Shown here: positions 1-64,000 of the stretch, in pieces | How the letters are laid out: each line of letters opens with the position of its first letter | Numbering within the stretch: the first letter of the stretch is position 1 | IMG/VR virus record: IMGVR_UViG_3300021963_000027 | Location: 1-64,000 of that record | DNA: 64,000 nt | From: a virus | Reading direction: 5' to 3' (one strand) | Notes under the pieces: generated by a model | What the model saw: only the letters and a program-made list of their open reading frames with translations | The model's database searches: none | Told to the model about the DNA's origin: nothing | Position numbers and translations under genes: made by a program

Positions 1-2
1 TC

Positions 3-332
3 ACAGGGCAGCTAACTGATTTTGTTGGTGCAATTGATGGTGATCGTGAAACGCGCTACAATGCCAATCCTGCTCCTAATTATTATTTTCGTGGCAGTGA
101 GATTGTGAATGAGCCGAGATATGTTCTCGTTCAATTTACTGGCATGAAAGACAAGAACAACTTGAAAGAAGTTTATGAAGGCGATATAATAGATAAACAT
201 GGAAACATCAAAGGAAGCGTCTATCAAATGGACGAAGAAGAAACTGATACAGTCATTCAAGGATTTGGAACAAAGACTTGGTGCGAGACCTACCGCAGAG
301 CAATATTACTTGGACTCAGAGACTCCGAGTAA
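3..332 (+). CDS. YopX-like protein (5' truncated by window)
   Basis: QFTGMKDKNNLKEVYEGDII motif; frame open from nt 3. Confidence 0.75.
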   Translation, partial: TGQLTDFVGAIDGDRETRYNANPAPNYYFRGSEIVNEPRYVLVQFTGMKDKNNLKEVYEGDIIDKHGNIKGSVYQMDEEETDTVIQGFGTKTWCETYRRAILLGLRDSE

Positions 333-780
333 TATGCCCATACGTCAGAGATTTGGTAATTGGACGGGATTTATAAAAGAAATGGGATTAAAACCATTAG
401 AACCTAAGTTTTCAGAACTTGCTCGTAAAAATAGCGCATTGGCACATAAGGGCAAAAGAAGTTGTGGATGGAAGGGTGGAAGAATTATAGATGCAAATGG
501 ATATGTTATGGTTTACGAACCGAATCACCCTAACACGACAAAAAAAGGTTATATCGGTGAACATAGATTAGTAATGTCTAAATATCTTGAAAGACCGCTT
601 GCTAAAGGTGAAAATGTTCACCACAAAGATGGAAATAGGCAAAATAATGAATTATCTAACCTAGAACTTTGGAATACTACGCAGCCAAGTGGACAAAGGG
701 TAGAGGATAAAATTAAATGGGCAAAAGAAATATTAAAAATATATGAGAATTTCGAGAACCCTGAACTTTTAAAACAATGA
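199..780 (+). CDS. HNH homing endonuclease with N-terminal HNH-associated repeat
   Basis: EHRLVM..HHKDGNRQNNELSNLELW; N-term LGARPT..Y..PS..RFGNW. Confidence 0.85.
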   Translation: METSKEASIKWTKKKLIQSFKDLEQRLGARPTAEQYYLDSETPSNMPIRQRFGNWTGFIKEMGLKPLEPKFSELARKNSALAHKGKRSCGWKGGRIIDANGYVMVYEPNHPNTTKKGYIGEHRLVMSKYLERPLAKGENVHHKDGNRQNNELSNLELWNTTQPSGQRVEDKIKWAKEILKIYENFENPELLKQ

Positions 781-974
781 CAGGCAACGAAACAATCACA
801 ATTACAATAGAAGACTCCGATAGAAATATTCGCCTCTCCACTCGTTACTTATTTTTGAAAGAAGATGGAGCCGTCATCACGAAAGGAAAATATCACAATT
901 TAGAACTTGACAATCTGATTGAAAGATTTGATAATTATCGAAGACAAAATAGTCAGAAAAATGAGACCCTCTAA
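777..974 (+). CDS. hypothetical protein
   Basis: ATGA-coupled ORF. Confidence 0.65.
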   Translation: MTGNETITITIEDSDRNIRLSTRYLFLKEDGAVITKGKYHNLELDNLIERFDNYRRQNSQKNETL

Positions 975-1194
975 ACAAAGACAAAAAGAAGATTTGGAAT
1001 TAGTCATCGCTGCGATGCGCAAAAATAACTTCCAACCTTACGACGAAAAACTAAATCCATTTACTGAAGGAGTTCGCAAAGAAAGATTCGAGAGATACTA
1101 TCACCGCGAACATAGAAGCTTTATCGCCGCAGACAATAACTGGAAAGATTTATGCGAAGTATATGGATACCCTTACAAAATACCAAAACTATGA
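961..1194 (+). CDS. hypothetical protein
   Basis: ORF, ATG start at 961. Confidence 0.7.
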   Translation: MRPSKQRQKEDLELVIAAMRKNNFQPYDEKLNPFTEGVRKERFERYYHREHRSFIAADNNWKDLCEVYGYPYKIPKL

Positions 1195-1319
1195 AATGGC
1201 AAGAATACAAAGAACACATGCGCGAAGAGTGGGAATTCCACAAACGCAACCCTGAACTGTTTTTTGTTTGGGCAGCATACGCAACAGCGATAATCATCGC
1301 TCTTTTCTCTGACAATTAA
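1191..1319 (+). CDS. small membrane protein (42 aa)
   Basis: ATGA-coupled, hydrophobic C-term. Confidence 0.6.
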   Translation: MKWQEYKEHMREEWEFHKRNPELFFVWAAYATAIIIALFSDN

Positions 1320-1327
1320 TCAACAAA

Positions 1328-1546
1328 ATGAAACATAAATTTTATTATTACGAATACTCCGACGATGGTGGGCAAACTTGGACAATGGGCGATTATCGCC
1401 GCTATTTGATGCCCATCATAGAGCAAGTAAGAGAACTGTCCTATCCATTTCGCGTCCTTAATCAAGATGATGAACAAATCAGTGAAGAAGAAGTTCGCGA
1501 AACAATTGATCAAATGAACACAATGGAAACAATTTTTGGAAAATAA
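1328..1546 (+). CDS. hypothetical protein
   Basis: ORF in gene-dense run. Confidence 0.75.
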   Translation: MKHKFYYYEYSDDGGQTWTMGDYRRYLMPIIEQVRELSYPFRVLNQDDEQISEEEVRETIDQMNTMETIFGK

Positions 1547-1567
1547 AAACTAAGGTATACTATAATC

Positions 1568-2035
1568 ATGAAACTTTTAGGAATAACAGACGGTGAGAAA
1601 TTCATCGCATCGCTCCATCACTATCATTATGTGACTCATGGTGACATGATGTTTGATGGTGGTCAACCCCATACTAATTTTTACGGTGGTTACAATCGCT
1701 ATTCTTTGCAAGGTGAAAGAGTTTGGTTTGAAGTTGATGAAGATTTCGCAGAAATTTATAACAAATATAATCGAAAAGAAATCAATGGTGTTTGGGATGT
1801 GAAACAAGGTAGAATCCTACCACCTGAAGAACATCCAAATTGTGATAGCATCGAAGAGCAAGTCGAGAATTTTATTTGGGGGACTCGTGGTAAAGATGGT
1901 AAATCACCTCTGAAATACGTTCTCCTAAAGAATTGCGATACTGATCATCTACAGAATATTTTGAAAGATGTTAAACATATTCAAGCAGAGACGAAGAAAG
2001 TAATTGAATACATTTTGAAAAATCGTGAAGTATGA
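1568..2035 (+). CDS. hypothetical protein
   Basis: Leaderless start after M-promoter variant. Confidence 0.85.
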   Translation: MKLLGITDGEKFIASLHHYHYVTHGDMMFDGGQPHTNFYGGYNRYSLQGERVWFEVDEDFAEIYNKYNRKEINGVWDVKQGRILPPEEHPNCDSIEEQVENFIWGTRGKDGKSPLKYVLLKNCDTDHLQNILKDVKHIQAETKKVIEYILKNREV

Positions 2036-2343
2036 AAATAACAGTTACAAAAACAGAAGTCTATGATTACGATTTGAAAAAAGAGATTCGTCGTTTGAAA
2101 AAATGCTTTAAAGGTGAACAGCTTCAAAGACAGATGGATATTCTTCATGCCGCTTTCATCGAAAGAGACGATATTAAATTTAGAGAACTTTATTATGCTT
2201 TACCTGATTGTAAAGAAAATGAGTGTAGTGAGATGGAATATGTTGGATCGTGGATTAATTTTTTTGGTGGTGGAAATTGGCGTGGGGAATATTTGGTAGA
2301 AGAGGATCATGTGGTAGATTTTGAAAAATTGGAAAAATTATGA
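2032..2343 (+). CDS. hypothetical protein
   Basis: ATGA-coupled ORF. Confidence 0.8.
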   Translation: MKITVTKTEVYDYDLKKEIRRLKKCFKGEQLQRQMDILHAAFIERDDIKFRELYYALPDCKENECSEMEYVGSWINFFGGGNWRGEYLVEEDHVVDFEKLEKL

Positions 2344-2609
2344 AAGAATGCTACTGTGGTAAAAAATCATCCGACAATTACACTTGGTGTGATGATTGCC
2401 TAATCAGGAATCACAAAGCTGTTGATGCGCTTTTTAAGGTGTGTCATGATAGTCACAGAAGCGGTGCTGGAGGCGCGAGAATGTGTATATGTGGTGCTGG
2501 TTGTGGCGGCAGTGAGGCTTGCAATGGGTTGTATTTACTACAATCAGCATTGAAGTATGGTGGTAAGCAAAAAGATGATGTGATGCGATTATTTGGATGG
2601 TATGAGTGA
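2340..2609 (+). CDS. Cys-rich hypothetical protein
   Basis: CYCG..CDDC, CICG motifs. Confidence 0.75.
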   Translation: MKECYCGKKSSDNYTWCDDCLIRNHKAVDALFKVCHDSHRSGAGGARMCICGAGCGGSEACNGLYLLQSALKYGGKQKDDVMRLFGWYE

Positions 2610-2841
2610 AGAACTTGGTAAAGAAATGTGGAGGAAACATCGCGCATTACTGGATAAACATTCTGAAGAACGCTCTTCTTTATTAGCAGAAGCTTCTAAA
2701 AAATGGTTGAAAGAAGAGGCTGAATTGTATCAAGAATGCTTTGAAAAGACAGGACACAAATTCGCTATTACACCAGAAAGAAGACGCAAATTAAATGGAA
2801 TTTTGGCAGAGCGTTGTCAATATTGTGGGAGAGAAAAATAA
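2602..2841 (+). CDS. hypothetical protein, C-terminal CxxC
   Basis: ORF ending at motif. Confidence 0.75.
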   Translation: MSEELGKEMWRKHRALLDKHSEERSSLLAEASKKWLKEEAELYQECFEKTGHKFAITPERRRKLNGILAERCQYCGREK

Positions 2842-2863
2842 AAAACTAGATTACAATAATAGC

Positions 2864-3205
2864 ATGAAAAGATTAACAAAAATAGACGTAAACCCTAACA
2901 GTCTTGTGCTTCAAGCGCAAACAATCGAAGAATATAGAATTGATCAAGAGCGTGGAGGATGGGGACAGTTCTTTGAAGGTAAATCCCCACCAATTGCTTA
3001 TGAAATGGTCGGTGAATTGATTGGTGAAATTGAAGTTGATCGACAAATTTTAATGAATCGATTTTTCCGATCTGACATCACAGGAGCATTGATTGAAATG
3101 CGTGGTGTTTTCCATAGCTCGATTGTTCGGAATGTGGAAGAGCGGAATGGCGTGACTTACGTTACGACTGATAATAGTTTATACAAAGTAGAAGATTATT
3201 CATAA
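2864..3205 (+). CDS. hypothetical protein
   Basis: Leaderless start after M-promoter (track start 2795 is upstream of it). Confidence 0.8.
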   Translation: MKRLTKIDVNPNSLVLQAQTIEEYRIDQERGGWGQFFEGKSPPIAYEMVGELIGEIEVDRQILMNRFFRSDITGALIEMRGVFHSSIVRNVEERNGVTYVTTDNSLYKVEDYS

Positions 3206-3208
3206 ACC

Positions 3209-3439
3209 ATGCAGAAACTAATTTTACGATACGATTGGTCAGTTCCTTACGAAGCGTCAGGAACTGAAGTCATCCCATTTGAATATGAATCACCTGAACG
3301 GGCTTATGTTGACTTTTGTGATTTACAAGAAAAGGCTGAATACTTTTTCTGGTTTTTGGGTCACGAATTTGAAAAAGATGTTGATGTCGAATTCTTTACT
3401 TTAGAAGAATGGTTTGAGCGTTATAAATTTAAACAATAA
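3209..3439 (+). CDS. hypothetical protein
   Basis: ORF. Confidence 0.75.
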   Translation: MQKLILRYDWSVPYEASGTEVIPFEYESPERAYVDFCDLQEKAEYFFWFLGHEFEKDVDVEFFTLEEWFERYKFKQ

Positions 3440-3831
3440 TGAAAAAAAATCAATTAATCGAACAATTGCAAAAAATCAAAGGCAATCCCGAAATCAAAAT
3501 GTGGAACGGGTATGTCGATGATTGGATGGATATTAAGCTTTGCGAACAAGAGTTTGTCAAAGAATCGGAGGACTTTATTCGTTGGGGTGTCGAGATGGCT
3601 TGGAAGGAGCGTAACCAAAAATGGGAAATCCCTGAAGAGGCACAGATTCAAATCGAAGAGGTTATAAAAGAAATGTTAAAAAATAGACAGTGGGAATTGC
3701 CGAATCAATATTTGCAAACAGAAGAAGATGAGAAGCGTTGGTATGGTAAAAATAAAAAGAAGTTTGTTTTAATCAACGGAAAAATTCGCGGCAAATCAAT
3801 TGAAGATCGACTTGGAAAAGTCAGCTACTAA
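3439..3831 (+). CDS. hypothetical protein
   Basis: TAATG-coupled ORF. Confidence 0.8.
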   Translation: MKKNQLIEQLQKIKGNPEIKMWNGYVDDWMDIKLCEQEFVKESEDFIRWGVEMAWKERNQKWEIPEEAQIQIEEVIKEMLKNRQWELPNQYLQTEEDEKRWYGKNKKKFVLINGKIRGKSIEDRLGKVSY

Positions 3832-3832
3832 T

Positions 3833-4924
3833 ATGAAACTACCAAATAAAGAAGAATTCAATTTCAAAGATTGCGTCATCGCTGGTGACGAATGTTGGCT
3901 CATTACACCAAAAGATATGAGCGTCAAATGGAACGACGAAAATACTCGTTTCCGTTCTTGTATTGTGCGTAAGTCTGACAATTTCGTAATTAGCCAAGGA
4001 TTCCGAAAATTTACAAATTTCGGAGAGCAACCAGCATTTGAACCATGGAAAGATTGTTGGAAATTTGAAGCGAGACACAAGTTGGATGGTAGTCTTTTAA
4101 TCATTTCTCGATACAAAGGTCAGTGGATTACCAGAACCCGTGGCACTGTAGATGCTCGCCAACTTCCTAATGGTCATGAGATTGACCTGTTAATTGAAAA
4201 ATATAAAAAATTTTTTGAAGATAGTGATGCTATTGATAGCATATCAGCATTAGAGCAATCTTGGTTATTTGAATGGACTACTCCGTCCAATATTATTGTA
4301 TTGAAAGAGTCCGATGAGTATGAATTAACTTTAATCGGTATTGTTTCCAATGAGGATGCAGCATACTATAGTCAGGCATATGTAGATATATGTGCGATTC
4401 AATACGATTTTAAACGTCCAGAGATGTATCATTACAATTCTGTTTCAGAGTGCATTGCTGATGTTACTGCTTGGAAAGGTAAAGAGGGCGTTGTCATTTA
4501 CTCTCCCAATGGTCAAACTCTCAAGAAAATCAAAGCAAGTGAATACTGTGAACTTCATAAAATTGCTACTGGAATTAAAAATGTAAAAAATGTTCTGGAT
4601 GTATTTATGGAGTCCCCAAAATTCACCAAATATGAAGATTTCTATAGCCATATTGAAAAGTTACTCGACTTTGAGATCGCGGAAAAATGCAAACCATTTA
4701 TCCAAGAAATCACTGATGCCTATGCTAAGTTCGTAAAGGGTGTGGATAATATGAATGAGCGTATTCCTTTTATTCAGAATTACGAAACTCGCAAAGAACA
4801 AGCAATGGCGATTCAACAAGAGTTCCGTGATTGGAAGACTGCTATTGCATTTCTTCTACTTGACAATCGTAAGGTTGATGATAAAGTTGTGCGCAAAGCA
4901 ATGGAGAAAATCTTAGAACTATGA
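3833..4924 (+). CDS. RNA ligase 1 (T4 Rnl1-like)
   Basis: Motif I HKLDGS, WLFEW, KEGVV, LKKIK nucleotidyltransferase motifs. Confidence 0.85.
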   Translation: MKLPNKEEFNFKDCVIAGDECWLITPKDMSVKWNDENTRFRSCIVRKSDNFVISQGFRKFTNFGEQPAFEPWKDCWKFEARHKLDGSLLIISRYKGQWITRTRGTVDARQLPNGHEIDLLIEKYKKFFEDSDAIDSISALEQSWLFEWTTPSNIIVLKESDEYELTLIGIVSNEDAAYYSQAYVDICAIQYDFKRPEMYHYNSVSECIADVTAWKGKEGVVIYSPNGQTLKKIKASEYCELHKIATGIKNVKNVLDVFMESPKFTKYEDFYSHIEKLLDFEIAEKCKPFIQEITDAYAKFVKGVDNMNERIPFIQNYETRKEQAMAIQQEFRDWKTAIAFLLLDNRKVDDKVVRKAMEKILEL

Positions 4925-4949
4925 AAGCGAAAAACAATAAAAAATAAAT

Positions 4950-5171
4950 ATGATCATCTGTCCATACTGCCAAAAGGTAGAAGCTAAATGGGTTTATATG
5001 CCTAATGGTGAATACGCCTGTGATGACTGTGTGCCACGAAAGTGTTCCTGTAATATGGAGCCGATAGATGGCAATTGGGAAAACGAAAATGAAAGTAATT
5101 GGGACTATATAAAAGATGAAAATGAAAAACATTTACCTTGCTGTGAATGGGAATGGATAGAAGAAATATGA
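4950..5171 (+). CDS. Cys-rich hypothetical protein
   Basis: CPYC..CDDC..CSC..PCCEW. Confidence 0.75.
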   Translation: MIICPYCQKVEAKWVYMPNGEYACDDCVPRKCSCNMEPIDGNWENENESNWDYIKDENEKHLPCCEWEWIEEI

Positions 5172-5593
5172 AGAAAATAGATTTTTTAAATAACTATATA
5201 CGACTTTATAAGAAAAATATTGCAGAAATTCTTGAAAAGAAGGTTAAACCTCTTAAAGAACTTATAGCAATCCTTGAGAAACAAAGGGATGAAATCATTT
5301 TAGATTCTCAGTTTACATGGAACGATAAGACATTCAATGTTTCTGATATGCGATGGTTTAACGACTGGATGTATGAGGATTGTCCTTATACTCCAGGATT
5401 TAAAAGTTATACGGAAACATTGCATATATTTTCCACAGACGGCAGATCTATCCATTTTAGCTTGCCTGAAAACGAACACGGATGGTATGATGAAAAACAC
5501 CAACAATTCAAAGACTTCGAAGATTTTTTTATTGACAAATTTGGAGTATCGTTTAAAATGGTATTGAAAAAAGGAGAAGTGAAAGAACAATAA
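5168..5593 (+). CDS. hypothetical protein
   Basis: ORF. Confidence 0.75.
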   Translation: MKKIDFLNNYIRLYKKNIAEILEKKVKPLKELIAILEKQRDEIILDSQFTWNDKTFNVSDMRWFNDWMYEDCPYTPGFKSYTETLHIFSTDGRSIHFSLPENEHGWYDEKHQQFKDFEDFFIDKFGVSFKMVLKKGEVKEQ

Positions 5594-5594
5594 T

Positions 5595-6032
5595 ATGTTA
5601 GAAAAAATTAAACAAGATACAATTCAAGCAATGCGCGATAAGATTCGAGTAGATTTGAGCGTATTACGTATGTTGCAGAGCGCAATTACCAATGCACAAA
5701 TTCTCAAGAGAGGCGAATTGGATAAAAATGAAATCATTGGGTTGATTCGTAAACAGATTGCACAACGACAAGATAGTGTAACACAATTTCGTGCTGGAGG
5801 TAGGGAAGAATTAGCCGATAAAGAGCTTGTGGAAATCACAGTTCTTCGACGCTACTTACCTACCGAATGGTCTGATGCTGAACTCGAACAGAACGTGCAA
5901 AACGCTATTGACAATCTTGGCGCATCAAGTAAAAAAGATATGGGTCGAGTGATCAAGGCAGTTGTTGAAGCAGCAAATGGTCAATGCGATAATAAGAGAA
6001 TCTCTCAAACAGTAGGAGCAAAATTGAATTGA
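5595..6032 (+). CDS. yqeY: GatB/YqeY domain protein
   Basis: IKQDTIQAMR..LRMLQSAI..QRQDSVTQF..GREEL..KKDMGRVIK. Confidence 0.9.
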   Translation: MLEKIKQDTIQAMRDKIRVDLSVLRMLQSAITNAQILKRGELDKNEIIGLIRKQIAQRQDSVTQFRAGGREELADKELVEITVLRRYLPTEWSDAELEQNVQNAIDNLGASSKKDMGRVIKAVVEAANGQCDNKRISQTVGAKLN

Positions 6033-6033
6033 T

Positions 6034-6435
6034 ATGAAATACAGAACAGAGAAAATTATAGATGATTTCGAATGGGATAAATTGGTGCAGGAAACCTATG
6101 GTAAACCATATATCTTTCAACAACAAAATGGTTGTGTTGGCAGAGGATTATATAGCTTAACAGTTCCAAGTGAAGAAGATTATGACGATGAAATGCCTGA
6201 CAGCATTCCTGAAGTAGTCAATGGAGAGATTCAGGGTATTAAATTTGCTAAATGGTTAGAACGAGATCCTAAACAACCTCTATCAGAGGGAGAAGAGAAT
6301 ATTAGCGAATATCAATGGGCTATTGATCTTTGGTGGGAACGTAATTTTTACCCTTGTTTGGGAACTATTGCAAACGATCTTCACAAAAAAGGTTTGTTGG
6401 AGGCTGGTGAGTATATGATTAATGTTGATTGGTGA
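6034..6435 (+). CDS. hypothetical protein
   Basis: ORF. Confidence 0.8.
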   Translation: MKYRTEKIIDDFEWDKLVQETYGKPYIFQQQNGCVGRGLYSLTVPSEEDYDDEMPDSIPEVVNGEIQGIKFAKWLERDPKQPLSEGEENISEYQWAIDLWWERNFYPCLGTIANDLHKKGLLEAGEYMINVDW

Positions 6436-6464
6436 TTCTAACTAAAAAAAAGATATAAATTAAA

Positions 6465-6707
6465 ATGAATAAAAATTTCGTATTGGCAACGAGTGCAACT
6501 TGCGGTCCATGTCACTTGCTTAAAGCAAGACTGGAGAAATTGGAATTAACTGTGGAAATTAAAAATTATAATGATCCACAAAACATTGAATGGTTTAAAA
6601 AACATGGTATTCGTAATGTGCCATGTTTGGTAGTGGAAGATGATACTACCTTCGAAATCATTCAAGGTATCGATGATATTATTGAAAAAATAAAACAAGG
6701 TGAATAA
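6465..6707 (+). CDS. glutaredoxin/thioredoxin-like protein
   Basis: TCGPC and NVP motifs. Confidence 0.85.
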   Translation: MNKNFVLATSATCGPCHLLKARLEKLELTVEIKNYNDPQNIEWFKKHGIRNVPCLVVEDDTTFEIIQGIDDIIEKIKQGE

Positions 6708-7350
6708 AATTATTAAACATAAATGGGAAGATAGAAATAAAATCTTTTTCTCAAGTGATTGGCATAATTACCATGATCCGAAGTGGGATGTTCCCATCTG
6801 GAAGATGCGTGGTTATTCGTCCCCTCAAGAATCTTTGGATGATGTAGTGAACAAAATCAATGCGAGAGTTAAAGAAGATGATTTTTTATATTTTCTTGGA
6901 GATGGATTTTTGAATGCTACAGATGAACAAGTTCTGGAATGGTTCTCACGAATCAATTGTAAGAATATTAATTACATCTATGGGAATCATGAATCAAACA
7001 TTTTCCGTATCTATCGGCGAACAGTATTGGAAAAATACGGTGATCCTGATATCGAAGTGTATCCCATGCGATTTAACAATGTAGTGTTCTTGGGTAATTA
7101 CCAAGAACTCCAAGTTGGTAAGAAAAGTGTTATCCTACAACATTTTTCGATTAAGACATGGCATAACAATTCTCGTGGGAGTATCCATCTTCATGGTCAT
7201 AGCCATAATACTGATAAAACAAGAAATCCAGAGTATCCAATGGGTAAATGCCTAGACTGCTCATGGGACTATAAGAAAGATGTGTGGTCTTGGGAAGAAA
7301 TTGAAGATATCATGTCAACGAAAGACGTTTTGATAACTGACCACCATTAA
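6700..7350 (+). CDS. calcineurin-like metallophosphoesterase
   Basis: SDWH, LGD, GNHE, HGHSH motifs. Confidence 0.9.
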   Translation: MNKIIKHKWEDRNKIFFSSDWHNYHDPKWDVPIWKMRGYSSPQESLDDVVNKINARVKEDDFLYFLGDGFLNATDEQVLEWFSRINCKNINYIYGNHESNIFRIYRRTVLEKYGDPDIEVYPMRFNNVVFLGNYQELQVGKKSVILQHFSIKTWHNNSRGSIHLHGHSHNTDKTRNPEYPMGKCLDCSWDYKKDVWSWEEIEDIMSTKDVLITDHH

Positions 7351-8353
7351 TACAATAATGAGAGATTATCATAGCTTTATCATATTTTCTTTTTAAGCAC
7401 ATGCTGTGATTATTATAAATGTATTTTACAATTTTGTTGATATTTTTATAACCACATGAGCGAACAGTGGAACTTTTACTTTTCTCATGTCTGATTCTTC
7501 TATCTATTTTGTAGCTCACTCCTATATCGTCTAATAAATTAGTGAGAGATGTCCAGTCTTGTTCGTATGTTCCTGATATAGAAAATTGAAACATTTTACG
7601 TTTTAAATTTACATAAAAACAACCATCACCATCTATCCAACCTCGAAGAAAGTCTTTATGGTATTCTTTTCTAATATTTTCTAATATTTTATTTGGTGAA
7701 ATTTTTGATTTATTACAAAAATCATTATCAAATAACCATTTAGTTAAACCATAATTTCTAATATATGCATCAATTTGTGGTTGTCTTCCGATTCTGGTTC
7801 TTTTTAGATAACTTAATTTACCTAATTTTGATAAAGAATGCTCAAAATCGTAAAAGTCTTTTTCGACGCATGAAAATTTTAATGATCTACTTTTATTAAC
7901 ATAAAGATAACCATCCGCCCAAAGTAATCCGAGAGCATATGATTGCATATCATCAAATTCTGGTGTGAAGTCTTTATATAGGGTTTTTTGTTTTTCATCC
8001 ATTCTTTGTTTTTTCGTTATTTCAAGTCCACTATCGGTTAAATTTAACCGTTTTTTAGATGCGAAAAATCTTACCAATTTTTCAGAGATATTGAGATTGT
8101 CTGCACAATAACGAGTTCCAAATTTTGGATAATTATCCAAGATAAATTTTTCTTGATCTTTTGTTATTTTCGACTCTTTCTTGGATATATCCGCAACATT
8201 TTTAATTTTTTGAGGTTTTTTAATATTATTTCTATGTGTGATGTGTCTTATCGCATTTGGAGTGGTGTTTAATTTATTCGCTATTTCTAAAGTTGTCAAT
8301 CTACCATAATTGCTTTTGATAAATTCTAAAATTTCTGGTGTTAATTTGATCAT
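7310..8353 (-). CDS. LAGLIDADG homing endonuclease
   Basis: YALGLLWADG and FLRGWIDGDG motifs; TAAATA 6 nt upstream of ATG. Confidence 0.9.
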   Translation of the reverse strand: MIKLTPEILEFIKSNYGRLTTLEIANKLNTTPNAIRHITHRNNIKKPQKIKNVADISKKESKITKDQEKFILDNYPKFGTRYCADNLNISEKLVRFFASKKRLNLTDSGLEITKKQRMDEKQKTLYKDFTPEFDDMQSYALGLLWADGYLYVNKSRSLKFSCVEKDFYDFEHSLSKLGKLSYLKRTRIGRQPQIDAYIRNYGLTKWLFDNDFCNKSKISPNKILENIRKEYHKDFLRGWIDGDGCFYVNLKRKMFQFSISGTYEQDWTSLTNLLDDIGVSYKIDRRIRHEKSKSSTVRSCGYKNINKIVKYIYNNHSMCLKRKYDKAMIISHYCINGGQLSKRLSLT

Positions 8354-8419
8354 ATTAAGTATTTAATGTAACAGGACACAAATTTTACAAAAACATAGAA
8401 AAAAATATTCCAATCTCCC

Positions 8420-8447
8420 TTGACAAATGGAAAAACAATATTAACAT
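8420..8447 (+). promoter_or_regulatory. sigma70-like promoter TTGACA-N16-TAACAT
   Basis: Upstream of ATG 8458. Confidence 0.55.
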
Positions 8448-8457
8448 AATAAAACTT

Positions 8458-8742
8458 ATGCAAACAGAAACAAAACAACAAAAAAATATGGAAAACAACA
8501 AAACAACAAAAACAGTAAAAAACAACCGAAAAAACAAACAGTGGCTACGTAGCCGTGATCAACGCAAACATCCAAAATTGTTCAATGTGCAGATGGTGCA
8601 GATGAAAGACGGATCGTTCCATATCCTTGGAGGAGGTGCTAATGTTGCCATTTCTAAGAACCAACACTCCACACAATGGGCGAGTGTAGATGTTCGAGAC
8701 TTGGCAACCGAGATTAGGATGAACGGTGTTCGTTCGTTCTGA
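8458..8742 (+). CDS. basic hypothetical protein
   Basis: ORF between promoter and terminator. Confidence 0.75.
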   Translation: MQTETKQQKNMENNKTTKTVKNNRKNKQWLRSRDQRKHPKLFNVQMVQMKDGSFHILGGGANVAISKNQHSTQWASVDVRDLATEIRMNGVRSF

Positions 8743-8749
8743 TCCCACC

Positions 8750-8785
8750 GAAAAATGCCCCTGAAATATGGGGCATTTTTCATTT
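8750..8785 (+). terminator. intrinsic terminator
   Basis: GAAAAATGCCCC-loop-GGGGCATTTTTC. Confidence 0.8.
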
Positions 8786-8798
8786 ACTATGGGAAGGG

Positions 8799-8855
8799 TT
8801 AATGTGTGGTATATACAACATTAACTCGATTTATGAGTGATATACCACACATTAA
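8799..8855. repeat. perfect 16-bp inverted repeat
   Basis: TTAATGTGTGGTATAT (8799-8814) / ATATACCACACATTAA (8840-8855). Confidence 0.9.
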
Positions 8856-8877
8856 AAAACTAGAATACACTCTGCTC

Positions 8878-9363
8878 ATGAATATTTTTTCAACTTCCGA
8901 ATCTCCTGATCAATCCGCTAGATGGTTAGTGGATAAACATTGCGTAAAAATGTTGCTCGAATCAACACAACTCTTATGCACAGCTTATCATGAGCAAGGT
9001 ATCGAAGCACCTTACAAACCATCACACCGCTCGCATCCGTCATCTATTTGGACAAGAGCAAGCTGGGATAACTTCCAATGGTTGATTGCTCATGCTCATG
9101 CTATTGCTGACGAATATACAGCACGTTATGGTAAGATACACAAGTCTCAAGCAGTATTAGAATGGTGTGAAGACCATGCTCATCTATTGGGGTTTGACTC
9201 TTGGGATTTGACACCATTCGCTATCGCTATTGCTGATGACTGCGAGTGTCGTAAGCTATCAAATTTTGAATCTTTGTCAGCAATTGACAAATACCGACAA
9301 TATATTATCTTGGACAAGAAGCATATCCATGCTTGGAAAAGAAACAAACCCGATTGGATTTAA
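8878..9363 (+). CDS. pyrimidine-dimer DNA glycosylase (DenV-like family)
   Basis: MNIF..DKHCVKMLLESTQLL..YKPSHRSHPSSIW; leaderless start. Confidence 0.8.
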   Translation: MNIFSTSESPDQSARWLVDKHCVKMLLESTQLLCTAYHEQGIEAPYKPSHRSHPSSIWTRASWDNFQWLIAHAHAIADEYTARYGKIHKSQAVLEWCEDHAHLLGFDSWDLTPFAIAIADDCECRKLSNFESLSAIDKYRQYIILDKKHIHAWKRNKPDWI

Positions 9364-9368
9364 TAATT

Positions 9369-9581
9369 ATGGAAGAAGAAATTAGCGAAGAAATTGTATT
9401 TAAAACATATAATGATAACAATCTCATTCATTTTGAGGTAACACTTGCCAAAGAAGATAAGTGGTTTGCACTCATCTCTGGATTACCAAACAATGGCGAA
9501 ATTAAAGATATTGAGACATTGAAGAGAATTATTAAGTGTTTGAAAAAAGCTAAAAAACGCTGGAAAGAATTAAAAAACTAG
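9369..9581 (+). CDS. hypothetical protein
   Basis: Ends LKN* in motif. Confidence 0.7.
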   Translation: MEEEISEEIVFKTYNDNNLIHFEVTLAKEDKWFALISGLPNNGEIKDIETLKRIIKCLKKAKKRWKELKN

Positions 9582-9595
9582 AATACAATCGGTGC

Positions 9596-10030
9596 ATGAT
9601 CAATGCCAGTGGGGTAATTAAAGTAGAAAGAGATAGACAACGCATCGTCGTTGAGACTTCTCCTGATATTATTGATTATTACCACTGGCATCTGTCAAAA
9701 AAATATTGGATTCTCTTACAACGTCCTTTACATAAAGCTCACATCACTATTACGAATCCCAAATTTCACAAAGATGTCAATTGGCAACGTGCTGTGTATT
9801 ATGATGGAGAACGTGTGAATTTTCAGTATGATCCATGTGTAATACAAGGTGGTCACACCAAAGGATTCATCATGTTTTATTTAAAAGTTTATTCGGAAGT
9901 GCTTGACAATATGAAAAAAGACCTTAATATCGTGGAGAACAATGGCTACCGTGGACTTCATATTACCCTTGCGAACGGAAAACACGGTAATGTTCATCCG
10001 TGGTGGCCTAAAATGATTACAATCAAATAA
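9596..10030 (+). CDS. 2H phosphoesterase-like protein
   Basis: Two HxT motifs (AHITI, LHITL). Confidence 0.65.
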   Translation: MINASGVIKVERDRQRIVVETSPDIIDYYHWHLSKKYWILLQRPLHKAHITITNPKFHKDVNWQRAVYYDGERVNFQYDPCVIQGGHTKGFIMFYLKVYSEVLDNMKKDLNIVENNGYRGLHITLANGKHGNVHPWWPKMITIK

Positions 10031-10034
10031 TTTT

Positions 10035-10205
10035 ATGAAAACATATACTTGGAATTATGCTGTTGAAGGTATCTTTACTTTTATGCCTCTTTACATCACG
10101 GTAGAAGCCGAAACAGAAAAAGAGGCTAAGGATGAAGCTATTGTAAAAATACAATCAACACACGGAGATAGGAAAATCATTTTCTTCACATTAGATATAA
10201 AATAA
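10035..10205 (+). CDS. hypothetical protein (56 aa)
   Basis: Fills gap, TAATG-coupled. Confidence 0.65.
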   Translation: MKTYTWNYAVEGIFTFMPLYITVEAETEKEAKDEAIVKIQSTHGDRKIIFFTLDIK

Positions 10206-10705
10206 TGAAATATAAAAAACATGCAGTTACAATGATGGATGGTTTGGAAACCTATCGCATCGGTAGTGAAGCTATCATTACACTACAACCATCTACTGGT
10301 TATGTGTCGGTATCATGCCCTCATTATCAGGAGTTGAATGGGTGTCATTGGTGGACACATCGAGGTAACTATACTCTACACGAATTTTTAATCGATTTAC
10401 ATGCCGATTACACTATGAATAAATTATTCGATTCGCGCAAATTGGAAGAATATGATGAAGATCAGACCAAAAAAGACATTCGTGACTATGTGATCAATTT
10501 GAGAGTGAATAATCGGATTTCCAAAATTAAAGCTAGAGATATTTGGACAGAGGTTGAGTATGCAGAAACAATGGATGATATTGCTAGATTGGAAGGGATT
10601 GAATGTCCATATGAATTCATTCGACACAAAGACAAATGGTGTGTGGCGTGGTTTTGGAATGAGGTTTGGTTTTCGTTTATTGAACACTTAAAAGAAAAGA
10701 AATAA
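10205..10705 (+). CDS. hypothetical protein
   Basis: ORF. Confidence 0.8.
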   Translation: MKYKKHAVTMMDGLETYRIGSEAIITLQPSTGYVSVSCPHYQELNGCHWWTHRGNYTLHEFLIDLHADYTMNKLFDSRKLEEYDEDQTKKDIRDYVINLRVNNRISKIKARDIWTEVEYAETMDDIARLEGIECPYEFIRHKDKWCVAWFWNEVWFSFIEHLKEKK

Positions 10706-10709
10706 TAAT

Positions 10710-10895
10710 ATGAATGAACATTTTATATCAGGAGCATGTGGTTTTGGGTTAGCGATTCTTCTATTGATCGTGACAGGACTTACTCCAAAAGCCACACAAG
10801 AAAAATTTGAAAAAGAAGCATTTAGCCATGGCTATATGGAAAAAATTATTAACGACAAAGACCAAGTGATCTATCGCTGGAAGGAGAAACAATAA
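10710..10895 (+). CDS. small membrane-anchored protein
   Basis: Hydrophobic N-term. Confidence 0.7.
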   Translation: MNEHFISGACGFGLAILLLIVTGLTPKATQEKFEKEAFSHGYMEKIINDKDQVIYRWKEKQ

Positions 10896-10896
10896 C

Positions 10897-11505
10897 ATGA
10901 AACCAATCAAAGGAAAAACATATCGTCTGAAAGATGGAGATCGGATTTTAAGAGGCATTTATTCTGGTGAGGAAGATGGTTCTTTCACTATTTATAAATT
11001 TTTTATTTTCGATGATACCGATGATCGTAAATGGTTTTCGGAATCTGAAATCATCGAAGAAATCGAACCTAAAGAGAGACAGCGAATCCACGGCAAAGAC
11101 CGCAACCCAAAGCATGGTGACTTCTCTGATTATGAAGTTCGCTGTATGGTGGCAAACTATTGCCGCGACATTACAGTTGGGGTGGCAGGTTGGGGCGTTC
11201 CCTTCACTGTGTGGGTAGAACTGAAAGGTCTTGCCAAATTCGAGAACGGTTCTCTCTATAAGCTAGAGAAACCTACTTGTGAATGTGAGATGTGTGATGG
11301 GCGCAGAGCAGCGCACGAAGAACTTGAGGAATGTCTTGACAATCTGGAAGTAGATGATAGAGTGAAAGTAATCAATCCTGATTATACATTATCTCTTGGT
11401 CAAGAGGGGTTTATTAGTGAGATCGTTGAGGATGAAATTATGGTTAATTTCACTGGTGGATGGAGAGGTTGGTTTAATAAAGAAGATGTAGAAAAAATAA
11501 AATAA
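10897..11505 (+). CDS. hypothetical protein
   Basis: ORF. Confidence 0.8.
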   Translation: MKPIKGKTYRLKDGDRILRGIYSGEEDGSFTIYKFFIFDDTDDRKWFSESEIIEEIEPKERQRIHGKDRNPKHGDFSDYEVRCMVANYCRDITVGVAGWGVPFTVWVELKGLAKFENGSLYKLEKPTCECEMCDGRRAAHEELEECLDNLEVDDRVKVINPDYTLSLGQEGFISEIVEDEIMVNFTGGWRGWFNKEDVEKIK

Positions 11506-11681
11506 TGATAACAGAAGAGCAACAAAAACAAATTGAATCCATCGTCAAAAACCTGATTCCTTGTCGTGCGCAAGCATATATGTTTGGATCAAAACATAAG
11601 ATTGTTCACACTAATAACCGCTATTGGGATTTGATGAGCTTTTATCAAGGACAATGGCATTACATCGCAACATTAAAATAA
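11505..11681 (+). CDS. hypothetical protein (58 aa)
   Basis: TAATG-coupled. Confidence 0.6.
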   Translation: MITEEQQKQIESIVKNLIPCRAQAYMFGSKHKIVHTNNRYWDLMSFYQGQWHYIATLK

Positions 11682-11692
11682 TAAAAAAAAAT

Positions 11693-11926
11693 ATGAAAAT
11701 TATATTTGAAAAAGAAGAAAATCAAGATAAGCATTTGACTATTGCTGATGTCGAGGACAATCAATTCTTTGTATGCGAAGTCGGTTATCTGTGTCAAAAG
11801 GTCAGCAATTCCCTTTACACTACCATCACGGATGAAGATGGATTACTTAGCTGCGAAATTTTTGATTGCGATTCTGATTACCCAATCAAGCGCATTCTTC
11901 CTAAGATCGCGAAGATTGAATTCTAA
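11693..11926 (+). CDS. hypothetical protein
   Basis: ORF. Confidence 0.7.
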   Translation: MKIIFEKEENQDKHLTIADVEDNQFFVCEVGYLCQKVSNSLYTTITDEDGLLSCEIFDCDSDYPIKRILPKIAKIEF

Positions 11927-11938
11927 TCAATAAAAAAT

Positions 11939-12181
11939 ATGAACTACTTTATACTTCTAGCAACTAACCCTCCTATGGACAATAAGATCGCTGCGATAAT
12001 TTTTCTATGCAGTGCTGTGTTGGTTGCAACACACATACTTTCCTATCTAGCTGGTGCTAATGCTGAGAGCAGCGGTGGTGGTGATGCACCAATAATGCTG
12101 CCATTCGTATTGGTCATGTTTGCTACAATCGCATCAACATTAGGCTCTCTTATTATTATCTTAATAAACATTTTATCTTAA
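11939..12181 (+). CDS. membrane protein
   Basis: Two hydrophobic segments. Confidence 0.75.
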   Translation: MNYFILLATNPPMDNKIAAIIFLCSAVLVATHILSYLAGANAESSGGGDAPIMLPFVLVMFATIASTLGSLIIILINILS

Positions 12182-12190
12182 ACTAACACT

Positions 12191-12385
12191 ATGTCAAAAA
12201 ATATATTAATCTACTTATTCGGAGCTTGGACAGCAAGCTCAATCTGGATGGCTATAACAGGTATTGGTTATAACTCAAATCAAGCACAGGCGATTCCATT
12301 TGGGCTTTTCAGCTTAATTGCTTGGGTTGGCACAATTATTGGTTTAATCTACGAGACAATGAAAACTCTTGATAACGAAGACTAA
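12191..12385 (+). CDS. membrane protein
   Basis: Two hydrophobic segments. Confidence 0.75.
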   Translation: MSKNILIYLFGAWTASSIWMAITGIGYNSNQAQAIPFGLFSLIAWVGTIIGLIYETMKTLDNED

Positions 12386-12624
12386 TGAACCATAATCCTC
12401 TCACGAAAAAACAATTAGAAGAATTAGGCTTTACAGTCACAGAGCAAAAGCTTAAAACAAAAACAAAAGTAGAAATCGAATACGAACCGTGGGGGAATAA
12501 TCACATTGATACGTTTTATCATTACCCTTCTTTTGGAGAAATTATTGATCGCATCGTCTCAAATGTGAGACAAGATGAACGTGACAGAATAAAAGCAAAA
12601 ATAACAAACAAATTATTCCAATAA
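12385..12624 (+). CDS. hypothetical protein
   Basis: ORF. Confidence 0.75.
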   Translation: MNHNPLTKKQLEELGFTVTEQKLKTKTKVEIEYEPWGNNHIDTFYHYPSFGEIIDRIVSNVRQDERDRIKAKITNKLFQ

Positions 12625-12703
12625 AAAATATGAGAACAAAACAATTTGAATTAAGCAACTACTCATCAAACGGTAAACACTTTGGAGGAATTATTATACA
12701 CCT

Positions 12704-12976
12704 ATGACATACGAAAAATTCAGAGCAAAATACCGAATCGTCAAAGTGCAATATGATGAACGACCTAATTACTTCACTTACATTGTTCAATGCCGAAAAT
12801 TTTTCTTCTGGTGGGGTGCGCCAGTCACACCATACTCAGATAAACGATTCCTATCTTTTAGAGTGTGTATGGGTGAATACCAGCACATAACTTTCTTTAG
12901 TATTGAAAAGGCTGAAGAGGCTATTAAGAAACAATACAATTATTGGTATCGTGTAACACCTGAAGTAGTAGCTTAA
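12704..12976 (+). CDS. hypothetical protein
   Basis: ORF. Confidence 0.75.
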   Translation: MTYEKFRAKYRIVKVQYDERPNYFTYIVQCRKFFFWWGAPVTPYSDKRFLSFRVCMGEYQHITFFSIEKAEEAIKKQYNYWYRVTPEVVA

Positions 12977-12991
12977 CTAACAAAACGAGAT

Positions 12992-13285
12992 ATGAGAACA
13001 AAACAATTTGAATTAGAAAACAGCAGTATTGCTTATGGTGAGTCAATTGAACAGCTAATTAAAACTCTTGAGAGCCTTAACAAACGAGCAAAGGAGCACG
13101 GAGCAATTGATACATCTGTCGATTTTTATCATGGAGACGGTGGCTATGTTCAAATTTGCGGCATTCGATACATGACACCTGAAGAGATTGCAAAAGCTGA
13201 AGCAGACGATGCAGTTAGAAACCAAAAACAACTTGATTGGGAGCGCAAACAATACGAAGCTCTTAGAGCAAAATTCGAACCATAA
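12992..13285 (+). CDS. hypothetical protein
   Basis: ORF. Confidence 0.8.
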   Translation: MRTKQFELENSSIAYGESIEQLIKTLESLNKRAKEHGAIDTSVDFYHGDGGYVQICGIRYMTPEEIAKAEADDAVRNQKQLDWERKQYEALRAKFEP

Positions 13286-13292
13286 TAAAAAT

Positions 13293-13613
13293 ATGAATTA
13301 TAATCACGAAACACACGACGAACGTAATCTCTGTGAATACTATCCAGAGGGGTTCGACTGGGAAGACGAAATGACACTTGAATATCTTATCGACGCACTT
13401 CAAAAGACATTACAAAATGCTTATGCAGATGGAATGGAAGTAGAAGACACCAGTTTCAAATGGTTTAGACATGATGGGTATATGGATATTGATGGCTTCT
13501 TCCCATATACGGAAGAGCAAATTGAGGAAAATAGAATCCGAGAAGAGCAGCGTCAGAAATGGAGAAAAGAACATCTTAAACAAGAATTGGAGAAATTAGA
13601 AAAAGGAGAATAA
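13293..13613 (+). CDS. hypothetical protein (resembles upstream neighbour)
   Basis: ORF. Confidence 0.75.
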   Translation: MNYNHETHDERNLCEYYPEGFDWEDEMTLEYLIDALQKTLQNAYADGMEVEDTSFKWFRHDGYMDIDGFFPYTEEQIEENRIREEQRQKWRKEHLKQELEKLEKGE

Positions 13614-13719
13614 TATGTGGTGCTTTATATCGTTAATCTTTTACTGTCTTTGTTTGCTTGCGGTGATTGCCATGTGCAAAGCTGCAAGTGACGAATATAA
13701 ACCCAAAAAATAAAAAAAT

Positions 13720-14223
13720 ATGAAACCATGGATGCCACAAAATCAAATTGATTTAATACAATCGTATTTAAAACCAACTGACACAATGTTGGAATATGGA
13801 GCAGGAGGATCTACTTTATATTTTTCTCAATATGTGGAAAAATATGTCAGTATTGAACATGATATAAATTGGATTGATAAAATACGTGAGAATAAAATGC
13901 CTGATAATGTTGAATTACATTATTGCGCTCCAAATAATAAAATTCAATTACCAACTTGGAAAGGAAATCCTGAAGATTTTCAAAATTATATTTCTTTTAT
14001 TGATACTTTAAATTACAAAAATTATGATAAGGTTTTTATTGATGGGAGAGTTCGGGTTGAATGTAGCGTGAAAGTATTGGATTATTTAAATACTGATTCA
14101 CTCGTATTCGTTCATGACTTCTTTGAAAGAGATAGGTATCATAAAATACTCGAATATTATAAAATTATTGATCAAGATAGAAACACTAGACCAAGTTTAG
14201 TGATACTTAAAAAACATGAATAA
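13720..14223 (+). CDS. class I SAM-dependent methyltransferase-like protein
   Basis: LEYGAGGST, VSIEHD, YDKVFIDGR, VHDF. Confidence 0.8.
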   Translation: MKPWMPQNQIDLIQSYLKPTDTMLEYGAGGSTLYFSQYVEKYVSIEHDINWIDKIRENKMPDNVELHYCAPNNKIQLPTWKGNPEDFQNYISFIDTLNYKNYDKVFIDGRVRVECSVKVLDYLNTDSLVFVHDFFERDRYHKILEYYKIIDQDRNTRPSLVILKKHE

Positions 14224-14539
14224 AAATATGGAAGAAGAACCAGAATACGAATACTATGTTGTGGAGGTGGTTAAAAAATCTTACTCCGAAATCTATATCA
14301 AAGTCCCAAAAGGAGAAGAGATTACATGGAGAGATAAGAAATTGATTTCCGAAGCAGCAGTGGAAACGCTTGAAGACTGTGATTGGGACGACTGTGGGGA
14401 TTTGGAAACCGATTCTATTCGGAAAACATCTGAAAAAACCGCTAAGTTCTACGAAGTTTATGATGCGACAGAATACTTTCCAGTAAGACCAAAACCTGAA
14501 GACCCAAATCAAATGACACTTGACTTTTTAAAAAACTAG
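14216..14539 (+). CDS. hypothetical protein
   Basis: Ends LKN* in motif. Confidence 0.8.
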   Translation: MNKNMEEEPEYEYYVVEVVKKSYSEIYIKVPKGEEITWRDKKLISEAAVETLEDCDWDDCGDLETDSIRKTSEKTAKFYEVYDATEYFPVRPKPEDPNQMTLDFLKN

Positions 14540-14571
14540 AATACAATAACCACCACAACGAAAATAATATT

Positions 14572-14925
14572 ATGGGATTAGATATGGGTTTATATTCCGC
14601 AAAGCGGAAAAATGATGAAATTGCTTATTGGAGAAAATTCAACGCACTACATCAGTGGTTTGTTGAAAATTTGGAAGGAGTTGATAATTGCGAATACTCT
14701 CCAGTATCCAAAGAAAAATTGGAAGAATTGGTGAAAACGTTGGAAGAATTACAAACAACCAAAAACACAGAACTTCTACCAACTCAAAGTGGCTTTTTCT
14801 TCGGTTCAACGGAGTATGATGAATGGTATTGGGGAAACGTTGATAGAACTATCTCCACTCTAAAAGGGATTCTTGGAGACTTTGATTTTGAAAACGACCA
14901 ATTACTTTACAGCGCAAATTGGTAA
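14572..14925 (+). CDS. conserved phage hypothetical protein
   Basis: MGLDM..YWRKFNALHQWF..DNC. Confidence 0.85.
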   Translation: MGLDMGLYSAKRKNDEIAYWRKFNALHQWFVENLEGVDNCEYSPVSKEKLEELVKTLEELQTTKNTELLPTQSGFFFGSTEYDEWYWGNVDRTISTLKGILGDFDFENDQLLYSANW

Positions 14926-14956
14926 AAATAAAAAACTAGAATACACTATGCAGACA

Positions 14957-15217
14957 ATGTTAATTAATTATATTAGAAATGAAAATCGGAAACCACACGG
15001 AGTCGTTGTGGCATTTAAACAAGACGGAAAAATTCATTATGGATACTCTCTCCATAATCCTATTGACAAATGGGATCGTGAGCTTGGTATCAAAATTGCT
15101 GTGGCTCGTGCCAATGCGAATGAATTTCAATTGCCTAAAGTTGATAATCGCCTTAAATCGGTGAGTGAAGCAATTGAACATATGAAAACCCGCTCTAACA
15201 AATACTTCAAACAATAA
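14957..15217 (+). CDS. hypothetical protein
   Basis: After M-promoter. Confidence 0.75.
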   Translation: MLINYIRNENRKPHGVVVAFKQDGKIHYGYSLHNPIDKWDRELGIKIAVARANANEFQLPKVDNRLKSVSEAIEHMKTRSNKYFKQ

Positions 15218-15218
15218 T

Positions 15219-15830
15219 ATGGGAACACGAAATTTGACATGTGCTGTCATCGATAAGAAATACAAAGTAGCTCAATACGGGCAATGGGATGGCTATCCAT
15301 CTGGTCAGGGTATTACGATTCTAAATTTCTTGAGAAATAAGCTGAATCGTCCTCTGATGGAGAAACGACTTCGCGAAGTTCAATTCCTGAATGATGCTGA
15401 AATTAAACTGATCAACGAAGCTAATAAACCATTACCCCAACAATTAAGTAGGGATTGTGGTGGTCACATCTTGGAATTTCTTCAAAATGGGGAATATACT
15501 AAAAGTGAATTGTTTAGATCAGTGACATATACATGGGAGATGGATAAGTTACATAATCGATTGGATTTTGCTGGTGATTCTTTATTCTGTGAATGGGCTT
15601 ATGTCGTGGACTTTGATGAAAATACTTTTGAAGTCTATGAGGGATTTGTTAAAGAACCTCATGAGGGTGAAAGGTTTTCTGATGTGGGATGTGTGGAGAC
15701 TGCCCAAGGGGAACGACGATACTATCCAATCAAATTGAAGAAAAAATATGATTTAAATAATCTCCCAACGGAAGAAGAATTTTTAAAAGAATTAGAACAA
15801 CAAGAAGAAGAAGAACAAGACAATGAGTGA
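15219..15830 (+). CDS. conserved phage hypothetical protein
   Basis: MGTR..QYGQWDGYP..G..CEWAYVVD. Confidence 0.85.
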   Translation: MGTRNLTCAVIDKKYKVAQYGQWDGYPSGQGITILNFLRNKLNRPLMEKRLREVQFLNDAEIKLINEANKPLPQQLSRDCGGHILEFLQNGEYTKSELFRSVTYTWEMDKLHNRLDFAGDSLFCEWAYVVDFDENTFEVYEGFVKEPHEGERFSDVGCVETAQGERRYYPIKLKKKYDLNNLPTEEEFLKELEQQEEEEQDNE

Positions 15831-16014
15831 TAATAGTAGTAGTAATGGTGGAATTGGATTTGCTGGTCTTTTGACTGTGGCATTTGTGGTTCTGAAATTG
15901 TGTGGAGTAATTGCGTGGTCGTGGTGGTGGGTTCTTTCCCCTATCTGGATTTCCATTTTATTGGTAATCGCTATTGTGGCATTGATTGTCATCGTAAAAT
16001 TATTCACTGAATGA
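15823..16014 (+). CDS. membrane protein
   Basis: GGIGFAGLLTVAFVVLKL..WSWWWV. Confidence 0.85.
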   Translation: MSDNSSSNGGIGFAGLLTVAFVVLKLCGVIAWSWWWVLSPIWISILLVIAIVALIVIVKLFTE

Positions 16015-16331
16015 TGATCCCAGAGAAGACATTACCTGTTCATGAACTCAAGTATTACCACAGTGATAATCTAGGGTTCGTGTTCATCGGTGCTTCAAAA
16101 TCCTCCGATGATGCCATTCAAAGATTAGCTCAATTTTTGGTGGATATTGGAGTATCGAACGAATTACCAGAATTTTATCAACGTGTTAAATCAAATGCAG
16201 TAGTATTCGTATATGGGGGTAATTCTGGATTTCAAAGCGGTAATTTCTATCGTGCTGCCAATCGAACCAATCTGATGGGTATTTTTAAAATTGAAACATT
16301 GGGAATATATTTAGATGGATTACAAGCTTAA
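16011..16331 (+). CDS. hypothetical protein
   Basis: ORF. Confidence 0.75.
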   Translation: MMIPEKTLPVHELKYYHSDNLGFVFIGASKSSDDAIQRLAQFLVDIGVSNELPEFYQRVKSNAVVFVYGGNSGFQSGNFYRAANRTNLMGIFKIETLGIYLDGLQA

Positions 16332-16332
16332 T

Positions 16333-16560
16333 ATGTTACCAATGGAATTAGGGGGGACTGCTGTTCTTGATTATGATCCTGAATATCATCATCTCATGGA
16401 AGAAACCTTAGTGCTTTGTGGTCGAGAGGATATTATTTTATGCTCTCGATCATATACAAACCAAGAAAAATGTTCCATGCACCTAATTAGTGAAAATTAT
16501 GACTTGACAGATTGGTGGGATGCCACTAAGATAATCAGCGAAAAGTATGCAAACAAATGA
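16333..16560 (+). CDS. hypothetical protein
   Basis: ORF. Confidence 0.7.
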   Translation: MLPMELGGTAVLDYDPEYHHLMEETLVLCGREDIILCSRSYTNQEKCSMHLISENYDLTDWWDATKIISEKYANK

Positions 16561-16981
16561 AATTACAATACCTCTGGAACTTTTTGATGGTAGATTCTCT
16601 CTTGAAGAAATCGCCACAATAAGTATGATCTTTGCCTCTCCAAATCTCTCTTTAAAAACTAGAGAACAATGGGGTGGTAATCCGAAGTGCGGTGAAATCA
16701 CTGATAAATTAGTGCAAGACGGTATCATCAAATTTCATGATGATAAAATTGAAATCGACATAACAGAAAAACAAGAACCTATGAACATCCATAAACAAAT
16801 TGAAAATATTCTTGGTAAATATCAAATCGACCAAGAAGATCAAGAAGACCTCAATGATTTGCTGGAAACCATTGGACACGAATCCTTTGGTTCTGGTTAC
16901 GAGAAAGGCTATGATGATGGTAGAATCGATTTCGCAGAACCATCGTTTTCTTCCTATGGTAATAAGGAAGACTACGTTTAA
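16547..16981 (+). CDS. hypothetical protein
   Basis: ORF. Confidence 0.75.
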   Translation: MQTNEITIPLELFDGRFSLEEIATISMIFASPNLSLKTREQWGGNPKCGEITDKLVQDGIIKFHDDKIEIDITEKQEPMNIHKQIENILGKYQIDQEDQEDLNDLLETIGHESFGSGYEKGYDDGRIDFAEPSFSSYGNKEDYV

Positions 16982-17003
16982 AAAACTAGAGTATACTATC
17001 GAC

Positions 17004-17543
17004 ATGATTTACGACGATTTTCAAAAAATCCCCCAATTCCCTCAAACGTATTATGGCATTGATGTTGGGTTGGATTATCTCGAAGACTGCCTTGCAAATT
17101 GGGACAGACCAGACACCCCTCTTATCATGAATCCAGAATGGCAACGAGGGCACGTCTGGACGCAAGAGCAACAAATTCGCTTTATGGAATTCATGTTGAT
17201 GGGTGGAACTACTGGTATGGATATTTACTTTAATTGTTCTTCGTGGCAAGGAGCATACGATACACCTGTATTTGTTGTCGATGGCTTGCAGCGTCTTACT
17301 GCTGCGATGGCATTTGTTCGAAACGAAATCCCTGCTTTTGGAACTTATCGTAAAGATTATAAGGGTAAATTGCGTAGCTTGTCTCATAACCGTTTTCGGT
17401 TTAATATGCTATGCTTAAAAAGTAAAAGAGAACTTTTGAATCTCTATATCATGTTCAATTCTGGAGGTGTTATACACAAACCAGAAGAAATTGAGCGCAT
17501 CAAAAAAATGCTTGAAGAGACATCTGAAAGCGAAATGATCTAA
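17004..17543 (+). CDS. DUF262 / ParB-Srx-like domain protein
   Basis: PEWQRGHVWT and VVDGLQRLT; leaderless start. Confidence 0.8.
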   Translation: MIYDDFQKIPQFPQTYYGIDVGLDYLEDCLANWDRPDTPLIMNPEWQRGHVWTQEQQIRFMEFMLMGGTTGMDIYFNCSSWQGAYDTPVFVVDGLQRLTAAMAFVRNEIPAFGTYRKDYKGKLRSLSHNRFRFNMLCLKSKRELLNLYIMFNSGGVIHKPEEIERIKKMLEETSESEMI

Positions 17544-17552
17544 AATATTTTC

Positions 17553-17580
17553 TTGACAAACACGAAAAACCTGTTAAATT
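17553..17580 (+). promoter_or_regulatory. sigma70-like promoter TTGACA-N16-TAAATT with TG extension
   Basis: Directly upstream of hairpin array. Confidence 0.6.
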
Positions 17581-17583
17581 AAT

Positions 17584-17820
17584 TTCAAGCAAAGAGAGTT
17601 CCTAAAAAATAATCTGTTAAATTATTACTCTCCGCTTAAAAAAATTTCAAACAAAGAAAGTTCCTAAAAAATAATCTGTTAAATTATTACTTTCCGTTTG
17701 AAACACTTTCCAATTTTGAGCAAAGGGGGTTCCTAAATAAATTTATGGAAATTCTACCCCCCGCTCTCTAACTTTGAGCATCAGAAGTTCCTAATTACGC
17801 AAAGATTTTACTTCTCGCTC
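17584..17820 (+). ncRNA. array of four covarying structured RNA hairpins
   Basis: Units 17584-17640, 17646-17702, 17718-17766, 17776-17820; compensatory stems; invariant GTTCCTAA..TAC. Confidence 0.75.
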
Positions 17821-17852
17821 TCTAACTTTAAAAACTAAAATATACTGAACTT

Positions 17853-19643
17853 ATGAAATCACTTGAATTATTCAATTGCGTACAAGCTAAAAAAGGGGGA
17901 GAATATAAAATTCTTCCTGAATATGGTGTCATCGTGGAGCCATCTGCTTCCCATGCCATCACTGAAATCAAACAATTTCTATATAAGAAACTGACAGGCA
18001 AACAATTAAATGCTACTTTCCATAAATCTTGGAAAGTGATTCAGGAGTCCAGTAGAGAAGAATTGTATCTACATCAAATTCTTCATTATCTCACTACCTA
18101 TGGTACGGGATTTCAATCGTCTTTCGTATATCTTCCCAATGAAGAATTGGATGTTCCTCAAGTGGAAACCAAATTCTTGGTGATTCGGGGTCTGACTAAA
18201 GACGAAATTATTGAAAAAGCTCTCGATCTATTCAAGTCTGGTGTTGCTCTTAAACAAGATACTATCATCAATGTTCTTGAATTGTTGAATAGCTTGGGTT
18301 ACGAATTTACTGGTAGTGAAAACATCAAGAACAAAGAAGCTCTGATGTATATCTGTAAAGAGAAAGGTATCGTTCCCACTGACCCTTCGGAATTTGTTAG
18401 ATACTTGATCTATCTAGCGACTGGCAACACTCTCCTTATCAAGAATAAGGACACTTATCTGAAAATTCGTAGCATCTCCAAAGATCAGAAATATTATGTG
18501 AACCGAGCATTTTCAAATTGTAGTGTGGAATCCTTGGCAGAGGTGTTCAACCGATTTAAGCCTATTTTCCTTACTTTCAAACAAGTGTTGTCGAACGAAT
18601 CTTCGAGAACCATTAACAAAATTTCTCGTCTTAGTAAGACTCTTCATGTTCCCATGAAGTCCAACATTCTCAATAACATTGCTGCTTGTGGTGTTACAGA
18701 GTTGATGGATCAGAAAGAGAATCTGGTGCAAAATGCTAACTTCTTCCAATTGGCGAGATGTCTTCAATTCTTGAAACAATCAGCTAATGCTGATGCGAAA
18801 GTGTATAACATTCGTAATGGTAAATCATGGGTAGAGAACGTCACTCCGAATAATAAATGGTATGGTCGTAAGATGGTAATTCTTCAAGATATCATTGCTC
18901 AAAAATTCGGAGAAAATCTGAAAGGTAAAAAGGTATATATTCCCGATGGTGTATTTTATGCTCTCCCAACATCGGAAAAGATGTTTGTTGGTAATGTGCC
19001 AATGGGTAGTATGTTCTTAACCAAATCTCCTATTGCTATGGGTGTTTATTGGGAAAATTCGGGAGGAGCAAGAGACTTGGATTTGTCTGCTGTGGCACTT
19101 AACAAAGTGGGATGGAACGCTCGTTATAATCAGGGCGAGGGTAATGTGATGTATTCTGGTGATATGACAAATGCTGAAAATGGTGCAACCGAATATATCA
19201 GAGTTGATGATGCTGATGATGATTATCTGATTCTGAATAATGTATTCTCTGGTGAACAAAAAGGTTCTATTTTCAATATCGTTATTGGTAAAGGTGGTCA
19301 TGTCGATAGAAAATATATGATGAATCCAAACGATGTTTGGTTCACTACTCAAACCGAAACGATCCAAAGACAGACTGTTGTTGGTTTGATCACCAAGCAT
19401 GGTAAAGACAATGCTGCCATTGTATTGAATTTCGCATCAGGTGCTAATCAAGTATCAACTACTGGTGGTAAGAATGATATCATGCGAAGAGCATTGGTTC
19501 AGAGATGGAAGAATTGCTTTCATGTGAATGATCTGTTGGAATTCTGTGGTGCTGTCATTGTTGATAGTTCCGAGGATTGTGATGTGGATTTGACCCCATC
19601 AAGTCTGGAAAAAGACACGATTCTGAATCTGTTTAAAAACTAG
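17853..19643 (+). CDS. 596-aa protein with C-terminal TerD-like domain
   Basis: ARDLDLSA..YSGDMTNAENGATEYI; helical N-term; leaderless start. Confidence 0.7.
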   Translation: MKSLELFNCVQAKKGGEYKILPEYGVIVEPSASHAITEIKQFLYKKLTGKQLNATFHKSWKVIQESSREELYLHQILHYLTTYGTGFQSSFVYLPNEELDVPQVETKFLVIRGLTKDEIIEKALDLFKSGVALKQDTIINVLELLNSLGYEFTGSENIKNKEALMYICKEKGIVPTDPSEFVRYLIYLATGNTLLIKNKDTYLKIRSISKDQKYYVNRAFSNCSVESLAEVFNRFKPIFLTFKQVLSNESSRTINKISRLSKTLHVPMKSNILNNIAACGVTELMDQKENLVQNANFFQLARCLQFLKQSANADAKVYNIRNGKSWVENVTPNNKWYGRKMVILQDIIAQKFGENLKGKKVYIPDGVFYALPTSEKMFVGNVPMGSMFLTKSPIAMGVYWENSGGARDLDLSAVALNKVGWNARYNQGEGNVMYSGDMTNAENGATEYIRVDDADDDYLILNNVFSGEQKGSIFNIVIGKGGHVDRKYMMNPNDVWFTTQTETIQRQTVVGLITKHGKDNAAIVLNFASGANQVSTTGGKNDIMRRALVQRWKNCFHVNDLLEFCGAVIVDSSEDCDVDLTPSSLEKDTILNLFKN

Positions 19644-19657
19644 AGTATACTCATGTC

Positions 19658-19870
19658 ATGAAAAACAAAATCGTTAAATTTTGGGATGACTTCATTTATG
19701 GTCAAGCATACCATACCATCAAACGCATGGCAGCTAGAAATAGTGGAATCCCTTATTTATTGGAATTACATATCCGTAAATGGAATGAACTGAATCCGAT
19801 TCCTGAAAGTCTAAAAAAAGCAACTGAAGATTTTTTCAATGCTATGGAAGAACACTCTGATAAAAAATAA
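19658..19870 (+). CDS. hypothetical protein
   Basis: Leaderless after M-promoter. Confidence 0.8.
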   Translation: MKNKIVKFWDDFIYGQAYHTIKRMAARNSGIPYLLELHIRKWNELNPIPESLKKATEDFFNAMEEHSDKK

Positions 19871-19874
19871 TATT

Positions 19875-20075
19875 ATGAAAGCAAGCTATCGAAAAATTAA
19901 AAACGGATTCTACCCTGTTATTATTTTTAATGACAAGTCAAGAATGACACACAAAGTATTGTGCTGCAATAAAGAATTGGCTACCAATCTGGCACAGAAC
20001 GTTATTATAGGAATTGAAAAATATCAAAAAAATGAAGTCAGAGAAGAAGGAAAAGAAAAAAAAGAATACGTTTAA
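19875..20075 (+). CDS. hypothetical protein
   Basis: ORF. Confidence 0.65.
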   Translation: MKASYRKIKNGFYPVIIFNDKSRMTHKVLCCNKELATNLAQNVIIGIEKYQKNEVREEGKEKKEYV

Positions 20076-20076
20076 G

Positions 20077-20238
20077 ATGTGGCTTGACGGTCCCGATATT
20101 ATCTTACCTGATGGTTATCATTGGAATATGGAGTCGGGAGAAGTCATCGCCAACGATGGATCATGGCGTGGTGGTCTAGTCGATTTTTATAATAAACAAA
20201 AAAATATTCAATTAAATGAACAACAAAGATCAAATTAA
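20077..20238 (+). CDS. hypothetical protein
   Basis: ORF. Confidence 0.55.
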   Translation: MWLDGPDIILPDGYHWNMESGEVIANDGSWRGGLVDFYNKQKNIQLNEQQRSN

Positions 20239-20686
20239 TCAGTCGATTAACGGCATTGCCTTGTTTGATAAGCAAGTTATCAAAAAGAAATGTCTCAAAG
20301 TAAAAGCTGTTCTCAAAAAAGTGAGAGAAAAAAAGCTTAAAGAAGCTAAAGAAAATCAAAAATCTCATGCTGATCTTCTTCGTAAAGATTATTACCTAAA
20401 ATCCTTTTGGTATCGTTTGAGATTGAAATGGGGTAGAATTGAAGATGTGAATCAAATGTCTGATAAAGACTTGATAACACAATATAAAAATGATATTCGT
20501 TCTATATCCACATATAAAGAAGTTGGTAGGTTAATCGATTTATGGTACGAAGATAAAGAAGCTATTTCCTACAAGAGAGACACAGAAAAATTATGCGATG
20601 AGCTAGTATCAGTCTGTGATGCATTGAAAGGCGATGAAATTTGGATTTCGTCTCAAACATGGAGCAAAATTAACGAAAAAATTTAA
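20216..20686 (+). CDS. hypothetical protein
   Basis: ORF. Confidence 0.8.
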   Translation: MNNKDQINQSINGIALFDKQVIKKKCLKVKAVLKKVREKKLKEAKENQKSHADLLRKDYYLKSFWYRLRLKWGRIEDVNQMSDKDLITQYKNDIRSISTYKEVGRLIDLWYEDKEAISYKRDTEKLCDELVSVCDALKGDEIWISSQTWSKINEKI

Positions 20687-20696
20687 ATGAAAATCT

Positions 20697-21071
20697 ATGC
20701 AATTAAAATTTAGAGTATGGAACGGTAAAAAATATCTACCACAAGATTCATTCTGTTTATTCCCGACCGATGACGGTGATTTTGAAGCGAGGTCTTTGGA
20801 GTCTTATGGAGTGTTAGGAGATATTCCAAATCAAAAAATCGAACAATGGACTGGTACGAAAGACAAAAATAATGAAGAAATTTATTGTGGAGATATTGTA
20901 AAAGCTACATCTGATGAATATTCGAATGAAAATTTCATAGCGCATGTGATTTTCGATGATGGTAATTATCTAACTTATATCAATTCTTGCGACATCAGAG
21001 GGTTGTGGAGCGGCGAAAACATTGAAATTATTGGCAATATTAACGAAAACTCCGAACTTATTAAAAACTAG
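20697..21071 (+). CDS. YopX family protein
   Basis: KFRVW..QWTGTKDKNNEEIYCGDIV..IIGNINEN. Confidence 0.85.
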   Translation: MQLKFRVWNGKKYLPQDSFCLFPTDDGDFEARSLESYGVLGDIPNQKIEQWTGTKDKNNEEIYCGDIVKATSDEYSNENFIAHVIFDDGNYLTYINSCDIRGLWSGENIEIIGNINENSELIKN

Positions 21072-21085
21072 AATACACTCACGAC

Positions 21086-22042
21086 ATGCAACTTAACACT
21101 TTAGAAACAAAATTCGCCAAATGCTCATCCATTGAAATTCCCGATGCGTTCTACAATCGCATGTCAACTGGTAACGATGAGATTGACACTATGTTTGGCA
21201 CTGAACAATTCAAAGGATTCATGGCAGGTAGTGCCATCACCATCACTGGCACTCCAGGTGCTGGTAAGTCCACTCTTCTCTGTCAGGTGTCACAGATGCT
21301 CACCACGCAAGGTAAACGTGCTGCAATCGCTTCTGGTGAAGAATCTCATATTCAAATCGCCTATGCTTGCAAGCGTCTCGGAGTGACTGATGTGGATGTG
21401 GCTCACATCAAGGATGTGGAAGAAATCGCTGCTGCCATGCACTCATATGATTTCATGGTCGTGGATAGCTTTCAAGCTCTTCGTTCTAACAAGAATATGA
21501 AGAAGAGAGAGTTCAACCAATATGCACAAGACTTGCTCCTTTCCACTGCTAAAGAGACTGGTTGCGTGTTGGTATTCGTTCTTCACATCACTGTCAGTGG
21601 TCTTCCCAAAGGTGGCACTGATGTTATTCATGCTGTCGATGTGAACATGCGTGTAACGGTGGATAAAGATGACAATTCCATGCGTCTGATCGATGTTTAT
21701 AAGAATCGCTTCGGTGAGACTAAGACTCACATGGCTATTATGAATGCCAATGGTTTTGATTTCAAAGGTCTTTACACTGCTCCTACTGAGGAAGTCAAAG
21801 AGAAGAAAGATAAAGAACCTGCTAACGACAAGCGTAAAGAAGAAATTCTTGCAATGGATGAACCTCCTCACTTGACATTGGATCGTATCTGTGATAAGCT
21901 GAACGTGTCAGGACAAACCGCTGGTAACATTCTACGTGAAATGGTTGGAGAAGGCAAGCTTCAAAAGTTCGGTCGTGGTGTCAATGCTGTGTGGAAAATC
22001 GCTCAAGAGTGTCAGAAATTACATAAAGAATTAACGAAATAA
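21086..22042 (+). CDS. RadA/Sms-like RecA-fold ATPase with C-terminal HTH
   Basis: GTPGAGKST, SGEES, VVDSFQ, KNRFG. Confidence 0.85.
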   Translation: MQLNTLETKFAKCSSIEIPDAFYNRMSTGNDEIDTMFGTEQFKGFMAGSAITITGTPGAGKSTLLCQVSQMLTTQGKRAAIASGEESHIQIAYACKRLGVTDVDVAHIKDVEEIAAAMHSYDFMVVDSFQALRSNKNMKKREFNQYAQDLLLSTAKETGCVLVFVLHITVSGLPKGGTDVIHAVDVNMRVTVDKDDNSMRLIDVYKNRFGETKTHMAIMNANGFDFKGLYTAPTEEVKEKKDKEPANDKRKEEILAMDEPPHLTLDRICDKLNVSGQTAGNILREMVGEGKLQKFGRGVNAVWKIAQECQKLHKELTK

Positions 22043-22129
22043 TAATTATGAGTAATATTTCTGCTTGTGTGAATATCGCAAGTTTGAAAGTAATTTTAAC
22101 CGAATTTGAAGAAAAGAAATCGACATATC

Positions 22130-22363
22130 ATGAACACAGCAGAAAAACAACAAATATCAGAATTTCGTCGATTGGAAATGGGCGAAATCGTCTTAGCAAC
22201 GGACGAAATCTACGATGACCACAAGCGGGAATGGGTAGAACCAGAATGGAGCGTGGGAGAACCCGCTCCTGACCCAGACTACACGTCTCACCGTCAATTC
22301 CGCCGTAAGATCAATTCTGCGCCAAACGCAAAAGCTAAAACATCACCACCCGAACCACAATAA
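22130..22363 (+). CDS. hypothetical protein
   Basis: ORF. Confidence 0.7.
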   Translation: MNTAEKQQISEFRRLEMGEIVLATDEIYDDHKREWVEPEWSVGEPAPDPDYTSHRQFRRKINSAPNAKAKTSPPEPQ

Positions 22364-22366
22364 ACC

Positions 22367-22573
22367 ATGCCTAACCTAGTGCAATACCCACACGACAAAT
22401 GGACTATTCATCAAAACAAAACTGGTGATGATTGTCTTGCCGCGACTTGCTCTCCATCAACCGAAGCCTTGCAATACGCAGATTACATCCTAAATCACTA
22501 CTCGCGATATAGTCATGCCGACAAATTGCGCCTTGCCATCGATTTGGAGAAGCGCGGATGGAAAAAAGGATAA
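22367..22573 (+). CDS. hypothetical protein
   Basis: ORF. Confidence 0.7.
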   Translation: MPNLVQYPHDKWTIHQNKTGDDCLAATCSPSTEALQYADYILNHYSRYSHADKLRLAIDLEKRGWKKG

Positions 22574-22723
22574 TTCTAATACCCTTAAAAAACAAATGAA
22601 CACAACAACAAATATCGGACTCCCTGCTTGCTGCGTGCAAAGCGGCGTGGCTTATCGACTCATTACAATACACAGAGAATCATACGGTTTGCACACAAAA
22701 CAATAAATCGAAGAAAAAAAATT

Positions 22724-23161
22724 ATGAAACAGAAAATAGAAGATATTAAAGGACTGGTAAATAAAGAAGCATTACTAAAACAAATTGAAATCAATGACGA
22801 TGGATACGGTTCTGCTTGTGTAAATATCGCAATCAATGTGATGCAACATTTGGATAACTTTGAAGGAGAATTCAATATTGGGTATCATCCTGATATGACG
22901 ACGACTCATGGTATCATTTGTGAATGTGATGATCAGGGTGGTATCACTGGATTTATGGCTAGTGCTGCTAGAAACATCGTAGCGCAATGCTATAAAGATG
23001 GGTGGAAATTCTGGCTTGCTGATGTGATTAGTTCATATGCTATAAACAACACTGAAGAACTTGAACGATATATTTCTAATATTTCTAAAGATGGTTTTGC
23101 GTCTGAAGAAGATGCTAGAGAATATGTAAATGCTTTGATCGATAGATATAAAAAAAAATAA
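22724..23161 (+). CDS. hypothetical protein
   Basis: ORF. Confidence 0.8.
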   Translation: MKQKIEDIKGLVNKEALLKQIEINDDGYGSACVNIAINVMQHLDNFEGEFNIGYHPDMTTTHGIICECDDQGGITGFMASAARNIVAQCYKDGWKFWLADVISSYAINNTEELERYISNISKDGFASEEDAREYVNALIDRYKKK

Positions 23162-23195
23162 TCCTCCCTCTTAAAAACTAGAATACAATGTCCCT

Positions 23196-23279
23196 GTGAA
23201 AAAAATCTTGACAATCATTGCCCTTGTGGTAATATATGGAACAGGAATTTACATCCTTTACAAACTACTTAAAAAATAA
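23196..23279 (+). CDS. 27-aa single-TM peptide
   Basis: GTG exactly at +1 of M-promoter; MKKILTIIALVVIYGTGIYILYKLLKK. Confidence 0.55.
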   Translation: MKKILTIIALVVIYGTGIYILYKLLKK

Positions 23280-23281
23280 TT

Positions 23282-24661
23282 ATGATTAGTATCTCTAAAA
23301 ATGCAGACCCGAATTACCTTGCTACGGTAATTGAATGCCCTGAATTGAAGAATCATCCAAATGCTGACCGTCTGGAGATTACTAATGTGTTTGGTGGTGA
23401 TGTGATCGTTGCCAAAGGACAGTATCAAAAAGGCGAATTGCTATGCTATTTTCCAGTGGAGTCTTGTATCTCACAGAAGTTCTTGGCATGGGCTAATCTG
23501 TTAGATAAAGCAGAATCGAATGCTGATGGTAAGACCAAGGGCTTTTTCTCATCGAAAAATGGTCGTGTTCGTGCTATTAAATTAAGAGAGATTCCAAGTC
23601 AAGGATTCCTTTTCAAAGTCTCTAAGCTTGCTGAATACTACGGTGTTAAAGAATCTGTGTTCAAATTGGGAGAGTCATTTGATACTATCAATGATGATCT
23701 ACTGGTGAAGAAATATGTATCAGGAGAACGCAAGAGTGGAAATCAGAATGAGTCTAAGAAGCGCATTCCAAAATGGATTGAAAATACTGTTCGTATCTTC
23801 CCTCTTCCCATTCGTAAGCGTCTATACACTGGTATCAATTACTTCTACGATAAGAACAAGCAAGGTATCGGTAGCTTGATTGTGGATGGGCATTGGGCAT
23901 TCCATTATAAAACAGAAGGGGCTGGTAGAAATATACACATTTTATCACCAGAGGATACAATAATTATTACAGAAAAATTACACGGTGCTAATGGGGTATA
24001 TGGTAACATTCTTTGTAAAAAACCTTTTAATATTTTTCGATACTTTGGAAAAAAAATCGGTTTTAGTGTTGAAGAGACGGAACATAAGTTGGTTTACAGT
24101 AGCAGAAACATTCTAAAAAATAGGAGAGATGGTAAATATACTGATGATGTGTGGGGCAATGTAGCACAAGATATTGATGGTAAATTACCAAAGGATATTA
24201 TTCTATATGGAGAATTAATCGGTTGGTCATCTGATAATAAATGTATTCAGAAGAATTATGACTACTCACTGCCTAATGGTAAGGTCGGGTTTAGAGTATT
24301 TCGTGGAGTTCGAAATACTCAAGAAGGTAAACAAATTGAACTATCTTGGGATGAGCTTGTGGAAATTTGTGAATATTCAAATTTGGAAATGGTTCCCATT
24401 CACTATAAAGGCTTGGTAAAAGATTTGTTTGATATTCATATTGATGATACATGGCGCGATAAATTTCTTTCAAATCTGGCGAAAAAATTCTTCAAAAATA
24501 AATGCCATTATTGTAAAAATTCTGTTGTAAATGAGGGGGTCGTGTTGAGAATCGAATCTTCCGAGCGCAAAACAGTATTAAAATATAAAAATCCGAGCTT
24601 TCTAGTACAAGAAAGTAGTGCCAGAGATATCAACGAAGAAAATATTGATGAAGAAAATTAA
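23282..24661 (+). CDS. RNA ligase (Rnl2/DRB0094-like) with N-terminal OB-like domain
   Basis: HPNADRLEI, ITEKLHG, YGEL, EGVVLR, LKYK. Confidence 0.85.
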   Translation: MISISKNADPNYLATVIECPELKNHPNADRLEITNVFGGDVIVAKGQYQKGELLCYFPVESCISQKFLAWANLLDKAESNADGKTKGFFSSKNGRVRAIKLREIPSQGFLFKVSKLAEYYGVKESVFKLGESFDTINDDLLVKKYVSGERKSGNQNESKKRIPKWIENTVRIFPLPIRKRLYTGINYFYDKNKQGIGSLIVDGHWAFHYKTEGAGRNIHILSPEDTIIITEKLHGANGVYGNILCKKPFNIFRYFGKKIGFSVEETEHKLVYSSRNILKNRRDGKYTDDVWGNVAQDIDGKLPKDIILYGELIGWSSDNKCIQKNYDYSLPNGKVGFRVFRGVRNTQEGKQIELSWDELVEICEYSNLEMVPIHYKGLVKDLFDIHIDDTWRDKFLSNLAKKFFKNKCHYCKNSVVNEGVVLRIESSERKTVLKYKNPSFLVQESSARDINEENIDEEN

Positions 24662-25428
24662 TCAACATATTTCATCATATAAGTCTCGTTTCGTTGTTTA
24701 CCAGTGCATAGGTTTCTTATACTTGTTCTACTGAGTCCAAGTGTTTTAGCGGCATAAGATACTGATTCATAAACTGTCTCGATATTAGAAACTTTATCGA
24801 GACAGTTTATCGCTCTTCTTGTGTCGGTAGAAATCGGTTCTATGTGATCTCCCATATAAGAAGATTTGAATACGTAACCACCGCATTGTTTGGTTTTATT
24901 CGATAAAACATTACAAATACCGCTATGTGAGTATAAATTTAATTGTCTAGCCGCTTCTGTATAGCCTATAAAAGAACCAACATACCCACCAGTAATGTGA
25001 TTATATACATAAACTTGTTTGCTAAGAATACATTTTTCACCTGTTTTACCCTTTGTATGCGAATTTTTACTCATTTTAATTTTAGTTTCCTCACTGTGTC
25101 GTAATCCAACGCAACCTCTACCCTTAGAACAGATATTATATCCGTTCGGTGTTAAACTATTATATTTGATTATCATTTGTTCTTCCAAATTCCATAATTG
25201 TTCTTTGTTTGCATTTGGGAAATATTCAACATGTATTTCGAAATTATCACGACCATATTTTCTTATGGCGTTGTGGATCAAGCTACGTTTTTCCGCACCG
25301 ACTCTGCTTCTATGCTCACATATTCGTTTATGGATATTTATAGTTTCTCCGATATAACATTTACCATTTATTAGATTTTTAATAATGTAAATCCCCGCAT
25401 TGTTTTCAAATTTATCGTTTAATTTCAT
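24658..25428 (-). CDS. GIY-YIG homing endonuclease with NUMOD-type repeats
   Basis: GIYIIKNLINGKCYIGET; HSEETKIKMS. Confidence 0.9.
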   Translation of the reverse strand: MKLNDKFENNAGIYIIKNLINGKCYIGETINIHKRICEHRSRVGAEKRSLIHNAIRKYGRDNFEIHVEYFPNANKEQLWNLEEQMIIKYNSLTPNGYNICSKGRGCVGLRHSEETKIKMSKNSHTKGKTGEKCILSKQVYVYNHITGGYVGSFIGYTEAARQLNLYSHSGICNVLSNKTKQCGGYVFKSSYMGDHIEPISTDTRRAINCLDKVSNIETVYESVSYAAKTLGLSRTSIRNLCTGKQRNETYMMKYVD

Positions 25429-25559
25429 TTTAAATATTCATCTAACATTCTTTTGATCAGTTCTGACATCGTGATACCCATTAAATCAGCTTTGGTTCTC
25501 AGCATTTTTTTAATGTCTGGTAGTAAATACACCTCTATTTTTTCTTTATTTTTTCTCAT
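25425..25559 (-). CDS. 44-aa ribbon-helix-helix-like protein
   Basis: MRKNKEKIEVYLLPDIKKMLRTKADLMGITMSELIKRMLDEYLK; TAAATA 7 nt upstream; ATGA-coupled to GIY-YIG. Confidence 0.7.
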   Translation of the reverse strand: MRKNKEKIEVYLLPDIKKMLRTKADLMGITMSELIKRMLDEYLK

Positions 25560-25641
25560 ACCTTATTATTTAGTGTTTTTATCATGTTTTTTTCATTACA
25601 GTATTGACTAAATTAAAAACTAAGATAATATAATCTTAATT

Positions 25642-26211
25642 ATGAAATTACTAATCACTCGTCATGGTCAGTCAGAGGGTAATATCAACAAGTCAGTGTA
25701 TTTCAAAATGCCTGATTGGTCTGTTCCTCTAACAGAAAAAGGTAAAGAGCAAGCAAATAAAGTTGGGGAAGAGATTCGTGCAGAGCTTCTCTCATCAAAT
25801 GAATTTTTATTGATTCATAGTCCTTATGTGCGAGCAAAAGAGACAATGCAAATTATCAATACACACTTTCCTCTCTATACTCCATTTTATAAAGAAGAGC
25901 ATGTCTTGATTCGCGAACGTGAATGGGGAAATCTTAGAGAAGAATACGAAACATATAAAACCAGAGAAGAACGTGAACACCTGTTTGATTTCTATCGTCG
26001 TCCTAATGGTGGAGAATCATTCGCTGATTGCTATCAAAGAGCATTCATCTTTCTGAATTGGTTGAAGACACAAGTGGCTGATACAGCTATTATCGTATCT
26101 CATGGAGAATTTATCAAAACGATGTTGATGATCATTGACAACGTGAGTGTGGAAGACTTCGATAAGATTCCCAATGTTAAGAATTGTAAATTGATTATCC
26201 GCGAAATTTAA
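25642..26211 (+). CDS. histidine phosphatase (phosphoglycerate mutase family)
   Basis: RHGQS, SPYVRA, GGES, VSHG. Confidence 0.9.
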   Translation: MKLLITRHGQSEGNINKSVYFKMPDWSVPLTEKGKEQANKVGEEIRAELLSSNEFLLIHSPYVRAKETMQIINTHFPLYTPFYKEEHVLIREREWGNLREEYETYKTREEREHLFDFYRRPNGGESFADCYQRAFIFLNWLKTQVADTAIIVSHGEFIKTMLMIIDNVSVEDFDKIPNVKNCKLIIREI

Positions 26212-26233
26212 AAAACTAGAATATACTGAACAC

Positions 26234-26629
26234 ATGACAAACGAATTGGAAACGAAATTGATTGGATGGCTTGAAACATCCGCACAGGCTATTGGAGACT
26301 TTGCTTCGAAAGAAGTGCCTCCTTTCATTCACGAATACCTTCAATGGAAATTCTTGGAGTGTTTTTATGCACCTTGTATGGCACTATTAGGATTTGTCGT
26401 ATTTGGACTTATTATGCGTAAATGTTGGAAAAAATATAAAACTGATAATGATTCTGTTCTAACAGAATTATATTTTGGTGGCACAATTTTTTCTGCTTTT
26501 TCTTTATTTATTATATTCCTTATCTTTATGATTAGCTCACTAAAAAACATACCCACAGCAATACAAATCAAAGTAGCACCAAAAGTATATCTTATGGAGA
26601 AAGCAACAGAATTTATTAAAAGTAAATAA
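26234..26629 (+). CDS. membrane protein
   Basis: Two TM segments; leaderless start. Confidence 0.8.
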   Translation: MTNELETKLIGWLETSAQAIGDFASKEVPPFIHEYLQWKFLECFYAPCMALLGFVVFGLIMRKCWKKYKTDNDSVLTELYFGGTIFSAFSLFIIFLIFMISSLKNIPTAIQIKVAPKVYLMEKATEFIKSK

Positions 26630-26630
26630 T

Positions 26631-26828
26631 ATGGTGACAAAATTAGAAAAACAATACGATGCGGGAGAAAATCTATCTTCCATTCAGAAAATTGATGAAA
26701 AGCTTTCTATTCTTCGTGAATCTTGGCAAGATGCTGGTGAGGATAAAAAAAATAAATGGATGAAAATGATTAACGAACAACTTGATCAACGCTTGACTTT
26801 GATGAGTATTCGTGATAACATGGGGTGA
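26631..26828 (+). CDS. hypothetical protein
   Basis: ORF. Confidence 0.75.
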   Translation: MVTKLEKQYDAGENLSSIQKIDEKLSILRESWQDAGEDKKNKWMKMINEQLDQRLTLMSIRDNMG

Positions 26829-26864
26829 TGGCAGAGTGGTAATGGTCTGGTCTTGAAAACCAGA
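26822..26864 (+). pseudogene. truncated tRNA-Ser(TGA) 5' part
   Basis: GGGGTGATGGCAGAGTGGTAA..CTGGT-CTTGAAA-ACCAG; no T-arm or acceptor 3' strand. Confidence 0.6.
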
Positions 26865-26926
26865 GACAACCCTGACAGGCATCTTAAAAAACTAGAATAC
26901 AATAACAACACAACAAAATAATATAT

Positions 26927-27097
26927 ATGGCTAATCGTAATACTAAATCGGCTCGCAGAGCGGGATTCGCAAGTAAAAAAGACCAGAACAACAACGGCAC
27001 TCGTATTTTCAAGGGCAAAGCTTGTGACACTGGATGGGATGCTCCTGAGAGTAAACACAAGAAGCGCAAGGTATATCAGCGCAACAATTCCAATTAA
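26927..27097 (+). CDS. 56-aa basic protein
   Basis: After M-promoter, A-rich leader. Confidence 0.65.
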   Translation: MANRNTKSARRAGFASKKDQNNNGTRIFKGKACDTGWDAPESKHKKRKVYQRNNSN

Positions 27098-27103
27098 CGA
27101 TTT

Positions 27104-27287
27104 TTCGCTTCGGCAGTATCAATAAATGACCAGAACCTCCCTCTACTATTCACTTAGCATGGAGACTGGTGGGATCGAGAAATAGAGCCTTCGGGTGCGC
27201 GGATAAAGTCAGTAATGACAGGTAGTAATTCTATCCTCCCTAAAACTCGGATACTGAAAAGGTAGGCGCAGACCGTTCCGAAGCGAA
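27104..27287 (+). ncRNA. 184-nt structured RNA of unknown class
   Basis: 10-bp closing helix, 7-bp second helix, UUCG and GUAA tetraloops. Confidence 0.65.
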
Positions 27288-27307
27288 TTAATTTTAATCA
27301 ATAAATT

Positions 27308-27508
27308 ATGAATATCATTGTAAAAAACGATAAAGGACATAGCTACTCCGACAGAGTTGAAGCTGTCGCTAGAAAAGGCGACTTCATTATTTTCGACGAA
27401 CAAGTTAAAGAAGTAAAAAGTGTTGTTTGGTATCCTGATTACGATTACATCAAAACTCATTACACATCAAACATAGGAAATATCACAGCATTCATTTGGG
27501 TAGAATAA
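27308..27508 (+). CDS. hypothetical protein
   Basis: ORF. Confidence 0.75.
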   Translation: MNIIVKNDKGHSYSDRVEAVARKGDFIIFDEQVKEVKSVVWYPDYDYIKTHYTSNIGNITAFIWVE

Positions 27509-27519
27509 TATTAAAAATT

Positions 27520-27825
27520 ATGTTTATAGAAATTGGAAAATATTTAGCAGAACAAAACATCACAGTAACACTTCATTTTAATTCAGAGACGAAACAACAC
27601 TATTGGGATTTAAACACCCAAGCAAAGTCTGATCTCCATCTATATGAAGATTTAACTTTGAAAGGTCGTTATGGTTATACTTCTAAGCTGGAAAACGAAA
27701 CTCTTGAAGAAAACATCCGAAGTCTTTGTTGGGAATTTAAAGACTGTCTTCATGGAAGAGATTACGGCTCATGTGCTTGGTTTGAGCTTTGTGAGAAAAA
27801 ACAATTTGACTATTTAAAAAACTAG
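27520..27825 (+). CDS. hypothetical protein
   Basis: Ends LKN*. Confidence 0.75.
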   Translation: MFIEIGKYLAEQNITVTLHFNSETKQHYWDLNTQAKSDLHLYEDLTLKGRYGYTSKLENETLEENIRSLCWEFKDCLHGRDYGSCAWFELCEKKQFDYLKN

Positions 27826-27839
27826 AATACAATTTCATC

Positions 27840-28214
27840 ATGAACGAACAACAAAAAGAAAACCTTAAATTGGGAATCAAAGCTTTACGCGAAAATCCCT
27901 TAAAAGCAAAAGATCAAATGCGTGACTCATCTGGAGGACGATGCTGTCTCTGTGTCTTGTCAGAAGTGGCAGAAGATATTCAGGGTGTTCCTCGCGGAAC
28001 TTTCACGTATTGCGAACCTGATGGGGAAGATGCTATAGCACCAACAAGCGATCTTGCCGAAATCTTCGGATTGCGTAATGTATCTATTTCACAGACGTTC
28101 AACTTTATGATTAATCATAAGATGGCATCTATCTGGAATGATGGTTTCGGTTATACATCTGAATTATCTCATGCAGAAATTGCTGATATGATTGAAAAAG
28201 AATTTCTAAGCTAA
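27840..28214 (+). CDS. hypothetical protein
   Basis: Leaderless; CCLC motif. Confidence 0.8.
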   Translation: MNEQQKENLKLGIKALRENPLKAKDQMRDSSGGRCCLCVLSEVAEDIQGVPRGTFTYCEPDGEDAIAPTSDLAEIFGLRNVSISQTFNFMINHKMASIWNDGFGYTSELSHAEIADMIEKEFLS

Positions 28215-28223
28215 AACAACATC

Positions 28224-28499
28224 ATGGAAACAGTTGAAACATACACACCAGTTCTACGCGAATACAAATTTGATTACTTCTCTGCTGAAATGGTGCTTGA
28301 TAGCTCTGGTGAATGGGTGCGCTATGAAGACTACAAAGAACTCTCAGAATATGCTGACAAGCTCGCAGAAGGGTTGCCATGCTTGCCAAAGGACATTGAA
28401 GTTCTCCGTGATGCTAACGCCACACTTGCTCAACGAGTCTTTGAACTTGAACAACAATTACATTATGACAAAGACTTATCCATTCTGGACAGTATTTAA
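28224..28499 (+). CDS. hypothetical protein
   Basis: ORF. Confidence 0.75.
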   Translation: METVETYTPVLREYKFDYFSAEMVLDSSGEWVRYEDYKELSEYADKLAEGLPCLPKDIEVLRDANATLAQRVFELEQQLHYDKDLSILDSI

Positions 28500-28722
28500 T
28501 CCACGCCGTATAATGCTCGGTAGTTGTGAGCATAAGATTAAAGTAACTCATCTTGGCAAAGGTATCTACGGGTGCCGAGTATTTACTAATGGTTTACTCA
28601 ATGCTGAGAATCGCTGCAAAGGTAAAGAGAACATTCGCTTTGCTTGTCGTGATCTATTGCGCTGGGAGTCTAAGTTAGGCAACATCAGCGATTTCTCTCA
28701 AGCATCTCGCTGTCGCCAATAA
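28465..28722 (+). CDS. hypothetical protein
   Basis: ORF. Confidence 0.6.
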   Translation: MTKTYPFWTVFNPRRIMLGSCEHKIKVTHLGKGIYGCRVFTNGLLNAENRCKGKENIRFACRDLLRWESKLGNISDFSQASRCRQ

Positions 28723-28743
28723 CGAACTCTGATACAATTAGGT

Positions 28744-28938
28744 ATGACCATTTCCAAACTTATTACTGAATTACAAAAGGCTCAAGCTGAACACGGAGAC
28801 GTTCCAGTTATGCTCGATGGCATGGAGTATCGAGAGGAGATTTACGACATTCGACTCTGCTATCCAACTAAGCCAGGGTATATTTGGTATGAAGAAGACA
28901 AGACTCAGCCAGTTAATGCAATCGTTCTCAATTCTTAA
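28744..28938 (+). CDS. hypothetical protein
   Basis: Flanked by 23-bp direct repeat of variant promoter. Confidence 0.8.
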   Translation: MTISKLITELQKAQAEHGDVPVMLDGMEYREEIYDIRLCYPTKPGYIWYEEDKTQPVNAIVLNS

Positions 28939-28981
28939 TAACGAACTCTGATATAATTAAAAACTAGAATACAATTGAGCC

Positions 28982-29284
28982 ATGTTTAAATTACCTTATA
29001 TTGGAGTAGGACTTATTTTGTTTCTAATCGGAATAGCTATGAATGCAGGATTATTTTCCTTTGGATTGGCTTTAATTGGTTGCTACATTCTTTCAAGAAT
29101 CATGGCACAAGATTTTGGTGTCCCTGCCTTTTTCGTTATTGGTATTTTTATTTTTGGATTAGCTTTTTTCGTAGCATCCCCTTTACTACAAGAAATTGGT
29201 GTTGATGTGGGAACAGCAAATATCGTCCGTATAGTAACAACATTGGCATCTGGTGTATTAACATGGTTATCAGTCCCGAAATAA
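28982..29284 (+). CDS. multi-pass membrane protein
   Basis: Hydrophobic; leaderless. Confidence 0.8.
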   Translation: MFKLPYIGVGLILFLIGIAMNAGLFSFGLALIGCYILSRIMAQDFGVPAFFVIGIFIFGLAFFVASPLLQEIGVDVGTANIVRIVTTLASGVLTWLSVPK

Positions 29285-29285
29285 T

Positions 29286-29558
29286 ATGAACAGAGAAGAA
29301 TCTCCTAAAACAAGCCAATTCGCATTGAATCTCTACGCTGCTGGATGCGTGGATGAAGCGATGGAATTCGAAAAGATGGAAAAAGAAATCCGCGAACTAA
29401 AAGAAAAATTTTCTTCTGGCAAGCCTGTTTGCCCTTTCTGTCTAACGGAAATGAAAACAATCGAATACCATGGATATTATGAATCGTTCCCAATGTGGGA
29501 ATGCAGATGTGAAAAATTCGAAAAACCAGATTACACAGCACATGGTGCTTACGCTTAA
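29286..29558 (+). CDS. hypothetical protein with CxxC motifs
   Basis: CPFC..CRC. Confidence 0.75.
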   Translation: MNREESPKTSQFALNLYAAGCVDEAMEFEKMEKEIRELKEKFSSGKPVCPFCLTEMKTIEYHGYYESFPMWECRCEKFEKPDYTAHGAYA

Positions 29559-29580
29559 AAAACTAGAATACAATCAACAC

Positions 29581-29898
29581 ATGACAATCGCTCAACAATT
29601 AAAGATCAAAGAATTCCCATTCAGCATCAAAGATTCCAATGGTAATGAGATTTACCACGAATATTCCGATGGATTTTGGATTAAACGTGAATACGATTCC
29701 AATGGTAATCGCAATCGCTTTGAAACGTCCACTGGTTACTGGTCAATTTGCGAGTATGACGAAGAAAATAGAGAGATTTACTGGGAGAACTCCGATGGAG
29801 AAATCCTCGACAATCGCCCCAAGACAGATGTTCAAAAAGCTATTGATCTTCTGACAAAAGAAGGATTGTTGGTGGATGGTAAGATTTTAAAAAACTAA
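29581..29898 (+). CDS. 21-aa-repeat family paralog A (3 units)
   Basis: MTIAQQLKIKEFPF..KREYDSNG..DNRPKT..ILKN. Confidence 0.9.
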   Translation: MTIAQQLKIKEFPFSIKDSNGNEIYHEYSDGFWIKREYDSNGNRNRFETSTGYWSICEYDEENREIYWENSDGEILDNRPKTDVQKAIDLLTKEGLLVDGKILKN

Positions 29899-29917
29899 GA
29901 TACAATCATAACATAAT

Positions 29918-30175
29918 ATGAAAACAATCGCACAACAACTTAACGTAAAGGAATTTCCATTCATTATCAAAGATTCTAATGGTAAAGTGATTTACTCCGA
30001 GAACTACAAAGGATATTGGATAAAGCGCGAGTGGGATTCCAAAGGTAATGTGATTTACTTCGAGAACTCCTATGGACAAATCGTTGATAATCGTCCTAAA
30101 ACAGAAATCCAAAAGGCTATTGATCTTCTCACAAAAGAAGGATTGATCGTAGATGGTAAGATTTTAAAAAACTAG
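29918..30175 (+). CDS. 21-aa-repeat family paralog B (2 units)
   Basis: Same family. Confidence 0.9.
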   Translation: MKTIAQQLNVKEFPFIIKDSNGKVIYSENYKGYWIKREWDSKGNVIYFENSYGQIVDNRPKTEIQKAIDLLTKEGLIVDGKILKN

Positions 30176-30189
30176 AATACACTTGGGAC

Positions 30190-30417
30190 ATGACACATAC
30201 ATTTGAAGTAGAAGTAGATGATGAGATTTACGAATCCGAAGTTGATATCGTTCGCATTTATAGCGATTGGGAACACGGTTACGATGGTGAGATTTGCCCT
30301 ACTGGTGATGTGATCGATTGGGAAATTGATATTCTCGATCTAACTCTCTCTCCCAAAGTTACACAAAAAATGAAAGAAGTTGCCACGAAATGGGCAGCAG
30401 AATACATGAAATATTAA
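30190..30417 (+). CDS. acidic hypothetical protein
   Basis: Leaderless. Confidence 0.8.
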   Translation: MTHTFEVEVDDEIYESEVDIVRIYSDWEHGYDGEICPTGDVIDWEIDILDLTLSPKVTQKMKEVATKWAAEYMKY

Positions 30418-30418
30418 A

Positions 30419-30919
30419 ATGCACGAAATATACAATCCCATTAATCTTTTAAACAAAGAAGTTGAAATCTCTTATCATGTTAGTGATTTGGGAGAAGATG
30501 CTAAAGTAATTGAAATTGAACCTGTAGATGGGCAAAGACGATTTGAAATTGTTTTTGCGAAATTTCCAGAGGAACAAGATGACGAACGCTTTTTTTGGAC
30601 AGATCAAAAACCGTATGAGATTGTTGGTGATAAAGCTGTATTCTCTGATATTGGTCATCCACGAAGAATTTACTTGAATATTAAAAAACTAGAGTATACT
30701 GAAGAAGTAACAAGTGAACAAACAAACAACGAATCAAATATGAAAACAACTGTTAAAGAATTGAGCGATAAATTGGGTGTTGATGTGGTCTATATCAATG
30801 GATTCCTTCAAACACTGGTCAAGATTGGTAAAGCAGAAGTGGTCGGTAAGGTTGAAAAACCTGCTGGTGCGCGTGGTAAACCATCTAACATCTATCAAAT
30901 CGCAGAAGGTATTCTGTAA
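30419..30919 (+). CDS. hypothetical protein; in-frame join of two units via internal M-promoter (second start 30740, HTH-like)
   Basis: Motif at 30683 read as KKLEYT. Confidence 0.6.
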   Translation: MHEIYNPINLLNKEVEISYHVSDLGEDAKVIEIEPVDGQRRFEIVFAKFPEEQDDERFFWTDQKPYEIVGDKAVFSDIGHPRRIYLNIKKLEYTEEVTSEQTNNESNMKTTVKELSDKLGVDVVYINGFLQTLVKIGKAEVVGKVEKPAGARGKPSNIYQIAEGIL

Positions 30920-30927
30920 ATTTTAAT

Positions 30928-31153
30928 GAAACAGCGGCGTGGAAAGTAGACACGCAGGAACAAAAGAACTGGAACAAAACCAACACGGAGATGCACCGAG
31001 ATGTGATTGTGAGTGAAGGTTGTATGACCGAAGAGAAGACCCGTGCATGGGGAGAAGACGGGAGCTTGATGTGGTGTCACATTTTAACGCTCAACAATAC
31101 GTCGATGGGTTTTAAACTCATTCTAGCAGGAGTTACACCCTGCCTGTTTCACC
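30928..31153 (+). ncRNA. tRNA-like RNA with large insertion replacing anticodon arm
   Basis: Acceptor GAAACAG/CTGTTTC+ACC, D-like arm GCGTG/CACGC, T-like arm GCAGG/CCTGC. Confidence 0.55.
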
Positions 31154-31162
31154 TTTTTTAAT

Positions 31163-31274
31163 GAAGCAACGGTGTGGATGGAGACACATAGACCTCGACC
31201 CCAGAGATGGATGATGGTCGCCTTACCCCAAAGTCAAAGGATAGGTGCAGTTGGTTCGAATCCAACTTGCTTCG
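31163..31274 (+). ncRNA. tRNA-like RNA with non-canonical anticodon domain
   Basis: Acceptor GAAGCAA/TTGCTTC, T-arm GTTGG-TTCGAAT-CCAAC. Confidence 0.65.
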
Positions 31275-31393
31275 CTTTTTTTAATATGAACTTAGAACTG
31301 AAAAACATACTAGAAAATCAAGCATGGGATGATGAATTCTATGCAGCCATGTTGGAGAAATCACAACAACAATCGCGTATAATATAAACAATA

Positions 31394-31771
31394 ATGAAGA
31401 TATTTAACTTTGGAAAATACAAAGGACTAAGCATACAAAGAGTTGCCTTTGGAAATCCAAATTATGTTAGATGGGCGATTGAAAATGTTGCTGGATTCGA
31501 AGAGTTGGCTAAAGACATTGAAATTCCAGAAACAAAAATCAAGAACATGGCAAGCCATAATCAATACAGCGAACTGTATGATGAAAAAATGCCATCCGAT
31601 CACGGATCAGAGGTTACAGATGATAGAGGATGCGTAATAGGTACAAGATACTACAGGCGATCTTCAACTGGTAGCGATCTTGAATGTCATACTGTATATC
31701 CAAATGGATCAGGAGTTTGGCATGGTGGAATGGGCGGCGATCTGTATTACGATGAATTCGGGAACACTTAA
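31394..31771 (+). CDS. hypothetical protein with FGKYKG (ExoX C-terminal-like) motif
   Basis: FNFGKYKG..PNYVRWA. Confidence 0.75.
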   Translation: MKIFNFGKYKGLSIQRVAFGNPNYVRWAIENVAGFEELAKDIEIPETKIKNMASHNQYSELYDEKMPSDHGSEVTDDRGCVIGTRYYRRSSTGSDLECHTVYPNGSGVWHGGMGGDLYYDEFGNT

Positions 31772-31797
31772 TTAAAAAACTAGATTACTATTGTGAC

Positions 31798-32154
31798 ATG
31801 CTTAAAGAAACTTTATTTGAACTTTTCGGTGAACTTAATACAGTTCATGAATTGGATGAATGCGGTTATGCTCGTTATTCCACCGATGACTTTATCATCT
31901 GTGTTGATGAATATCATGGTTTTCATATCGTCTCTGTAGATTTAAAAGAGGTCTTCAACAAGACTTCACAATCTCCCATTCACTTCGAATTCTCGGAATA
32001 CAAACCACTCTCCAAGCGTAAGAAAGATCGCATTCGTGAAGCTATGCGATTCTTGATTAAGAATCGGAAAGATGCTGGTGGTTTCTTTGGATGTATGGAT
32101 GGGTTCGACGATTTGAGTTCTGATATTCGACGAGCATTTTATCAAACAATCTAA
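31798..32154 (+). CDS. hypothetical protein
   Basis: Leaderless. Confidence 0.8.
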   Translation: MLKETLFELFGELNTVHELDECGYARYSTDDFIICVDEYHGFHIVSVDLKEVFNKTSQSPIHFEFSEYKPLSKRKKDRIREAMRFLIKNRKDAGGFFGCMDGFDDLSSDIRRAFYQTI

Positions 32155-32242
32155 CAATTTTGGTGGGGAGGTGGGATACCATGAGTGTGGTCATTCTGTC
32201 ATTGTCTTTTTCATACCCTCCTCACCATCAATTTTCAAATAT

Positions 32243-32476
32243 ATGGAACTGATTCCTATAGAATATAAAATAAAACACGATTTCAACGAATACACTTACT
32301 ACATCGTGTCGAGAAATACCAATAAAGGGAACCAAAAATGGTTTATCACTATGTATCGTAAAGAAATTTATTTTAATATTGAAGATATGTCTTGGACGTA
32401 TTTTGCTTTGGATTGGTGCGGTTTCAACAAACCTGAAGAAGCTTTGGAAGCTTTTGAAAAATATCTTAAAAACTAG
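32243..32476 (+). CDS. hypothetical protein
   Basis: Ends LKN*. Confidence 0.7.
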   Translation: MELIPIEYKIKHDFNEYTYYIVSRNTNKGNQKWFITMYRKEIYFNIEDMSWTYFALDWCGFNKPEEALEAFEKYLKN

Positions 32477-32490
32477 AATACAATCGTGTC

Positions 32491-32757
32491 ATGCAGAAAC
32501 GTTATTACATGTATCTCCCAATGAATATCGACAAAGAAAAGAATACTCGCTTTGTCGTGGAAACTGATGGCATCCCTCAAAGTGATTTGTTCACTGGTAG
32601 AGTCGTCGCTCGTAATTCCAAAGCTTATTTCCATCTTGGTCGTGTAATGAATGAGTGGGTCAATCCCATGGCAGACTTGCGAAATGGTATGCAACCATCT
32701 TTTATTCCTATCAGTCTATCAGAGGTCAAAGAGAAATTTGAACAACACATTTTATAA
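32491..32757 (+). CDS. hypothetical protein
   Basis: Leaderless. Confidence 0.8.
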   Translation: MQKRYYMYLPMNIDKEKNTRFVVETDGIPQSDLFTGRVVARNSKAYFHLGRVMNEWVNPMADLRNGMQPSFIPISLSEVKEKFEQHIL

Positions 32758-32759
32758 TT

Positions 32760-33038
32760 ATGAAAAAAGAAATCGCAGAACTTATTGTTGAAAATAGCTA
32801 CGACATGGACATTCGTGAGGATTACAGTGGTCGAGGAATGTTTGGGAATACCACTACTGGTATCGTGTGTGATAGCGAGAAAGATTTTTATAACGCCATT
32901 GGTGAACTTTACATGGAAATGATCAAAGATGCTATGATTGAAGCTGAAAATTATGATATGGAGCCAGCACAAGAACTAACAGAAACAATCGGTCGAATTC
33001 GCGTTGATAACATGGGATATCGTTATATTTTTTACTGA
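32760..33038 (+). CDS. hypothetical protein
   Basis: YSGRGMFG motif. Confidence 0.8.
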   Translation: MKKEIAELIVENSYDMDIREDYSGRGMFGNTTTGIVCDSEKDFYNAIGELYMEMIKDAMIEAENYDMEPAQELTETIGRIRVDNMGYRYIFY

Positions 33039-33256
33039 TGATAGAAGAACGATCAATATTCATCGAAGAAGGACAAAGCGTATTCTTCCCCAGAGTTGGT
33101 CTTTGTTTTCATAAATCATTTTCGGATAAATTTAAAGGACTGACATTCCCCCAAGCAAGGCGTAAATTGAAGAAGTCTTTCACACATAGTCAGCAAGATC
33201 ACATCATGCACTATCTGAAACAAAAAGGAATCACAATATCACCATTAAAAAACTAG
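33038..33256 (+). CDS. hypothetical protein
   Basis: Ends LKN*. Confidence 0.7.
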   Translation: MIEERSIFIEEGQSVFFPRVGLCFHKSFSDKFKGLTFPQARRKLKKSFTHSQQDHIMHYLKQKGITISPLKN

Positions 33257-33299
33257 AATAAAATCGTAGCACAACAACGAACCAACAGAATAACACATT

Positions 33300-34328
33300 A
33301 TGGCACACGAAATTGAAATCGGAACTGATCGGGTAATCACATTTGGCGAACGCGCATGGCATCGTCTCGATGAGAATCACCAGACTCCTCTTACTAAAGA
33401 GATTATCAATCCTTTGTTCATTCCTTATCTGGAAGGGCAAGCTAACGTCAACATCGATGGGGTAGAAGTACCTCTTGAGGGTTGGAAGACTATTGTTGCT
33501 GATCTTCGTAACAGTGACATTGAAGGCGATTTCCGTCCTGTTCATGTTGCGTCTGATCGCTATGAGATTCTCCAAAATGAAGTCTTGTTCGATGCACTGC
33601 AAGAGGCACTGCGTGGAATCAATTACAATATCGTATCTGCTGGCACACTGGCAGGTCTAAAGAACTTCTTCGTATCGGTGGAATTCAATGGAGAATCGAA
33701 TATCAATCTACCTGATGGTAGTGAGTGCAAAGCGTTCTTCTCCCTCTTTACTTCTCATGATGGCACGAAAAATGCTTCCTACTACGATACGACACATCGC
33801 ACTGTTTGCATGAACACTGTTCGTTCTTCTTATCAAGCTCGCGGTAATCAAGGGTTCAACATCGCTCACACCAAAAACGCAAGTGTGCGTATCATGAACA
33901 TGGCTCAAATCTTCAATGATACTCTCCATGGTCGTCGTGTCTTCGAAGAGAATATGGCTGAATTGTATTCCATTGAATGCGATTTGTCCAAAGCAGAACG
34001 ATTCGTTGCTGGTTTCTTGGCAGACAAGACAAAAGCCGAAGAGAAGCTTTCCACACGCTCTTTCAACCAAATGACAGAGATTGTCGCTCTTGCTTGGAAC
34101 GGTGCTGGTAATCGCGGTGGCAATCTGTTCTACCTTGCCCAAGGTGCTACTGAGTATTGGACTCGCGGCAATGGCACTGGTGGTGCAAACAAAGACCTCG
34201 GACGCAAAGCATTCTCTTCTGAGTTCGGTCTTGGCATGGATAACAAGTGCAATTTCCTCTCTGCTCTTAGCAATCCATCGCAACGTGAGAAATTCATCAA
34301 GCGGGGAGATTTGGTTCTTAGCAACTGA
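33300..34328 (+). CDS. DUF932 family protein
   Basis: MAHEI..AWHRL..SHDGT..RTVCMNT. Confidence 0.85.
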   Translation: MAHEIEIGTDRVITFGERAWHRLDENHQTPLTKEIINPLFIPYLEGQANVNIDGVEVPLEGWKTIVADLRNSDIEGDFRPVHVASDRYEILQNEVLFDALQEALRGINYNIVSAGTLAGLKNFFVSVEFNGESNINLPDGSECKAFFSLFTSHDGTKNASYYDTTHRTVCMNTVRSSYQARGNQGFNIAHTKNASVRIMNMAQIFNDTLHGRRVFEENMAELYSIECDLSKAERFVAGFLADKTKAEEKLSTRSFNQMTEIVALAWNGAGNRGGNLFYLAQGATEYWTRGNGTGGANKDLGRKAFSSEFGLGMDNKCNFLSALSNPSQREKFIKRGDLVLSN

Positions 34329-34385
34329 TCCCTACGCCCCCCCCCCCCTCCCTCCCTAATTAAAAAACTAGAATAAAATAATCGC

Positions 34386-34778
34386 ATGAATGAATCACGA
34401 ATGTATTTCTTTGTCATGAGACAATTAAACGGTTTAAATAAAGGAATCCAAGCAGGTCACGCAGCAATCGAATATCAACTGGAACACGGTAATAAAAAAG
34501 TTTATAAGGACTTTGCAAAATATCACAAGACATTCATCATCTTGGATGGTGGTGGGTCAAAAGATATGGAATCGCGCCTGACTGAATTGGAATATTTCAA
34601 AGTTGATCATGCACCATTTTATGAGCCTGATCTGAACAATTCTTTGAGCGCAATCGCTTTTATTGTTCCTGAAAGTATCTATGGTATGGATATTAAAACA
34701 ATCGATGATCCTATCTTTGTTACCAGAAATGAAGAATTCGCACGGTATCTCAAATCTTTCAAATTAGCAAGTAATTAA
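34386..34778 (+). CDS. peptidyl-tRNA hydrolase 2-like protein
   Basis: GIQAGHAA..FYEPDLNNSLSAIAF. Confidence 0.65.
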   Translation: MNESRMYFFVMRQLNGLNKGIQAGHAAIEYQLEHGNKKVYKDFAKYHKTFIILDGGGSKDMESRLTELEYFKVDHAPFYEPDLNNSLSAIAFIVPESIYGMDIKTIDDPIFVTRNEEFARYLKSFKLASN

Positions 34779-34803
34779 AAAACTAGAATACAATAATCAC
34801 ATC

Positions 34804-35298
34804 ATGAAAATTACAACAAACATTCAGTCATTGACTGCCACAGACACCATTTCTAACTTCTTCAAAGGGAAAGGTCAATTCATGCGAGCAGCATGGAAAA
34901 GTAATCCGAAACCAGCAGCAGCGTTTAAAGGTGTTGTTTTGGAAAAACGCACCACCACTATCGTTCGCTCTGGATTGGAATTCCAAAATCTTTCGAGTGT
35001 TAAAGAAGCTATCGAATCTGGTGAACGTGGAGAAGTTCAAGAGCTTCCTTGGGGTGAATGGGTTTATTATCCTTACCTTATCAAGCACAACGAATCGTAT
35101 TATCTGCGAATGTATCCCACTGATTCTATTCCTATCGTGCGATATTTTGTCGATGATGTTGAAGTCACAAAAGATGTTTTCGCGACATATCTCACACCAT
35201 CGGAAGCTAAGAAATTGCTGAGTGAAGATAAAGAAAAACCCGAATGCTTCACGATCAAAATGGAAAACGTTCTCTCAACTGAGGAATTCATTGGCTAA
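34804..35298 (+). CDS. hypothetical protein
   Basis: After M-promoter. Confidence 0.85.
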   Translation: MKITTNIQSLTATDTISNFFKGKGQFMRAAWKSNPKPAAAFKGVVLEKRTTTIVRSGLEFQNLSSVKEAIESGERGEVQELPWGEWVYYPYLIKHNESYYLRMYPTDSIPIVRYFVDDVEVTKDVFATYLTPSEAKKLLSEDKEKPECFTIKMENVLSTEEFIG

Positions 35299-35335
35299 TC
35301 AATCCCAAACAAACAACACAAATACACAAATACAC

Positions 35336-35572
35336 ATGAATAACAAACTAAATTGCTGTGCATACAACATCGGTCGTCCACAAAAAACCCATACAGGTTG
35401 GGTAAACAGAGGGGCAACTGAAGTATTGAATGCTAATCGTAAAGGTATCGCCAAACTTCGTCAACGTGGATTCACTTGGGCGCAGATCAACCAATGCCTT
35501 GAGCGTGTCGGTGTTAATGTTGGTTACAATAACCTTTATCAGTGGTCTTTGAATCATTACAATAAACGCTAA
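35336..35572 (+). CDS. basic hypothetical protein
   Basis: ORF. Confidence 0.7.
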   Translation: MNNKLNCCAYNIGRPQKTHTGWVNRGATEVLNANRKGIAKLRQRGFTWAQINQCLERVGVNVGYNNLYQWSLNHYNKR

Positions 35573-35581
35573 TCTGTAGGA

Positions 35582-35634
35582 CTTGGCTGATTCCCTCTCT
35601 CCCATAGCCAAGGGGACTCATATCAGAGAGGGAA
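35582..35634 (+). other. pseudoknot-capable stem-loop
   Basis: CTTGGCT/AGCCAAG crossing TTCCCTCTCT/AGAGAGGGAA. Confidence 0.55.
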
Positions 35635-35666
35635 TTACTTTTAAAAAACTAGAATAGACTCTTCAC

Positions 35667-35846
35667 ATGCACGTTGCCGAAGCTATCCAACACCTCAAAA
35701 AAGTTCTTCCTTACATTCACACCATCGAGCCGATTGGTAAGAATCTATTCACTGTCAAGTATGCAAGCTACAATGGAATCAGATCGTGGAGATGTCCAAC
35801 TTGCTTTGCGGAACATAGAAAGCGCATAGCCGATCTTAAAAACTAG
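35667..35846 (+). CDS. hypothetical protein (59 aa, CxxC)
   Basis: Leaderless, ends LKN*. Confidence 0.7.
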   Translation: MHVAEAIQHLKKVLPYIHTIEPIGKNLFTVKYASYNGIRSWRCPTCFAEHRKRIADLKN

Positions 35847-35860
35847 AATACACTTGAGAC

Positions 35861-36013
35861 ATGATAAAAAGTATATTAGAAATTGAAAAATTGATTGATG
35901 ATGCCAAAGATTGCGGTAGAAATTTTAACGGTATGACATATCTCGAAGGTGTTATAGTTGCTTTGGAATGGGTTCTCGGTAATCTTGAAGATGACGAATC
36001 ACCAATCGAATAA
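35861..36013 (+). CDS. hypothetical protein (50 aa)
   Basis: Leaderless. Confidence 0.7.
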   Translation: MIKSILEIEKLIDDAKDCGRNFNGMTYLEGVIVALEWVLGNLEDDESPIE

Positions 36014-36019
36014 AATATT

Positions 36020-36259
36020 ATGAAAGACGATCACCCATTTGATGATTTTAAATTTACTATTGATTTCACACCAGAGAATGAAAAGTATCTGAAAAGTAAA
36101 GGTTACGAAAAACGCAATGGTTCTTGTGCATATACGAGAACAGTTCTTACGGTAGTGCCTTTTAAAAAGTGGTATTGGGAAGATGCTTATAAATCTAAAA
36201 TCCATTTAAATATCGAAACAGAAACGATTGTGAAAGCACGTTTGGTAATTAAAAACTAG
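36020..36259 (+). CDS. hypothetical protein
   Basis: Ends IKN*. Confidence 0.75.
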   Translation: MKDDHPFDDFKFTIDFTPENEKYLKSKGYEKRNGSCAYTRTVLTVVPFKKWYWEDAYKSKIHLNIETETIVKARLVIKN

Positions 36260-36273
36260 AATACACCCAAATT

Positions 36274-36558
36274 ATGGAAAATATCAAATTTATTAATAAC
36301 GATGAGTGGTCTGGTTGTTTTGTGAATAATAATCACCCACCTTACAAATCAAATCCATTGCATCAATATACCTATACTGGAAGTGTGGAGGGTAATAATA
36401 TTGTATTTTATCAATTATACGAACACACATTTCTCTACGAAGAAATAATGCTTTATAAAATTCTTCGATGGGAACCAATTTCGGTGAAAAGACATTGCGT
36501 GTCAATGCTTCGAAATGTCATCGATGGTTTGAATGCTTGTACAGAATTTAAAAACTAG
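36274..36558 (+). CDS. hypothetical protein
   Basis: Motif-bounded. Confidence 0.75.
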   Translation: MENIKFINNDEWSGCFVNNNHPPYKSNPLHQYTYTGSVEGNNIVFYQLYEHTFLYEEIMLYKILRWEPISVKRHCVSMLRNVIDGLNACTEFKN

Positions 36559-36572
36559 AATACACTTGAGAC

Positions 36573-37331
36573 ATGACAAATAACCTTGCTACCATCGCCA
36601 AAGCATTCCGTCACAACACTGGTAAGTCTTTTCTTGACTCTGGTGATCACTATGGTCGTCACTATGAAAAACCTCCCATTACTGATGAGACTCCATTGGT
36701 GTCTATTGATACATGGAGAACGGAAATCACTGCCACAATCGACACTGCTCGCTTTCTGGCTGAAACCTGTAAAGTCGATACTGAACTTCAAAATCAATTT
36801 GATAAGTGGGTTGAACTGGAAGAGAATTCTGAATTGAATTGGTTCGAAGCGGGAGAGACATTTGCTACAGAAGTGTTAGGTCTAACACAATTGGCGAGAG
36901 ACAATACTTACAATGGTGAGAATGATTTATCTCAAACGTATGTTTGGGAAGTCTATGCCGATGAGGATGATGGTGATTGGATTTACAATGACGATGCTCT
37001 GATGGTCGTCTATGCTCACACTGGTTGCGATGTACGCGGTGGTTATGCTTATCCCTTGTTCCTACGATGCCAAGGGGATTATTCGATTCCCATGGATTTG
37101 GTAGCTGAATTTTTCATCACCGATGCTCGTTTGAATGGTGAAGACTTGGAAGACGAAGCATGTCGATCATTGGATGAACAATGGCAATGTGGCTATACTT
37201 CCAATCCTGCTTACCATATGTCCAAGGACATTGAGCGCGTATTTGAATTCACCAAGACAGTGAACACGGTGGTCGTGAAGCTGACAAGCGGTGAGATTGT
37301 CAGAATCATGGCAGGAGCAAGAACATATTAA
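36573..37331 (+). CDS. hypothetical protein
   Basis: Leaderless; LDSGDHYGRH, HTGCDVRGGY. Confidence 0.85.
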   Translation: MTNNLATIAKAFRHNTGKSFLDSGDHYGRHYEKPPITDETPLVSIDTWRTEITATIDTARFLAETCKVDTELQNQFDKWVELEENSELNWFEAGETFATEVLGLTQLARDNTYNGENDLSQTYVWEVYADEDDGDWIYNDDALMVVYAHTGCDVRGGYAYPLFLRCQGDYSIPMDLVAEFFITDARLNGEDLEDEACRSLDEQWQCGYTSNPAYHMSKDIERVFEFTKTVNTVVVKLTSGEIVRIMAGARTY

Positions 37332-37353
37332 AAAACTAGATTAAAATTTGGAC

Positions 37354-37551
37354 ATGATGAAGATCGTCAAACTCGACATGGAGTATGTCAATAAAGGAAC
37401 TCCAATGCATGAACTACCCGTTATCTTTAAAGGTAATTCAAAACAATGTAAGGGTATGTTGTTACGCTATCAATTTGTTAAAGAGAGTAATCTCTATGGA
37501 GGTTACTGGAACGATGAAGAAGGAAACAGTTATTTTATTTTACCCTCATGA
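37354..37551 (+). CDS. hypothetical protein
   Basis: Leaderless. Confidence 0.75.
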   Translation: MMKIVKLDMEYVNKGTPMHELPVIFKGNSKQCKGMLLRYQFVKESNLYGGYWNDEEGNSYFILPS

Positions 37552-37802
37552 ATGATCTTACTTTACGTATGAATAATCTTGCACGATATGTGAAATGCCC
37601 GATCTACATTGATTACTATACTCATGATAGTTGTGATTGTTACAAGATCGATGTACCATATACTACATATGCCAAAGAAACACGGGTTTTGTGTCGAGTC
37701 GATGAAGGTATCGAACTGGCAAGACAACGAGCAAAACAAATTTTGTTTAACAGAATTGAAGAATCTCTCACCTTAAATCCAATTGAAAGTTATGAACGAT
37801 GA
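37548..37802 (+). CDS. hypothetical protein
   Basis: ATGA-coupled. Confidence 0.75.
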   Translation: MNDLTLRMNNLARYVKCPIYIDYYTHDSCDCYKIDVPYTTYAKETRVLCRVDEGIELARQRAKQILFNRIEESLTLNPIESYER

Positions 37803-38007
37803 TGATTTAGATATGTTTCGCGCCATTGCGAACGAATGTGATTATGATGAATGTGTTTTGATCATGGAGGATTGTTTGGAATCTGATTCGGAAATCATGC
37901 GAACATCTGTGTATGAAATCTATAAAAGTAGGCTTAGATATTTGAAGGATTTGGAGGATGAACTTGAATACTACGAATATCTTAGCGAATCAGGAAATTG
38001 GGATTAA
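37792..38007 (+). CDS. acidic hypothetical protein
   Basis: ORF. Confidence 0.7.
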   Translation: MNDDDLDMFRAIANECDYDECVLIMEDCLESDSEIMRTSVYEIYKSRLRYLKDLEDELEYYEYLSESGNWD

Positions 38008-38028
38008 AAACTAAAACATAATTAAGCC

Positions 38029-38172
38029 ATGAAATACATTCTAACAAAACGCTGCCCTGATGGTCAAATCGTAATTGTGCATCTCGCATCTGAACAGGAA
38101 CTCAAATTTCATCTTACTGGTATGTGGCATCACACCACTGGTTACGAAATCATTTCCATCGTCAAAGCATAA
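38029..38172 (+). CDS. hypothetical protein (47 aa)
   Basis: Leaderless. Confidence 0.65.
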   Translation: MKYILTKRCPDGQIVIVHLASEQELKFHLTGMWHHTTGYEIISIVKA

Positions 38173-38176
38173 TCCT

Positions 38177-38389
38177 ATGAAAAGACTCACTAAAGAAGAA
38201 ATAGAACGATTTGCCAATGCATCCACAAACAAAGATGCTGTGTGGAATTTCCTTGGCACTGCTCATCACTGTGGTAATTATGTCAATGCGATTGCCAATC
38301 TGTTAGACGATGCGGCACTGTATGGTTGGAACAATTTGACTGTGATGGCAATCTATGAGGGATTGAAATACGCAAATTTAAAAAACTAG
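38177..38389 (+). CDS. hypothetical protein
   Basis: Ends LKN*. Confidence 0.75.
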   Translation: MKRLTKEEIERFANASTNKDAVWNFLGTAHHCGNYVNAIANLLDDAALYGWNNLTVMAIYEGLKYANLKN

Positions 38390-38403
38390 AATATACTTGG
38401 GAC

Positions 38404-38604
38404 ATGAACATTACAGCAGAAGCAGGAGAATCGGTGTTTAATTTAGCAAAGAGAGCCATACAAGAAGCAGCATATAAAAACATTGCAATTGGGATGACTC
38501 ATAATGGAGATACTGTATCGGTTTATCCAGAAAGTCATATTCATGATATTCTTGAAAAAATGCATTATCTTCGGGAGTATAAAAGATTAAAAACTAGAGC
38601 ATAA
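38404..38604 (+). CDS. hypothetical protein
   Basis: Leaderless. Confidence 0.8.
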   Translation: MNITAEAGESVFNLAKRAIQEAAYKNIAIGMTHNGDTVSVYPESHIHDILEKMHYLREYKRLKTRA

Positions 38605-38611
38605 TCAGGAT

Positions 38612-38758
38612 ATGATAGTTGAAAACAATCCAATCGATGGTAGTATTCAAATTACTACGATTAAATTCAATCGTCTGATTACCCGAACATACTTCGACTT
38701 CACGCATGACGAAGCAGTTGCGGCATTCGATGAATATCTCAAATCTCTAAAAAAATGA
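38612..38758 (+). CDS. hypothetical protein (48 aa)
   Basis: Leaderless. Confidence 0.65.
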   Translation: MIVENNPIDGSIQITTIKFNRLITRTYFDFTHDEAVAAFDEYLKSLKK

Positions 38759-38970
38759 AAATTAAATTTATACCAGCAAAGGAATATCCGAAAGAATCGG
38801 GGCAATATTTATGGAAATCTTGCTTTGGGGATGTTATGCTTGTGAATGTTCGCAAGTTGTCTTCTGAATTTGGCTATGGGGACTGGTTTGGAGTATCTGA
38901 ATTCGGGGGTAAGAATGTTGAGAGATACAATGCGAATCAATTCAGTGAGAAAGTAGAATTTGAACAATGA
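38755..38970 (+). CDS. hypothetical protein
   Basis: ATGA-coupled. Confidence 0.75.
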   Translation: MKIKFIPAKEYPKESGQYLWKSCFGDVMLVNVRKLSSEFGYGDWFGVSEFGGKNVERYNANQFSEKVEFEQ

Positions 38971-39164
38971 AAGACAAATTTACAACCCAAGAAGTGTGGC
39001 GATACGTGGAAGGATTCATGTCTACCCAATCGAATAGTCAAGAGCTATCCATGAATGAAATCCTTGCCATGTTGAAAAATGCGTTGGCATGTATCGAAGA
39101 TGGTGATGATGGTCTTGTTGCTTATCTTGATCGCATGGAATACTACAAAAATTTAAAAAACTAG
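38967..39164 (+). CDS. hypothetical protein
   Basis: Ends LKN*. Confidence 0.75.
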   Translation: MKDKFTTQEVWRYVEGFMSTQSNSQELSMNEILAMLKNALACIEDGDDGLVAYLDRMEYYKNLKN

Positions 39165-39178
39165 ACTACACTTGGGAC

Positions 39179-39727
39179 ATGACAACGACACGAAAAGTAA
39201 TCGAATCAATCGATCTTGAAAAACATGGGAAAGAAGTCCATGGAAATGAGGATCTTTGTAATGTGTTTGGTATCTACGAATACTTACATTTTGATGATAG
39301 AATCAAAATGGTGTTTGTTCGCCCTCATCTTTGCACAGACTCTTGGGTTGGTGTTAGAGCATACTTTCTTGATGGAGAATTCGTAGCAATCTCCACACAA
39401 GTTGGTCGAAAATGGGATGAAGAATTTAAATTCGTTTCCAACGAAGCGGCAATGAAAGTTAAAGATTATGTATTGTCTTTCGTAGAAGAACCTCGATACG
39501 ATATTAGCATTGCTGATGATCTGGATGTCGAAATTGATGATTTTTATACCGTTGAGTATGCTGAACAAATTCTACACAAGCATGGTGTATATCAAGGAGA
39601 ACGTGTTGCAATCAAACGCAAGCATAGAAATTGGAATGATTTGCACACTGCAACAATTATGCTGAATGTGAAAGAATGTGATGTGGATTGTCGCGAAATT
39701 CAATTGGCTTACGTCGATCTTTCTTAA
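39179..39727 (+). CDS. hypothetical protein
   Basis: Leaderless. Confidence 0.85.
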   Translation: MTTTRKVIESIDLEKHGKEVHGNEDLCNVFGIYEYLHFDDRIKMVFVRPHLCTDSWVGVRAYFLDGEFVAISTQVGRKWDEEFKFVSNEAAMKVKDYVLSFVEEPRYDISIADDLDVEIDDFYTVEYAEQILHKHGVYQGERVAIKRKHRNWNDLHTATIMLNVKECDVDCREIQLAYVDLS

Positions 39728-39749
39728 AAAACTAGAATATACTTGGGAC

Positions 39750-40091
39750 ATGACAGGACGGGACATGACAGGAGAACAAAATGAATTCATTAACAATCAT
39801 TTCTTCAAAAATTATGATAATCATGGTTGGGATAATATCGCACGGAAGCTTATCAAAGATGGGAAATGTATTGTAGCGGGAAATAGTAAACTTTGGCATG
39901 GTGGTATTGGAAACTTTATCAAATGCGCCCCTGCTGAAAATGCCATTGGTTGTTCTCTATTGACTTTCGATAAAGAATCTTTTTTACAATCAGCATGGTT
40001 CAAAGAACAAGTAGGATACTATCTCAAAGAATTGACACATCAAATTGATTCTTTACAAGATGAGCGATACGCAATCACGAATCTACTTTAA
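39750..40091 (+). CDS. hypothetical protein
   Basis: Leaderless (track start 39678 crosses motif). Confidence 0.8.
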   Translation: MTGRDMTGEQNEFINNHFFKNYDNHGWDNIARKLIKDGKCIVAGNSKLWHGGIGNFIKCAPAENAIGCSLLTFDKESFLQSAWFKEQVGYYLKELTHQIDSLQDERYAITNLL

Positions 40092-40113
40092 AAAACTAGA
40101 ATATACTTGGGAC

Positions 40114-40284
40114 ATGACGAGAGACGAATTACTACCAATCATTGAAAAGATGGAACAATACGGTGGAAGCTTTGCGAAATCGCTGGCAGTTGCCATGCGT
40201 TATGCTGATTCAAACAATCTTCAACGTATTGTGAATGCCTTCCCCGAAATGATTAAAAGCTACTCAGAATTTTTAAAAAACTAA
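40114..40284 (+). CDS. hypothetical protein
   Basis: Leaderless; YGGSFAKSLA..ADSNN. Confidence 0.8.
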   Translation: MTRDELLPIIEKMEQYGGSFAKSLAVAMRYADSNNLQRIVNAFPEMIKSYSEFLKN

Positions 40285-40298
40285 ATTAGAATAATAAC

Positions 40299-40595
40299 AT
40301 GAACATCGACAACATCGAAAAAGCATTATTTATCAAACAAAGAATTGACAATAACAACATCGCAATTAAAAAAATTGATTCTCTACTCGCGAAATATCCT
40401 AATGGAAACTCCGATGGTAAGTCATTTAATGGAGATGGTAAAATTTACGCTCTTTATTTGGGAGAGTATAAAGATGGTAGTGGAATTTCGATTGAACTTA
40501 CTGGTTCATTGATTCAAACCCAATTATTGGAAAATGCGATGCGATTATTGGAAGCTCAAATCGAAAATGATATCAAAATTATCGAATCTCTATAA
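40299..40595 (+). CDS. hypothetical protein
   Basis: Leaderless. Confidence 0.8.
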   Translation: MNIDNIEKALFIKQRIDNNNIAIKKIDSLLAKYPNGNSDGKSFNGDGKIYALYLGEYKDGSGISIELTGSLIQTQLLENAMRLLEAQIENDIKIIESL

Positions 40596-40618
40596 AAACT
40601 AGAATACACTAAAAGCAC

Positions 40619-40753
40619 ATGAAATACATATATCGAATCTGGAACTTCTTCTCTCCCCCTGCCACTCCCACCTATGGTTGGAAAATCCTTGAACAACGGT
40701 CTTGGCTTGAAAAACAAGTGCAAGAAGAATTACTGAAACGCCGCGAATACTAA
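40619..40753 (+). CDS. hypothetical protein (44 aa)
   Basis: After M-promoter. Confidence 0.65.
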   Translation: MKYIYRIWNFFSPPATPTYGWKILEQRSWLEKQVQEELLKRREY

Positions 40754-40754
40754 T

Positions 40755-41072
40755 ATGACAATCGCTCAACAATTAAAGATTAAAGAATTCCCATTCAGCA
40801 TCAAAGATTCCAAAGGTAATGTGATTTACTTCGAGAACTCCGATGGATATTGGATTAAACGTGAATACGATTCCAATGGTAATCGGATTTACTACGAGGA
40901 CTCTGATGGAGGTTGGATTAAGCGTGAATACGATTCTGATGGTAAAGAGATTTACTACGAATCTTCTTTCGGAACAGTCATTGATAATCGTCCCAAGACA
41001 GAAATCCAGAAAGCAATTGAACTTCTCACGAAAGAAGGGTTGATCGTGGATGGTAAGATTTTAAAAAACTAG
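40755..41072 (+). CDS. 21-aa-repeat family paralog C (3 units)
   Basis: Same family. Confidence 0.9.
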   Translation: MTIAQQLKIKEFPFSIKDSKGNVIYFENSDGYWIKREYDSNGNRIYYEDSDGGWIKREYDSDGKEIYYESSFGTVIDNRPKTEIQKAIELLTKEGLIVDGKILKN

Positions 41073-41086
41073 AGTATAATCAACAC

Positions 41087-41278
41087 ATGAACAAACCATA
41101 TTTATATCAGGCAGGTTACTCCCTTGACACCGTAGAGGCTGGAAAATGCCAAATCCGAACCACGGACATTCGTGGGAATACTGTGAAATTGTCAGGCTGG
41201 TTTAAAGATGACAAGGCAGCACAAAAAGAGTTAATACGCCGCCAACGTGAATTTGGCAGCGCATACGGTTGCCGATAA
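41087..41278 (+). CDS. hypothetical protein
   Basis: Leaderless. Confidence 0.75.
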   Translation: MNKPYLYQAGYSLDTVEAGKCQIRTTDIRGNTVKLSGWFKDDKAAQKELIRRQREFGSAYGCR

Positions 41279-41300
41279 AAAACTAGAGTATAATAACGAC

Positions 41301-41528
41301 ATGGTAACTAATGAACATTTGATTCAATGGGCAAAACACAGATGTGCAAGCGAAAATAGTTCTCCTGAATACCAACTATTTGCTGAAATCACCGCACGAT
41401 ATGAAGCGTCTTTAGAAATGTTGGATATTGTTTCTCGACATTGTTTGATGTTTAGTAATGATCGCAAGATTTTCATGGAAAATCTTATAATTTGGGCTAA
41501 AAAATATAATAATATACCAGATGCCTAA
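41301..41528 (+). CDS. hypothetical protein
   Basis: Leaderless. Confidence 0.75.
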   Translation: MVTNEHLIQWAKHRCASENSSPEYQLFAEITARYEASLEMLDIVSRHCLMFSNDRKIFMENLIIWAKKYNNIPDA

Positions 41529-41644
41529 GATTAAAGTCTATCTCGATACAAACCAAGCTAAGGGATTCCCAATCTCTGAAAAGAATCGTAAGCGGTCTTT
41601 TTTCACTAGACTTTTACGAAAGATTTGGTAAGTATCATAATAAT

Positions 41645-41739
41645 AAGGGTGTACCAGTACGCACTTCTAATGCGTGGACGTTTAAATATACTGTAATTGG
41701 ATATGTCCTATGTAGGTTCGAATCCTATCATCCTTGCCA
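41645..41739 (+). tRNA. atypical tRNA-Arg(TCT)-like RNA, no D-arm, 36-nt variable region
   Basis: Acceptor AAGGGTG/CATCCTT+GCCA; ACGCA-CTTCTAA-TGCGT; GTAGG-TTCGAAT-CCTAT. Confidence 0.65.
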
Positions 41740-42655
41740 CTTTTCTAATGAAATAACCTCTTGGTGGGTAATCTATAATACCATATGATTTACACCACTT
41801 TCTAACAGCATTATCTGATATATTATATTTCTTTCCTATTTTTGTGAATGGTAATTCCCATAGTAAATTCTCCAATTCTTCTTTACTAGGTTTTATTCGA
41901 TGTGAATATTGTTTGATCGCAGAACATCGTTTACACCTATAAGACGTTTTGGATATATCAACACCGCAATCTAAACACTTTTTAACCACTTTGTTTTTTG
42001 GAACATAATTGAAGTAATCAAATTCAACTTTAACATTCGCATTTGATAACTTATCTATAAAATCACTCCACTTATCTAAATTAAAACATGCTGAATAATG
42101 AATCTCATATACATCCCATCCACTAAATTCTAACAAATCATGTCTTTCCTGATAGTAAGCTTTCAATGTTCCATCTCTTTCATAATGTTGATTACCATTG
42201 ATTTCTAAAGCTATCATCTTATCGGGTAATGCTATATCAATTGAAAAAGCTCTCCCATTAATCTCTGGTTGATATTCTTCTATAAATGGTATATTCAATT
42301 GAGATAGAAATTCTTTCACTTTCTCACAAGGTTTTGATTTGAACTTGTCTTTATTTCTCCATGGATGTTTATCGGGATTATCTTTCAACCATTGCTTTCT
42401 CTTCTCTGATAGATTCCTTTTTGTTTCCTCTGTATGTTTTTTTCTTATGTTGATATTTTCATTGACGATGAATAATTTTTGTTCTCTCGCATTTTTAAGT
42501 GCTGCATATGGTAATTTATATTCCTTCCTTAATTTAGACATTGTAACGCCTCTATCGTGTAACTCTTGAATATGATTCCAGTCGTATCTATCTTCTAATT
42601 TACCCCATCGCAACTCATTCATGATTTTTGCTCTATCTTTATCAATCGAACTCAT
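41708..42655 (-). CDS. PD-(D/E)XK (DUF559/Vsr-like) endonuclease with NUMOD3-like, Zn-ribbon and HTH parts
   Basis: FSIDIALPDKMIALEINGNQHY; CLDCG..CKRC; TAAATA 5 nt upstream of ATG 42655. Confidence 0.8.
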   Translation of the reverse strand: MSSIDKDRAKIMNELRWGKLEDRYDWNHIQELHDRGVTMSKLRKEYKLPYAALKNAREQKLFIVNENINIRKKHTEETKRNLSEKRKQWLKDNPDKHPWRNKDKFKSKPCEKVKEFLSQLNIPFIEEYQPEINGRAFSIDIALPDKMIALEINGNQHYERDGTLKAYYQERHDLLEFSGWDVYEIHYSACFNLDKWSDFIDKLSNANVKVEFDYFNYVPKNKVVKKCLDCGVDISKTSYRCKRCSAIKQYSHRIKPSKEELENLLWELPFTKIGKKYNISDNAVRKWCKSYGIIDYPPRGYFIRKVARMIGFEPT

Positions 42656-42748
42656 ATTATTATTTATCTCCAATGTTAATATTTTTGCTCTATCCAATAA
42701 ATAAAGATATTGACTAATTAAAAAACTAGAATACACTTTTCATACAAT

Positions 42749-42820
42749 GCGCTTGTAGCTAATTGGTCTAGCGATCTGCTCATAACGGATGGCAAGCAGG
42801 TTCGATTCCTGTCGGGCGCA
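42749..42820 (+). tRNA. tRNA-Met/Ile2 (CAT)
   Basis: Cloverleaf, ATCTG-CTCATAA-CGGAT; no encoded CCA. Confidence 0.85.
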
Positions 42821-42854
42821 TCAACTTTTTAAAAAACTAGAATACAATCAACAC

Positions 42855-43109
42855 ATGACAATCGCCAAACAATTAAAGATTAAAGAATTCCCATTCATCA
42901 TCAAAGATTCTAATGGTGAAGGGATTTACCGTGAGGACTCTGATGGATATTGGGAGAAGATAGAACGAAATTCAAAGGGTAAAGTGATTTTCTTCAAAAA
43001 CTCCAATGGAACAATCTATGATAATCGTCCCAAGACAGATGTTCAGAAAGCCATTGAACTTCTCACGAAAGAAGGATTGATCGTGGATGGTAAGATTTTA
43101 AAAAACTAG
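42855..43109 (+). CDS. 21-aa-repeat family paralog D (2 units)
   Basis: Same family; leaderless. Confidence 0.9.
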   Translation: MTIAKQLKIKEFPFIIKDSNGEGIYREDSDGYWEKIERNSKGKVIFFKNSNGTIYDNRPKTDVQKAIELLTKEGLIVDGKILKN

Positions 43110-43123
43110 AATACAATCATAAC

Positions 43124-43504
43124 ATGACAATCGCCAAACAATTAAAGATTAAAGAATTCCCATTTGAAATCAACGATTCCAAGGGTGATCGGATTTACTG
43201 GGAGGACTCTGATGGATATTGGATTAAACGTGAATACGATTCCAATGGTAATATGATTTACTGGGAGAACTCTGATGGACTTTGTGAGAAGCGTGGATAC
43301 GATTCCAAAGGTAATGAGATTTACGTAGAGTATTCCAACGGAAGTTGGGAGAAGCGTGAATACGATTCCAAGAGTAATCAGATTTACTACGAGGACTCTG
43401 ATGGCTTGATCGTTGATAATCGTCCCAAGACAGATGTTCAGAAAGCAATTGAACTTCTCACGAAAGAAGGGTTGATCGTAGATGGTAAGATTTTAAAAAA
43501 CTAG
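43124..43504 (+). CDS. 21-aa-repeat family paralog E (4 units)
   Basis: Same family; leaderless. Confidence 0.9.
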   Translation: MTIAKQLKIKEFPFEINDSKGDRIYWEDSDGYWIKREYDSNGNMIYWENSDGLCEKRGYDSKGNEIYVEYSNGSWEKREYDSKSNQIYYEDSDGLIVDNRPKTDVQKAIELLTKEGLIVDGKILKN

Positions 43505-43518
43505 AATACAATCAACAC

Positions 43519-43698
43519 ATGACAACTCAAGAAATAGACTCATTGGAAAGCACATTTGATAGCGTGGCATCTGAAATTCTCGATACTCTACGTGATCATC
43601 CTGACTATGTTTCGATTAAAGTTAAATTTGATTCAATGCAAACGATGATGCAGAAAGCTATCGGAGAAAAATTTCCTGATAGTTGGATGGCAAAATAA
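43519..43698 (+). CDS. hypothetical protein (59 aa)
   Basis: Leaderless. Confidence 0.7.
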   Translation: MTTQEIDSLESTFDSVASEILDTLRDHPDYVSIKVKFDSMQTMMQKAIGEKFPDSWMAK

Positions 43699-43720
43699 AA
43701 AACTAAAATACACTTACAAT

Positions 43721-43879
43721 ATGTTCAAAATACTCGGTTCAGGCGTTGGCGGAATTTCTTCTGCTCTTATCACAGGTGGAAATTGCTTCCAATCAACTTA
43801 TCACTTCGGCGTGTTCATCGCATTCCTTTTTGTGGGTATGGTGTTGGGTATTATTGCTGATATAGTAATTGAAAACTAA
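43721..43879 (+). CDS. small membrane protein
   Basis: Leaderless. Confidence 0.7.
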   Translation: MFKILGSGVGGISSALITGGNCFQSTYHFGVFIAFLFVGMVLGIIADIVIEN

Positions 43880-43885
43880 AATACT

Positions 43886-44242
43886 ATGGGATTATTCAGT
43901 TGGAAAACACAAGACACAGATCGCTCAATTCCCTGCGAGGGAGCAAGCAGACCTACTTTCAAAGTGGTGATGCATGACAACAACGGTAAAAAATGGATTG
44001 AAGATTGTTATGAGGGTTACGGTGTTTTTGGAGGAAAGGATTACTACGAACTTCTAGCAGAAATGAATGGAGAAGAACGGAGTGATCCCGAATTGGCAAG
44101 AGCAAAAGGTATCAACATCGCATATGGTAAAAACCCATTCATTGCGCCCAACCTAACAGAAACCGAGGATTGAGAATGGATTGACGAGGAACCTGAAAAT
44201 TGTGAATATCAAGGGTATTTCTACGATGACGAAGATTTTTAA
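43886..44242 (+). pseudogene. hypothetical gene interrupted by in-frame TGA at 44171
   Basis: Frame continues EWIDEEPENCEYQGYFYD after TGA. Confidence 0.5.
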
Positions 44243-44267
44243 TTAAAAACTAATATATCATAATAAC

Positions 44268-44429
44268 ATGCAACCTATCATCAAGCTTATTATAGCACCT
44301 TCAATTTATTGCGTATTGTCAATCATTCATGCGATTGTTGACACTCCATACAATTTCCAAAATGTTGCGCTGACAATCATTCTATCAATCGTGGTGTTTT
44401 TGGCTATTGATAAAATCTTTGGGAATTAA
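44268..44429 (+). CDS. small membrane protein
   Basis: Leaderless. Confidence 0.7.
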   Translation: MQPIIKLIIAPSIYCVLSIIHAIVDTPYNFQNVALTIILSIVVFLAIDKIFGN

Positions 44430-44451
44430 AAAACTAGAATACACTGATACC

Positions 44452-44598
44452 ATGGACACTATTGATACTATCATTAAAAAAATCGATCTTATTGAAGAAC
44501 AAACCATCAATCTTATCAAAGAGCGTGACGAGTGGAAACGCATGTATTACGAGTTGAAACAAGAATGTGAGGAGACGATCAAAGCTTTTAAAAACTAG
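44452..44598 (+). CDS. small coiled-coil protein
   Basis: Leaderless, ends FKN*. Confidence 0.7.
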   Translation: MDTIDTIIKKIDLIEEQTINLIKERDEWKRMYYELKQECEETIKAFKN

Positions 44599-44612
44599 AA
44601 TACAATTGAGAC

Positions 44613-44984
44613 ATGCGATTCAATAACACCGCAGAATTCCCTCAGTGGGTCAAGGATTACAAAGACTCACAGAATACCTATCCAACAGGGTATCAAGAAA
44701 TTGCCAACGCATTGAAGGTCAAGGGTAACGAAATGGCTAAAAAATGGCGTGGTGTTGGCTTGAAAGAAATGCCTTTCACACGATGTGAAGTTGACAACAA
44801 GTTGGGATGTGATTACGATACGTATGATTCTTATCAAGTCTTTTGCGCATCCAAAGGTTCTCGCCCATCAGAGTGGGATCATCTGCATGATTCTGATGAT
44901 CAGTATGACTTTTGCCGAACTGGTTACTTCGAAGAGGCACAAATCGGAGAGTGGTATCTGGTAGTGGGATTTGATTTTGATTAA
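44613..44984 (+). CDS. hypothetical protein
   Basis: Leaderless. Confidence 0.8.
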   Translation: MRFNNTAEFPQWVKDYKDSQNTYPTGYQEIANALKVKGNEMAKKWRGVGLKEMPFTRCEVDNKLGCDYDTYDSYQVFCASKGSRPSEWDHLHDSDDQYDFCRTGYFEEAQIGEWYLVVGFDFD

Positions 44985-45008
44985 AAAACTAGACTAATAT
45001 AAACGCAT

Positions 45009-45296
45009 ATGGAATACGAACTTATACAAGTAGCTTACGACACAAAACAACGGATTGAGCGAAATTCAAAATTACACTCTCTGTTACTGGAGAGAGTCAA
45101 TCAAGGTGAGCAATTCCCACCTACGGAGAAAAATCATCAATTTGGACAAGACTTTGGTTATCTATCAATTGGCGATGGTTTTAATTTTCAGATTGGTTTC
45201 GCCTCAACAGGATGTAACAAAGCAATCATCGACGCAATTCTGGATATTCTGGAGAAGAAAGTGGCAGAAGACAAGGAATTCATCGAAAATATTTAA
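45009..45296 (+). CDS. hypothetical protein
   Basis: Motif-bounded. Confidence 0.8.
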   Translation: MEYELIQVAYDTKQRIERNSKLHSLLLERVNQGEQFPPTEKNHQFGQDFGYLSIGDGFNFQIGFASTGCNKAIIDAILDILEKKVAEDKEFIENI

Positions 45297-45318
45297 AAAA
45301 CTAGAATACAATTGAGCC

Positions 45319-45540
45319 ATGACATTACAAGAACATATCGCTTACCAAGAAGACAAGATTGATCGCCTTTATGAGCAGTATTATCAGACTCAGGGTTATA
45401 TTCACAAAGAAACAAGTATCAATTCTCATTTGAAAGCGGGAACTTTATTGGAATTGGTGAAACAACTCTATTCTTTAGAGATTGAGTTACGCTCTGCCAT
45501 TGACACTCGCATGACACTTATCAATATTAAAAGCAATTAA
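45319..45540 (+). CDS. hypothetical protein
   Basis: Leaderless. Confidence 0.8.
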   Translation: MTLQEHIAYQEDKIDRLYEQYYQTQGYIHKETSINSHLKAGTLLELVKQLYSLEIELRSAIDTRMTLINIKSN

Positions 45541-45562
45541 AAAACTAGAATACAATTTACAC

Positions 45563-45958
45563 ATGAACTTTATAATTCTTACAAAAACAAAAGTCGAAAA
45601 ATTCACAGCAATTCAACTCATCCACAAATTTACAGGAGCGGAATTGGATGTATATACCAACGAAGAAGTTGGGGATATGTGGATGAGTTTTCCATATTTG
45701 AAAATCGACGAACACGAAAAGGTTGTCAATGCATACAGCGATGATCAAGGATTGGAAGTTCTGGTATGGGAGACGCAATTGAATGAAATCGTTGAAAGAC
45801 TCACTGTCTTGAATGATAATACTATCGAGGATTTTGCTGGTAACAAAGTGGAAATCACGAAATCAGGAATTCTAATCGGAAATGAAAAAGTTTCATTTGA
45901 AAAGTTTGAAGAACTGGCAAAAAAGGTTGAAAAATTCCTAAGCTCGACAAAAGCTTAA
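45563..45958 (+). CDS. hypothetical protein
   Basis: Leaderless. Confidence 0.8.
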   Translation: MNFIILTKTKVEKFTAIQLIHKFTGAELDVYTNEEVGDMWMSFPYLKIDEHEKVVNAYSDDQGLEVLVWETQLNEIVERLTVLNDNTIEDFAGNKVEITKSGILIGNEKVSFEKFEELAKKVEKFLSSTKA

Positions 45959-45987
45959 TTAAAAAACTAGATTACAATTATACCATC

Positions 45988-46323
45988 ATGAAAGTTACTA
46001 CAGAAAACGTTATCAATGCCATCGTTCGGGAAAAAATCAGTCACCGTGGTGGTGGAGTGGAAATCGATTTGAGCCAATTTGGATTCCCCGATGGTTCTCT
46101 CATGTCTGCTTATCAAAATTACCTTGGTGGTGGCATGTTGGGAGCAATCCAAAGCAATCACAACATGTTCCGCATGGAATTCACTAAAGCACAAGAGAAA
46201 AAGATTGAGAACTTGTCAGAGATTCTCAAGCGTTATCTCCATGATCAAACGAATCATGAAGATGATGAATGGGAAAGCGCAACATATTTCCAAAATCAAA
46301 TGCGCCCAACCTCTGCTTATTAA
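45988..46323 (+). CDS. hypothetical protein
   Basis: Motif-bounded. Confidence 0.8.
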   Translation: MKVTTENVINAIVREKISHRGGGVEIDLSQFGFPDGSLMSAYQNYLGGGMLGAIQSNHNMFRMEFTKAQEKKIENLSEILKRYLHDQTNHEDDEWESATYFQNQMRPTSAY

Positions 46324-46348
46324 AAAACTAGACTAAAATTGCACCATC

Positions 46349-46594
46349 ATGAAATACTTACCGACTATCGACCTCTGGAATCCCGCTGTGAATTACGCTG
46401 TTCGCACAGGACAATTGAAATTACAAGCGGGACAATGGGTGAAATGTGGCAATGAGAAGAAATCCCGCTTCGTCTGTGTAAAGCCTAAGAGCGGCACAAT
46501 CTGGGCAAGCCATTGGCAAGGGAATAGTAAAAGCACCAACGAGCGTTTCAAAACGTTGTTGGAAGCATCCAAAGGAATTAAAAAACTAGCTTAA
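46349..46594 (+). CDS. hypothetical protein
   Basis: Motif-bounded. Confidence 0.8.
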   Translation: MKYLPTIDLWNPAVNYAVRTGQLKLQAGQWVKCGNEKKSRFVCVKPKSGTIWASHWQGNSKSTNERFKTLLEASKGIKKLA

Positions 46595-46603
46595 TATTGA
46601 GGC

Positions 46604-46768
46604 ATGACAAAAGAATTAACTGAAAAATACCTTGAAACAGCAATCAGAAGAAAATCTTATCTTCTTGATCGTATCTCGAAAGTGACAGATATTCTCGAAG
46701 AATTGGAAGGCGATCTGGAGGATGTGGAGAACGAAATCCAAGACTTGCAAAGCGTTTTAAAAAACTAA
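46604..46768 (+). CDS. small coiled-coil protein
   Basis: Leaderless, ends LKN*. Confidence 0.7.
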   Translation: MTKELTEKYLETAIRRKSYLLDRISKVTDILEELEGDLEDVENEIQDLQSVLKN

Positions 46769-46787
46769 GATACAATCATAACATAAC

Positions 46788-47168
46788 ATGACAATCGCTC
46801 AACAACTTAACGTAAAGGAATTTCCATTCATTATCAAAGATTCCAATGGTAAAGAGATTTACTGGGAGAACTCTGATGGACTTTGGGAGAAGCGTGAATA
46901 CGATTCTAATGGTAAAGAGATTTACTACGAGGACTCCTATGGATTTTGGATTAAGCGTGAATACGATTCTAATGGTAAAGTGATTTACTCCGAGAACTAC
47001 AAAGGATATTGGATAAAGCGCGAGTGGGATTCCAAAGGTAATGTGATTTACTTCGAGAACTCCTATGGACAAATCGTTGATAATCGTCCCAAGACAGATG
47101 TTCAGAAAGCTATTGAACTTCTCACGAAAGAAGGATTGCTGGAAGATGGTGAGATTTTAAAAAACTAG
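46788..47168 (+). CDS. 21-aa-repeat family paralog F (4 units)
   Basis: Same family. Confidence 0.9.
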   Translation: MTIAQQLNVKEFPFIIKDSNGKEIYWENSDGLWEKREYDSNGKEIYYEDSYGFWIKREYDSNGKVIYSENYKGYWIKREWDSKGNVIYFENSYGQIVDNRPKTDVQKAIELLTKEGLLEDGEILKN

Positions 47169-47182
47169 AATACAATCAACAC

Positions 47183-47452
47183 ATGTTCTTTACATATCGT
47201 CAAAACAACTCAGGTGGTAGATTCATTGGTGAAATCAATATCATCATCGAAGCCGATTCAGCAAAAGAAGCTGATGAAATTGCACAAGAAAACGGTGTAT
47301 ATTTCGATGGCGTTGATGAGGGTCACGACTGCGGATGCTGCGGTGATCGCTGGTCACGCGCATGGGAAAGTGATGGCACGGAAAATCCTGAAATTTACGA
47401 TGAAGCAGTAGGTGAAAGTCACAATTGCAAAATCGTTAGAAAACAAGCTTAA
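47183..47452 (+). CDS. conserved phage hypothetical protein
   Basis: YRQNNSGG..DCGCCGDRWS. Confidence 0.85.
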   Translation: MFFTYRQNNSGGRFIGEINIIIEADSAKEADEIAQENGVYFDGVDEGHDCGCCGDRWSRAWESDGTENPEIYDEAVGESHNCKIVRKQA

Positions 47453-47458
47453 TCTTGG

Positions 47459-47509
47459 TAACATGGTAAAGACCTCTCCCTTGGTGGTTCTTGGGAGAGG
47501 CAAATGTTA
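47459..47509 (+). other. GC-rich stem-loop (family with 53565 and 56376)
   Basis: CCTCTCCC/GGGAGAGG followed by CAA. Confidence 0.7.
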
Positions 47510-47543
47510 CAACAATTAAAAAACTAGACTATCATTGAGCCAT

Positions 47544-47798
47544 ATGAAAAACGAAATTCAATCTTATCGCGAAACAATTAAAAAGCTTGAAGAAACCAGA
47601 CAAAACACAGCAATTCTCGAAGTGGGTTGCGAGGTAACTTTAGCTAACGGAACGAAACAAATCATTTCAAAAGTAGAATTCGATGAAGCATATGGTGAGA
47701 ATGCATTTTACCGATGGGACAGATTCTTTCCGTATGAAATCGAACACGCTGCGATGTATGGCTCGAACTTGGAAATCGTGGATGTAAAACACAATTAA
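47544..47798 (+). CDS. hypothetical protein
   Basis: Motif-bounded. Confidence 0.8.
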   Translation: MKNEIQSYRETIKKLEETRQNTAILEVGCEVTLANGTKQIISKVEFDEAYGENAFYRWDRFFPYEIEHAAMYGSNLEIVDVKHN

Positions 47799-47823
47799 AA
47801 AACTAGATTAGAATTAGAGCATC

Positions 47824-48003
47824 ATGAAACAATATCCCACTCACGAAGAAATCTATGAGCAAATCAGAAAGCTTGTCCTTGGCAATGTCAATCACGCATC
47901 CATGCACAATCGCGAATCATTGGATGATTTGATTGCTGATCTGGAGCAATATCGTGATACTCTTCCAAGTGTCGATGAATACATGAAGGTAAACAAACTC
48001 TGA
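47824..48003 (+). CDS. hypothetical protein (59 aa)
   Basis: Motif-bounded. Confidence 0.7.
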   Translation: MKQYPTHEEIYEQIRKLVLGNVNHASMHNRESLDDLIADLEQYRDTLPSVDEYMKVNKL

Positions 48004-48030
48004 ATTAAAAAACTAGAATACAATTACATC

Positions 48031-48189
48031 ATGCAATCCATTTACATTATCGCAGCTTTCTTCGCTGGTTATCTTTTGCCAGAATTTATTAAGATGCTCG
48101 CACCTCGCAATTACACTGTTCCATTTATGATGAACATTATGTGCGGTTTCATCGCCTCTGCAATTCTCCACTACATCCTTACTCACTAA
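48031..48189 (+). CDS. small membrane protein
   Basis: Leaderless. Confidence 0.7.
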   Translation: MQSIYIIAAFFAGYLLPEFIKMLAPRNYTVPFMMNIMCGFIASAILHYILTH

Positions 48190-48229
48190 TATCGAACTCA
48201 GAATTAAAAAACTAGATTAGAATTGAGCC

Positions 48230-48460
48230 ATGACAAACAACATCGTAGTAATCAAAATCCACAATGCAAGAGTATCATCTGTTTACAGTGTAGATACCAT
48301 AGAAAATGCCAAAGCACTGGTGAGTGATCTATTCTTTAGCCAATTCCATCGCTCCCTCAATGAAGAGGAAATTGATGATCTGGAAGTATTCATGGAATTG
48401 TATAATGACGAAGACCATGACAATCAATTCACATTCTCCATCTCATTCGTTGACAATTAA
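48230..48460 (+). CDS. hypothetical protein (paralog of 52175)
   Basis: Leaderless. Confidence 0.8.
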   Translation: MTNNIVVIKIHNARVSSVYSVDTIENAKALVSDLFFSQFHRSLNEEEIDDLEVFMELYNDEDHDNQFTFSISFVDN

Positions 48461-48484
48461 AAAACTAGAGTAACATTGAGCCAT

Positions 48485-48694
48485 ATGAAAAAACAATATC
48501 TCATAATCCAATTGGAAACCAAAGAGAGTCAAGTTCCTGATGGTTATCACATGACTACGAGAACAGAGTATTTTGGCGTTACTAATGGTTATCCTATCAC
48601 TTTCGATACACTGGAAGAAGCAGAAAAAGAATTGGCACTGCGGATTGGTAAATGGTCTAAATACACGATCATCCCCCTTTACACTCAAGAATAA
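48485..48694 (+). CDS. hypothetical protein
   Basis: Motif-bounded. Confidence 0.75.
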   Translation: MKKQYLIIQLETKESQVPDGYHMTTRTEYFGVTNGYPITFDTLEEAEKELALRIGKWSKYTIIPLYTQE

Positions 48695-48717
48695 AAAAAC
48701 TAGATTAAAATTAGGAC

Positions 48718-48912
48718 ATGGAAAGTATTAAACGATACAATTGGACAATCCGCAACACTGTTACTGATAAGATAGTTGGGTATAATTGTCGGTTCTGCGC
48801 TTGTGACGAAAATCATGTTCGTAGTAGTCCATCGGTTCAAATTTGGGCAAATGGTGATGAAATCGAAGTGATTGCAGAATCATTCAGTGACTTCGATGAA
48901 TTAGTGGGATAA
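48718..48912 (+). CDS. hypothetical protein
   Basis: Leaderless. Confidence 0.75.
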   Translation: MESIKRYNWTIRNTVTDKIVGYNCRFCACDENHVRSSPSVQIWANGDEIEVIAESFSDFDELVG

Positions 48913-48934
48913 AAAACTAGATTAGAATTGGGAC

Positions 48935-49117
48935 ATGGAAACAACCAAAGAAAAGATGGAGAAAGCTTACGAGAGCTTGAAAAACATTCAAGAAATCCTA
49001 AGCACTGTAGTTGCCTCTGAAATTGATCAGACTTTCGACTTCTATCGCATGACAAATAACGTTTTCATTGCAAAAATGCACATGGAACATATTCTCCAAC
49101 ACCCAATTAAAAACTAG
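48935..49117 (+). CDS. hypothetical protein
   Basis: Leaderless, ends IKN*. Confidence 0.75.
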   Translation: METTKEKMEKAYESLKNIQEILSTVVASEIDQTFDFYRMTNNVFIAKMHMEHILQHPIKN

Positions 49118-49133
49118 AACATACTTTCATTCT

Positions 49134-49201
49134 ACGGAGAAATAGGGTTCAAGTCCCTTAGTCTAGCAATCGCTAGTCATAGCATACTGGTCATGCGCCG
49201 T
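49134..49201 (+). ncRNA. circularly permuted tRNA-like RNA (T-arm, loop-closed acceptor, D-arm)
   Basis: ACGG..AGGG-TTCAAGT-CCCT..CTAGC-AATC-GCTAG..TA-GCAT-ACTGGTC-ATGC-G-CCGT; own M-promoter. Confidence 0.7.
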
Positions 49202-49232
49202 TTTTCTTTAAAAACTAGATTAGAATTAGGAC

Positions 49233-49619
49233 ATGCAAAAGATCAGCACAACACAATTCGGTGGTATCAAAGTCACCATGTTTCTCTCCAACACCAAGCA
49301 ACCAACTTGGTCAAACGGTAATCATGATCATTATCGAGTGAAGATTGAACATGAGGGAAAATCCCACACTTTCGATTTTTGGGGTAGCATTGCCAATAAA
49401 GAAAATAATCAATTGGAGAATGTAAAAAATGCTCTGAATTGCTTTGCCAGTGATTGCGATCTGGGAGAGGGTGAATTCAAAGACTTCATCTGGAAAACAG
49501 GTGGATTCGAAGATTCAAAGAATTTGAAAATCTTCAAAGCTTGTCAGAAATCCCATAAAGCAATGAAACGCTTGAACATTCCCAACGATGTTTTCCTTGG
49601 ATGGTTGGACGGTGAATAA
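49233..49619 (+). CDS. hypothetical protein
   Basis: Leaderless. Confidence 0.85.
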   Translation: MQKISTTQFGGIKVTMFLSNTKQPTWSNGNHDHYRVKIEHEGKSHTFDFWGSIANKENNQLENVKNALNCFASDCDLGEGEFKDFIWKTGGFEDSKNLKIFKACQKSHKAMKRLNIPNDVFLGWLDGE

Positions 49620-49641
49620 AAAACTAGATTAGAATTGGGAC

Positions 49642-49923
49642 ATGACAACAATCCATCTAATCAACCTTTGTAGAGAATCAGATTTTCAAAAGAAATACGG
49701 TTCGCAAGTCTATTACGATATTTCAAAGGCTAAAAAGGAATCAAATTGTTTCGATGATGTTATTCGTTCCCTACAACAAGAACACGATGATTTTGTTGGG
49801 TTCTCAGGAGAAGAACACACTAAACAACGCAAGCAAGACATTCAAAACGCAATTCAATTTTTGAACGATTACAAAGAAAATGTCAATCTCGCCAACATGA
49901 CAGTTCAATTTGTAGAATATTAA
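49642..49923 (+). CDS. hypothetical protein
   Basis: Leaderless. Confidence 0.8.
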   Translation: MTTIHLINLCRESDFQKKYGSQVYYDISKAKKESNCFDDVIRSLQQEHDDFVGFSGEEHTKQRKQDIQNAIQFLNDYKENVNLANMTVQFVEY

Positions 49924-49945
49924 AAAACTAGATTAGAATTAGGAC

Positions 49946-50212
49946 ATGCGAACATACATTCAATATAAAGACGGAAAACAAAAAGAAGTCAAGAATCTGG
50001 GTTGGTTAGCTCGTAATATCACCCGTGTCGAAGGTATCACAATCAGCGATAGAAACGATGGTGCGAAATGCGGATGCCAATTCGTGGCAACTCTATCGGG
50101 AGGGGATTACTACCACACTGCATTCAATTCTTACGATGTTTGTAAAGATTGGATTGCAAGCCGTAGAGGACTGAAAAACGTTCGTGTCATTGATCTTGTC
50201 GATCTCATTTAA
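49946..50212 (+). CDS. hypothetical protein
   Basis: Leaderless. Confidence 0.8.
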   Translation: MRTYIQYKDGKQKEVKNLGWLARNITRVEGITISDRNDGAKCGCQFVATLSGGDYYHTAFNSYDVCKDWIASRRGLKNVRVIDLVDLI

Positions 50213-50234
50213 AAAACTAGAATAGAATTAGAAC

Positions 50235-50447
50235 ATGACAGAGACTATTATCATAAATCATTTTACTGGTTATCGTAAGTTGATCCTTACAAAAGGTTTA
50301 CCCAAGATTGGAACTCTAAGAAAACACCTGCGAGCAAGTAAAGCCCAAGGATGCCAAAGCGTAACCCATATTTTCACGGAACAAGGTGTAATTGATGTCA
50401 CACGATTCGGGGAAGTTCTAATCAATGGAAGACAATTAAAAAACTAG
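50235..50447 (+). CDS. hypothetical protein
   Basis: Leaderless, ends LKN*. Confidence 0.8.
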   Translation: MTETIIINHFTGYRKLILTKGLPKIGTLRKHLRASKAQGCQSVTHIFTEQGVIDVTRFGEVLINGRQLKN

Positions 50448-50461
50448 AATACAATTACACC

Positions 50462-50755
50462 ATGCCTATTATTGAACCAAATTTAAGCAAAGAAGTCAAA
50501 GCATACATTGCTAAAGAATGTCACCGCATCTTGAAAGCAGTGGAAGAGGGTCGTGCAATCAAATACGTGGGACTGTGCTCCAATTCCAAGATGGATGAAA
50601 AATTACTAATCAGCCTTAAAGATGTTTTCCATAAATCCTACCCTTTCAATAGTAGTGGTGGGGAATATGGAGCGGAAGCTATGTCACAATCAATCTTTAA
50701 AAATAAAAAGCGCATGGCATTTCTTCGTCGATGGGCAAAGAAACATAAAAACTAG
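50462..50755 (+). CDS. basic hypothetical protein
   Basis: Leaderless. Confidence 0.8.
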   Translation: MPIIEPNLSKEVKAYIAKECHRILKAVEEGRAIKYVGLCSNSKMDEKLLISLKDVFHKSYPFNSSGGEYGAEAMSQSIFKNKKRMAFLRRWAKKHKN

Positions 50756-50769
50756 AATACACTTGGGAC

Positions 50770-50973
50770 ATGAAAAGATACAGATACGATCCTTATTGTG
50801 ATAGCTTCAAGTGCTTCCAAGGAATGGAAGAATCACCTGATGGTGATTGGGTGAACATCGAAGCAAGAGAACTCCTGAAACGTGCGATGGATTTACTACA
50901 AGATTATTGCACGGAACTCAATGGCATGAATTGCTATCTCAGCAAAGAGATTGAAGAATTTCTTAAAAACTAA
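50770..50973 (+). CDS. hypothetical protein
   Basis: Leaderless. Confidence 0.8.
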   Translation: MKRYRYDPYCDSFKCFQGMEESPDGDWVNIEARELLKRAMDLLQDYCTELNGMNCYLSKEIEEFLKN

Positions 50974-50987
50974 GATTCAATAAACAC

Positions 50988-51191
50988 ATGAACAGAAGCA
51001 GAATCGCATTGGTTTACATGGATGATGGAAACAATTTCTTCATCGAAAATCCCCCGAATGGTAATCCCGAAACATGGATTGATCATCATGTTTATTCCAT
51101 CTCTAATGTGGAGAATGTCATAGTTTATGATTTGGGAGGGGTGGTAGAGAATTGGGTAAATCCTGATGTGTCATCCGAAGAAGAGGAATAA
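50988..51191 (+). CDS. acidic hypothetical protein
   Basis: Leaderless. Confidence 0.75.
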   Translation: MNRSRIALVYMDDGNNFFIENPPNGNPETWIDHHVYSISNVENVIVYDLGGVVENWVNPDVSSEEEE

Positions 51192-51213
51192 AAAACTAGA
51201 TTAAAATAAACAC

Positions 51214-51351
51214 ATGATGACACTTGAACAAATTATCAATTTCTTCAAATCTCTGGAAGAAATCACCCATGAAAACATGGAATCTGAATCAGATAGAACG
51301 GAATTGTTGCGCTGTGTTGCTCTAGCAGAAAATGCTCTTCGCGGTGGTTAA
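51214..51351 (+). CDS. hypothetical protein (45 aa)
   Basis: Leaderless. Confidence 0.65.
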   Translation: MMTLEQIINFFKSLEEITHENMESESDRTELLRCVALAENALRGG

Positions 51352-51395
51352 TCAACATGATTAAAAACATTGATAAACCAAGGAAAAACGACTGC

Positions 51396-51433
51396 GACAA
51401 AATGACGCAGGGGTGTGACAAAATGACGCAGGG
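51396..51433. repeat. 17-bp direct repeat GACAAAATGACGCAGGG x2, period 21 bp
   Basis: 51396-51412 and 51417-51433; related copy at 53704-53724. Confidence 0.85.
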
Positions 51434-51485
51434 ATAGACGGATATAGAAAAGAATATAAATAAAAAACTAGAGTAAAATTTTACT

Positions 51486-51728
51486 ATGCTCAACATCACC
51501 ATTGATCCCAAAGAAATCCGCGCTGAATATCGTGAAGACCAAAGCAATCGCGGATGGTTGTATATCTCAGTTCCTAACGGATGGGATGACGTATCAAAAT
51601 TGTGTAAGAAAGTTCTCACGTATGACAATCGCAAATTCTTTTATAGTGGTTGGAATTCCGATAGAAATGATTGTTTCTTCAAGGAAGAACTGGTAGGAAG
51701 TTCCACGGTGGTAGCACGAATCAATTAA
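51486..51728 (+). CDS. hypothetical protein
   Basis: Leaderless. Confidence 0.8.
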   Translation: MLNITIDPKEIRAEYREDQSNRGWLYISVPNGWDDVSKLCKKVLTYDNRKFFYSGWNSDRNDCFFKEELVGSSTVVARIN

Positions 51729-51749
51729 AAACTAGAATAAACTGATAAC

Positions 51750-51929
51750 ATGATAAGACAATACACCAATCAACTACTGGAAATGATCGACAACGGAATC
51801 CTTGATGCTGAAACGGTTCTCCGTTCGTGTCTCTCTTATATGTCCGAAGCAGAAGTGCAGGACATGGCAGAATCCGAGGGATTCATCGAAGAAGAGGAAG
51901 AGGAAGAGGAAGAGGACGAAGAAGAGTAA
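51750..51929 (+). CDS. acidic protein with poly-Glu tail
   Basis: Leaderless. Confidence 0.75.
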   Translation: MIRQYTNQLLEMIDNGILDAETVLRSCLSYMSEAEVQDMAESEGFIEEEEEEEEEDEEE

Positions 51930-51939
51930 AATCCCCCCT

Positions 51940-52029
51940 CAGTCTCAATAAGGGCATTTTCAAGAATCCTTGATATATCAATGAAAAAAGTCATTTTGCT
52001 CTAGGACTATTTGAAGCTTATTGAGACTG
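51940..52029. repeat. 90-bp element with 13-bp terminal inverted repeats
   Basis: CAGTCTCAATAAG / CTTATTGAGACTG; internal palindrome TTGATATATCAA. Confidence 0.85.
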
Positions 52030-52066
52030 GAAAACACAAATTAAAAAACTAGACTAATATGTGTAT

Positions 52067-52141
52067 GTTGTCGGTGGCGAAGTGGTAACGCGAGGCTGAA
52101 TTAACAGCAAGAAACGTGAGTTCGATTCTCACCCGACGACA
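52067..52141 (+). ncRNA. tRNA-like RNA with 6-nt AATTAA anticodon loop
   Basis: Acceptor GTTGTCGG/CCGACGAC, D-arm, GTGAG-TTCGATT-CTCAC; starts at +1 of M-promoter. Confidence 0.7.
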
Positions 52142-52174
52142 CACTCTTTAAAAACTAACCTAAAATAATACCAC

Positions 52175-52402
52175 ATGAAAGACATCGCAGTAATCAAACT
52201 TCATAATAGCACAGTAAGTTCCGTTTATAGCACGGACACTGTAGAAGGTGCAAAAGAACTGGTGCGGGATTTGTTCTATTTCCAATTCAAACGCACTCTA
52301 AATGATGAAGAAAATGACCAATTGGAAGACATGTTAGAAGTTTACAATGATGAAGATCATGATAATATTTTCACATTCAGCATCGCATTTGTCAATCCTT
52401 AA
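52175..52402 (+). CDS. hypothetical protein (paralog of 48230)
   Basis: Motif-bounded. Confidence 0.8.
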   Translation: MKDIAVIKLHNSTVSSVYSTDTVEGAKELVRDLFYFQFKRTLNDEENDQLEDMLEVYNDEDHDNIFTFSIAFVNP

Positions 52403-52423
52403 AAACTAGACTAAACTGATACC

Positions 52424-52756
52424 ATGACCAACACCGACCTACAACAACCAAACGATCTATCAAACAAAGGCAAACAAGCCCATGCTGCAATCGTGGCATT
52501 TCTTGAGAAGCACAAACTCACCTACACAGGGGGATGCAAAGCGTTCTATTCACCTAAAGAGTGGAAGGAGCGGGAAGAGGATTACGGGTGTGACAGTGAG
52601 CTTGTCGTGGTGTATGATGGGGGTGATCACGGAGACGCTTTCTCATACAGCCGTGAGAATTACAAGATGATCGAAGCAATGAATGAGATTCTGAAACCGC
52701 TCGGTCTTTACAGTGAACCATGCACCTGCTGGTACACAGCGATCTACCTCAGTTAA
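52424..52756 (+). CDS. hypothetical protein
   Basis: Leaderless. Confidence 0.85.
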   Translation: MTNTDLQQPNDLSNKGKQAHAAIVAFLEKHKLTYTGGCKAFYSPKEWKEREEDYGCDSELVVVYDGGDHGDAFSYSRENYKMIEAMNEILKPLGLYSEPCTCWYTAIYLS

Positions 52757-52778
52757 AAAACTAGACTAACATTGCACC

Positions 52779-52982
52779 ATGATCATTCGATACACTAGCA
52801 AGATGGGATATAAAGCAATGCCAGATGAGAAGTTCAAAGGAACAGTTCTTGAGGCGAAAGCTCATGCGATGGGGAAAATGAATGATGATACTTACACCAT
52901 CTCCATTGAAGACAAGAAAAACAAAATTGTTTTTAACTATGGCTACACGGGAGTATCTCTCGGACAAAATAAAGTGAAATAA
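52779..52982 (+). CDS. hypothetical protein
   Basis: Leaderless. Confidence 0.8.
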   Translation: MIIRYTSKMGYKAMPDEKFKGTVLEAKAHAMGKMNDDTYTISIEDKKNKIVFNYGYTGVSLGQNKVK

Positions 52983-53003
52983 AAACTAGACTAACATTGC
53001 ACC

Positions 53004-53114
53004 ATGACATACCTATTCATTCCGACACTCATCATATCATTCATAGCTATCGGCTCCCGCAGCTTCATATTCTATGCTACTGCGATAGTCATGTGGTGTC
53101 TGACACTCAGCTAA
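53004..53114 (+). CDS. 36-aa hydrophobic peptide
   Basis: Leaderless. Confidence 0.65.
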   Translation: MTYLFIPTLIISFIAIGSRSFIFYATAIVMWCLTLS

Positions 53115-53146
53115 GAATTAAAAAACTAGACTAAACTGATTCCGTT

Positions 53147-53272
53147 ATGAAATACAAACACTGCACAATCCTCAAAGCAATCGCTGGTTACAATGTATAT
53201 GCCAGCAATGACATCTTGAATGTTCCTACCATCGCAGCAGCAAAGGCACTGATCGACGGATTAAAAAACTAG
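53147..53272 (+). CDS. 41-aa peptide
   Basis: Motif-bounded, ends LKN*. Confidence 0.65.
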   Translation: MKYKHCTILKAIAGYNVYASNDILNVPTIAAAKALIDGLKN

Positions 53273-53309
53273 ACTAAACTGATAACGTAACCAATAACCA
53301 CTGAATACC

Positions 53310-53567
53310 ATGACCAATAAAGAAATCATTACAAAATTCGTAAAAGGCGCAACCACTGGCAAGATCACCCGCAACAATCCATATGCAGGGGGCAAGCTCA
53401 CTCCGCTCTTCATCGAGGGTGACACTATCTACTCTTATGGACACCACTTCCCCCTCGCTCGTCGCAATGGCGATGGCACTTTCTGGGTGAATCCCGACAA
53501 GTATAGCGTCACCACCAGCAAGCATCAGTCGCTTGTGCGCTACGCAATCAGCAAATTTTCGGTGTAA
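53310..53567 (+). CDS. hypothetical protein
   Basis: IYSYGHHFPLA..YSVTTSKHQS. Confidence 0.85.
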   Translation: MTNKEIITKFVKGATTGKITRNNPYAGGKLTPLFIEGDTIYSYGHHFPLARRNGDGTFWVNPDKYSVTTSKHQSLVRYAISKFSV

Positions 53568-53611
53568 CATGGCAAAGTCCCCTCTCTTCCGTGGTAGGAA
53601 GAGAGGGGCAA
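53565..53611 (+). other. GC-rich stem-loop
   Basis: CCCCTCTCTTCC/GGAAGAGAGGGG then CAA. Confidence 0.75.
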
Positions 53612-53643
53612 CCCTTTTTAAAAAACTAGACTAAACTGTTACC

Positions 53644-53718
53644 ATGCCTGACATCACCGACCTATCCGACAGCGACCTGCAAGACCTGATTGACTACTTG
53701 CAAGGTGTGACAAAATGA
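53644..53718 (+). CDS. 24-aa acidic peptide
   Basis: Leaderless. Confidence 0.55.
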   Translation: MPDITDLSDSDLQDLIDYLQGVTK

Positions 53719-53769
53719 CGCACCTGAAAAACCAATCCAATTAAAAAACTAGCATAGAATAGCTATACC

Positions 53770-53931
53770 ATGCAAGACTTTAAAGAATATATTCAATCCG
53801 CTCTCGACTCCAACGTTCTCTGTGAGGTTATGGGATGGGACACAAAACACGGTCCAACAGTGGAACAAATGCAAGCACTGGACACCCTTTTGGGTGAGAG
53901 TCTCGAATCTTTAAAAACTAGACTAAACTGA
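53770..53931 (+). CDS. hypothetical protein (53 aa)
   Basis: Motif-bounded. Confidence 0.65.
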   Translation: MQDFKEYIQSALDSNVLCEVMGWDTKHGPTVEQMQALDTLLGESLESLKTRLN

Positions 53932-53938
53932 TTACGTC

Positions 53939-54079
53939 ATGAAAACTTACTACGCGCATATCCGTCTGACTAACCGCGAGCGCAGTCTGCTCGCGCAAGC
54001 AATCCGCATCAATCGCCACCAGCGCAAAACCTTCACCCGTAAAGATGCCCACAATCTGGCATGGGTGCTGTTCGCATAA
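53939..54079 (+). CDS. basic peptide (46 aa)
   Basis: Motif-bounded. Confidence 0.65.
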   Translation: MKTYYAHIRLTNRERSLLAQAIRINRHQRKTFTRKDAHNLAWVLFA

Positions 54080-54108
54080 TTAAAAAACTAGAGTAAACTG
54101 ATTACGTC

Positions 54109-54396
54109 ATGAAAACACAAAAAGAGATTAAATTAAAAGACGGTTCAACGCTTGCCAAAGGTCTGCCAGTATCATTCGTTGCTGGCAGTGATAGCCGATG
54201 CCTTGTGCATTCTCCCGCGCATTCTGAGCCGTTGCAAGTGCGCATCACAAGCGCGTTCAAAGCACCTTCCATGGCTTCTCTGGAACGCTGGGGAATGGAT
54301 GGCGTGTGCAAGACTCCCACGGGCAAGCGTGTCGAGCCTGATGGATACGGTTCTGATGGTAGCCCGTCATGGCTGCTGGTTTTCGGACTCATCTGA
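54109..54396 (+). CDS. hypothetical protein
   Basis: CKTPTGKRVEPDG..DGSPSWLL. Confidence 0.85.
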   Translation: MKTQKEIKLKDGSTLAKGLPVSFVAGSDSRCLVHSPAHSEPLQVRITSAFKAPSMASLERWGMDGVCKTPTGKRVEPDGYGSDGSPSWLLVFGLI

Positions 54397-54456
54397 ATCC
54401 AAGGGGGGAGCGCATCCTACACGCTCATTAAAAAACTAGACTAAACTGATTGCACC

Positions 54457-54612
54457 ATGAAAGTCTATATCTCTTACAACTGTGGTTTCGCTTGCATCCG
54501 TGAAATGGGAACTGACAAAGTTCTCCACGAACTCAAAGGCAAGCGTTCTATTGAACAGCACTTTGCTACTGGTAAAACCTATGCCAAGAAAATGGGATGG
54601 GAACTCGCATAA
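54457..54612 (+). CDS. hypothetical protein (51 aa)
   Basis: Motif-bounded. Confidence 0.65.
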   Translation: MKVYISYNCGFACIREMGTDKVLHELKGKRSIEQHFATGKTYAKKMGWELA

Positions 54613-54640
54613 TTAAAAACTAGCCTAAACTGATTGCACC

Positions 54641-54805
54641 ATGAAATACAACGTAACTAATATTCAATGGGATACCGATGGTATCCCTAACAAATCCCTT
54701 CCGACAAGCATCACCCTTGAAGTGGAAGATGAAGATGATGTGATAGATGATCTTTCCGATGAATATGGCTTTTGCATATTCTCTGCTGACATTGAAGAAG
54801 CGTAA
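54641..54805 (+). CDS. acidic hypothetical protein (54 aa)
   Basis: IQWDTDG..LSDEYGFC. Confidence 0.75.
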   Translation: MKYNVTNIQWDTDGIPNKSLPTSITLEVEDEDDVIDDLSDEYGFCIFSADIEEA

Positions 54806-54833
54806 TTAAAAACTAGCCTAAACTGATTGCACC

Positions 54834-54929
54834 ATGAAACTCGACACTAACAAATGCAAGGGACTTCCAATGGGAGTCCGCAATCGCAAGCGCACGATCC
54901 TATCCAAGATCATCCGCTGGTTCAATTAA
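54834..54929 (+). CDS. basic peptide (31 aa)
   Basis: Motif-bounded. Confidence 0.6.
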   Translation: MKLDTNKCKGLPMGVRNRKRTILSKIIRWFN

Positions 54930-54951
54930 AAAACTAGACTAAACTACTACC

Positions 54952-55254
54952 ATGTCCAACACCATCAACACCCTGTCAGGCAAGTGCGCGAAATCATTCG
55001 CGTGGAAACCATTCGCGTCCGCGACTATCGCAAAAGGTAAAATTCCCTTTGCTTTCTGGGAGTCAAACCGATCAAAACGTGAGTGCAATAGCATCACGGT
55101 GATTGAGTTCGACTCGGAGCATGAAATTTCATCATGGATCTCGGATCTCTGCTCTGGTGCAATCATTTGCGATTCCAACTATTTCTGGTGCGTCTCAGTG
55201 AATGGTAAATTCGAATCATCAAAATCTCGCTACGGTGGATACCTCAGTGCCTAA
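54952..55254 (+). CDS. hypothetical protein
   Basis: Leaderless. Confidence 0.8.
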   Translation: MSNTINTLSGKCAKSFAWKPFASATIAKGKIPFAFWESNRSKRECNSITVIEFDSEHEISSWISDLCSGAIICDSNYFWCVSVNGKFESSKSRYGGYLSA

Positions 55255-55297
55255 CGGTGCTGGGGCTTTTAAAAAACTAGACTAAACTGTTACTACC

Positions 55298-55504
55298 ATG
55301 AGACTTCAAACCATCATCAATCAATTCGCCATCACCACGCGCAAAACACGCGAGGGCAATACCATCGTGGAAGCACCCATCGGCACTGAGTATCGTCGCT
55401 TTCTTTTCAACCTTCAGGACTACGTTGTCACGGGTTGCGCTGGTGATATGGTATGGCTTAGTCCACGCCAAGGTTTCTATGGCGGTGTCCCATACGGCAA
55501 TTAA
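55298..55504 (+). CDS. hypothetical protein
   Basis: Motif-bounded. Confidence 0.8.
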   Translation: MRLQTIINQFAITTRKTREGNTIVEAPIGTEYRRFLFNLQDYVVTGCAGDMVWLSPRQGFYGGVPYGN

Positions 55505-55529
55505 AAAACTAGACTAAACTGTTACTACC

Positions 55530-55766
55530 ATGAGAAAAGGATACGGACCAACCAACGTTAGCTACCACCTCCCCCTTCAGCGTTTCACCGAGATGGTGAA
55601 GCAGGGGATCAACATCGCTCAGGGAGTCGATGACAATAACAAAGTGCTTTCCAGCACACTGCCGCAAAACCTATCGGAAAATTCAATCAAAAGAATTTTC
55701 GACGATGCGGATTGCGTCTGCTACCACGGAGGTGTTCAGATGATCATCCCCCGTCATCTTGCTTAA
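55530..55766 (+). CDS. hypothetical protein
   Basis: Motif-bounded. Confidence 0.8.
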   Translation: MRKGYGPTNVSYHLPLQRFTEMVKQGINIAQGVDDNNKVLSSTLPQNLSENSIKRIFDDADCVCYHGGVQMIIPRHLA

Positions 55767-55826
55767 AGACTAGGGGGGAGCGCATCCTACACGCTCATTA
55801 AAAAACTAGAGTAAACTGTTACTACC

Positions 55827-56039
55827 ATGATTACTGTATTGACCATCGAAGACCTTGAAACAATCATCACCAAAACGTCCCCGCGCCTTAGTGCGCTCGG
55901 AATCGTGTACGCAATCATCAATGATGATACTGATGAAGAAGTCACAAGCCGATACCCCACAATCGAGGAAGCGTGGGATGAATTTAAAAAGACTTGGGTT
56001 GTCGGGACGTTCACCGTTCTCACAATCTTTAGATCCTGA
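55827..56039 (+). CDS. hypothetical protein
   Basis: Motif-bounded. Confidence 0.8.
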   Translation: MITVLTIEDLETIITKTSPRLSALGIVYAIINDDTDEEVTSRYPTIEEAWDEFKKTWVVGTFTVLTIFRS

Positions 56040-56068
56040 TTAAAAAACTAGAGTAAACTGTTACTACC

Positions 56069-56305
56069 ATGAATACTACCACTGCTACCACCGCCACCGC
56101 CAAGAACTTCATCGTTGCCTTCCACGACTGGCAAGGCAATCGCCATACAGTTCAAGTCAAAGCTTCCGATAAAACGTCCGCATACGATGCGGCGTGGCAA
56201 TGGATTGAAGAGAATCGCGGCGACCAACTGGAAATTGAATTTGCGGGTGTTAAAGAGATTGTCTATCTCAAAGACATCATCGCAGAAGCACTGGCTGCAA
56301 ATTAA
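56069..56305 (+). CDS. hypothetical protein
   Basis: Motif-bounded. Confidence 0.8.
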   Translation: MNTTTATTATAKNFIVAFHDWQGNRHTVQVKASDKTSAYDAAWQWIEENRGDQLEIEFAGVKEIVYLKDIIAEALAAN

Positions 56306-56327
56306 AAAACTAGAGTAAAATAGCTCT

Positions 56328-56420
56328 GTCAACCCCTTCCAACTATCGCGAAGGGTCAACCTGAACCATCAACTACCCCGTCTCTCCCGACCACAGGGAG
56401 GGGCGGGGCAACCAATCTGC
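56328..56420 (+). ncRNA. ORF-less M-promoter cassette with two hairpins
   Basis: No ATG; CCCTT/AAGGG and 13-bp GC stem 56376-56408. Confidence 0.45.
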
Positions 56421-56451
56421 TTTTAAAAAACTAGAGTAGACTGCTACTACC

Positions 56452-56670
56452 ATGAATTACATCACTCCAGAATACGACTTCACAGGACGCTGCACTCCAT
56501 CGGAGGAAGCACAACGCAAGGAAGCGCAAGCGTTCGCCGCCTATCGCGAAAAGGAAGAAGCTAAAAAATTCAAGGTGCGCGATGCCTTCGGGTTCTCCCG
56601 CTACGCCACCTTGGAAGAAGCGCAAGCGTTCGCCGCCACCCTCAAGAATGCAGAGATCATCATCCTATAA
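56452..56670 (+). CDS. hypothetical protein with internal repeat EEAQRK/AFAA
   Basis: Motif-bounded. Confidence 0.75.
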   Translation: MNYITPEYDFTGRCTPSEEAQRKEAQAFAAYREKEEAKKFKVRDAFGFSRYATLEEAQAFAATLKNAEIIIL

Positions 56671-56699
56671 TTAAAAAACTAGAGTAAACTGATTACGCC

Positions 56700-56909
56700 A
56701 TGAATGAAATTACTGCTGACGAGGCACTTGCCCAAATTCGCTCCATGTCCGATAGAGAGTTAGTTGCTTTCTGGAATGTCTTGCAATTCTCTTCCCGTAT
56801 GGTAGGGAGCGGTCGCGACACTTTCAGAGAACCACTGGTTTCTCTTGTCATGAGTGAGCGCAAAATCCCTCATGAGATTGGGAAGCGAACTCTAACATCT
56901 AACATCTAA
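56700..56909 (+). CDS. hypothetical protein
   Basis: Motif-bounded. Confidence 0.75.
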   Translation: MNEITADEALAQIRSMSDRELVAFWNVLQFSSRMVGSGRDTFREPLVSLVMSERKIPHEIGKRTLTSNI

Positions 56910-56942
56910 CATCTAACGCCCACGGTCTAACAGATCGTGGGC
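56891..56942 (+). repeat. 52-bp direct repeat copy 1: (TCTAACA)3 + hairpin
   Basis: Identical to 58097-58148. Confidence 0.9.
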
Positions 56943-56969
56943 TTTTAAAAACTAGAGCAAACTGTTGCC

Positions 56970-58094
56970 ATGCCTACTACCAATACTACCACTGCTACCA
57001 TCCCCGCCTCCGCCCGTGCAGCATTCATCGCTGCCCTCGTCAAACTCAATCGTCGCGCTGCTCGCTTGGGCTGCGCACCACTGACAATCGTATCGACAGT
57101 CGATACGATCGTGGAGATCGACAGAGTGAAGTTCCCTGCGCTCCGTCTCGAAATCGCAGGTACAACACCAACTTTTTCAGGTTGGACGTTTGCCGCCTCT
57201 GTCGAAGCACTTGACACTGGAAAAAACATCTTCCATGGTGCTAGCGACATCCCTGCGCGATTCGCTAGCACTGGTCACGCCTGTGAGCATTGCAACCAAA
57301 ATCGCAAGCGCAACTCCAGCTTCATCTTGAGCCATGAAGCAGGTGACTACAAGCAGGTTGGTTCGACCTGCATCAACGACTTCCTCGGTGGTAATCACTT
57401 GCCAGTGTTCAATTTCCTCTCGAATGCGCGTGAGATTCTCAGCGAGTTTGAGAGCTTCGCAAACGCTACCATTGACAGCGTGAGCGTGATCACCACCCTC
57501 GTGGCATCCGCCGCCACGATTCGAGAGCATGGCTTCGCGAAGAAAACAGGATGGGATGGTGAAGGTGCGCGTCCCACGGCATCTCTCGTCGAATCGTTTC
57601 TTTTGGACGTTCGCAACCCTAAGCGTTTCGTTCCTGACATCACGGAAAACGATGAGGCGAAAGCAGAAGCCGTTCGCGCTTGGTTGGTCAACCACGAAGG
57701 AACGCAAAGCGATTACCTGCAAAAGCTGATCGACTTGGCAGCAGCAACACGGGTGTCATCTCGAAACATCGGTATCCTCGCATCGTCCATCGCCGCCTAT
57801 GATCGCGAGTTAGAGCGCAAAGCACAAGTCCTTGCCAGTCCTTCCAATCACGTTGGAACGGTGGGCAAGCGTGAGTCGTTCACCGTCTCTCTCACTGGTT
57901 GCAAGGTGCTTCCCGACTATGGCTATGGTTGCTCAAATCTCTATTCATTCAAGGACGAAAACGGCAACATCCTGAAGTGGAAAACACAAGCGCAACTCGA
58001 ACGCACTGGCACGTTCCAGATCACTGGAACGGTGAAATCACACGGTGCGTGGAACGGCGTGAGTGAAACCGAACTGACTCGGTGCAAAGTCTAA
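56970..58094 (+). CDS. 374-aa protein with CxxC Zn motif and C-terminal OB-fold-like region
   Basis: CEHCNQNRKRN..VGSTC; HVGTVGKRESF..FKDENGNILKW..ITGTVKSH. Confidence 0.8.
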   Translation: MPTTNTTTATIPASARAAFIAALVKLNRRAARLGCAPLTIVSTVDTIVEIDRVKFPALRLEIAGTTPTFSGWTFAASVEALDTGKNIFHGASDIPARFASTGHACEHCNQNRKRNSSFILSHEAGDYKQVGSTCINDFLGGNHLPVFNFLSNAREILSEFESFANATIDSVSVITTLVASAATIREHGFAKKTGWDGEGARPTASLVESFLLDVRNPKRFVPDITENDEAKAEAVRAWLVNHEGTQSDYLQKLIDLAAATRVSSRNIGILASSIAAYDRELERKAQVLASPSNHVGTVGKRESFTVSLTGCKVLPDYGYGCSNLYSFKDENGNILKWKTQAQLERTGTFQITGTVKSHGAWNGVSETELTRCKV

Positions 58095-58159
58095 CATCTA
58101 ACATCTAACATCTAACATCTAACGCCCACGGTCTAACAGATCGTGGGCGTTTTTTTTTT
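58090..58159 (+). terminator. direct repeat copy 2 with intrinsic terminator
   Basis: AACGCCCACG-loop-CGTGGGCGTT plus long T tract. Confidence 0.85.
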
Positions 58160-58164
58160 GCGTA

Positions 58165-58390
58165 CTGGTAGTCTAGTTTTTTAATTCAACTTTTTAAAAA
58201 CTAGGGGGGTCTGTTTGGATTTGCTTTAGTTTTTAAAAACTAGGGTAGGGGGGGTGTATGCCATGGCTAAATAATTTTTTATATAATTCTTGGAAATTCG
58301 CCCATTGAAAAAAATTTTTTTTATATGAAATTTTCCAATTTTCCTATATTCGCGCCCTCCTCAAAAAATTTTTTTTGGTATTTTTTAGCG
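58165..58390. other. strand-switch junction with inverted/palindromic motif copies, G-runs and A/T palindromes
   Basis: TAGTCTAGTTTTTTAATT (inverted motif), TAGTTTTTAAAAACTA palindrome, AAAAAATTTTTT blocks. Confidence 0.6.
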
Positions 58391-58392
58391 AA

Positions 58393-59247
58393 TCACATAA
58401 TGGACATTGTTCTCATATGCTTACCGATCATGACATTGAACATTTCATCTAGAGCATATTTAAATTGATTAATATATTCCCAAGCTTCGTCTTCATCTTC
58501 CAATCGATAATTACGTGCTGTCGATTTACCCCATGCTTGTTTGTTACTGTCTTGTAGAATTTTTGGGGGATCATTGAAGTCCAATTCTCCATCATGTAGT
58601 AACCAATAGGCAAATGCTTCGTGATAGAATTCTGCGGGTCTTACGAGCTTACCCATTCTTGCGCTACGGAACTTACCGATCTTTTGGAAGAAGTCTCTTA
58701 CATAATAATCAGATGAATAGCGTAAATCTCTGGAATTACTTGTGTTTATATTATAAGCTTGTTCAAAAAGATTTTTAAGGATGTTTGATATATTTCTATT
58801 AATATAATTTAAATCATTATTCCTTCTAAATGTTGCTGCAAAGCTATGACCGATTCTATGAGCGATTGTCCATGGAGTCAGAGGGACTTTTTCTGCTGCT
58901 GCGTTATTGGTGAAGAATACTGTGATTTGGTCGTTCTGTGGTTCGGGAAAATCTTTACCTACTTCCAGACCCAAATGTTCTTTTACAAATTCGGGAGTCA
59001 CTAGACCTTTTTCTGCTTCTTTCCATGCATTAGGTAACTTTACGAAATATAAATTAAAATCCCAATTACCAATTCTATTGAAAGTATTTTCCAATTTCTT
59101 CAGACCAGCAGGAGATGACAAAATACCAATGGATGCTTTGTCATAACCGTGTCTGTTCTTTCTGTCCTCCCACTTTCCAATCTTTTGGAGATTGGTCAGA
59201 GCCATTTCTTGGTAGATTTGTTGTAGGGAGATTTCGTCTCTATTCAT
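58393..59247 (-). CDS. hypothetical protein, late-type promoter
   Basis: TAAATA 5 nt upstream; N-term MNRDEISLQQIYQEM. Confidence 0.85.
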   Translation of the reverse strand: MNRDEISLQQIYQEMALTNLQKIGKWEDRKNRHGYDKASIGILSSPAGLKKLENTFNRIGNWDFNLYFVKLPNAWKEAEKGLVTPEFVKEHLGLEVGKDFPEPQNDQITVFFTNNAAAEKVPLTPWTIAHRIGHSFAATFRRNNDLNYINRNISNILKNLFEQAYNINTSNSRDLRYSSDYYVRDFFQKIGKFRSARMGKLVRPAEFYHEAFAYWLLHDGELDFNDPPKILQDSNKQAWGKSTARNYRLEDEDEAWEYINQFKYALDEMFNVMIGKHMRTMSIM

Positions 59248-59286
59248 TCTATTATTTAATCAATAGACCATTCGACTTCTTTTATT

Positions 59287-60390
59287 TTAAGGGAATATGT
59301 CTTCTTGGTGAAAGAAATAGTAAATTGCTGCTTGGGAGATAATTAAGATAATGAATGCTGCAATGACCCATCCCGTAGGAATCAGGAAATCTGTGTCTTT
59401 ATACATTGTCCATTCATGGGATTGGAAGTCTTTGCGGACAATCGCTTTCAATTCTTTTAGGATATCATCGTTTACGGGATTTGTTAAGAACAGAGTTTGG
59501 ATATTTTGTTTCACCAATTCACTCTTAGACCAACCAAAGACATAGCACCAATCAGCGGAAGCGTTTTTAGTCCCTCCATGACAGATCACCAGATCATTCT
59601 TTTTACCGTTTTGCCAGTGAGCCTGAATATATTTCGCCTTTTCAATGCTATCTGTCTTTACTAGAATGAGGTTGACATGTTTCTGCGGTCCGAGCGCACT
59701 ATTCATTTTGTCCCAATTCCAGATATCAATGGCAGTGTCACCGATGATTCTCGATGAACTGAACGTGGCATTGTCGGGATAATTTGGTAGTCCCATTTTT
59801 TGAGCCTCTTCTTTGGAGATCTTTTGATAATTATGTAGTGTTTTACTATTTTTCAGAGGGTTCATCCATGTTCTGATTTTCGTTACAGGGTAATCACAAA
59901 ATTCAGGATCATCATTCACATAGGAAATATAATCGTTTCTATCACCGCTATCATAATCAGGACGATAACCCTTTTCTACGGAGATTCCGTGTTTCTCCGA
60001 GATTTGATCAAAGAACCAAGGCTCGATATCATACCTACCCAAAGTCGTTTCCACCCACCATTTGGGGTAATGTGTCTCCCGTTTTGTTTCAGGGACTGTG
60101 TATGATGTGGTGTTGCCTTTGCTGTCAGTAGAATAATGTGTTACCAATTCTATCCACTCTGCTTCCCACTTGGGAATATGAACTGCTTTTTCAACCTTTC
60201 CTGAATGAGTCTCTGTATCTCTTTGATTGGAACACTTCGACAAACCCAAGACCATCGAAATTGTTACCAGAGCAGCGGCGATTCCCACACCGCTTTCTCT
60301 GATATCAATCGTATGGAATTTAATCCATGCGAAAACCCCCGCCGCAACGGGGATAATCATCAATAAGAATAACCAATATCCGAATGTCAT
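59287..60390 (-). CDS. membrane protein (2 N-terminal + 1 C-terminal TM)
   Basis: Hydrophobic segments; coupled to upstream ORF. Confidence 0.85.
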   Translation of the reverse strand: MTFGYWLFLLMIIPVAAGVFAWIKFHTIDIRESGVGIAAALVTISMVLGLSKCSNQRDTETHSGKVEKAVHIPKWEAEWIELVTHYSTDSKGNTTSYTVPETKRETHYPKWWVETTLGRYDIEPWFFDQISEKHGISVEKGYRPDYDSGDRNDYISYVNDDPEFCDYPVTKIRTWMNPLKNSKTLHNYQKISKEEAQKMGLPNYPDNATFSSSRIIGDTAIDIWNWDKMNSALGPQKHVNLILVKTDSIEKAKYIQAHWQNGKKNDLVICHGGTKNASADWCYVFGWSKSELVKQNIQTLFLTNPVNDDILKELKAIVRKDFQSHEWTMYKDTDFLIPTGWVIAAFIILIISQAAIYYFFHQEDIFP

Positions 60391-60950
60391 TACTTGATCC
60401 AGTTGGAGTTATCTTCCCCTGTTTGGAAATTCTCTTTGGTTTCCGCACTTGTCACGATCACGACTTGGATTTCCTGTTTACCAAACATCTTGAGAATGAT
60501 GCCTGATGGGAATTGAGTGATCATATCGTCTCCTTGTCTTTTGATTTCCAAAAGACGGGTTTGAGAGAATTGCCAATCCTTACGACCAGCCACAATGATA
60601 TTCTGTAGATTAGTCAAAGTCTTGACTTCCGTAATCGTCGGAACCGCTTCTTGAACCATACCCACAGTCACCAATTGACCTTCTCCTGCTGTGTTACCCC
60701 CTCTTGCCTGAGCATAACCAGTAATAATATTCGTCAGAGCTTCCACTTCCTTATCGGATACAGATGCTGCTTCTCGAATCGCCTTTCGTGTATTATCCAA
60801 CACGTTCTTATTATCTTCCTGTGTAGCTTTCGCCAAATTCTCCAATTTCGTGTAGCCATTGAAGCTACCGATAGCGGAGAACAAGAAGATAAGACCAAGG
60901 AAGACAATACTTCCACCTGCAACCAATGATGTAATTAATGTTTTATTCAT
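60390..60950 (-). CDS. LemA-like membrane-anchored protein
   Basis: N-terminal TM followed by helical domain, ending FPSGIILKMFG. Confidence 0.6.
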   Translation of the reverse strand: MNKTLITSLVAGGSIVFLGLIFLFSAIGSFNGYTKLENLAKATQEDNKNVLDNTRKAIREAASVSDKEVEALTNIITGYAQARGGNTAGEGQLVTVGMVQEAVPTITEVKTLTNLQNIIVAGRKDWQFSQTRLLEIKRQGDDMITQFPSGIILKMFGKQEIQVVIVTSAETKENFQTGEDNSNWIK

Positions 60951-60983
60951 TTCGCAAGTATCTTACCCTATTTTTTTATTTTG

Positions 60984-61373
60984 TCAATAGGGTTGCCATT
61001 CCCAATCACCGTTTTTCATTTCCCAACAATTACTCAAAAATGTTTCTCGGTATGCCGAGTGATTACCCTTTTCAATAATAACATCATCTGTATTAATAGC
61101 GTATTTTGTCCAATCTCCATCAATATTTTTAATATTTACAATATCCCATAAACGATTTTCTATTTCCACTGTCTCCATCTGTCCTTTATTCCTACGCATT
61201 TGGGGTACGATAATTTTGAGTAATTCCGTATCCTCCGACTTCAAAAAATGTCGTTCCCAATTCTCAAAAAGAGTCGCAAGATACAATCTTTCAAATTCGC
61301 TCAATTCGGGAGTGACATCATCTCTGTAATCCAACACCTTTTTCCATTTTTTCAATAATTCGTCGCTCGACAT
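60984..61373 (-). CDS. protein resembling N-terminal propeptide of T4-type major capsid gp23
   Basis: ELLKKWKKVLDY..ATLFEN. Confidence 0.55.
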   Translation of the reverse strand: MSSDELLKKWKKVLDYRDDVTPELSEFERLYLATLFENWERHFLKSEDTELLKIIVPQMRRNKGQMETVEIENRLWDIVNIKNIDGDWTKYAINTDDVIIEKGNHSAYRETFLSNCWEMKNGDWEWQPY

Positions 61374-61445
61374 AGAAAAATATTACTCCATTTTTTATTT
61401 TTGTCAACCCCTTGACTTATTTAAAAACTAGAATACAATCAGAAC

Positions 61446-61640
61446 ATGAAAGACAGATATACATTATACACAGAACCTAATGGAGATCGATGGATTTCCG
61501 CTCCCATAAATGGGGGAGACATTGGTGATCTTTCTGATATCGTGGAAGAACTCAACATGCTTTACAATAAAAACAAAGCATATGCAAAAATAATTGAATC
61601 ATACGAGAAAAGACTTGACAAATCGGAATCTCGTGATTAA
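61446..61640 (+). CDS. hypothetical protein
   Basis: Leaderless after TTGACT-N16-TACAAT M-promoter. Confidence 0.8.
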   Translation: MKDRYTLYTEPNGDRWISAPINGGDIGDLSDIVEELNMLYNKNKAYAKIIESYEKRLDKSESRD

Positions 61641-61653
61641 ATACTTACTCAAT

Positions 61654-61725
61654 TGCGGGATGGAGCAGTGGTAGCTCGTCTGGCTCATAACCAGAAGGTC
61701 GTCGGTTCGACCCCGACTCCCGCTA
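61654..61725 (+). tRNA. tRNA-Met(CAT), initiator-like (1:72 mismatch)
   Basis: Cloverleaf, TCTGG-CTCATAA-CCAGA. Confidence 0.9.
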
Positions 61726-61731
61726 CATAAA

Positions 61732-61802
61732 GCGTCCTTGATGTAATGGTAACATGCCTTCCTTCCAAGTAGGTTACGTGGGTTCGAGTCCCACAGGACG
61801 CT
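61732..61802 (+). tRNA. tRNA-Gly(TCC)
   Basis: Cloverleaf. Confidence 0.9.
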
Positions 61803-61858
61803 CCCAAAAATAAAAAAACTTGAAAAAGTTGAAACAAATGCTAAATACTAATAACAAC

Positions 61859-61921
61859 ATGAAATACGAACAATATAATCAAGAGAAGGCAGCGACACCG
61901 AATAGGTGGCGGCGTGAATGA
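61859..61921 (+). CDS. 20-aa putative leader peptide MKYEQYNQEKAATPNRWRRE
   Basis: After TAAATA, before terminator. Confidence 0.5.
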   Translation: MKYEQYNQEKAATPNRWRRE

Positions 61922-61949
61922 TTGTGTTTTAGTGCATATTGAATTTCGC

Positions 61950-61980
61950 GCCTCATCTGAAAAGATGAGGTTTTTTATTT
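61950..61980 (+). terminator. intrinsic terminator/attenuator upstream of tRNA cluster
   Basis: CCTCATCT-GAAA-AGATGAGG-TTTTTTATTT. Confidence 0.85.
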
Positions 61981-62055
61981 TAGAGGTGAACGAAGCAACC
62001 TGAATTGCTAGAGAGTGGTGAAAGACTAATAGAGAATGTTGAAGTATATTTTAAT

Positions 62056-62128
62056 TCCCAAGTAGCTCAGTTGGTAGAGCGCGTGACTGTTAATCACGTT
62101 GTCGTAGGTTCGAACCCTACCTTGGGAG
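62056..62128 (+). tRNA. tRNA-Asn(GTT)
   Basis: Cloverleaf. Confidence 0.95.
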
Positions 62129-62133
62129 CAGAA

Positions 62134-62209
62134 GGGTGTGTAGCTCAGTTGGTAGAGCAAGAAGCTTTTAACTTCGTGGTCATAGGTTCAAATCCTGTCA
62201 CACCCACCA
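62134..62209 (+). tRNA. tRNA-Lys(TTT)
   Basis: Cloverleaf with CCA. Confidence 0.95.
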
Positions 62210-62210
62210 T

Positions 62211-62285
62211 GCTTCTATCGTCTAATGGTTAGGACAGGTGGTTTTCATCCACCAAATAAGGGTTCGATTCCCTTTAGAAGTGCCA
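62211..62285 (+). tRNA. tRNA-Glu(TTC)
   Basis: Cloverleaf with CCA. Confidence 0.95.
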
Positions 62286-62287
62286 AT

Positions 62288-62358
62288 GCCTCCATAGTTC
62301 AATGGTAGAACCCCCGATTTGTAATCGGGAGATACAGATTCGAATTCTGTTGGAGGCT
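62288..62358 (+). tRNA. tRNA-Thr(TGT)
   Basis: Cloverleaf. Confidence 0.9.
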
Positions 62359-62386
62359 CTTGACAAAATAATTTTTATGATACAAT

Positions 62387-62473
62387 GTGTTACCGCCAAA
62401 GTTGGAGAGTTGGGAATGACTGTAAATCATTTGCCTTCGGGCTGAGTAGGTTCGAATCCTATGTAACACACCA
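62387..62473 (+). tRNA. tRNA-Tyr(GTA)
   Basis: Cloverleaf, long variable arm, CCA. Confidence 0.9.
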
Positions 62474-62476
62474 TAT

Positions 62477-62549
62477 CGGGAGTTGATGTAACTTGGTAGC
62501 ATGAGGCATTTGGATTGCTTTCGTCAGAGTTCAAATCTCTGGCTCCCGA
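62477..62549 (+). tRNA. tRNA-Pro(TGG)
   Basis: Cloverleaf. Confidence 0.9.
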
Positions 62550-63111
62550 CTATTTTTTTCATATTCCAAAATCCATCACCAGCTAAAAAATGATCTTCTA
62601 TATGACAAGTGGGACATAATATTTTTAAATTTTCTAATGTGTTATTGTGTCTATTTCTATCTATGTGATGCACTTGTAAAATTTCTGGATATTTATCATA
62701 TCCACACCCAAAACATTTTTTATCATTAGCCCTAAAAGCTATATCTCTGTAATTAGTAATACCAGTTCCATAATGATCTGGTCTTATTTCTGGAAAATGA
62801 TTTTCTAATCGTTGTGCATTATCTTTACACACTCTACTACAAAAATATAACCCAGATTTACTTTTATTAAGATGTGATTGTCTCCTTTTAAATAAATTTT
62901 TACAAAAAGAACACGATATATTAACCATACTTCTTCGAGAAGTAGTATCTGCCCAGCATTTATGGGAACAAAAATTTTCAGAATTATTTTTGAAAATTCT
63001 TTTAGGTCTATCAGAAACTTCACCACATCCATCACATTTAAATTCTACGAATGTTCTCAACTTCCCTTCGGTATCTCTCTTTTTAAAATCTCTAATAATT
63101 AAAGTGGGCAT
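62524..63111 (-). CDS. HNH homing endonuclease with Zn ribbons
   Basis: CFGCG..VHHIDRNRHNN..LCPTCH. Confidence 0.9.
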   Translation of the reverse strand: MPTLIIRDFKKRDTEGKLRTFVEFKCDGCGEVSDRPKRIFKNNSENFCSHKCWADTTSRRSMVNISCSFCKNLFKRRQSHLNKSKSGLYFCSRVCKDNAQRLENHFPEIRPDHYGTGITNYRDIAFRANDKKCFGCGYDKYPEILQVHHIDRNRHNNTLENLKILCPTCHIEDHFLAGDGFWNMKKIVGSQRFEL

Positions 63112-63169
63112 AATATAATACTTACACTTTTATCCACTTTTTACAAATATATTTATCCACATTTTTAAT

Positions 63170-63243
63170 TGGGCGTTAGTGTAATGGTAGCACCGCAGAT
63201 TTTGATTCTGTTAGTAGAGGTTCAAGTCCTCTACGCCCTACCA
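63170..63243 (+). tRNA. tRNA-Gln(TTG)
   Basis: Cloverleaf with CCA. Confidence 0.9.
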
Positions 63244-63284
63244 CAATAACTTCAATTTCTCAAGTCAATATATTAAATAATATT

Positions 63285-63659
63285 ATGATTACATTTTCAA
63301 AATTTTTCGAATTGTTTTTAGAAAATTACAATGAAGTTCGGATATACAATAGTGTGGTGCGTCTTCCCATGGATAAACCTTATGGCTTTTGGATGGATAA
63401 GCATGGTAATTTCGCAGTTGTTAAAGGTGGAATGGGAGCGCATGAAAAAATTGGTAATTTGATTTTGGATCAACTTGGTATAGATTCAGGAGGAAGTGTG
63501 TATGAAACATTATTTGAAAATGGTTGGGTTCGTGTCATGTTAGACAGGGGTAAAACATATTATGAGATTCAACATGGAAGAAGATTAACTCCTATTCAAA
63601 GACGTAATTTATCTTTTATTAACGAATTCTACGAATTAAAAGGAGTTGAAGAAGGTTAA
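63285..63659 (+). CDS. hypothetical protein, late-type promoter, internal-protein-like N-terminus
   Basis: TAAATA 5 nt upstream; MITFSKFFELFLE. Confidence 0.8.
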   Translation: MITFSKFFELFLENYNEVRIYNSVVRLPMDKPYGFWMDKHGNFAVVKGGMGAHEKIGNLILDQLGIDSGGSVYETLFENGWVRVMLDRGKTYYEIQHGRRLTPIQRRNLSFINEFYELKGVEEG

Positions 63660-63666
63660 TATTTTT

Positions 63667-64000
63667 ATGAGAACATTTCTAGAATCCTTTTATGATATCC
63701 AAGAGCTATCTCCGAATAGTAAGCTACAGGATATCTTGAATACTCACTATCTCAAAGTCTATCGTTCATCGGCTCGTCCCAATAAGAGTGATTATACTTC
63801 AGGTTCTCATGCAGGAACTAAACAACAAGCTCTAATTCGTGCCGATTATATGATCAATGATGAAGGGAAATACGACAAGTATTATCTTTATGAATTGACA
63901 ATTCGAATTGATAAAGTGTATCCCAAGTTACTATCTGATGATGGAACAGATCATGGATATGATTATGTAAAAGATTTAGGTGATTATGATATTGCTTTCT
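63667..64000 (+). CDS. hypothetical protein (3' truncated), possible ART-like fold
   Basis: MRTFLE..VYRS..GSHAGTKQQALIRA. Confidence 0.65.
   Translation, partial: MRTFLESFYDIQELSPNSKLQDILNTHYLKVYRSSARPNKSDYTSGSHAGTKQQALIRADYMINDEGKYDKYYLYELTIRIDKVYPKLLSDDGTDHGYDYVKDLGDYDIAF

What the first reader, a model, noticed from the sequence alone, without database searches (positions are those of the whole stretch)
41645..41739. D-armless tRNA-Arg(TCT) with D-loop-like GG relocated into a giant variable arm
Seen: normal acceptor with CCA, anticodon arm and T-arm, but only 7 nt (TACCAGT) where the D-arm belongs. The 36-nt variable region forms GGACGT/ATGTCC and contains AATTGGAT, a D-loop-like string; CAGT can pair with ACTG in that loop. 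Known: D-armless tRNAs are typical of animal mitochondria, not bacteria. Inference: a rewired fold in which the variable arm supplies the elbow contact, possibly evading host tRNA nucleases.
Basis: partly seen in the sequence, partly recalled or inferred. Interest (0 to 1): 0.7.

Follow-up and report, generated by a model that had tools for sequence, protein, structure and literature searches.

The report
Phage arginine tRNA with rewired D-arm
This 95-base phage gene is very probably a working arginine tRNA whose D-arm pieces are strung in a different order from the textbook cloverleaf, plus an extra helix that knots it; natural tRNAs of this kind are not described for bacterial translation.

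Summary
Acceptor stem with CCA, anticodon arm (TCT) and T-arm are normal. Only 7 nt sit where the D-arm belongs, and a 36-nt "variable" region carries TAATTGGA.

It is not a decayed gene. I collected 65 distinct relatives from viral contigs: 54 with arginine anticodons, 10 Ile-type, 1 TCA. In all of them a 3-nt strand just before the anticodon arm pairs with a 3-nt strand just before the D-loop-like motif. Two of these pairs hold in 45/45 sequences, with 3 and 5 pair types.

Other canonical marks are kept:
- The 15:48 tertiary pair covaries (A:T 60, G:C 5, none mixed).
- A20, the ArgRS identity base, is present in 54/54 arginine-type members.

A model built without this lineage scores the element at 59 bits; Rfam's tRNA model gives 31.

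Specific to this lineage is a 6-bp helix (GGACGT/ATGTCC) that crosses the rebuilt D-stem, making a pseudoknot. Three other sub-lineages have analogous helices of unrelated sequence.

The element is the contig's only Arg tRNA, and AGA is its commonest Arg codon.

Expression, charging and nuclease evasion are untested. I found no paper describing this wiring. This scan has already noted the same family on other genomes several times.

The parts
41645..41651 (+). Acceptor stem, 5' strand (AAGGGTG).
   Evidence: Pairs with 41729-41735 (7 bp, one G-U). The acceptor columns covary across the family at 98% paired. The nearest relative, L011, has G1-C72 where the window has A1-T72.
41652..41654 (+). 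T-A (equivalent to U8, A9) plus one linker nucleotide (C).
   Evidence: TA is invariant in 45/45 and 55/55 aligned members.
41655..41657 (+). Strand X (CAG). It plays the role of the D-stem 3' strand (positions 23-25) and runs directly into N26 and the anticodon stem.
   Evidence: Pairs with 41691-41693. Columns 12:50 and 13:49 are paired in 45/45 sequences with 3 and 5 pair types; the third pair forms in 29/45. RNAalifold predicts this helix unaided.
41658..41658 (+). Position-26 equivalent (T).
   Evidence: Variable in the family (A24, C21, G17, T3). Its pairing with A41690 is not conserved (11/65).
41659..41675 (+). Anticodon arm: 5-bp stem and 7-nt loop CTTCTAA. Anticodon TCT (41666-41668) reads AGA, and possibly AGG.
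   Evidence: The stem columns are 100% paired with covariation. The loop pattern C/T32, T33, A37 holds in all 65 members.
41676..41681 (+). Helix V, 5' strand (GGACGT), starting directly after the anticodon stem.
   Evidence: 6 bp with 41703-41708. It adds about -6.4 kcal/mol by nearest-neighbour rules. Analogous helices of unrelated sequence occur in L193 (GGGC/GCCT), L203 (CCTT/AAGG) and L180/L122 (GTCGT/GTGAC).
41682..41690 (+). Connector (TTAAATATA) between helix V and strand X'.
   Evidence: Read from the sequence. It shares the CGTT(T)AA... spacer motif with the L010/L178 subfamily.
41691..41693 (+). Strand X' (CTG). It plays the role of the D-stem 5' strand (positions 10-12).
   Evidence: Complementary to 41655-41657. 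The closest short subfamily has CTC/GAG here, a change on both sides at two pairs.
41694..41702 (+). D-loop-like segment T-AATTGGA-T: A14, A15, T16, T17, G18, G19, A20 equivalents.
   Evidence: T, A and GG are invariant or nearly so. The base after GG is A in 54/54 Arg-type members and mostly T in Ile-type members. A15 covaries with the base before the T stem.
41703..41708 (+). Helix V, 3' strand (ATGTCC).
   Evidence: Pairs with 41676-41681. This helix crosses X:X', so the two together form a pseudoknot.
41709..41711 (+). T-A-T tail. The final T is the position-48 equivalent (Levitt partner of A15), preceded by a conserved A.
   Evidence: The last two bases before the T stem are AT in 57/65 and AC in 5/65. 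The 15:48 pairing is A:T in 60, G:C in 5 and mixed in none.
41712..41728 (+). T arm: GTAGG / TTCGAAT / CCTAT.
41729..41739 (+). Acceptor stem 3' strand (CATCCTT), discriminator G, and encoded CCA.
   Evidence: CCA is encoded in 23 of the 65 members.

Best explanation
The element is a gene for a functional arginine tRNA (anticodon UCU, reading AGA) that belongs to a family found almost entirely in phages. In this family two adjacent internal segments of the cloverleaf are in swapped order.

Wiring:
- In a normal tRNA the order is [D-stem 5' strand + D-loop] then [D-stem 3' strand + anticodon arm].
- Here the order is U8-A9, then [D-stem 3' strand + anticodon arm], then [D-stem 5' strand + D-loop], then the T arm.
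- The two D-stem strands (CAG 41655-57 and CTG 41691-93) therefore pair around the anticodon arm and extend it coaxially.
- The D-loop (A14, A15, G18, G19, A20) then runs into the T arm through a conserved A-T.

Inference: because U8, A14, the 15:48 pair, G18-G19 and the T-loop are all kept, the molecule should still fold into the usual L-shape, be charged by ArgRS through A20, C35 and U36, and be used by EF-Tu and the ribosome.

This lineage has added a 6-bp helix (41676-81 with 41703-08). Its base sits where a class II variable arm would sit, and its loop holds the displaced D segment. Together with the rebuilt D-stem it makes a pseudoknot.

Shown here: the sequence layout, the family, the covariation, and the codon-usage fit.
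Inferred: the 3D fold, charging, decoding, and the coexistence of both helices.
For: 1. Family. 65 distinct members were parsed from viral contigs without requiring the long-range pairing: anticodons TCT 35, ACG 8, CCT 7, TCG 4, GAT 7, TAT 3, TCA 1.
2. Rebuilt D-stem. Two pairs hold in 45/45 sequences with 3 and 5 pair types. The whole structure is 95.9% paired, against 58.8% in shuffles and 41-48% when partners are slid. The result is the same on an alignment without the window. RNAalifold finds the helix by itself.
3. Membership. Model R1, built without this lineage, gives 59.1 bits, E = 1.7e-14.
4. Tertiary logic. The 15:48 pair is A:T in 60, G:C in 5, and never mixed. TA after the acceptor, the T-A before the loop, and GG are invariant.
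5. Identity. A follows GG in 54/54 Arg-type members; Ile-type members mostly have T.
6. Need. It is the only Arg tRNA among the contig's 12 tRNAs (11 by ARAGORN plus this one). AGA makes up 46.5% of Arg codons. The other phage tRNAs also read A-ending codons.
7. Setting. Family members lie inside tRNA arrays: 539 ARAGORN tRNAs in 70 member-bearing loci. In Klebsiella phage Iguana_ER37 one lies between tRNA-Leu and tRNA-Cys.
8. Helix V. Four independent sequence versions sit at the same place in four sub-lineages.
Against: - There are no expression, processing, charging or structure-probing data for any member.
- The rebuilt stem is short: 3 bp, and the third pair is broken in about a third of members. 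Alone it contributes roughly 0 kcal/mol by nearest-neighbour rules, while helix V contributes -6.4 kcal/mol and competes topologically with it.
- Only one base (T41702) separates A20 from helix V, which may strain the elbow contact or ArgRS access.
- Helix V has no covariation inside this lineage; only two variants were found, identical in V.
- Several phages carry a rewired and a canonical tRNA with the same anticodon, so the rewired one need not be a plain decoder.
- My search patterns required TTCRAWTCC, and mostly TGGA as well, which inflates the apparent invariance of those motifs.
Confidence: 0.7

Rival explanations
1. The RNA and fold are the same, but it is not a decoder. It would be a tRNA mimic serving as a decoy or sponge for a host tRNA-directed nuclease or modification enzyme, as a regulator, or as a primer.
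For: Rewired and canonical tRNAs with the same anticodon coexist in several phage loci. The family is found almost only in viral sequence: 1 member among the first 120 pattern hits in cellular genomes, against 29 member-bearing loci among 120 in viral contigs. The window also encodes an RNA ligase, a gene type linked, from general knowledge of T4, to repair of nuclease-cut tRNA.
Against: The anticodon spectrum is four different arginine anticodons plus Ile types, each with a matching position-20 base. Anticodon-loop rules, the 7/5 acceptor/T geometry and the discriminator are kept. Here it is the only Arg tRNA in an AGA-rich genome.
Confidence: 0.12
2. In this particular lineage the strong helix V wins and the rebuilt D-stem does not form. 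The RNA would then be a truly D-armless tRNA with a giant variable arm, as in the first reader's drawing and the MFE fold, working like mitochondrial D-armless tRNAs or the engineered mini-HisT.
For: The MFE and centroid folds show helix V and no X:X'. V contributes -6.4 kcal/mol against about 0 for X. [quoted passage not shown]
Against: CAG/CTG stays complementary through changes on both sides relative to the CTC/GAG subfamily. The D-loop motif, A15:T48 and A20 are fully kept although they would be useless in that fold. A pseudoknot with 18-, 9- and 9-nt connectors is sterically ordinary (my inference).
Confidence: 0.1
3. The element is a decaying tRNA pseudogene, or debris from rearrangement next to the homing-endonuclease gene.
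For: A homing-endonuclease-like ORF lies directly downstream, and in this window it even overlaps the 3' end antisense. ARAGORN misses the element and its Rfam score is marginal.
Against: All helices covary across 65 distinct sequences from many phage types. Copies identical or 97% identical recur in independent metagenomes. The nearest subfamily is kept in 268 cultured phage genomes. No fragments of a canonical tRNA lie nearby.
Confidence: 0.05
4. The transcript is cut and re-ligated into a canonical cloverleaf order, analogous to permuted tRNA genes, perhaps using the phage RNA ligase.
For: An RNA ligase gene lies at 23282-24661. Permuted tRNA genes exist in algae (general knowledge).
Against: The swap is internal, so two cuts and two ligations would be needed. 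The termini are normal. No splicing motif is visible. I did not check whether the cultured phages that carry the family encode an RNA ligase.
Confidence: 0.03

Closest known systems
Canonical class I bacterial/phage tRNA-Arg(UCU) (Rfam RF00005; E. coli argU type, phage T4 tRNA-Arg)
   Same: 7-bp acceptor stem, discriminator and CCA. 5-bp anticodon stem with a C-U-UCU-A-A loop. 5-bp T stem with a TTCGAAT loop. U8, A14, R15:Y48, G18-G19 and A20 equivalents are all present, and the presumed ArgRS identity set (A20, C35, U36) is kept.
   Different: The order of the segments along the chain differs. The D-stem 3' strand and anticodon arm come before the D-stem 5' strand and D-loop. There is therefore no D hairpin and no separate 44-48 variable loop, and the cloverleaf cannot be drawn.
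D-armless mitochondrial tRNA-Ser(AGY) and engineered mini-HisT (PMC11551756)
   Same: [quoted passage not shown]
   Different: Those RNAs lack a D-loop and the D-loop/T-loop contact and adopt a Y-like shape. This family keeps the D-loop motif, the GG, the Levitt pair and a covarying D-stem made in trans along the chain. It is also used, presumably, in bacterial cytoplasm rather than in organelles.
Class II tRNAs with a long variable arm (Leu, Ser, Tyr) and allo-tRNAs (PMC5389517)
   Same: Helix V emerges right after the anticodon stem and ends 3 nt before the T stem, where a long variable arm sits. Like allo-tRNAs, this is a natural non-standard tRNA found in phages and metagenomes.
   Different: The loop of helix V contains the D-stem strand and the D-loop. 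There is no canonical D-arm. Acceptor/T geometry is 7/5, not 8/4 or 9/3. The anticodons are arginine types.
Permuted tRNA genes of Cyanidioschyzon merolae (general knowledge)
   Same: Parts of the tRNA are encoded in a non-canonical order.
   Different: There the whole molecule is circularly permuted at gene level and restored by processing. Here the termini are normal and the swap is internal, so the mature RNA itself is expected to be rewired.

Membership tests
Canonical cloverleaf tRNA (RF00005) | Acceptor stem of 7 bp, discriminator, 3' CCA or a site for it | tested here: met
   41645-51 pairs with 41729-35, followed by G and CCA.
Canonical cloverleaf tRNA (RF00005) | Anticodon arm (5 bp, 7-nt loop, U33, purine 37) and T arm (5 bp, TTCRANY loop) | tested here: met
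Canonical cloverleaf tRNA (RF00005) | D hairpin between position 9 and position 26 | tested here: not met
   Only 7 nt lie there (41652-58). Rfam aligns 4 nt against 15 model positions. ARAGORN makes no call.
Canonical cloverleaf tRNA (RF00005) | Score at or above Rfam's gathering threshold | tested here: met
   31.3 bits against a threshold of 29: marginal.
Rewired (segment-swapped D-arm) phage tRNA family, defined here by model R1 | TA plus a 5-6 nt linker, then the anticodon arm directly | tested here: met
   TACCAGT. All 65 members have 7- or 8-nt linkers starting with TA, but my parser required this.
Rewired (segment-swapped D-arm) phage tRNA family, defined here by model R1 | The 3-nt strand before N26 pairs with the 3-nt strand immediately 5' of the TAAYTGG motif | tested here: met
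   CAG/CTG in the window. Covariation; the parser did not require this pairing.
Rewired (segment-swapped D-arm) phage tRNA family, defined here by model R1 | D-loop-like T-A-R-..-G-G-A, followed by a tail ending in A-Y that covaries with R15 | tested here: met
   TAATTGGA ... TAT in the window. 15:48 is 60 A:T and 5 G:C.
Rewired (segment-swapped D-arm) phage tRNA family, defined here by model R1 | Significant score with a family model that was not trained on this sequence | tested here: met
   59.1 bits, E = 1.7e-14. The best canonical tRNA in the window scores 38.6.
Rewired (segment-swapped D-arm) phage tRNA family, defined here by model R1 | Expressed, processed and aminoacylated with arginine | not testable with these tools
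   No transcript or charging data were available.
D-armless mitochondrial-type tRNA | Loss of the D-loop and of the D-loop/T-loop elbow contact; degenerate T-loop | tested here: not met
   The GG motif and the TTCGAAT T-loop are conserved, and 15:48 covaries.
Class II (long variable arm) tRNA | Stem-loop between positions 44/45 and 48, in addition to a canonical D-arm | tested here: not met
   Helix V sits at that place. However, there is no canonical D-arm, and the loop of V carries the D segment.
allo-tRNA (8/4 or 9/3) | Acceptor/T stems of 8/4 or 9/3 bp | tested here: not met
   7/5 here and in the aligned family.

The most novel reading that the evidence does not exclude
The rewiring is adaptive rather than neutral. 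By changing chain connectivity while keeping the L-shape, and here by adding a knotting helix, phages would obtain arginine (and some isoleucine) tRNAs that the translation apparatus still accepts. A host tRNA-directed defence nuclease or decay pathway, or the phage's own host-tRNA-destroying enzyme, would no longer recognise or unfold them. This would explain why the design is almost confined to phages and why it coexists with canonical isoacceptors.
Probability: 0.2. Interest if true: 0.92.

Novelty: new variant of a known kind. Interest (0 to 1): 0.82.

Why it matters
[quoted passage not shown] A natural, widespread tRNA design with swapped segments, used in bacterial cells, would be an exception to one of the most conserved structures in biology.

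Close relatives occur in Escherichia, Salmonella and Klebsiella phages, including Felixounavirus, 121Q-like and Justusliebigvirus phages.

If confirmed, it would bear on several questions:
- It shows that the L-shape can be reached by another chain topology.
- It gives ArgRS, RNase P, EF-Tu and modification enzymes a natural test substrate.
- It exposes a blind spot of tRNA finders. These genes are mostly unannotated, called 'tRNA-OTHER' or 'tRNA-Leu', or covered by 'hypothetical protein' calls.
- It offers new scaffolds for orthogonal tRNAs.

The window's member is the longest seen (92 nt plus CCA) and the clearest case of an added, pseudoknot-forming helix.

Tried and rejected
- Megablast and blastn of the region and of the 95-nt element against cultured phages found no match to the element itself.
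- The metagenome scan for more variants of this lineage returned only copies identical to the two known variants, plus short-type members. Helix V therefore cannot be tested by covariation within the lineage.
- The single-sequence folding energy is not significant.
- The promoter/terminator scan around the gene is not above chance. A TTTACG-17-CATAAT site ends 3 nt before the gene, but I give it no weight.
- I looked for 26:44-type covariation and for a conserved fourth X pair; neither exists.
- I tested whether rewired and canonical tRNAs with the same anticodon exclude each other. They do not.
- I first took the phage to be T4-like because of its RNA ligase and tRNA cluster. I dropped that: its RNA ligase is under 33% identical to anything in cultured phages.
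- A permissive Rfam search of 40500-43500 found no leftover fragments of a canonical tRNA-Arg.
- Six literature searches and two targeted reads found no description of this wiring. The library lacks most subscription journals, so older phage tRNA papers could not be excluded.

Full report
**What is in the sequence.**
Window 41645-41739(+) reads as follows:
- acceptor AAGGGTG;
- TACCAGT;
- anticodon arm ACGCA-CTTCTAA-TGCGT (anticodon TCT);
- a 36-nt region;
- T arm GTAGG-TTCGAAT-CCTAT;
- CATCCTT, G, CCA.

Rfam's tRNA model reports the element just above threshold: 31.3 bits against 29, with the D-arm positions deleted and a 33-nt insertion. ARAGORN does not report it. One sequence alone cannot decide what this is.

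**The host record.**
The window is the first 64 kb of a 184-kb IMG/VR virus contig. It has 35.6% G+C and no close cultured relative: nothing matches by megablast, and its RNA ligase is under 33% identical to any cultured-phage protein.

All of the contig's tRNAs lie in the window. They are Met x2, Gly-TCC, Asn, Lys-TTT, Glu-TTC, Thr-TGT, Tyr, Pro-TGG, Gln-TTG and one odd call. The element is therefore the only Arg tRNA. AGA is the commonest arginine codon of the contig: 46.5% of Arg codons, 18.4 per 1000 in 168 long ORFs.

**A family, not a wreck.**
An exact-pattern scan of viral contigs for a TCT anticodon loop followed at an abnormally long distance by the T-loop returned the window's near relatives and many other phage sequences with the same plan. 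Three further scans keyed on the D-loop-like motif next to the T arm enlarged the set.

I then applied a parser that asks only for:
- an acceptor stem;
- TA;
- an anticodon hairpin 7-8 nt after the acceptor;
- a TAR..GG motif;
- the T arm.

It does not ask for any long-range pairing. It gave 65 distinct sequences from 70 loci (plus the window): anticodons TCT 35, ACG 8, CCT 7, TCG 4, GAT 7, TAT 3, TCA 1.

These genes lie inside tRNA arrays. ARAGORN finds 539 tRNAs in the 614 kb of member-bearing loci.

**The rebuilt D-stem.**
In every member, the 3 nt before the base that precedes the anticodon stem (strand X; CAG in the window) are complementary to the 3 nt immediately 5' of the T-A-A-Y-T-G-G-A motif (strand X'; CTG in the window). 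The pairs observed include CTC/GAG, CGG/CCG, CAG/CTG, CAC/GTG, CGC/GCG, CCC/GGG, CGA/TCG and CAA/TTG.

On a MAFFT alignment of 45 members:
- The first two pairs form in 45/45 sequences, with 3 and 5 pair types.
- The third pair forms in 29/45.
- The whole structure is 95.9% paired, against 58.8% after shuffling and 41-48% when the partners are slid by 1-3 columns.

A second alignment of 55 members, leaving out the window and its near-identical relative, gives the same picture. RNAalifold predicts the helix on that alignment without being told.

In members with an 8-nt linker, two further bases pair with the two bases that follow GGA (18/20 and 25/30 cells). In those members the D-loop motif is an 8-nt bulge in one long helix that continues the anticodon stem.

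**Reading the wiring.**
Strand X runs directly into position 26 and the anticodon stem, as positions 23-25 do in a normal tRNA. Strand X' is followed by T-A-A-Y-T-G-G-A, as positions 10-13 are followed by A14, R15, G18, G19 and N20.

The family therefore has the two segments [10-21] and [22-43] in swapped order, while its ends are normal.

This is not a loss of the D-arm, because the tertiary logic of the canonical core is kept:
- TA after the acceptor (U8, A9) is invariant, and the T-A before the loop and the GG are invariant or nearly so.
- The base at the R15 place covaries perfectly with the base just before the T stem (the Y48 place): A:T in 60 members, G:C in 5 from at least three lineages, none mixed.
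- The base after GG is A in all 54 arginine-type members. The Ile-type members mostly have T.

A20 together with C35 and U36/G36 is the established ArgRS identity set in E. coli (general knowledge; the review PMC9976931 was listed but not read).

My search patterns did require the T-loop and mostly TGGA, so the invariance of those motifs is partly built in. The X:X' pairing, the 15:48 covariation and the anticodon spectrum were not built in.

**Membership of the window's element.**
Covariance model R1 was built from the 55-sequence alignment, which excludes this lineage. It scores 41645-41739 at 59.1 bits (E = 1.7e-14) and aligns CAG with CTG. The window's ordinary tRNAs score 38.6 bits or less.

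The nearest relatives (L011/L036 = L049/L050, and metagenome copies L382 and L386) differ by A1-T72 to G1-C72, a change on both sides that keeps the pair, and by T to A at position 26. This fourth pair forms in only 11 of 65 members.

**What is special here: helix V.**
The window's member is the longest found, at 92 nt plus CCA. The extra length is a 15-nt spacer and a 10-nt tail. They form GGACGT (41676-81) / ATGTCC (41703-08).

This helix starts directly after the anticodon stem and ends 3 nt before the T stem. That is exactly where a class II variable arm sits. Its 21-nt loop contains strand X' and the D-loop motif.

Along the chain the order is X, V5', X', V3', so the two helices cross and together form a pseudoknot, with connectors of 18, 9 and 9 nt.

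By nearest-neighbour rules, helix V adds -6.4 kcal/mol and X:X' about 0. The low value for X:X' is what one expects for a D-stem that depends on tertiary contacts.

Within this lineage V shows no variation. Three other sub-lineages, however, carry a helix at the same two places with unrelated sequences:
- L193: GGGC/GCCT;
- L203: CCTT/AAGG;
- L180/L122: GTCGT/GTGAC.

I read this as repeated co-insertion of complementary strands, which supports V as a real helix.

Other members instead carry a small hairpin wholly inside the tail, for example L223 and L247. So the family has both 'class I-like' and 'class II-like' forms.

Two points stay open:
- whether V and X:X' coexist in this RNA;
- whether the single base between A20 and V (T41702) strains the elbow or ArgRS access.

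**Distribution and annotation.**
The nearest short subfamily (spacer CGTTAATC, X/X' = CTC/GAG) is present in 268 cultured phage records. These include Klebsiella KB57-like phages, Felixounavirus members such as wV8, Escherichia phage 121Q and its relatives, Justusliebigvirus, and some Streptomyces and Campylobacter phages.

It is almost always unannotated. Otherwise it is labelled 'tRNA-OTHER', mislabelled tRNA-Leu, or lies under a 'hypothetical protein' call.

The same DNA pattern gave 29 member-bearing loci among the first 120 rows from viral contigs. It gave only one member among the first 120 rows from 185,579 prokaryote genomes, and that one lay on a 9-kb MAG contig.

**Function.**
The most economical reading is an AGA-decoding arginine tRNA that supplements the host pool for an A/T-rich phage, like the other tRNAs of this phage, which read A-ending codons.

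Against a purely supplementary role, several phages have a rewired and a canonical tRNA with the same anticodon. This leaves room for an adaptive reading, such as escape from a tRNA-directed nuclease or decay pathway. I could not test that reading.

The rivals are listed separately with odds:
- a non-decoding tRNA mimic;
- a fold in which V wins and the D-stem is not formed;
- a pseudogene;
- a cut-and-ligate processing scheme.

Only the pseudogene reading is clearly contradicted by my data.

**Comparison with what is known.**
- Ordinary tRNA-Arg: it shares everything except chain order.
- Mitochondrial D-armless tRNA-Ser and the engineered mini-HisT: these really lack the D-loop contact (PMC11551756), which this family keeps.
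- Allo-tRNAs: they have altered 8/4 or 9/3 acceptor/T geometry but a normal cloverleaf order (PMC5389517).
- Permuted tRNA genes: there the whole molecule is circularly permuted and then restored by processing (general knowledge).

Six full-text searches found no description of this wiring. The library misses most subscription journals.

Earlier notes of this same scan report the same family on other genomes at least eight times, with the same reading. I reached my reading before seeing them and re-derived the evidence here. The additions from this window are:
- the analysis of helix V;
- the point that the basic design is a nested long hairpin with a bulged D-loop, and that it becomes a pseudoknot only where helix V is added.

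**Surroundings.**
A homing-endonuclease-like ORF lies on the minus strand between this gene and tRNA-Met (42748). It has weak HNH PHROG hits, a weak RAP/PD-(D/E)XK-like Pfam hit and a Cys-rich C-terminal part.

In the relatives it stops just outside the tRNA. In the window a lost stop adds 10 codons that run antisense into 41708-41739. The overlap is therefore incidental.

The whole block, from the rewired tRNA through the endonuclease gene to tRNA-Met, is collinear at about 90% identity in two other contigs.

Noticed in passing
window 41708-42736 (-): Free-standing homing-endonuclease-like ORF between the rewired tRNA and tRNA-Met. It has weak HNH PHROG hits, a weak RAP (PD-(D/E)XK-like) Pfam hit around an ALEINGNQH motif, and a Cys-rich C-terminal region. 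In relatives L049/L050 it ends at ...YFIRK, before the tRNA. In the window a lost stop adds 10 codons antisense to the tRNA 3' end.
   Followed up: partly
window 52067-52142 (+): A second odd tRNA. ARAGORN calls it 'tRNA-???' with a two-base anticodon (tt), and Rfam gives 36.7 bits. The anticodon arm looks irregular (GGCTG-AATTAAC-AGCAA region).
   Followed up: no
L215:440-530 (+): A rewired-family member with anticodon TCA, which would read UGA. It has an Arg-type D-loop motif (GGA) and a hairpin in the tail, and may be a suppressor derived from the arginine type.
   Followed up: no
L004/L022, L012, L017/L020/L040, L028: Phage tRNAs with anticodon TCT that have a normal D-arm but a long, class II-like variable arm. 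This is another unusual arginine-anticodon design, distinct from the rewired family.
   Followed up: no
window 23282-25428: RNA ligase gene (PF09414 plus a PHA02142 OB domain). It is immediately followed, on the other strand, by a GIY-YIG/NUMOD homing endonuclease gene at 24658-25428.
   Followed up: partly
window 40755-41090, 42829-43527 and others: Paralogous small ORFs with internal repeats of about 63 nt flank the tRNA/endonuclease block. Many mutually similar segments (75-87% identity) appear in the window and in the relatives. This was also flagged by another first-reader note on this window.
   Followed up: no
window 54000-58000: G+C rises to 0.46-0.51 against a background of 0.35-0.38. 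The ORF at 56970-58094 matches only PHROGs of unknown function.
   Followed up: no
KM507819.1 73587-73666 (Escherichia phage 121Q) and other cultured phages: Public records annotate the rewired gene as 'tRNA-Leu' or 'tRNA-OTHER', not at all, or under 'hypothetical protein' and 'HNH endonuclease' CDS calls.
   Followed up: partly

Follow-up and report, generated by a model that had tools for sequence, protein, structure and literature searches.

Organization of the tRNA cluster and its promoters

We analyzed the first 64 kb of the 184-kb IMG/VR record IMGVR_UViG_3300021963_000027 (36% G+C), a stretch of 64,000 nt that we refer to as the window. The main tRNA cluster of the window contains, in order, a promoter (P1), tRNA-Met, tRNA-Gly, a 249-nt spacer (61807-62055), six further tRNA genes, an HNH endonuclease gene, and tRNA-Gln. 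The tRNA genes are all on the plus strand and were called by ARAGORN and the Rfam tRNA model. They are tRNA-Met(CAU) at 61654-61726, tRNA-Gly(UCC) at 61731-61806, the six genes Asn(GUU), Lys(UUU), Glu(UUC), Thr(UGU), Tyr(GUA) and Pro(UGG) at 62056-62550, and tRNA-Gln(UUG), the last member of the cluster, at 63170-63243. The HNH gene (62524-63111, minus strand; Pfam HNH_3 and HNH) occupies the position at which relatives carry tRNA-Ala(UGC) in the order Pro-Ala-Gln. The window genome has lost tRNA-Ala, yet it keeps two Ala codons in a short open reading frame (ORF) of the spacer. That ORF is followed, still within the spacer, by an intrinsic terminator and by a purine-rich block of 74 nt (block A, 61982-62055, plus strand) that separates the terminator from the first tRNA. 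A sequence-only reading made earlier on this DNA had proposed that a leader peptide and a strong terminator gate the tRNA cluster and that six tRNAs follow the terminator. The six tRNAs were found, and tRNA-Gln, beyond the HNH gene, is a seventh 3' of the terminator. The proposed gating can apply to these seven genes but not to tRNA-Met and tRNA-Gly, which lie 5' of the putative attenuator, under P1 and outside control by the terminator.

The phage is T4-like, based on its Gp23 capsid protein, Gp20 portal protein, T4-type terminase, tail sheath and family B polymerase. DNA searches returned matches to tRNAs only, and the nearest cultured capsid protein is approximately 33% identical, indicating that there is no close cultured relative; the source is an uncultured T4-like lake phage, and its host is also uncultured. 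At G000 66176-67696 (L033:2176-3696), 4 kb 3' of the tRNA cluster, there is a gene for a CCA-adding enzyme that combines a PolyA_pol head domain with an HD domain, which suggests tRNA 3'-end repair.

Three promoter-like classes were found in the phage. The early class is a promoter-like motif of 20 nt (consensus ttAAAAAACTAGAaTAcAaT) with approximately 95 copies at window 2842-61424 (plus strand), each 6-7 nt 5' of an ATG, a spacing that implies, from the sequence, that each small early gene has its own promoter and that the mRNAs are leaderless. The motif is also present 5' of a tRNA-Met at 42748 and of an odd tRNA at 52067, the 5' end of which would coincide with the transcription start. The late-like class, [CT]TAAATAAT followed by 3 nt and then ATG, stands before many ATGs of G000 64-184 kb on both strands (for example at 163885 and 170170, and on the minus strand at 82338 and 144167). 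It resembles the T4 late promoter TATAAATA, and leaderless mRNAs are implied here too. The third class is small and consists of TTGACA, 16-17 nt and TAAATA. Its members include P1 (61615-61643, plus strand; TTGACA, 17 nt, TAAATA), which was read in the sequence, falls in the same class as the second promoter of the cluster (P2) in the genome-wide pattern search, is kept in the relative L013, and serves tRNA-Met and tRNA-Gly.

P2 lies within the spacer (61820-61847, plus strand) and is a sigma70-type promoter of the same small class. The sequence-only reading had noted its TAAATA element, which is present as the -10 hexamer at 61842-61847, with TGC just before it (extended -10 TG at 61839-61840) and with a -35 hexamer TTGAAA (61820-61825) 16 nt upstream; the promoter scan lists the -35 of P2 with the offset hexamer AATACT and an 18-nt spacer. 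Among the leader variants of related phages, the -35 and the TGC-TAAATA are conserved, and the intervening 13-nt spacer varies in sequence but not in length. The -10 element is separated from the leader ATG by 10-11 nt in all variants, compared with 5-6 nt in the leaderless protein genes of the phage. The 5' untranslated region (UTR) of a P2 transcript would therefore be only about 5 nt, a configuration that is atypical for the protein genes of this phage. Due to this short 5' UTR and the different -10 spacing, the mode by which the leader would be initiated is uncertain; transcripts from P1 would instead carry a long A-rich leader. The leader has no Shine-Dalgarno sequence, which is normal for this phage because a Shine-Dalgarno-like 4-mer precedes just 11% of its long ORFs. 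The number of promoter-like and terminator-like sites over these 4 kb exceeds shuffle expectation only slightly.

The leader reading frame and three exclusive RNA helices

The leader ORF (MKYEQYNQEKAATPNRWRRE; 61859-61921, plus strand) consists of 20 codons and a TGA. The 20-codon frame ending in AGG TGG CGG CGT GAA TGA had been recognized in the sequence-only reading and is present, with its ATG at 61859 rather than at 61860. Codons 2-15 encode Lys Tyr Glu Gln Tyr Asn Gln Glu Lys Ala Ala Thr Pro Asn. All 14 of these codons are readable by tRNAs of the phage lineage, a set that includes the tRNA-Ala present in relatives at the Pro-Gln junction and replaced by the HNH gene in the window, and all seven tRNA species 3' of the terminator are represented. 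When these 42 nt were shuffled 200,000 times by each method, 14 in-set codons out of 14 came up once with mononucleotides preserved and twice with dinucleotides preserved (p 5e-6 to 1e-5). Runs of at least 15 in-set codons begin at 2 of the 7,618 ATGs in the six frames of the genome, and the leader alone covers nine tRNA types. For comparison, in-set codons account for 39-41% of codon usage in the phage genes overall, and the other two frames of the leader DNA contain 5 and 6 in-set codons of 20. A longer ORF starting from TTG at 61820 was considered and rejected, being out of frame in the relative L022.

The 3' portion of the leader would serve a different function in the predicted RNA structure, where codons 16-20, including the Arg-Trp-Arg-Arg codons, correspond to region 2 of a classical attenuator. 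The region as a whole has a fold z-score of -3.2. Minimum-energy folds contain a hairpin, H1 (61872-61928, plus strand), that would act as an anti-antiterminator; its outer stem (61872-81/61919-28) includes the stop codon, and its inner 1:2 hairpin pairs CACC of region 1 (61896-99) with GGUG of region 2 (61905-08). The energy of H1 is -16.9 kcal/mol for the whole and -9.3 kcal/mol for the inner hairpin. Region 2 (61904-61918, plus strand; AGGUGG, a C bulge, GGCGUGAA) can pair either with region 1 or with region 3 (61945-61958, plus strand; UUCGCGCC followed by UCAUCU), such that GGUG at 61905-08 has two partners, CACC at 61896-99 and CAUC at 61954-57. Region 3 forms the 3' strand of the antiterminator, and its positions 61950-58 double as the 5' arm of the terminator. 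The strong intrinsic terminator described in the sequence-only reading (61950-61981, plus strand) was borne out, consisting of a 9-bp stem at 61950-61971 with a GAAA loop and a U tract (T6AT4) extending to 61981, with an energy of -13.4 kcal/mol. H1, the antiterminator and the terminator are thus three mutually exclusive helices in the classical 1:2, 2:3 and 3:4 arrangement, and the stop codon (61919-61921) abuts region 2.

Pairing between 61908-61919 and 61943-61952 had been suggested from the letters alone, with an overlap of only 2-3 nt with the terminator that made the switch appear doubtful. Pairing segments do lie at these positions, but by constrained folding the best register is a contiguous core of 8 bp, 61911-61918/61945-61952. 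The core is extended across a single bulged C by six further pairs, 61904-61909/61953-61958, which first became apparent in the relatives. The full antiterminator is therefore a 14-bp helix, 61904-61918/61945-61958, and the small overlap does not hold: the helix takes the whole 5' arm of the terminator, an overlap of 9 nt. The antiterminator domain (61904-61958) has an energy of -21.3 kcal/mol.

Comparison of leader variants supports these helices. With six variants aligned, antiterminator pairing was kept at 98.7% (13 counted pairs), compared with 42-63% in slid controls, and two antiterminator pairs changed on both sides (C-G to U-A and G-C to A-U). The terminator stem was 100% paired in the six variants, with a U-A to C-G change passing through a U.G intermediate. 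The residue G61950 is common to both helices; in L025 it is an A, changed together with its antiterminator partner, and the terminator pairing is still kept. The outer stem of H1 is maintained through G.U to A-U changes, and its inner core CACC/GGUG is invariant. The middle pair of the antiterminator core is U.G, C-G, A.A or C.U depending on the variant, and is thus mismatched in two variants. The covariation statistics are modest, with 29-36 of 500 shuffles reaching the observed values and with approximately four independent lineages. A second candidate antiterminator, 61881-89/61950-58, was rejected because it is lost in L013.

Conservation of the module and its change with the tRNA repertoire

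The sequence-only reading had proposed looking for the same layout before tRNA arrays of related phages. Pattern scans of IMG/VR and JGI metagenomes recovered the module in at least 17 contigs, representing eight distinct leader sequences. The metagenome matches L023 and L027 and several GC-rich viral matches were chance matches, and the scan of genome contigs gave one match, also due to chance, in an archaeal MAG. The start codon (ATG), the length of 20 codons and the stop codon (TGA) are the same in all eight leader variants. Relative to the window ORF, one 3-nt insertion and one 3-nt deletion are present in the group that diverges most (L025, L029, L030, L039-42); just outside the ORF, indels are 1, 2 or 3 nt, and the ORF is conserved through 25% sequence divergence. 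Codon changes within the leader are mostly non-synonymous, indicating that the peptide as such is not conserved, and 9 of 12 derived states remain in the tRNA set (hand count on the variant ORFs). The terminal Arg-Trp-Arg-Arg codons change for pairing rather than for peptide, as with CGT to TGC in L025.

Leader codons also change together with the tRNA genes. An Ile codon (ATT, codon 15) occurs only in the leader of L022, and of the relatives L022 alone carries a tRNA-Ile(GAU) gene within the gated cluster. Leaders without Ala codons are associated with clusters without tRNA-Ala, and leaders with Ala codons belong to a clade with tRNA-Ala in 6 of 8 contigs. The match is imperfect in the divergent group, which has Ser (AGC, TCT) and Asp (GAC) codons without a cognate tRNA, and one relative has Gln codons in its leader and no tRNA-Gln in its 87%-complete record. 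Wherever a contig continues beyond the terminator, the module is located directly 5' of tRNA genes; the sequences of G003 (L004/L009) and L040 stop before a downstream gene is reached. In L022, an early-type promoter motif followed by a minimal ATG-TAA start-stop (L022:3960-4000) is found directly 5' of P2.

The segment between the terminator and the tRNAs was searched for another promoter, a feature that the sequence-only reading had named as counting against its proposal. None of the three promoter classes of the phage was found there. Scored with a weight matrix derived from 92 early-motif copies, 61972-62055 reached -15 bits (rank 937), revealing no early promoter, and a pattern search of the stretch from the terminator to tRNA-Asn detected no promoter of the TAAATA or TTGACA-N17 type. 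A candidate -35, TTGCTA, varies among relatives, and TATATT at 62045-50 was rejected because its transcription start would fall inside tRNA-Asn. Farther downstream, the window carries a 27-nt insertion (62360-62386) that ends at the 5' end of tRNA-Tyr and contains TTGACA (62360), then 15 nt and TGATACAAT (TACAAT at 62381-86); this was likewise rejected as a promoter since it abuts the tRNA 5' end, would start inside the tRNA, and is not found in relatives.

Block A itself is more conserved than the leader and is near-invariant across relatives whose leaders differ by 25%. It has no conserved fold and no covariation (consensus energy -6 kcal/mol), no second copy in the genome, and no Rfam match. 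Some relatives carry in its place an unrelated block B of similar length (the blocks are approximately 75-95 nt; examples are L039:7240-7330 and L004 of G003), for which the fold z-score is +0.4 and no Rfam match was obtained. Block B is found with both leader types, and this independence of block swaps from leader type indicates that the attenuator and the post-terminator block are separate modules. The conserved block A could hold a promoter of a type that is not among the three listed classes.

These features bear on an alternative in which the module is a self-contained small gene, producing an RNA of approximately 125 nt from P2 to its own terminator, with a role as a small regulatory RNA or as the message for a functional peptide of 20 amino acids, and with the tRNAs being transcribed independently. 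Such a gene would be consistent with a discrete promoter-to-terminator module with stable hairpins, with recombination of the module with two different downstream blocks and different tRNA orders, with a 5' UTR that is very short for a protein gene of this phage, and with the potential for a promoter in the conserved block. We nevertheless consider it unlikely. A functional peptide would not be expected to vary in sequence while frame, length and codon class are kept, and a pure RNA gene has no need of in-frame indels or of a fixed ATG or TGA. The small gene also leaves unexplained the codon match (p approximately 1e-5), the Ile and Ala co-changes, and the position of the module directly before tRNA genes wherever the contig reaches past the terminator; in addition, the module matches no Rfam family and no promoter of a known class lies downstream.

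Predicted switch, related systems and possible trigger

To relate ribosome position to RNA structure, we performed masked folding with a ribosome footprint of P-12 to P+13 and with the nascent RNA extending up to 61958, before region 4 exists. The full antiterminator formed with a probability of 0.92-0.95 for an A site at codons 10-12 (Lys Ala Ala), and the 8-bp antiterminator core had a probability of at least 0.84 with the A site at codons 6-15. When the A site was placed at codons 16-20 or at the stop codon, the antiterminator probability was 0. Masked folding gave a similar outcome for the related L014 and L022, and for L025 the effect was weak at equilibrium. For the full-length free RNA, the state containing H1 and the terminator was calculated at -33.6 kcal/mol and the antiterminator state at -29.0 kcal/mol. 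Equilibrium folding alone thus predicts no clean switch, and the closeness of the two states in the full-length RNA indicates that the decision must be kinetic, as it is in known attenuators; the case for a switch depends on the order of folding during transcription.

Based on these calculations, the following model is proposed. Host RNA polymerase would start at P2, or arrive by readthrough from P1, and a ribosome would translate the 20-codon leader, with codons 2-15 testing the decoding of Lys, Tyr, Glu, Gln, Asn, Ala, Thr and Pro. With fast decoding, the ribosome would reach codons 16-20 or the stop codon and mask region 2 (61904-61918); region 3 would then pair with region 4, the terminator would form, and transcription would end 5' of the tRNAs. 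If the ribosome stalled with its A site at approximately codons 9-14, it would cover region 1 and leave region 2 free to pair with region 3 as the 14-bp antiterminator, which would occupy the 5' arm of the terminator and let the polymerase enter the tRNA genes. If the leader were not translated, H1 would hold region 2 and the terminator would form. The net effect would be a feedback in which slow reading of the cognate codons leads to production of the tRNAs and a sufficient supply stops it.

We consider it likely, from sequence comparison and folding models, that the main tRNA block is gated by this element, acting as a ribosome-mediated (leader-peptide) transcription attenuator. The sequence-only reading had likened the layout to that of amino-acid operon attenuators, and each component of that layout was recovered computationally: the promoter, the short ORF, the matched codons, the three exclusive helices, and a stop codon at which region 2 would be masked. 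Support for the proposal is thus stronger than the sequence-only reading itself had put it. From this arrangement we infer that the leader is translated and that readthrough is regulated. According to the model, the phage would probably make more of the gated tRNAs when ribosomes read the matching codons slowly.

Part of the checklist fits this model less well. The modelled ON window does not extend to codons 2-8, among which are both Tyr codons, and a stall at these codons still favors the terminator. The poor fit of the early control codons is compatible with attenuation that does not involve sensing by a ribosome, in which the leader RNA would be bound by a protein or by uncharged tRNA in a TRAP-, PyrR- or T-box-like manner and the presence of the ORF would be incidental. 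Support for the alternative helices does not depend on translation, and the GGUGG-type motifs and the purine-rich block could serve as binding sites. We regard this possibility as very unlikely, because ORF conservation and the codon match are left unexplained by it, because the position of the stop codon is precisely that at which region 2 would be masked by a terminating ribosome, and because L025 keeps the pairing of region 2 despite changes in the supposed binding motif there. There was also no match to a T-box or other riboswitch model. For the T-box covariance model (RF00230), none was obtained in 61000-64000 at E values of up to 10, and in a search of 61807-62055 against Rfam 15 only the neighboring tRNAs matched, with no match to a small RNA family. 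A T-box-like reading of the AGAGA and GGUG motifs was rejected for want of Rfam support. The relative L039 gave weak, sub-threshold terminator-like Rfam matches.

It is highly improbable that the element is a plain constitutive terminator or insulator ending the P1 and P2 transcripts, with a fixed leak or a separate start feeding the tRNAs and with the ORF and pairing due to chance, since the strong, canonical form of the terminator and the near-background number of promoter- and terminator-like sites in these 4 kb are what it would predict, but a 14-bp alternative helix with compensatory changes, an ORF kept through 25% divergence and the strong codon statistics are not, and a promoter approximately 100 nt ahead of such a terminator would be purposeless.

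The proposed attenuator shares its organization with the enterobacterial amino-acid leaders (thr, sensing Thr/Ile; ilvGMEDA and ilvBN, sensing Ile/Leu/Val; trpL, hisL, pheL and leuL), which also have a promoter, a short ORF rich in control codons, 1:2, 2:3 and 3:4 helices, and a stop codon placed so that the finishing ribosome masks region 2. The masked-folding logic of the phage leader is that of the trp, his and thr leaders, and the multivalent enterobacterial leaders likewise sense several amino acids with one leader. In the enterobacterial leader-peptide attenuators the antiterminator and terminator overlap by 6-11 nt (PMC3064811), a range that includes the 9 nt of the phage element. The phage element differs in that it would regulate tRNAs rather than biosynthetic enzymes, and in its leader eight or nine codon families are each represented one or two times, rather than one or two families in runs. 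Due to these two differences, the signal sensed by the phage leader would be the supply of tRNA itself and not only its charging. The phage leader also lacks a Shine-Dalgarno sequence, has a 5' UTR of only about 5 nt, and has no sequence homology to the enterobacterial leaders.

Two further systems are related in their logic. In the E. coli pheST operon, stalling in the pheM leader reports poor decoding and raises a component that restores decoding, as proposed for the phage element; the component controlled by the pheST attenuator is the aminoacyl-tRNA synthetase for one amino acid, and that controlled by the phage element would be a block of tRNA genes. T-box riboswitches similarly choose between terminator and antiterminator in response to the state of tRNA, but they bind uncharged tRNA directly, without translation, and control synthetase and amino-acid genes. 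A full-text literature search found no description of leader-peptide control of tRNA genes in phages or bacteria. What would be new here is the application of leader-peptide attenuation to a tRNA gene block, with a checklist of multiple codons; the kind of mechanism is already known.

It is an open question why tRNA genes are carried by phages and when they come into use, and there are two main proposals, compensation for codon usage and replacement of tRNAs destroyed by host defenses. A leader that tests the decoding of the codons served downstream would show that tRNA supply is regulated by demand. Such a leader would bring tRNA genes, in addition to amino-acid genes, under classical attenuation, and would represent a compact sensor of approximately 120 nt with control codons that can be recoded singly, one that could serve as a natural part for tRNA-responsive genetic circuits. 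The trigger may be depletion or cleavage of host tRNAs, as the sequence-only reading proposed, or plain supply and demand. Known anticodon nucleases attack Lys, Glu and Gln tRNAs with U34 and Asn and Tyr tRNAs with G34, and the checklist includes all of these classes. A trigger involving cleavage of host tRNA is consistent with the identities of the gated tRNAs and with the CCA-adding/HD enzyme downstream. In its strongest form, the leader would be a counter-defense sensor, such that cleavage of any host tRNA on the checklist causes a stall and switches on replacement tRNAs near a repair enzyme, a reading that we offer tentatively and hold to be possible rather than probable. If it is true, codon-matched attenuators may be a widespread and as yet undescribed form of regulation of phage tRNA genes.

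Two unusual tRNA genes were observed in the relatives. L028 (651-726) and L024 (5189-5264) carry a copy of tRNA-Thr(UGU) that is identical to that of the window except for a change of the anticodon from TGT to TGA (Ser UCA) and a 4-nt duplication in the variable loop; this copy may possibly be a recoding or missense tRNA, or else a decaying gene. In L025 (3629-3710, minus strand), the attenuator is followed first by a hybrid tRNA, part Asn and part Lys, for which ARAGORN made no call. It consists of the 5' acceptor and D arm of tRNA-Asn joined to the anticodon arm of tRNA-Lys, and apparently arose by a deletion between the D arms that the two tRNAs share.
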